Part shown: positions 1 to 10,734 of the stretch, one piece after another
Layout: every line of letters begins with the position of its first letter
Numbering within the stretch: position 1 is the first letter of the stretch
Assembly: GCA_051530055.1 (NCBI GenBank)
Contig: JBMGUZ010000080.1
Span: 1 to 10,734 of the forward strand
DNA from: Neoechinorhynchus agilis
Taxonomy: Eukaryota; Animalia; Acanthocephala
Length of the DNA stretch: 10,734 nt
Direction: 5' to 3'
Position numbers and translations under genes: made by a program
The notes under the pieces: model-generated
What the model was told of the DNA's origin: nothing
The model's input: the letters and a program-made list of their open reading frames with translations, nothing else
The model's database searches: none

Positions 1-1149
1 TTCATTTCGAGTTCGGATATCCGAGAGAAGATTGGGCAATAAGGAAAAAGGAGCGTAGGTCGAGGGAGGTGCGAGTACTGATAAATGAATGTGGCTATTT
101 ATTTCGGAGATGATTACGGGTCCGAGCGAGTGGGAAAGTTGTTTGGTTATTCGCGTCGAGGAGAGTTTGTGAAGTTGGGTCTTTCCTCAGGTTCATTTCG
201 AGTTCGGATATCCGAGAGAAGATTGGGCAATAAGAAAAAAAGGAGCGTAGGTCGAGGGAGGTGCGAGTACTGATAAATGAATGTGGCTATTTATTTCGGA
301 GATGATTACGGGTCCGAGCGAGTGGGAAAGTTGTTTGGTTATTCGCGTCGAGGAGAGTTTGTGAAGTTGGGTCTTTCCTCAGGTTCATTTCGAGTTCGGA
401 TATCCGAGAGAAGATTGGGCAATAAGAAAAAAAGGAGCGTAGGTCGAGGGAGGTGCGAGTACTGATAAATGAATGTGGCTATTTATTTCGGAGATGATTA
501 CGGGTCCGAGCGAGTGGGAAAGTTGTTTGGTTATTCGCGTCGAGGAGAGTTTGTGAAGTTGGGTCTTTCCTCAGGTTCATTTCGAGTTCGGATATCCGAG
601 AGAAGATTGGGCAATAAGAAAAAAGGAGCGGAGGTTGAGGGAGGTGCGAGTACTGATAAATGAATGTGGCTATTTATTTCGGAGATGATTACGGGTCCGA
701 GCGAGTGGGAAAGTTGTTTGGTTATTCGCGTCGAGGAGAGTTTGTGAAGTTGGGTCTTTCCTCAGGTTCATTTCGAGTTCGGATATCCGAGAGAAGATTG
801 GGCAATAAGAAAAAAAGGAGCGTAGGTCGAGGGAGGTGCGAGTACTGATAAATGAATGTGGCTATTTATTTCGGAGATGATTACGGGTCCGAGCGAGTGG
901 GAAAGTTGTTTGGTTATTCGCGTCGAGGAGAGTTTGTGAAGTTGGGTCTTTCCTCAGGTTCATTTCGAGTTCGGATATCCGAGAGAAGATTGGGCAATAA
1001 GAAAAAAAGGAGCGTAGGTCGAGGGAGGTGCGAGTACTGATAAATGAATGTGGCTATTTATTTCGGAGATGATTACGGGTCCGATCGGGTGGGAAAGTTG
1101 TTTGATTATTCGCGTCGAGGAGAGTTTGTGAAGTTGGGTATTTCGTCGG
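1..1149. repeat. Tandem satellite-like array, 191-192 bp unit, about 6 copies, truncated at the left window edge
   Basis: The unit start TTCATTTCGAG recurs at 1, 192, 384, 576, 767 and 959. Copies are near-identical. Copies 1 and 4 are 191 bp (A-run indel) and copy 4 has two extra substitutions. The last copy has substitutions at 1085, 1088, 1105 and 1140 and loses similarity near 1149. Each unit carries the 12-bp palindrome TCGGATATCCGA. Confidence 0.97.
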
Positions 1150-1459
1150 AAGGGGGAAAATCAACTGGATTCTCTTCGTGAAACGAATCAAGACGACGGA
1201 TTTATGATTGGAAAGGTTTTAAAAGACGGGATAACTGTTGGTGAGGGAGGTTGCCCGTGTGTTTCGACGAAAAATACGGTGGTTTTTTCTTTCGTCTCTT
1301 CCCATAAGTCGATCACTGAAATTGCGTATAATTGCTATTTATGTCTTTTTAGTAATGTTCCTGTGGTTGTTTTGTTTCGTCCGCTTTTTTTCTTTTTATT
1401 GATTTAATTTGCTGATCGAATGGCCCAAAAGTGAAAAGCGGAGCGATGCGGAAAAGCAA

Positions 1460-1642
1460 AAAAATGGAGGCTGGGACATTGATTTGATTCTTTTTTGTAT
1501 ATTTATTTGTTGATAGGAGAAAATGAAATTATCGGCGTATCGAACGTATTGCCATCGAATCCTTATAAATAGGTTCGAAACGTTCGAGGGCAATAAACCT
1601 GATTTCAAATTAAGGATGCGACTCCCACCGGATGTTATGTGA
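1460..1642 (+). mobile_element. Highly decayed 3' end of a Penelope-like element ORF (GIY-YIG endonuclease C-terminal region), copy B
   Basis: 1589-1633 aligns without gaps to 9882-9926 (36/45 nt). With frameshifts it reads EIIGVSN..RIAIESL..INRFETFEGNKPDFKLRMRLPPDVM*, versus EVLAKSD..RVTMEAIII*QTGTFVGNEADYKFSLRVPPD in copy A. The stop TGA is at 1640-1642, followed by a PLE-type hammerhead motif. Confidence 0.55.
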
Positions 1643-1647
1643 CGCGT

Positions 1648-1722
1648 GAATTGAGAATCCCTGTGTTTTAGATCGCTGAAGAAGATCCAAGATAGTGGAT
1701 CGAAATATCCAATTCTTAATTT
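1648..1722 (+). ncRNA. Minimal type I hammerhead ribozyme motif (Penelope pLTR class)
   Basis: CTGAAGA (1676-1682), extra A, stem II GATCCA/TGGATC (1684-1689/1696-1701), GAAA (1702-1705), palindromic stem III ATAT (1705-1708), cleavage triplet ATC ending at 1709. Stem I GATCG/CAATT has one mismatch. An alternative closing helix pairs 1649-1657 with 1713-1721. Confidence 0.65.
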
Positions 1723-1757
1723 CATTTATCTCTTTTTTGTATGTAAAAACTACATTA

Positions 1758-1877
1758 TGAGAAGAATAGATATTGATTTAGTGTTCAAGTACGAATAAAA
1801 CACTTGCAAATAACCTGAAGTCCGACGAAACAAACGAAATATTGGGAATTAACAAAAATCAATATCTATTCTTCTCA
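1758..1877. mobile_element. 120-bp MITE with 22-bp perfect terminal inverted repeats and a TTA target-site duplication (PIF/Harbinger-Tourist-like)
   Basis: TGAGAAGAATAGATATTGATTT (1758-1779) and its exact reverse complement (1856-1877), flanked by TTA at 1755-1757 and 1878-1880. The superfamily is inferred from the TSD only. Confidence 0.75.
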
Positions 1878-2067
1878 TTACCAAACGCCCCATTTAAAAA
1901 TCATTATTAGGAAATATTTCGAAAAAGGAAACGTCGTTTCTTTAATCATCTCAAAAATTTCGGTTCAGGTTCTTTTTTATGTTTTGTCTGATAGACTCGA
2001 GTTCTAACCTCACCACAAATCAAAAGTTAACATCCCGATGGATTTTCTCGATATGATTTATTGGTTA

Positions 2068-2254
2068 GGAATTATTGTTCAGGTCTACACCCGCGGTAAA
2101 TGATTATTTATTAAAGACGTTCTACGAACATCGTCGAGTTCATCATCAGTTTGTGTCTGTTACTAACAAACTGATGATGAACCCGACGAGGCTCCACTAA
2201 CGTTTTTAATCGAAATAATCATTTACCGCGGGTGTAGACCTGAACAATAATTCC
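2068..2254. mobile_element. 187-bp fold-back element (MITE-like), almost entirely self-complementary
   Basis: Perfect 42-bp terminal inverted repeat (2068-2109/2213-2254), a further ~12-bp arm, and an inner 24-bp stem with 1 mismatch (2131-2154/2166-2189). No TSD seen. Confidence 0.65.
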
Positions 2255-2383
2255 ATTGATTTTCGTTATGGGCGTGAGAAACCTCTAAGTGCGATTCGGA
2301 TGCGTTTCTAATGATAGTTCACCCCACCCCGTAGTTCCTGCACTCAAATATTCTAATTAAAAGCGCTTCTTTTTTTAGAGAAG

Positions 2384-3386
2384 ATGACTGTAACCAATGA
2401 TCGCACTAAGAAGGAGTCCGTACTCGAACGAATGTTCCCGAATGGTTGCGTTAAAGTTCGCTCCAAGTGTGATATTCGGTCTGACGGTCGTAAACTAAAT
2501 GAGACTCGTTTGCTTGAAATTAAAATCGATACTCTAAAATGCCCACTGGTAGGATCAAGTTTGGTTGTGTTGGGAGGAACAGTGGTTAGCTGTGTCGTAA
2601 AACCTATGATATACATGAATCCACCAACGGACGATCTTGTCGTGATCGAAGTGGACAACACAACGATGACTTCTTTCCCCTACGCAAAAATCGATCGTTA
2701 CAAAAGTTCACTGATTGGTGACGGTCGGCCGAATGCGCTCGCCCGGATAGAATACGTCCTTCGGGAACTATTCGGTCATTCAATTAAGACAGAAGATTTG
2801 GCAATTGTGGGCGGAATGGCCTACTGGAGACTTGTAGTAAGTGTCGTTTGTGTAAAGGACGGCGGTAATCTAAACTATCAAAGGTTTCATGGGATTTGGC
2901 GAATCATGAGACATTTGAAATGTAATGGACGCCAGTGTTTTAGCCTGTTCGGCAGCCTTATTGTCGACCAAGCTTCCTCCGGTAACTTTTGAACCAAATG
3001 CTCATTTCAAAAAGGACGTGACTAATGCTTCGGCGGGAATCGAGCATCTTCAGTTTATACCCAAGGTGAACCTGAATGGTCCAAGGACACACATAAAAAC
3101 TAAACGTAATGCGGTCAGTGTTACTTTTAAGGTCATTGAAGGTTCGTTTTTCGTTGATCCAAATCGTAGAGAAGAGCTCATGGAGACTGAACAAAGTGCA
3201 TCGTTAAATGTGTGCTTCAACGATGATCTCGAAATCGTTATGGTGAATCAGTTCGGCGCTTGTTTCACTATGGACGAAAGCGGCTGCTCAACGAAACTTC
3301 GACTGGCAATTGAGGACGGGAAAAAGATCGCGAAAGGGTTTTTCAATGCACTAAACCGAACTAGTGCTGATTCACTTAATGACTGA
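2384..3386 (+). CDS. RNA exosome core subunit, RNase PH-ring family (Rrp42/Rrp43/Rrp45 group; Rrp43/EXOSC8 slightly favoured), ~316 aa, two coding segments separated by a 52-nt interruption
   Basis: Motifs RSDGRKLNETR, GSSLVVLGGTVVSCVVK, EDLAI..G..YWRLVVSVVCVKDGGNL, (M)DASVLACSAAL..TKLPPV and FFVDPNRREE match the RNase PH fold. ORFs 2384-2992 and 2925-3386 are in different frames, and removing 52 nt joins them. The paralogue cannot be fixed without a tree. Confidence 0.88.
2865..2935 (+). other. 52-nt intron or insertion with ambiguous boundaries and an internal hairpin
   Basis: Possible junctions: 2884-2935 (GT..AG, gives GGNLNYQSV); 2873-2924 (non-canonical, gives GGNLMDASV); 2865-2916 (GT..TT, gives GGNVMDASV). 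2865-2910 (GT..AG, 46 nt) leaves an in-frame TGA. A hairpin spans 2879-2917. Confidence 0.7.
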
Positions 3387-4066
3387 AATGTTTCAAAGTA
3401 TATTACTTTCGTTAGGTATGTCTTTAAGATGTCAAAAATAGAATTTCTTCGCCTTCCAGCAGTGTAATCGGAAATTCGCTAGAACAACACTTATTCATCA
3501 GTCGCACAACCTTAGTTAAAACTTGTTCTCAACTGCTCTATTTGTTTGAACCAAGGTAAAGCGAGCACATGAAGCTGTTTAGACTTGCAACAATTAAAAT
3601 CAAATAAAGAAACACATTTTTGATTCGGGGATCATTGTTTTTGACCACACTTTATCCGTGATTATTTTTAAGCATGGACTCCAGACCAAATTGAATAGTA
3701 AATCTTTTTCAGTGGTCTTTCAAGTCTTTTCAAGATTCGCCGGTGTAAAAAGTTAATTGTTTAGATTGAATGTTTCTTGCGAAAAATTTTAAGATCTCGG
3801 CACAATCTTGTGCCTTTATCCAAAGCATTGGCTGAAGACGAGAGGTTACCTCGCGAAATATTGATTCTGTGTCACTGAAATGCCTAGAGAAACTGATCGA
3901 TATCGCTGCTATCTTCTTTTTCGGCTAAACGAGTTGGAAACGAACTTTTATATGTGGTACACACGGATAGAGACAAAGACTTTTTATGACACAGAGTCAT
4001 GAGCATATAAACGAAAACATAAACTCACTACATCCGTTGCACTCGTTCAACGAACTTTTTTAAACG

Positions 4067-4252
4067 ATGCGAGGAAACGGATTGGATACAAACACACTTC
4101 TTCTTGTGTTAGTGGCTCTTCTACTGCCGCCAATTGCTGTTTTTATGGTCGAAGGTGGATGCACTGGACAAGTCTGGATCAATGTACTGCTGACGTTCTT
4201 TGGTTTTTTGCCAGGACTGATCCATGCTCTCTTTATCATTTTCAACGGTTGA
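4067..4252 (+). CDS. PMP3: Pmp3/UPF0057 plasma-membrane proteolipid, 61 aa, intronless
   Basis: Family pattern LLVLVALLLPPIAVF..GGC..QVWINVLLTFFGFLPGLIHALFII with two hydrophobic segments. The symbol is family-level only. Confidence 0.93.
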   Translation: MRGNGLDTNTLLLVLVALLLPPIAVFMVEGGCTGQVWINVLLTFFGFLPGLIHALFIIFNG

Positions 4253-4257
4253 ATAAA
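4252..4257 (+). promoter_or_regulatory. Candidate polyadenylation signal overlapping the Pmp3 stop codon
   Basis: TGAATAAA: AATAAA shares the A of the TGA stop. Confidence 0.45.
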
Positions 4258-4919
4258 TTACTATTTGTGCCAAGAAAAAGGCTTTTACAATGCTAAAAAT
4301 TCTATGAATCTGTTGTTATTTAATAGCATCTAAGGAAAGTCCATATTTGTACAAAGAAAATAGACCCCTCTGATGTGATCTTGCATATTTGCCTCAAGAT
4401 TTGTTCGATAGTATAGATTCACATTATTATTTGACTCATCGCCACTAACCTTCCAATCGCCTTTACTGCGAAACTGCCGATGTACTGGATTTTTGTTTCA
4501 AGTTTTAATTGAACTATTATCAATTTGGAAAGCGTAATGTTTAAAGAAACACGAAAAATGGGCTCGATCTTAGAATTTGAAAGGTATTCTACAAGACGAA
4601 TTCGTTAACACAAAAGTGTTACCAACACTAAAAACGATATCTTGATGACAATTGCATTTATTTGATTGATATTTAAGAACAATTATTTAAATGAGTATGG
4701 CGACGAATTGATTACGATCATAAGCTCATTGGATTGTGGACCCAAAAACCCTGTTTCTTGTTCGAATTGATGATATGTTAAAATAAAAGATTAAATCACG
4801 AAATCGCAAGAAACGAATTAATTCCAAAAGGTTCTAAACGCTAAAAGTGGATTTTCCGAATAGCGTTCGGTAAAAGCGTCGAGCCAAAGTCTTATGTACC
4901 CAGCATTTGTCTTTCAATG

Positions 4920-4925
4920 TTTATT
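4920..4925 (-). promoter_or_regulatory. Candidate polyadenylation signal for the prodomain gene
   Basis: AATAAA on the minus strand about 170 nt downstream of the TAG at 5098-5100. Confidence 0.35.
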
Positions 4926-5097
4926 GTAGCAATTCTATAGACTGTTTTTTTTCGTTTGTTTATCAAGTAATACCCCAGCTTATTTTTTTTTGCATTCATG
5001 CCCCTAACCCGAACCTTCGCCAACACAGAAGTTTGCCGTCACTAGTATATTAAAAACTATTTCCATTCATCTTTTGATGAACGAAAGGCCTTAGCAA

Positions 5098-5532
5098 CTA
5101 TTCTCGATAGCGATAGAACTTCTTACGCTTATCTCGAACAGCAAAATCCCCTTTGAAGACTTCCCTGATCTGAAGAATCGAATTTAAGTAAAGTTTTAAA
5201 GTTTAAATACACTTACAGAAGGCTCACATTGCAAGTTTCTCAATGCAGTATTCGCAATGATGAACCCGACTTCATCGGCTGGCCCGTTCAGCATTTTTCT
5301 AAAGTACCAATACCCGTCCGATGGTACCTGGATTTCAAGTAAGTCCAATAGCGAAGTCAATTTAACTTACGTTTCCAAACTCAATAAAGGAATATCGTTT
5401 TTGTAGATCGATTGCAACTTTTTTTTCGTCCACTCCTTTGTTGAACCAAACGCAAAAGTCAACAAATCCATCATCTGGGCCCAGTGGAATGGCGGAGGCT
5501 ACGAAGAAAAGAAAAACGAACAAGAAAAGCAT
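5098..5532 (-). CDS. Secreted stand-alone proprotein convertase (furin/PC2/kexin-type, S8 pro-domain) prodomain protein, 114 aa, 3 exons: 5532-5371, 5327-5217, 5169-5098
   Basis: Two phase-0 introns with strong sites (GTAAGT..CCAG, 43 nt; GTAAGT..TTCAG, 47 nt) give MLFLFVFLFFVASAIPLGPDDGFVDFCVWFNKGVDEKKVAIDLQKRYSFIEFGNVPSDGYWYFRKMLNGPADEVGFIIANTALRNLQCEPSIREVFKGDFAVRDKRKKFYRYRE*. It has a hydrophobic signal peptide ending ASA. LQCEPSI...RDKR has the same 21-residue spacing as PC2 LERDPRV...RKKR. Only exon 1 appears in the ORF track. Confidence 0.8.
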
Positions 5533-5858
5533 CGCACTTTGATTAACGTAGAGCGTAACTATTTCTAACTCTAGTAGGTGTATTCTTGTTTTCAAATTGA
5601 CTTGTTTAGTAGCAAACTAGTTGTCGAAAATCGTTACCTCATCTGTGAGCACAAAATATTTTTTGAAATTAATAAGTGAGTTTTGAAGTGCCTTGGAATG
5701 TTCCTAATATGCTTGCTGAAACGATATTGCTGCCTATTCTGAACATTTGGGTTCACTAGAGAAACGATATTATTTTTAAAAACATCGAAATTCAATTCTT
5801 TAACAATATGCCAAAAAAGACATGGCAATTTTTTGAACAAATCATCTTCCTTTTTAAA

Positions 5859-6867
5859 TTAGAAAGCATCATCCAGTGAACCGATACCTTCTCTCAACTT
5901 GCGTTCGATTTTCTTTAAAACATTGGACAAAATAAAACTAACTATGTCGGGGACACCACCACGATTGTCGTGTTTCCTATCACCGATTTTCCTATGTAAG
6001 TTATCTATAAAGCTTATAAGCTCCTCATCATTACCATTTGGCTGCTTTTTTTGAAAACATTCTATCACATTCACATCAATAACAAAAGAAGACTCTAAAG
6101 ACCTTCCTGTCCTACCCACCACGTCCTCCTTTACCATTTCAGGGGCAACAGGTTTGCCAAACTGGTATTCTTGGGGAGCAAAAGACGATTTATCCACAAT
6201 GCTCGTTTTCATTGAATCTGCAGTCGAAGGTTTCTTTAAACGGTTCACGGTATTGTCGATGTGGTAACGATTTTCTCTAATGTAGCTGTGAACCTGTGTA
6301 TTGAGCTCAATAAAGTTCCTATTTTTATATTCACTTAATTGATCGCTTAAATATTCATCGGTGACTAATTCAATATTCGAGAGTTCTCTTCGGGGAAGTT
6401 GCGACATAACGGAATCTATGCGTTCACCTGTTACCTTCGTCATTTTCTGCAGCGAATGAAGATCTCGACTTTGGAATGGGACGAAACATCTCCTTAGTCT
6501 AGTAAAAGTTTCATCAGGAATTCGATCGCCTTTTTTACGCAGCTCATTTTTATTGTTTGTTTGTATCCTGCATGGATCATTTAATGTACTCAAATAATGA
6601 GTAGTCAGAATTTTGGCTGTGGATTTATGAAGTTCGTTCATCAAAAACTTCTTTTTCCTCTCGGTGATCCGATGCGGCACGCTGAACTTCCTATCACGGT
6701 TTCGTCCTCTGGCTCTATCACCCAGTTTTTCAAGGATGCCTAAATATTTTTATTAGGCAAGTTGAAAATTCTATAATGTATCCTGAGAAAGGTTTTAACA
6801 TTTTATCGTTAGCCTAAGCGTTGTGCAGTCGAACTCACAAGTTACCTTTTAGATTAAAATGCATCAT
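5859..6867 (-). CDS. Hypothetical/orphan protein, ~300 aa, 2 exons (6867-6846, 6739-5859), basic N-terminus
   Basis: The 273-codon open frame extends upstream to an acceptor (TTTAG, 6740). A phase-1 donor (AAG/GTAACT at 6845) joins an ATG-ATG exon in frame (MMHFNLKGILEKLGDRARGRNRDRKF...). No family recognised. Confidence 0.7.
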
Positions 6868-6939
6868 TTGTTATCTGACTATAATAATCGTTCCTGAAAT
6901 CAGAAAAAGCGCAAGATACAAGTTTGGTAAGATCTTAAC

Positions 6940-7085
6940 TGGTTGTTTTATGGCGAAGACATTGAAATGATTTTATTTTAAATCCTTTTGATCAAGGTTT
7001 CTTATAAAGGTGTACAAGATTGTGCCTCCGAAAACAATTGAATTTAAAATAAAACCATTTTAATTTCTTCGCTATAAAACAACCA
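6940..7085. mobile_element. MITE-like element with ~45-bp imperfect terminal inverted repeats; same family as 7500-7678
   Basis: GGTTGTTTTATGGCGAAGACATTGAAATGATTTTATTTTAAATCC versus the reverse complement of the right end, about 5 mismatches. The internal segments CCTTTTGATCAAGGTT and GTACAAGATT..GCCTCCGAAA are shared with the second copy. AAGATCTTAA occurs at 6929-6938 and 7110-7119. Confidence 0.7.
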
Positions 7086-7499
7086 ATATGAACAGTTCAA
7101 CCTTCAAACAAGATCTTAAGTATTGACAGATCCAATGATTAATTGTTTACACGGAGATAATATGAAGCGCAATTTTCTAAAATGGAAACTAGAGAAATAA
7201 AAATATTTGGCTCTATTAACACTTATTGTTGAGCAACCCGTTAAATTTTTTATCGGTTCTTCGCAAATTAAAATATTGTGATAAAAATTCATAAGGTCTT
7301 ACTTGAATGGCAGAAATATTTCATTTAACAACCACCTACAAAGTAATCTATTAAATTGTTTTAATTAGTTATTTGAATGAACTTCATGTAGCCGTGGAAA
7401 CAGCAGTACATTCGTTTAAGGAAACGATATCGAGTAGAGCTTCAGTTTTGACAATTGAGGCAAGAGTGTTTACTGAGTAAATATGTTTGAAGATTGAAC

Positions 7500-7678
7500 G
7501 CAAAGAAATTGAAATGATTTTATTTTAAATCCGATTGTTTTCGGAGGCACAATCAAGGTTGTTTCGCAAAAACTAACAAATTTGCGAAACAACCTTGATC
7601 AAAAGGCGTACAAGATTACGCCTCCGAAATATCGGATTTTAAAATAAAATCATTTCAATTTCTTTGCCATAAAACAAC
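7500..7678. mobile_element. Second copy of the fold-back family, with a perfect inner 19-bp hairpin
   Basis: Outer arms 7500-7535/7631-7667 (one indel), arm TTTCGGAGGC/GCCTCCGAAA, inner perfect stem 7552-7570/7581-7599. The right end continues CATAAAACAAC as in copy 1; the left terminus is truncated. Confidence 0.75.
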
Positions 7679-8188
7679 AGAGTAAACAGCTGATAGTCTT
7701 TCAAATATTTATCAGTTTAGCCATAATATTGATTTTACATTTTGGTCAGGGATGAAATACGTTTTAATAGAAGAAATATTGCTGGGTGCACTTGTGAGTA
7801 GGTAGCATCATTGCTCTACAAAAGGGGAAAATATTATTAGTGTTTTTGCAAACGCTGCTCTGCAACATTAATGGACTTCTCTCTTATTCTTGACATTGTG
7901 GGAAAAACATTTCGCTTACTCTAGGCAATGAACACTCCTGAAAATCCTAACGTTTTGGCTTTTGCGATTGTTATAAAGTTTTTAAAAATTGCAGCGCAAA
8001 TGTCAAGCTCACATTTTCAAATGACCGATTTCCTTTTCGGACCAAATAATATCCAGAATCTCCCTTACGTACTGCTGAAAGCGTTGAGAATGGTTTATAA
8101 CTATATCCGAGTCTGAGTGATTCTTAAGAAGTCATATAACGAATTCGCTCAACACTACTGTTCATAAGTACAATATCGTTTCTTTAAG

Positions 8189-8930
8189 ATGAAAAATCAG
8201 CATCTTCCCCTATACATATCAGGAATTGTTGAACCCGGGTTCAAACGGGGAAGTCGAGAACTTGGATTTCCAACTGGTATGGAACTTTTTGTTTATGTGA
8301 AGCAAACTTAAGCGTGTGAATGAATCACACACTTAACAGTGTAGTTCCAACGAACCCAGTACTGCAAATCACCATAAAGCGGATTTTATTAAACTTCATT
8401 TTTCCTTTTTATTTCCGCTAAGATAATATATACGAATTTTAAGGCACTTTTAGGCTCTTAGAACGTTCTATTCCTAGAAGATAAAAATGATTATTTGACA
8501 ATTCTTAAACTCTGTTCAGCCAATTTAGACGATGAATGTGTCCAGGGACTACCGGATAGTTTCGAGGACGGAGTCTATTACGGTTACGCTCGCGTTGAAC
8601 GCGGTAATATTTATCCAATGGTTATGAGCGTTGGATACAATCCTCAGTTTAAAAATCGTGTAAAATCTCTCGTGAGTATTTGCCTTTGGATTTGCGCATT
8701 TTATCTTCTCTTAAAAGGAGGTTCACATTCTTCATGTATTTTCCAATGACTTTTATGGCCATCGATTGAGAGTTCTCGTATGTGGCTACATTCGACCGAT
8801 GAGAATCTTTGCCAGCACCCAAGAACTAATAAAAGCAATCGAACTCGACATTTGCTGTGCAATGAAGGAGTTGAGGAAAAAAGACATTCAATTTCAACTG
8901 TTTCCGGATTTCGCCTTACAAAAATCATGA
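8189..8930 (+). CDS. RFK: Riboflavin kinase, 150 aa, 3 exons: 8189-8276, 8520-8671, 8718-8930
   Basis: LPLYISGIVEPGFKRGSRELGFPTAN, GVYYGYA, PMVMSVGYNPQFKN, EVHILHVFSNDFYG, GYIRP, LIKAIELDI are signature RFK motifs. Introns are GTATGG..TTCAG (243 nt, phase 1) and GTGAGT..AAAG (46 nt, phase 0). Confidence 0.96.
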
Positions 8931-9400
8931 ATTCAAAATCAAATTGTTGTTTTGTTCATGATATTGAGTGAGGCGAAATGTTAACGATGAACATTCAACC
9001 ACATCTATCTCTTGTCTCTCTACACATCAATTTGATTTTAGGAAAAAAAAGACTACAATTAAAGGGCGCCCTAGAGAGTTAATTAGATTTCATTTTTAAG
9101 GAATAAATATTCGTTCATAGATAAACGTTTAGAGTTCTTAGAACTTAGTACGATTTATTATGTGCGATTAACAACGATCAGAGAAAACGATTGCAATCAA
9201 AACTTAAAATGGTACTGATTATAGGCGAAATTCGCCGATAAAAGCTAATCGTGGGAACTTATTTATCCTTTATGTGTCATTCAATTATTGTCAAGATTCT
9301 CCAGTGTGAGAAGTTAATCAATAAGACACGTTTAGAAAACACAAATAATATATTGATTTTATAATTGTGAGGATGATAATCTCGAAATGATGAGGCGAGG

Positions 9401-9610
9401 ATTACTCGTACCCTAATCTTGACAGGAAATTCAAGAGCTGCTGCCTTCCTACGCCAAAACATTGGTCTCGCAATCCAAAGAAAAAAACGCAGCGAGTGTG
9501 GTCGCGACCACTGAGGGGAGAGCGATGCCTCCTACTCGTGGACGGTGGTGATTGTTGAAACGTTTTGCTGTTGTGTGTTTGACAGCGAAATACTTGCTAA
9601 TTTAAAAAAA
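9401..9610 (+). mobile_element. 5'-truncated 3' fragment of a CRE-like non-LTR retrotransposon (second subfamily) with a short UTR and A-tail
   Basis: With one frameshift in the A-run at 9482-9487 it reads TGNSRAAAFLRQNIGLAIQR.NAASVVATTEG...GRW* (TGA 9549-9551). This is homologous to TGDSRAGVFLRQNISLAVQRSNAASVMATVEEG...GRW* of the 10070-10734 ORF. A-run at 9604-9610. Confidence 0.8.
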
Positions 9611-9654
9611 GAAATATAGAACACGAATGGTGACGTGGAAAATAAGCTAAAATC

Positions 9655-9930
9655 TAGATTCCTTACCGAGCGAAAAATTTACGAGCGACATCAGAAGGCG
9701 CTTTTAAAAGAGACAGGTCTAGAGGTTCCATTGATCCATAGGAGTGCTCCATAGTGTCTCACATCAATGGCAGTGGGCATGAAATCAATTTTGATGGCGT
9801 CGAGGTTCTTGCGAAGAGTGACGTAGACGCGACAGAGTTACTATGGAAGCCATCATTATATAGCAAACAGGTACTTTTGTTGGCAATGAAGCTGACTATA
9901 AATTCAGCCTGCGAGTCCCACCGGATAAAC
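9655..9930 (+). mobile_element. Decayed Penelope-like element remnant (linker plus GIY-YIG endonuclease C-terminal part), copy A
   Basis: Across frameshifts: IPY..SEKFTSDIRR..LKETGLEVPLIHRS / SIVSHINGSGHEINFDGVEVLAKSD / RVTMEAIII*QTGTFVGNEADYKFSLRVPPD. The H...GH.I.FD...L......R...EAI.I pattern is typical of PLE endonucleases. The GIY..YIG core appears deleted. Confidence 0.55.
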
Positions 9931-9972
9931 TATTCGACTGTGCTTCTTTTCAAGATAAATCTTTTTTTTTGA

Positions 9973-10028
9973 GGCGGGAGGTGGTGAGTGTGTTAATTGT
10001 CGAGAGATGAAGATTGATTGAAATAAAA
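9973..10028 (+). mobile_element. Very short inverted 3'-terminal piece of the CRE-like family, or the second arm of a terminal hairpin
   Basis: GGCGGGAGGTGGTGAGTGTG (9973-9992) is the exact reverse complement of 10065-10084. AGATTGATTGAA (10011-10022) pairs with 10045-10056 with 1 mismatch. Confidence 0.5.
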
Positions 10029-10034
10029 TATATA

Positions 10035-10734
10035 TTTTTAACAATTCAAACAATCTGTTCGAAGCACACTCACCACCTCCCGCCAAATTCTAGCTTTTGT
10101 CCTTCCTCGACCGTCGCCATCACGCTGGCAGCATTGCTTCGTTGTACTGCCAGCGAGATATTTTGTCGAAGGAATACACCTGCTCTTGAGTCTCCGGTCG
10201 TTTCTCTCAATTTCTTCGAGAGATCCTGGAGCAGAGTGCCGAGCGCTCCATACGTCTCTACCCCAAAGGGGACAAAATAGTGAGCCCTCGATAAGTGAAG
10301 ATATTTCCGTATTTTCCTCCCTTCTGCTGCACTGGCGGCACCACCGGCGATTTCGAGGGAGTAGGGGATGTTGCTGGCTGCGAGGGTGTCCCAGAGAAGG
10401 CATTTGCCCTCCCGCCACGGGAAGACCGAAATTCCATCGGGCCTACGGCCGTCTAGTCGACAAAGGTGGGCGGGTTCCAGGATGTTCGGGAAGTTCGCCG
10501 TTCTCAACGCCCGAGAAATTACGTTATTGATTTCAGAATGGCGTGAAAACCTTCCTGCTGACCTTCTGCAGACGAGACCGTGTCGCCCGAAAGCATCAAC
10601 CAAAGACCCACGTCGACAGCGATGGGGCGTGCATATCGGGAGACCGAGTCTTAAGGATACTGCGATCCTCGTCACCTCGTCAGTAAGAAGAGTTCCCACA
10701 GATGCCAGAGGAACAGCCTCCAACCACGCCCCAG
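10035..10734 (-). mobile_element. CRE-clade-like non-LTR retrotransposon, C-terminal zinc knuckle plus restriction-like endonuclease region, running off the right edge; decayed
   Basis: (S)GAWLEAVP, SLRLG, C..G..D..G.H.L.C, RH..IN, EP, RPDG, PW.EGK.L.WD, F.P...ET.G, RQ.IS.A.QR.NAAS are typical of this region. Apparent lesions: CRRG instead of CxCG, and in-frame deletions after WD (~10387) and after GALG. The TTG start in the ORF track is not real. Confidence 0.85.

What the first reader, a model, noticed from the sequence alone, without database searches (positions are those of the whole stretch)
5098..5532. Free-standing secreted proprotein-convertase prodomain gene: candidate new convertase inhibitor or chaperone
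Seen: a clean 3-exon ORF with a signal peptide, a full PC-type prodomain and the R-X-K-R motif (RDKR), then a stop 8 residues later and a downstream AATAAA. No subtilisin catalytic motifs were seen in the ~850 nt before Pmp3. Both introns fall where I recall PCSK1/PCSK2 prodomain introns to be (GQ|IGS ~ GN|VPS; DR|VIW ~ PS|IRE), which points to a truncated duplicate of a real convertase gene that kept frame and splice sites. Established: PC prodomains are intramolecular chaperones and potent inhibitors in trans, released by a second internal basic cleavage. Stand-alone prodomain-derived inhibitors exist for other proteases (I9 subtilisin inhibitors, CTLA-2/crammer for cathepsins). Here the internal polybasic site is absent (RKMLNGPADEVG) and two Cys are present. 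Inference: a hard-to-inactivate secreted inhibitor of endogenous or host furin-like enzymes. I do not know of a described animal example.
Basis: partly seen in the sequence, partly recalled or inferred. Interest (0 to 1): 0.82.

Follow-up and report, generated by a model that had tools for sequence, protein, structure and literature searches.

The report
Stand-alone secreted convertase prodomain gene
A thorny-headed worm (fish gut parasite) carries small secreted genes that are just the "safety-catch" prodomain of a furin-like protease with no protease attached, which makes them candidate natural regulators of such proteases and the first of this type I could find in an animal.

Summary
Window 5098-5532 (minus strand) of a Neoechinorhynchus agilis scaffold holds a clean 3-exon gene for a 114-aa protein: signal peptide, an 85-aa domain, RDKR, 8 more residues, stop.

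Standard searches find nothing: no Pfam hit, no PDB sequence hit, and phmmer over 1.84 billion proteins returns only one paralogue in the same species.

Targeted tests support descent from a proprotein-convertase (PC) prodomain:
- AlphaFold gives a confident beta-alpha-beta-beta-alpha-beta fold for both paralogues.
- hhalign against 29 natural PC prodomains (all Pfam PF16470) gives probability 89% and P 2e-6, end to end, finishing on the R-x-K-R. The real score is 34.9; the best of 300 column shuffles is 18.5.
- Both introns sit at the same positions and phase (0) as introns in several intron-bearing PC genes.

The two paralogues are old (43% identity, synonymous sites saturated). Both stop 5-8 codons after the basic motif. 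No subtilase exons lie within 10 kb in three genomic contexts.

The function, binding or inhibiting PCs or chaperoning them in trans, is inferred and not tested.

The scan noted the same gene before on other DNA of this genome (s1-255047, s1-303118). Unchecked notes of prodomain-less convertases in this genome suggest a split-enzyme reading, which I could not test.

The parts
5098..5532 (-). Whole coding region (ATG to TAG) of the stand-alone prodomain gene; product P0001, 114 aa
   Evidence: identical to annotated ACOME3_001577
5491..5532 (-). Predicted signal peptide (about residues 1-14, ...VASA|IP)
   Evidence: Hydrophobicity profile and the -3/-1 Ala rule (own knowledge). No dedicated predictor was run.
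5371..5532 (-). Exon 1: signal peptide, strand 1, helix 1, strand 2; ends ...EFGN
5328..5370 (-). Intron 1 (43 nt, phase 0), at prodomain profile position 33|34, as in PC genes
5217..5327 (-). Exon 2: strand 3, the loop invariant between the paralogues (FRKMLNGP.D.VG.IIA) that replaces the PC secondary cleavage loop, and helix 2
5170..5216 (-). Intron 2 (47 nt, phase 0), at prodomain profile position 68|69, as in PC genes
5098..5169 (-). Exon 3: strand 4, RDKR, an 8-residue tail and the stop
5125..5136 (-). RDKR (residues 103-106), aligned with the primary R-x-K-R cleavage site that ends PC prodomains
   Evidence: RD.RK is conserved in the paralogue
4920..4925 (-). AATAAA, candidate poly(A) signal 173 nt after the stop
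   Evidence: sequence only; no transcript data

Best explanation
This is a functional, free-standing gene for a secreted PC prodomain (S8_pro-domain type). It arose when a duplicated PC gene was cut short inside its third coding exon, just after the primary cleavage motif. Two old paralogues have kept this form. By analogy with PC and subtilase prodomains, the protein most likely docks its four-stranded sheet on a PC catalytic domain in the secretory pathway or outside the worm, and lays its C-terminal R-D-K-R in the active-site cleft. There it may be clipped after the Arg and stay bound as a product-like inhibitor. The loop that in PCs carries the second, releasing cleavage site is replaced by a non-basic sequence that is invariant between the paralogues, so release would be slow or differently controlled. 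Shown: gene structure, fold, remote homology, shared introns, stand-alone state, coding constraint. Inferred: binding to a convertase, inhibition, and the identity of the target (the worm's own PCs or the fish host's).
For: - Gene and product.
- Fold: beta-alpha-beta-beta-alpha-beta with core pLDDT about 90 for P0001; the same fold for the mature paralogue.
- Profile-profile comparison: hhalign of the two paralogues against 29 natural PC prodomains gives probability 89.2%, P 2.2e-6, over 77 columns, ending on R-x-K-R. All 29 sequences hit PF16470. The real score is 34.9, against a mean of 9.9 and a maximum of 18.5 in 300 column shuffles; the reversed query gives 7.8.
- Targeted HMM: a PC-prodomain HMM run with filters off gives 9.6 bits (E 7.9e-5) for P0001 and 8.2 bits (E 2.2e-4) for P0002. 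None of 2000 shuffles reaches either score.
- Introns: both introns of both paralogues are phase 0, at profile positions 33|34 and 68|69. The same positions and phase occur in intron-bearing PC genes L012, L087, L092, L027, L040, L062 and L121 (33|34) and L117, L055, L005 and L027 (68|69).
- Structure search: Foldseek against AlphaFold DB ranks first the N-terminus (15-110) of an unnamed 765-aa protein (E 8.5e-4). PC2, furin and PCSK4 N-termini are also among the best hits.
- Protein-language-model neighbours of both paralogues are almost all subtilase prodomain families.
- Stand-alone state: no S8 gene, motif or ORF within 10 kb in three contexts. The paralogue P0002 stops 5 codons after RDYR and has no GT there.
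- Constraint: paralogue differences by codon position are 0.42/0.34/0.69, and the RD.RK motif is conserved.
Against: - No Pfam hit for PF16470 or any other family at E<=10 for the whole proteins, the mature parts or the single exons.
- No PDB sequence hit.
- phmmer against 1.84 billion representatives finds no convertase.
- Structure searches of the PDB return only generic ferredoxin-like domains (Lrp/AsnC RAM, S6, EF-1 beta, acylphosphatase, ACT) and no subtilase prodomain in the top 50. Shape alone is therefore not diagnostic.
- The paralogue has RDYR rather than R-x-K/R-R.
- No transcript, proteomic or biochemical evidence was available here.
- The family is known from one species only, so conservation across species is untested.
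Confidence: 0.6

Rival explanations
1. Split convertase. The free prodomain is not mainly an inhibitor. It acts as the trans foldase (intermolecular chaperone) for convertase paralogues of this worm that have lost their own prodomain, so one enzyme is encoded by two genes.
For: First-stage notes on other windows of the same genome describe several furin/PC-like genes that seem to lack a prodomain (s1-038891, s1-039200, s1-039191, s1-269086). Subtilase and PC catalytic domains normally need a prodomain to fold, and prodomains can work in trans (established knowledge; introduction of PMC6993865). The prodomain genes occur as two paralogues plus a recent duplicate.
Against: Those notes are unchecked AI readings. 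I could not fetch any N. agilis convertase by reference, so neither the lack of a prodomain nor any pairing was tested. No convertase gene lies within 10 kb of any prodomain copy. The prodomain-like sequence is very diverged from PC prodomains.
Confidence: 0.17
2. Neofunctionalised relic. The protein descends from a PC prodomain but no longer deals with convertases. It is a small secreted ferredoxin-like protein with another ligand, for example at the host interface.
For: The most conserved stretch between the paralogues is not the sheet or the tail. It is the strand 3 to helix 2 loop (FRKMLNGP.D.VG.IIA), which has no counterpart in PCs. Similarity to PC prodomains is remote. RDKR is RDYR in the paralogue.
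Against: R and D at P4/P3, the P1 Arg and the following Lys are conserved at exactly the point where PC prodomains end. That is hard to explain without a protease-facing role.
Confidence: 0.13
3. Non-functional leftover or annotation artefact: a decaying fragment of a duplicated convertase gene that a gene finder happened to model.
For: The family is known from a single species. The three identical copies are a haplotig plus a 99% duplicate, so they add no independent support.
Against: Two paralogues at 43% identity with saturated synonymous sites both keep an open frame, a signal peptide, both splice sites and a confident fold. Third codon positions differ most. No trace of catalytic sequence remains after the stop.
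Confidence: 0.05
4. Convergence: an unrelated lineage-specific secreted ferredoxin-like protein that only resembles a PC prodomain.
For: The beta-alpha-beta-beta-alpha-beta fold is very common, and pure shape searches give generic hits. The literature considers convergence for other stand-alone propeptide-like inhibitors (PMC6993865).
Against: Two of two introns share position and phase with PC genes. hhalign gives P 2e-6 with shuffle controls. The alignment is collinear and ends on the cleavage motif.
Confidence: 0.05

Closest known systems
Prodomains of kexin/furin-type proprotein convertases (Pfam PF16470 S8_pro-domain; furin, PC1/3, PC2)
   Same: Position directly behind a signal peptide. 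About 80-85 residues. Beta-alpha-beta-beta-alpha-beta fold. Collinear profile match ending on R-x-K/R-R. Two phase-0 introns at the same places.
   Different: Not attached to a catalytic domain: a stop follows 8 codons after RDKR. No standard Pfam hit. The basic secondary cleavage loop is replaced by a non-basic sequence that is invariant between the paralogues.
Stand-alone subtilase propeptide-like inhibitors (MEROPS I9: Pleurotus POIA1, yeast PBI2, Arabidopsis SPI-1; also Toxoplasma MIC5 and Plasmodium SUB1-ProM; PMC6993865)
   Same: Small separate gene products that mimic or derive from a subtilase propeptide fold. Several are secreted, and some are from parasites. They have little or no sequence similarity to cognate propeptides. 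Language-model neighbours of P0001 and P0002 include I9 families.
   Different: Those examples come from fungi, plants and apicomplexans and relate to subtilisin/proteinase K-type enzymes. This one is from an animal and is of the kexin/PC type. Its origin from a convertase gene is traceable through shared introns. No Pfam I9 hit. Inhibition is not shown here.
Animal PC-binding proteins 7B2 and proSAAS, and serpin Spn4A
   Same: Secreted proteins that regulate convertases in the secretory pathway (own knowledge; Spn4A in PMC4147316, listed).
   Different: Unrelated folds and origins; none is prodomain-derived.
Propeptide-derived cathepsin inhibitors (CTLA-2, crammer; I29)
   Different: A different protease clan (papain-like) and an all-helical fold.

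Membership tests
PC prodomain (Pfam PF16470 S8_pro-domain) | Match to the curated Pfam model above its gathering score | tested here: not met
   No family at E<=10 for P0001, P0002, their mature parts or the single exons.
PC prodomain (Pfam PF16470 S8_pro-domain) | Significant profile-level similarity to verified members, collinear over the whole domain | tested here: met
   hhalign probability 89.2%, P 2.2e-6, 77 columns, template 6-83 of 83. All 29 template sequences hit PF16470. HMM with filters off gives E 7.9e-5 and 2.2e-4, with 0 of 2000 shuffles reaching either score.
PC prodomain (Pfam PF16470 S8_pro-domain) | Beta-alpha-beta-beta-alpha-beta open sandwich directly after the signal peptide | tested here: met
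   AlphaFold models of both paralogues. The fold is generic, so this is necessary but not sufficient.
PC prodomain (Pfam PF16470 S8_pro-domain) | Ends in the primary cleavage motif R-x-K/R-R after strand 4 | tested here: met
   RDKR at 103-106 aligns with the terminal R-x-K-R of the profile. The paralogue has RDYR, which keeps only the P4 and P1 Arg.
PC prodomain (Pfam PF16470 S8_pro-domain) | Basic secondary (internal) cleavage site in the strand 3 to helix 2 loop | tested here: not met
   The loop reads RKMLNGP.D.VG in both paralogues, where the PC profile has a run of basic residues.
PC prodomain (Pfam PF16470 S8_pro-domain) | Gene structure: introns at the positions found in PC genes | tested here: met
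   Phase-0 introns at profile positions 33|34 and 68|69 in P0001, P0002 and in multiple metagenomic PC genes. Truncated nematode PC2 gene models also break at 68|69.
PC prodomain (Pfam PF16470 S8_pro-domain) | Covalently followed by an S8 catalytic domain and P domain | tested here: not met
   A stop follows 8 (P0001) or 5 (P0002) codons after the motif. No S8 motif, ORF or Pfam family within 10 kb in L001-L004. No remnant after the stop.
Stand-alone propeptide-like subtilase inhibitors (MEROPS I9 / Pfam PF05922) | Match to the Inhibitor_I9 model | tested here: not met
   No Pfam hit. I9 appears only as language-model neighbours at scores 0.80-0.86, which are leads, not tests.
Stand-alone propeptide-like subtilase inhibitors (MEROPS I9 / Pfam PF05922) | Separate small gene product with the propeptide fold | tested here: met
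Stand-alone propeptide-like subtilase inhibitors (MEROPS I9 / Pfam PF05922) | Potent inhibition of a cognate subtilase | not testable with these tools
   Needs recombinant protein and enzyme assays.

The most novel reading that the evidence does not exclude
Neoechinorhynchus agilis has split its convertases into two genes. The prodomain is made from these stand-alone genes and supplied in trans, as foldase and then as regulator, to catalytic paralogues that have lost their own prodomain. This would be a natural two-gene zymogen system for a subtilase in an animal.
Probability: 0.17. Interest if true: 0.85.

Novelty: new variant of a known kind. Interest (0 to 1): 0.68.

Why it matters
Free propeptide-like inhibitors of subtilases are known from fungi, plants and apicomplexan parasites. 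I found no described animal example and none of the furin/kexin type, in either the literature searches or a limited protein search.

Here the origin can be read directly. A convertase gene was cut off right after its prodomain and kept both introns. That makes it a clear case of a regulator born from a zymogen's own safety catch, where convergence has been considered for other such inhibitors.

If it binds convertases, it is a natural furin/PC-directed protein that lacks the usual release site. That would be useful as a scaffold and as a probe of prodomain release. In a gut parasite it could also touch host convertase-dependent processes. If the unchecked notes of prodomain-less convertases in this genome hold, it may be half of a split enzyme.

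Tried and rejected
- Pfam on each exon, on the whole proteins and on the mature parts: no hit.
- PDB sequence searches with the protein and with the two-sequence profile: only chance hits such as beta-lactamase and eL20.
- phmmer against 1.84 billion representatives: only the paralogue, plus two giant repeat proteins. Their short matches are repeated helix-strand units without a relevant Pfam family, so I rejected them as spurious.
- Structure searches of the PDB (Foldseek twice, VIA-align wide) and shape searches of the ESM Atlas: mostly generic ferredoxin-like domains (the two Atlas shape searches also returned a few subtilase-prodomain rows), so shape alone cannot decide.
- Looking for catalytic exons: motif scan in six frames, ORF lists and Pfam labels of called genes around all copies. 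Nothing found.
- Looking for a remnant of the catalytic N-terminus after the stop, reading through with X: nothing.
- dN/dS between the paralogues: synonymous sites are saturated, so only the codon-position pattern is usable.
- Assigning the parent subfamily (PC2-like versus furin/PC1-like): scores are too close to decide.
- Survey for other short proteins with PF16470: 13 hits. Those I read are truncated gene models or transcripts, not clear stand-alone genes. The search is word-limited (130 candidates).
All comparison sequences come from metagenome loci fetched.

Full report
**What the window is.** The 10,734-base window is the whole unplaced scaffold JBMGUZ010000080.1 of Neoechinorhynchus agilis (GCA_051530055.1). 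This is an acanthocephalan from the gut of thin-lipped mullets. The scaffold is 99.5% identical to a stretch of chromosome CM121341.1 at 6.55-6.57 Mb (L002), so it is most likely an uncollapsed haplotype. A 4.4-kb piece that includes the gene recurs at 99% identity about 234 kb away (L001).

**The observation.**
- On the minus strand the gene has exons 5532-5371, 5327-5217 and 5169-5098. Two short GTAAGT...CAG introns of 43 and 47 nt are both in phase 0.
- The product (P0001, 114 aa) equals the submitters' model ACOME3_001577. BRAKER is cited in the genome paper, but I did not read which annotation pipeline produced the model.
- It starts with a hydrophobic signal-like segment ending ASA|I.
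- It carries RDKR at residues 103-106 and stops 8 residues later. AATAAA follows 173 nt downstream.
- The three copies differ by one synonymous base.

**Standard homology searches are blank.**
- Pfam finds nothing at E<=10 for the exons, the whole protein or the mature part.
- PDB sequence searches give only chance hits.
- An exhaustive phmmer run over 1.84 billion representatives finds one real relative, P0002. This is ACOME3_002469, 135 aa, 43% identical, on the same chromosome at 10.53 Mb. Two spurious repeat proteins also appear.
- A profile search of 5.8 billion proteins again returns only these two.
- By sequence, then, the family is confined to this species.

**The paralogue is informative.**
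- P0002 has the same three-exon structure with introns at the same two places.
- A signal peptide follows an internal Met.
- The motif is RDYRK where P0001 has RDKRK, and the stop comes 5 codons after the Arg.
- Its neighbours are unrelated: ribulose-phosphate epimerase upstream and a cyclic-nucleotide-binding channel on the other strand downstream.
- Differences between the paralogues fall 0.42/0.34/0.69 on codon positions 1/2/3, and synonymous sites are saturated.
- Two old copies have therefore been kept as short open frames under coding constraint.

**Fold.**
- AlphaFold2 with only these two sequences gives a confident model for P0001: core pLDDT about 90, pTM 0.65. The elements are strand 20-30, helix 36-46, strands 51-55 and 60-66, helix 73-87, strand 92-104.
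- The mature paralogue gives the same beta-alpha-beta-beta-alpha-beta fold.
- This is the ferredoxin-like fold, to which SCOP assigns protease propeptides (own knowledge). It is very common.
- Accordingly, Foldseek and VIA-align against the PDB, and shape searches of the ESM Atlas, return mostly Lrp/AsnC RAM domains, S6, EF-1 beta, acylphosphatases and ACT domains. A few subtilase prodomains (Fervidolysin type) appear among them.
- Foldseek, which also uses sequence, is more specific against AlphaFold DB:
  - Rank 1 of 2.3 million clusters is the N-terminus (15-110) of an unnamed 765-aa protein (E 8.5e-4, TM 0.65 by query).
  - A 'Convertase P-domain' entry and a PCSK4 fragment also appear.
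  - In Swiss-Prot, PC2 of six mammals and two furins are among the top 30, aligned at their N-termini.
- Protein-language-model neighbours of both paralogues are almost entirely subtilase prodomain families: Fervidolysin_NPro, Peptidase_S8_N, Inhibitor_I9 and CspB_prodomain. These scores are below 0.9 and count as leads only.

**A direct test against real convertase prodomains.**
- No convertase was available by reference, so I scanned metagenome contigs for the PC His-box (HGTRCAGE, nine residues, CGVGV). This fetched 120 loci.
- Thirty-four hold long intron-free convertase ORFs. From these I cut 29 non-redundant prodomains (alignment A3). Every one hits Pfam PF16470 S8_pro-domain.
- hhalign of the two worm proteins against A3 gives probability 89.2% and P 2.2e-6 over 77 columns. 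The match covers template positions 6-83 of 83 and ends exactly on the terminal basic pair.
- Controls: 300 column shuffles of the query score 9.9 +/- 1.9 with a maximum of 18.5, against 34.9 for the real query. The reversed query scores 7.8.
- A plain HMM of 15 prodomains, run with filters off, scores P0001 at 9.6 bits (E 7.9e-5 for one comparison) and P0002 at 8.2 bits (E 2.2e-4). None of 2000 shuffles reaches either score.
- In the reverse direction, the weak two-sequence HMM placed every non-negative best hit (9 of 34 convertases) in the prodomain region of the 650-960-residue ORF.
- These scores explain why Pfam's filtered pipeline reports nothing. The similarity is real but remote.

**Introns.**
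- Many of the fetched contigs are genomic and have introns. By joining neighbouring exon hits at GT/AG sites and keeping the best-scoring join, I located their prodomain introns.
- A phase-0 intron lies between profile positions 33 and 34 (after ...G-x, before V/I) in L012, L087, L092, L027, L040, L062 and L121.
- A second phase-0 intron lies between 68 and 69 (just before the V of the V-x-W-x-E-Q-Q block) in L117, L055, L005 and L027.
- Aligned to the same profile, both introns of both P0001 and P0002 fall at 33|34 and 68|69, in phase 0.
- Truncated nematode PC2 gene models in the protein database also break at 68|69.
- Two out of two shared intron positions and phases argue for descent from a convertase gene and against convergence.

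**Stand-alone state.**
- No subtilase Asp, His or Ser box occurs in any frame of the window or of the 20-kb loci around the other copies.
- No called gene there carries an S8 family.
- Downstream ORFs are unrelated.
- In the window, the next genes downstream are on the other strand: Pmp3 and an RNase PH exosome subunit.
- Reading past the stop with X shows no remnant of the catalytic N-terminus.
- The truncation lies inside what is the third coding exon of PC genes.

**How it most likely works.**
- Established for subtilases and PCs (summarised in PMC6993865, and own knowledge): the prodomain folds the catalytic domain, is cut at its C-terminal motif, and stays bound as a tight inhibitor with its tail in the active site. 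It leaves after a second cut in the strand 3 to helix 2 loop.
- P0001 keeps the sheet, the helices and the terminal R-D-K-R. The R, D, second R and following K are conserved in the paralogue.
- The loop, however, is replaced by FRKMLNGP.D.VG.IIA. This is the longest stretch that is invariant between the paralogues, and it has no basic cleavage site.
- I therefore infer a secreted convertase-binding protein. It would act as a substrate-like or product-like inhibitor whose release is not governed by the usual second cut. The target is either the worm's own PCs or the host's.
- This is inference. No binding, cleavage or expression was tested.

**Leads from the scan.**
- Other first-stage notes on this genome flag the same 435-nt gene on other DNA (s1-255047, s1-303118), presumably the chromosomal copies.
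- Separate notes flag several furin/PC-like genes that seem to lack a prodomain (s1-038891, s1-039200, s1-039191, s1-269086).
- If that is true, the free prodomains could be trans foldases for them.
- I could not retrieve those proteins, so this stays an untested rival and the most novel reading.

**Novelty.**
- Stand-alone propeptide-like subtilase inhibitors are known: POIA1, PBI2, SPI-1, TgMIC5 and SUB1-ProM.
- Literature searches found no animal or PC-type example.
- A word-limited database survey for short PF16470 proteins gave only fragments.
- I rate it a new variant of a known kind. It is an animal, kexin/furin-type, intron-traceable free prodomain.

**Limits.**
- The family has only two sequences.
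- Structure models rest on a two-row alignment.
- E-values from my own HMMs are per-comparison values for a single pre-stated hypothesis.
- Intron mapping depends on a profile alignment, though it is anchored by conserved residues on both sides.

Noticed in passing
window 1-1144: A 192-nt unit repeated 6 times at 98% identity, strongly G-rich on the plus strand (GC skew about 0.48). Each unit carries a 62-aa ATG-to-stop ORF. The array also occurs in the chromosomal copy L002.
   Followed up: partly
window 4067-4252 (+): An intact single-exon Pmp3/UPF0057 proteolipid gene (Pfam PF01679, E 4e-19) that is missing from the list of called genes for this scaffold. Two further copies at about 85% identity lie in L002 (18637-18862 and 3164-3389).
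   Followed up: partly
window whole; L001, L002: The scaffold is a 99.5% copy of chromosome CM121341.1 at 6.55-6.57 Mb, probably an unpurged haplotype from the pooled-worm assembly. A 4.4-kb segment (part of flavokinase, the upstream gene, the prodomain gene and about 830 nt downstream) recurs at 99% identity near 6.79 Mb. This may be a real recent duplication or a scaffolding artefact.
   Followed up: partly
window 5859-6680 (-): A 273-aa ORF directly upstream of the prodomain gene with no Pfam family. It is annotated as 114 aa on the scaffold but as 300 aa in the chromosomal copy, so the gene models are inconsistent.
   Followed up: no
window 10070-10723 (-); L004 10840-11100 (-): A 217-aa ORF in a GC-rich end of the scaffold, with no Pfam hit. 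Its C-terminal tail (...NAASV..T.EEG..L.F.GRW) recurs in an ORF next to the paralogue locus. It is probably the end of a dispersed mobile element.
   Followed up: no
window 2384-3386 (+): An RNase PH-type exosome subunit gene (weak RNase_PH, clearer RNase_PH_C hits) split over two overlapping ORFs. Another first-stage note (s1-272227) discusses its 52-nt interruption.
   Followed up: no
L005-L124 (metagenome contigs): The PC His-box pattern retrieved 120 environmental convertase genes. Intron positions 33|34 and 68|69 of the prodomain are shared across PC2-like and furin/PC1-like genes, so they are old. L031 and L021 appear to have different prodomain introns (63|64 and 59|60).
   Followed up: partly
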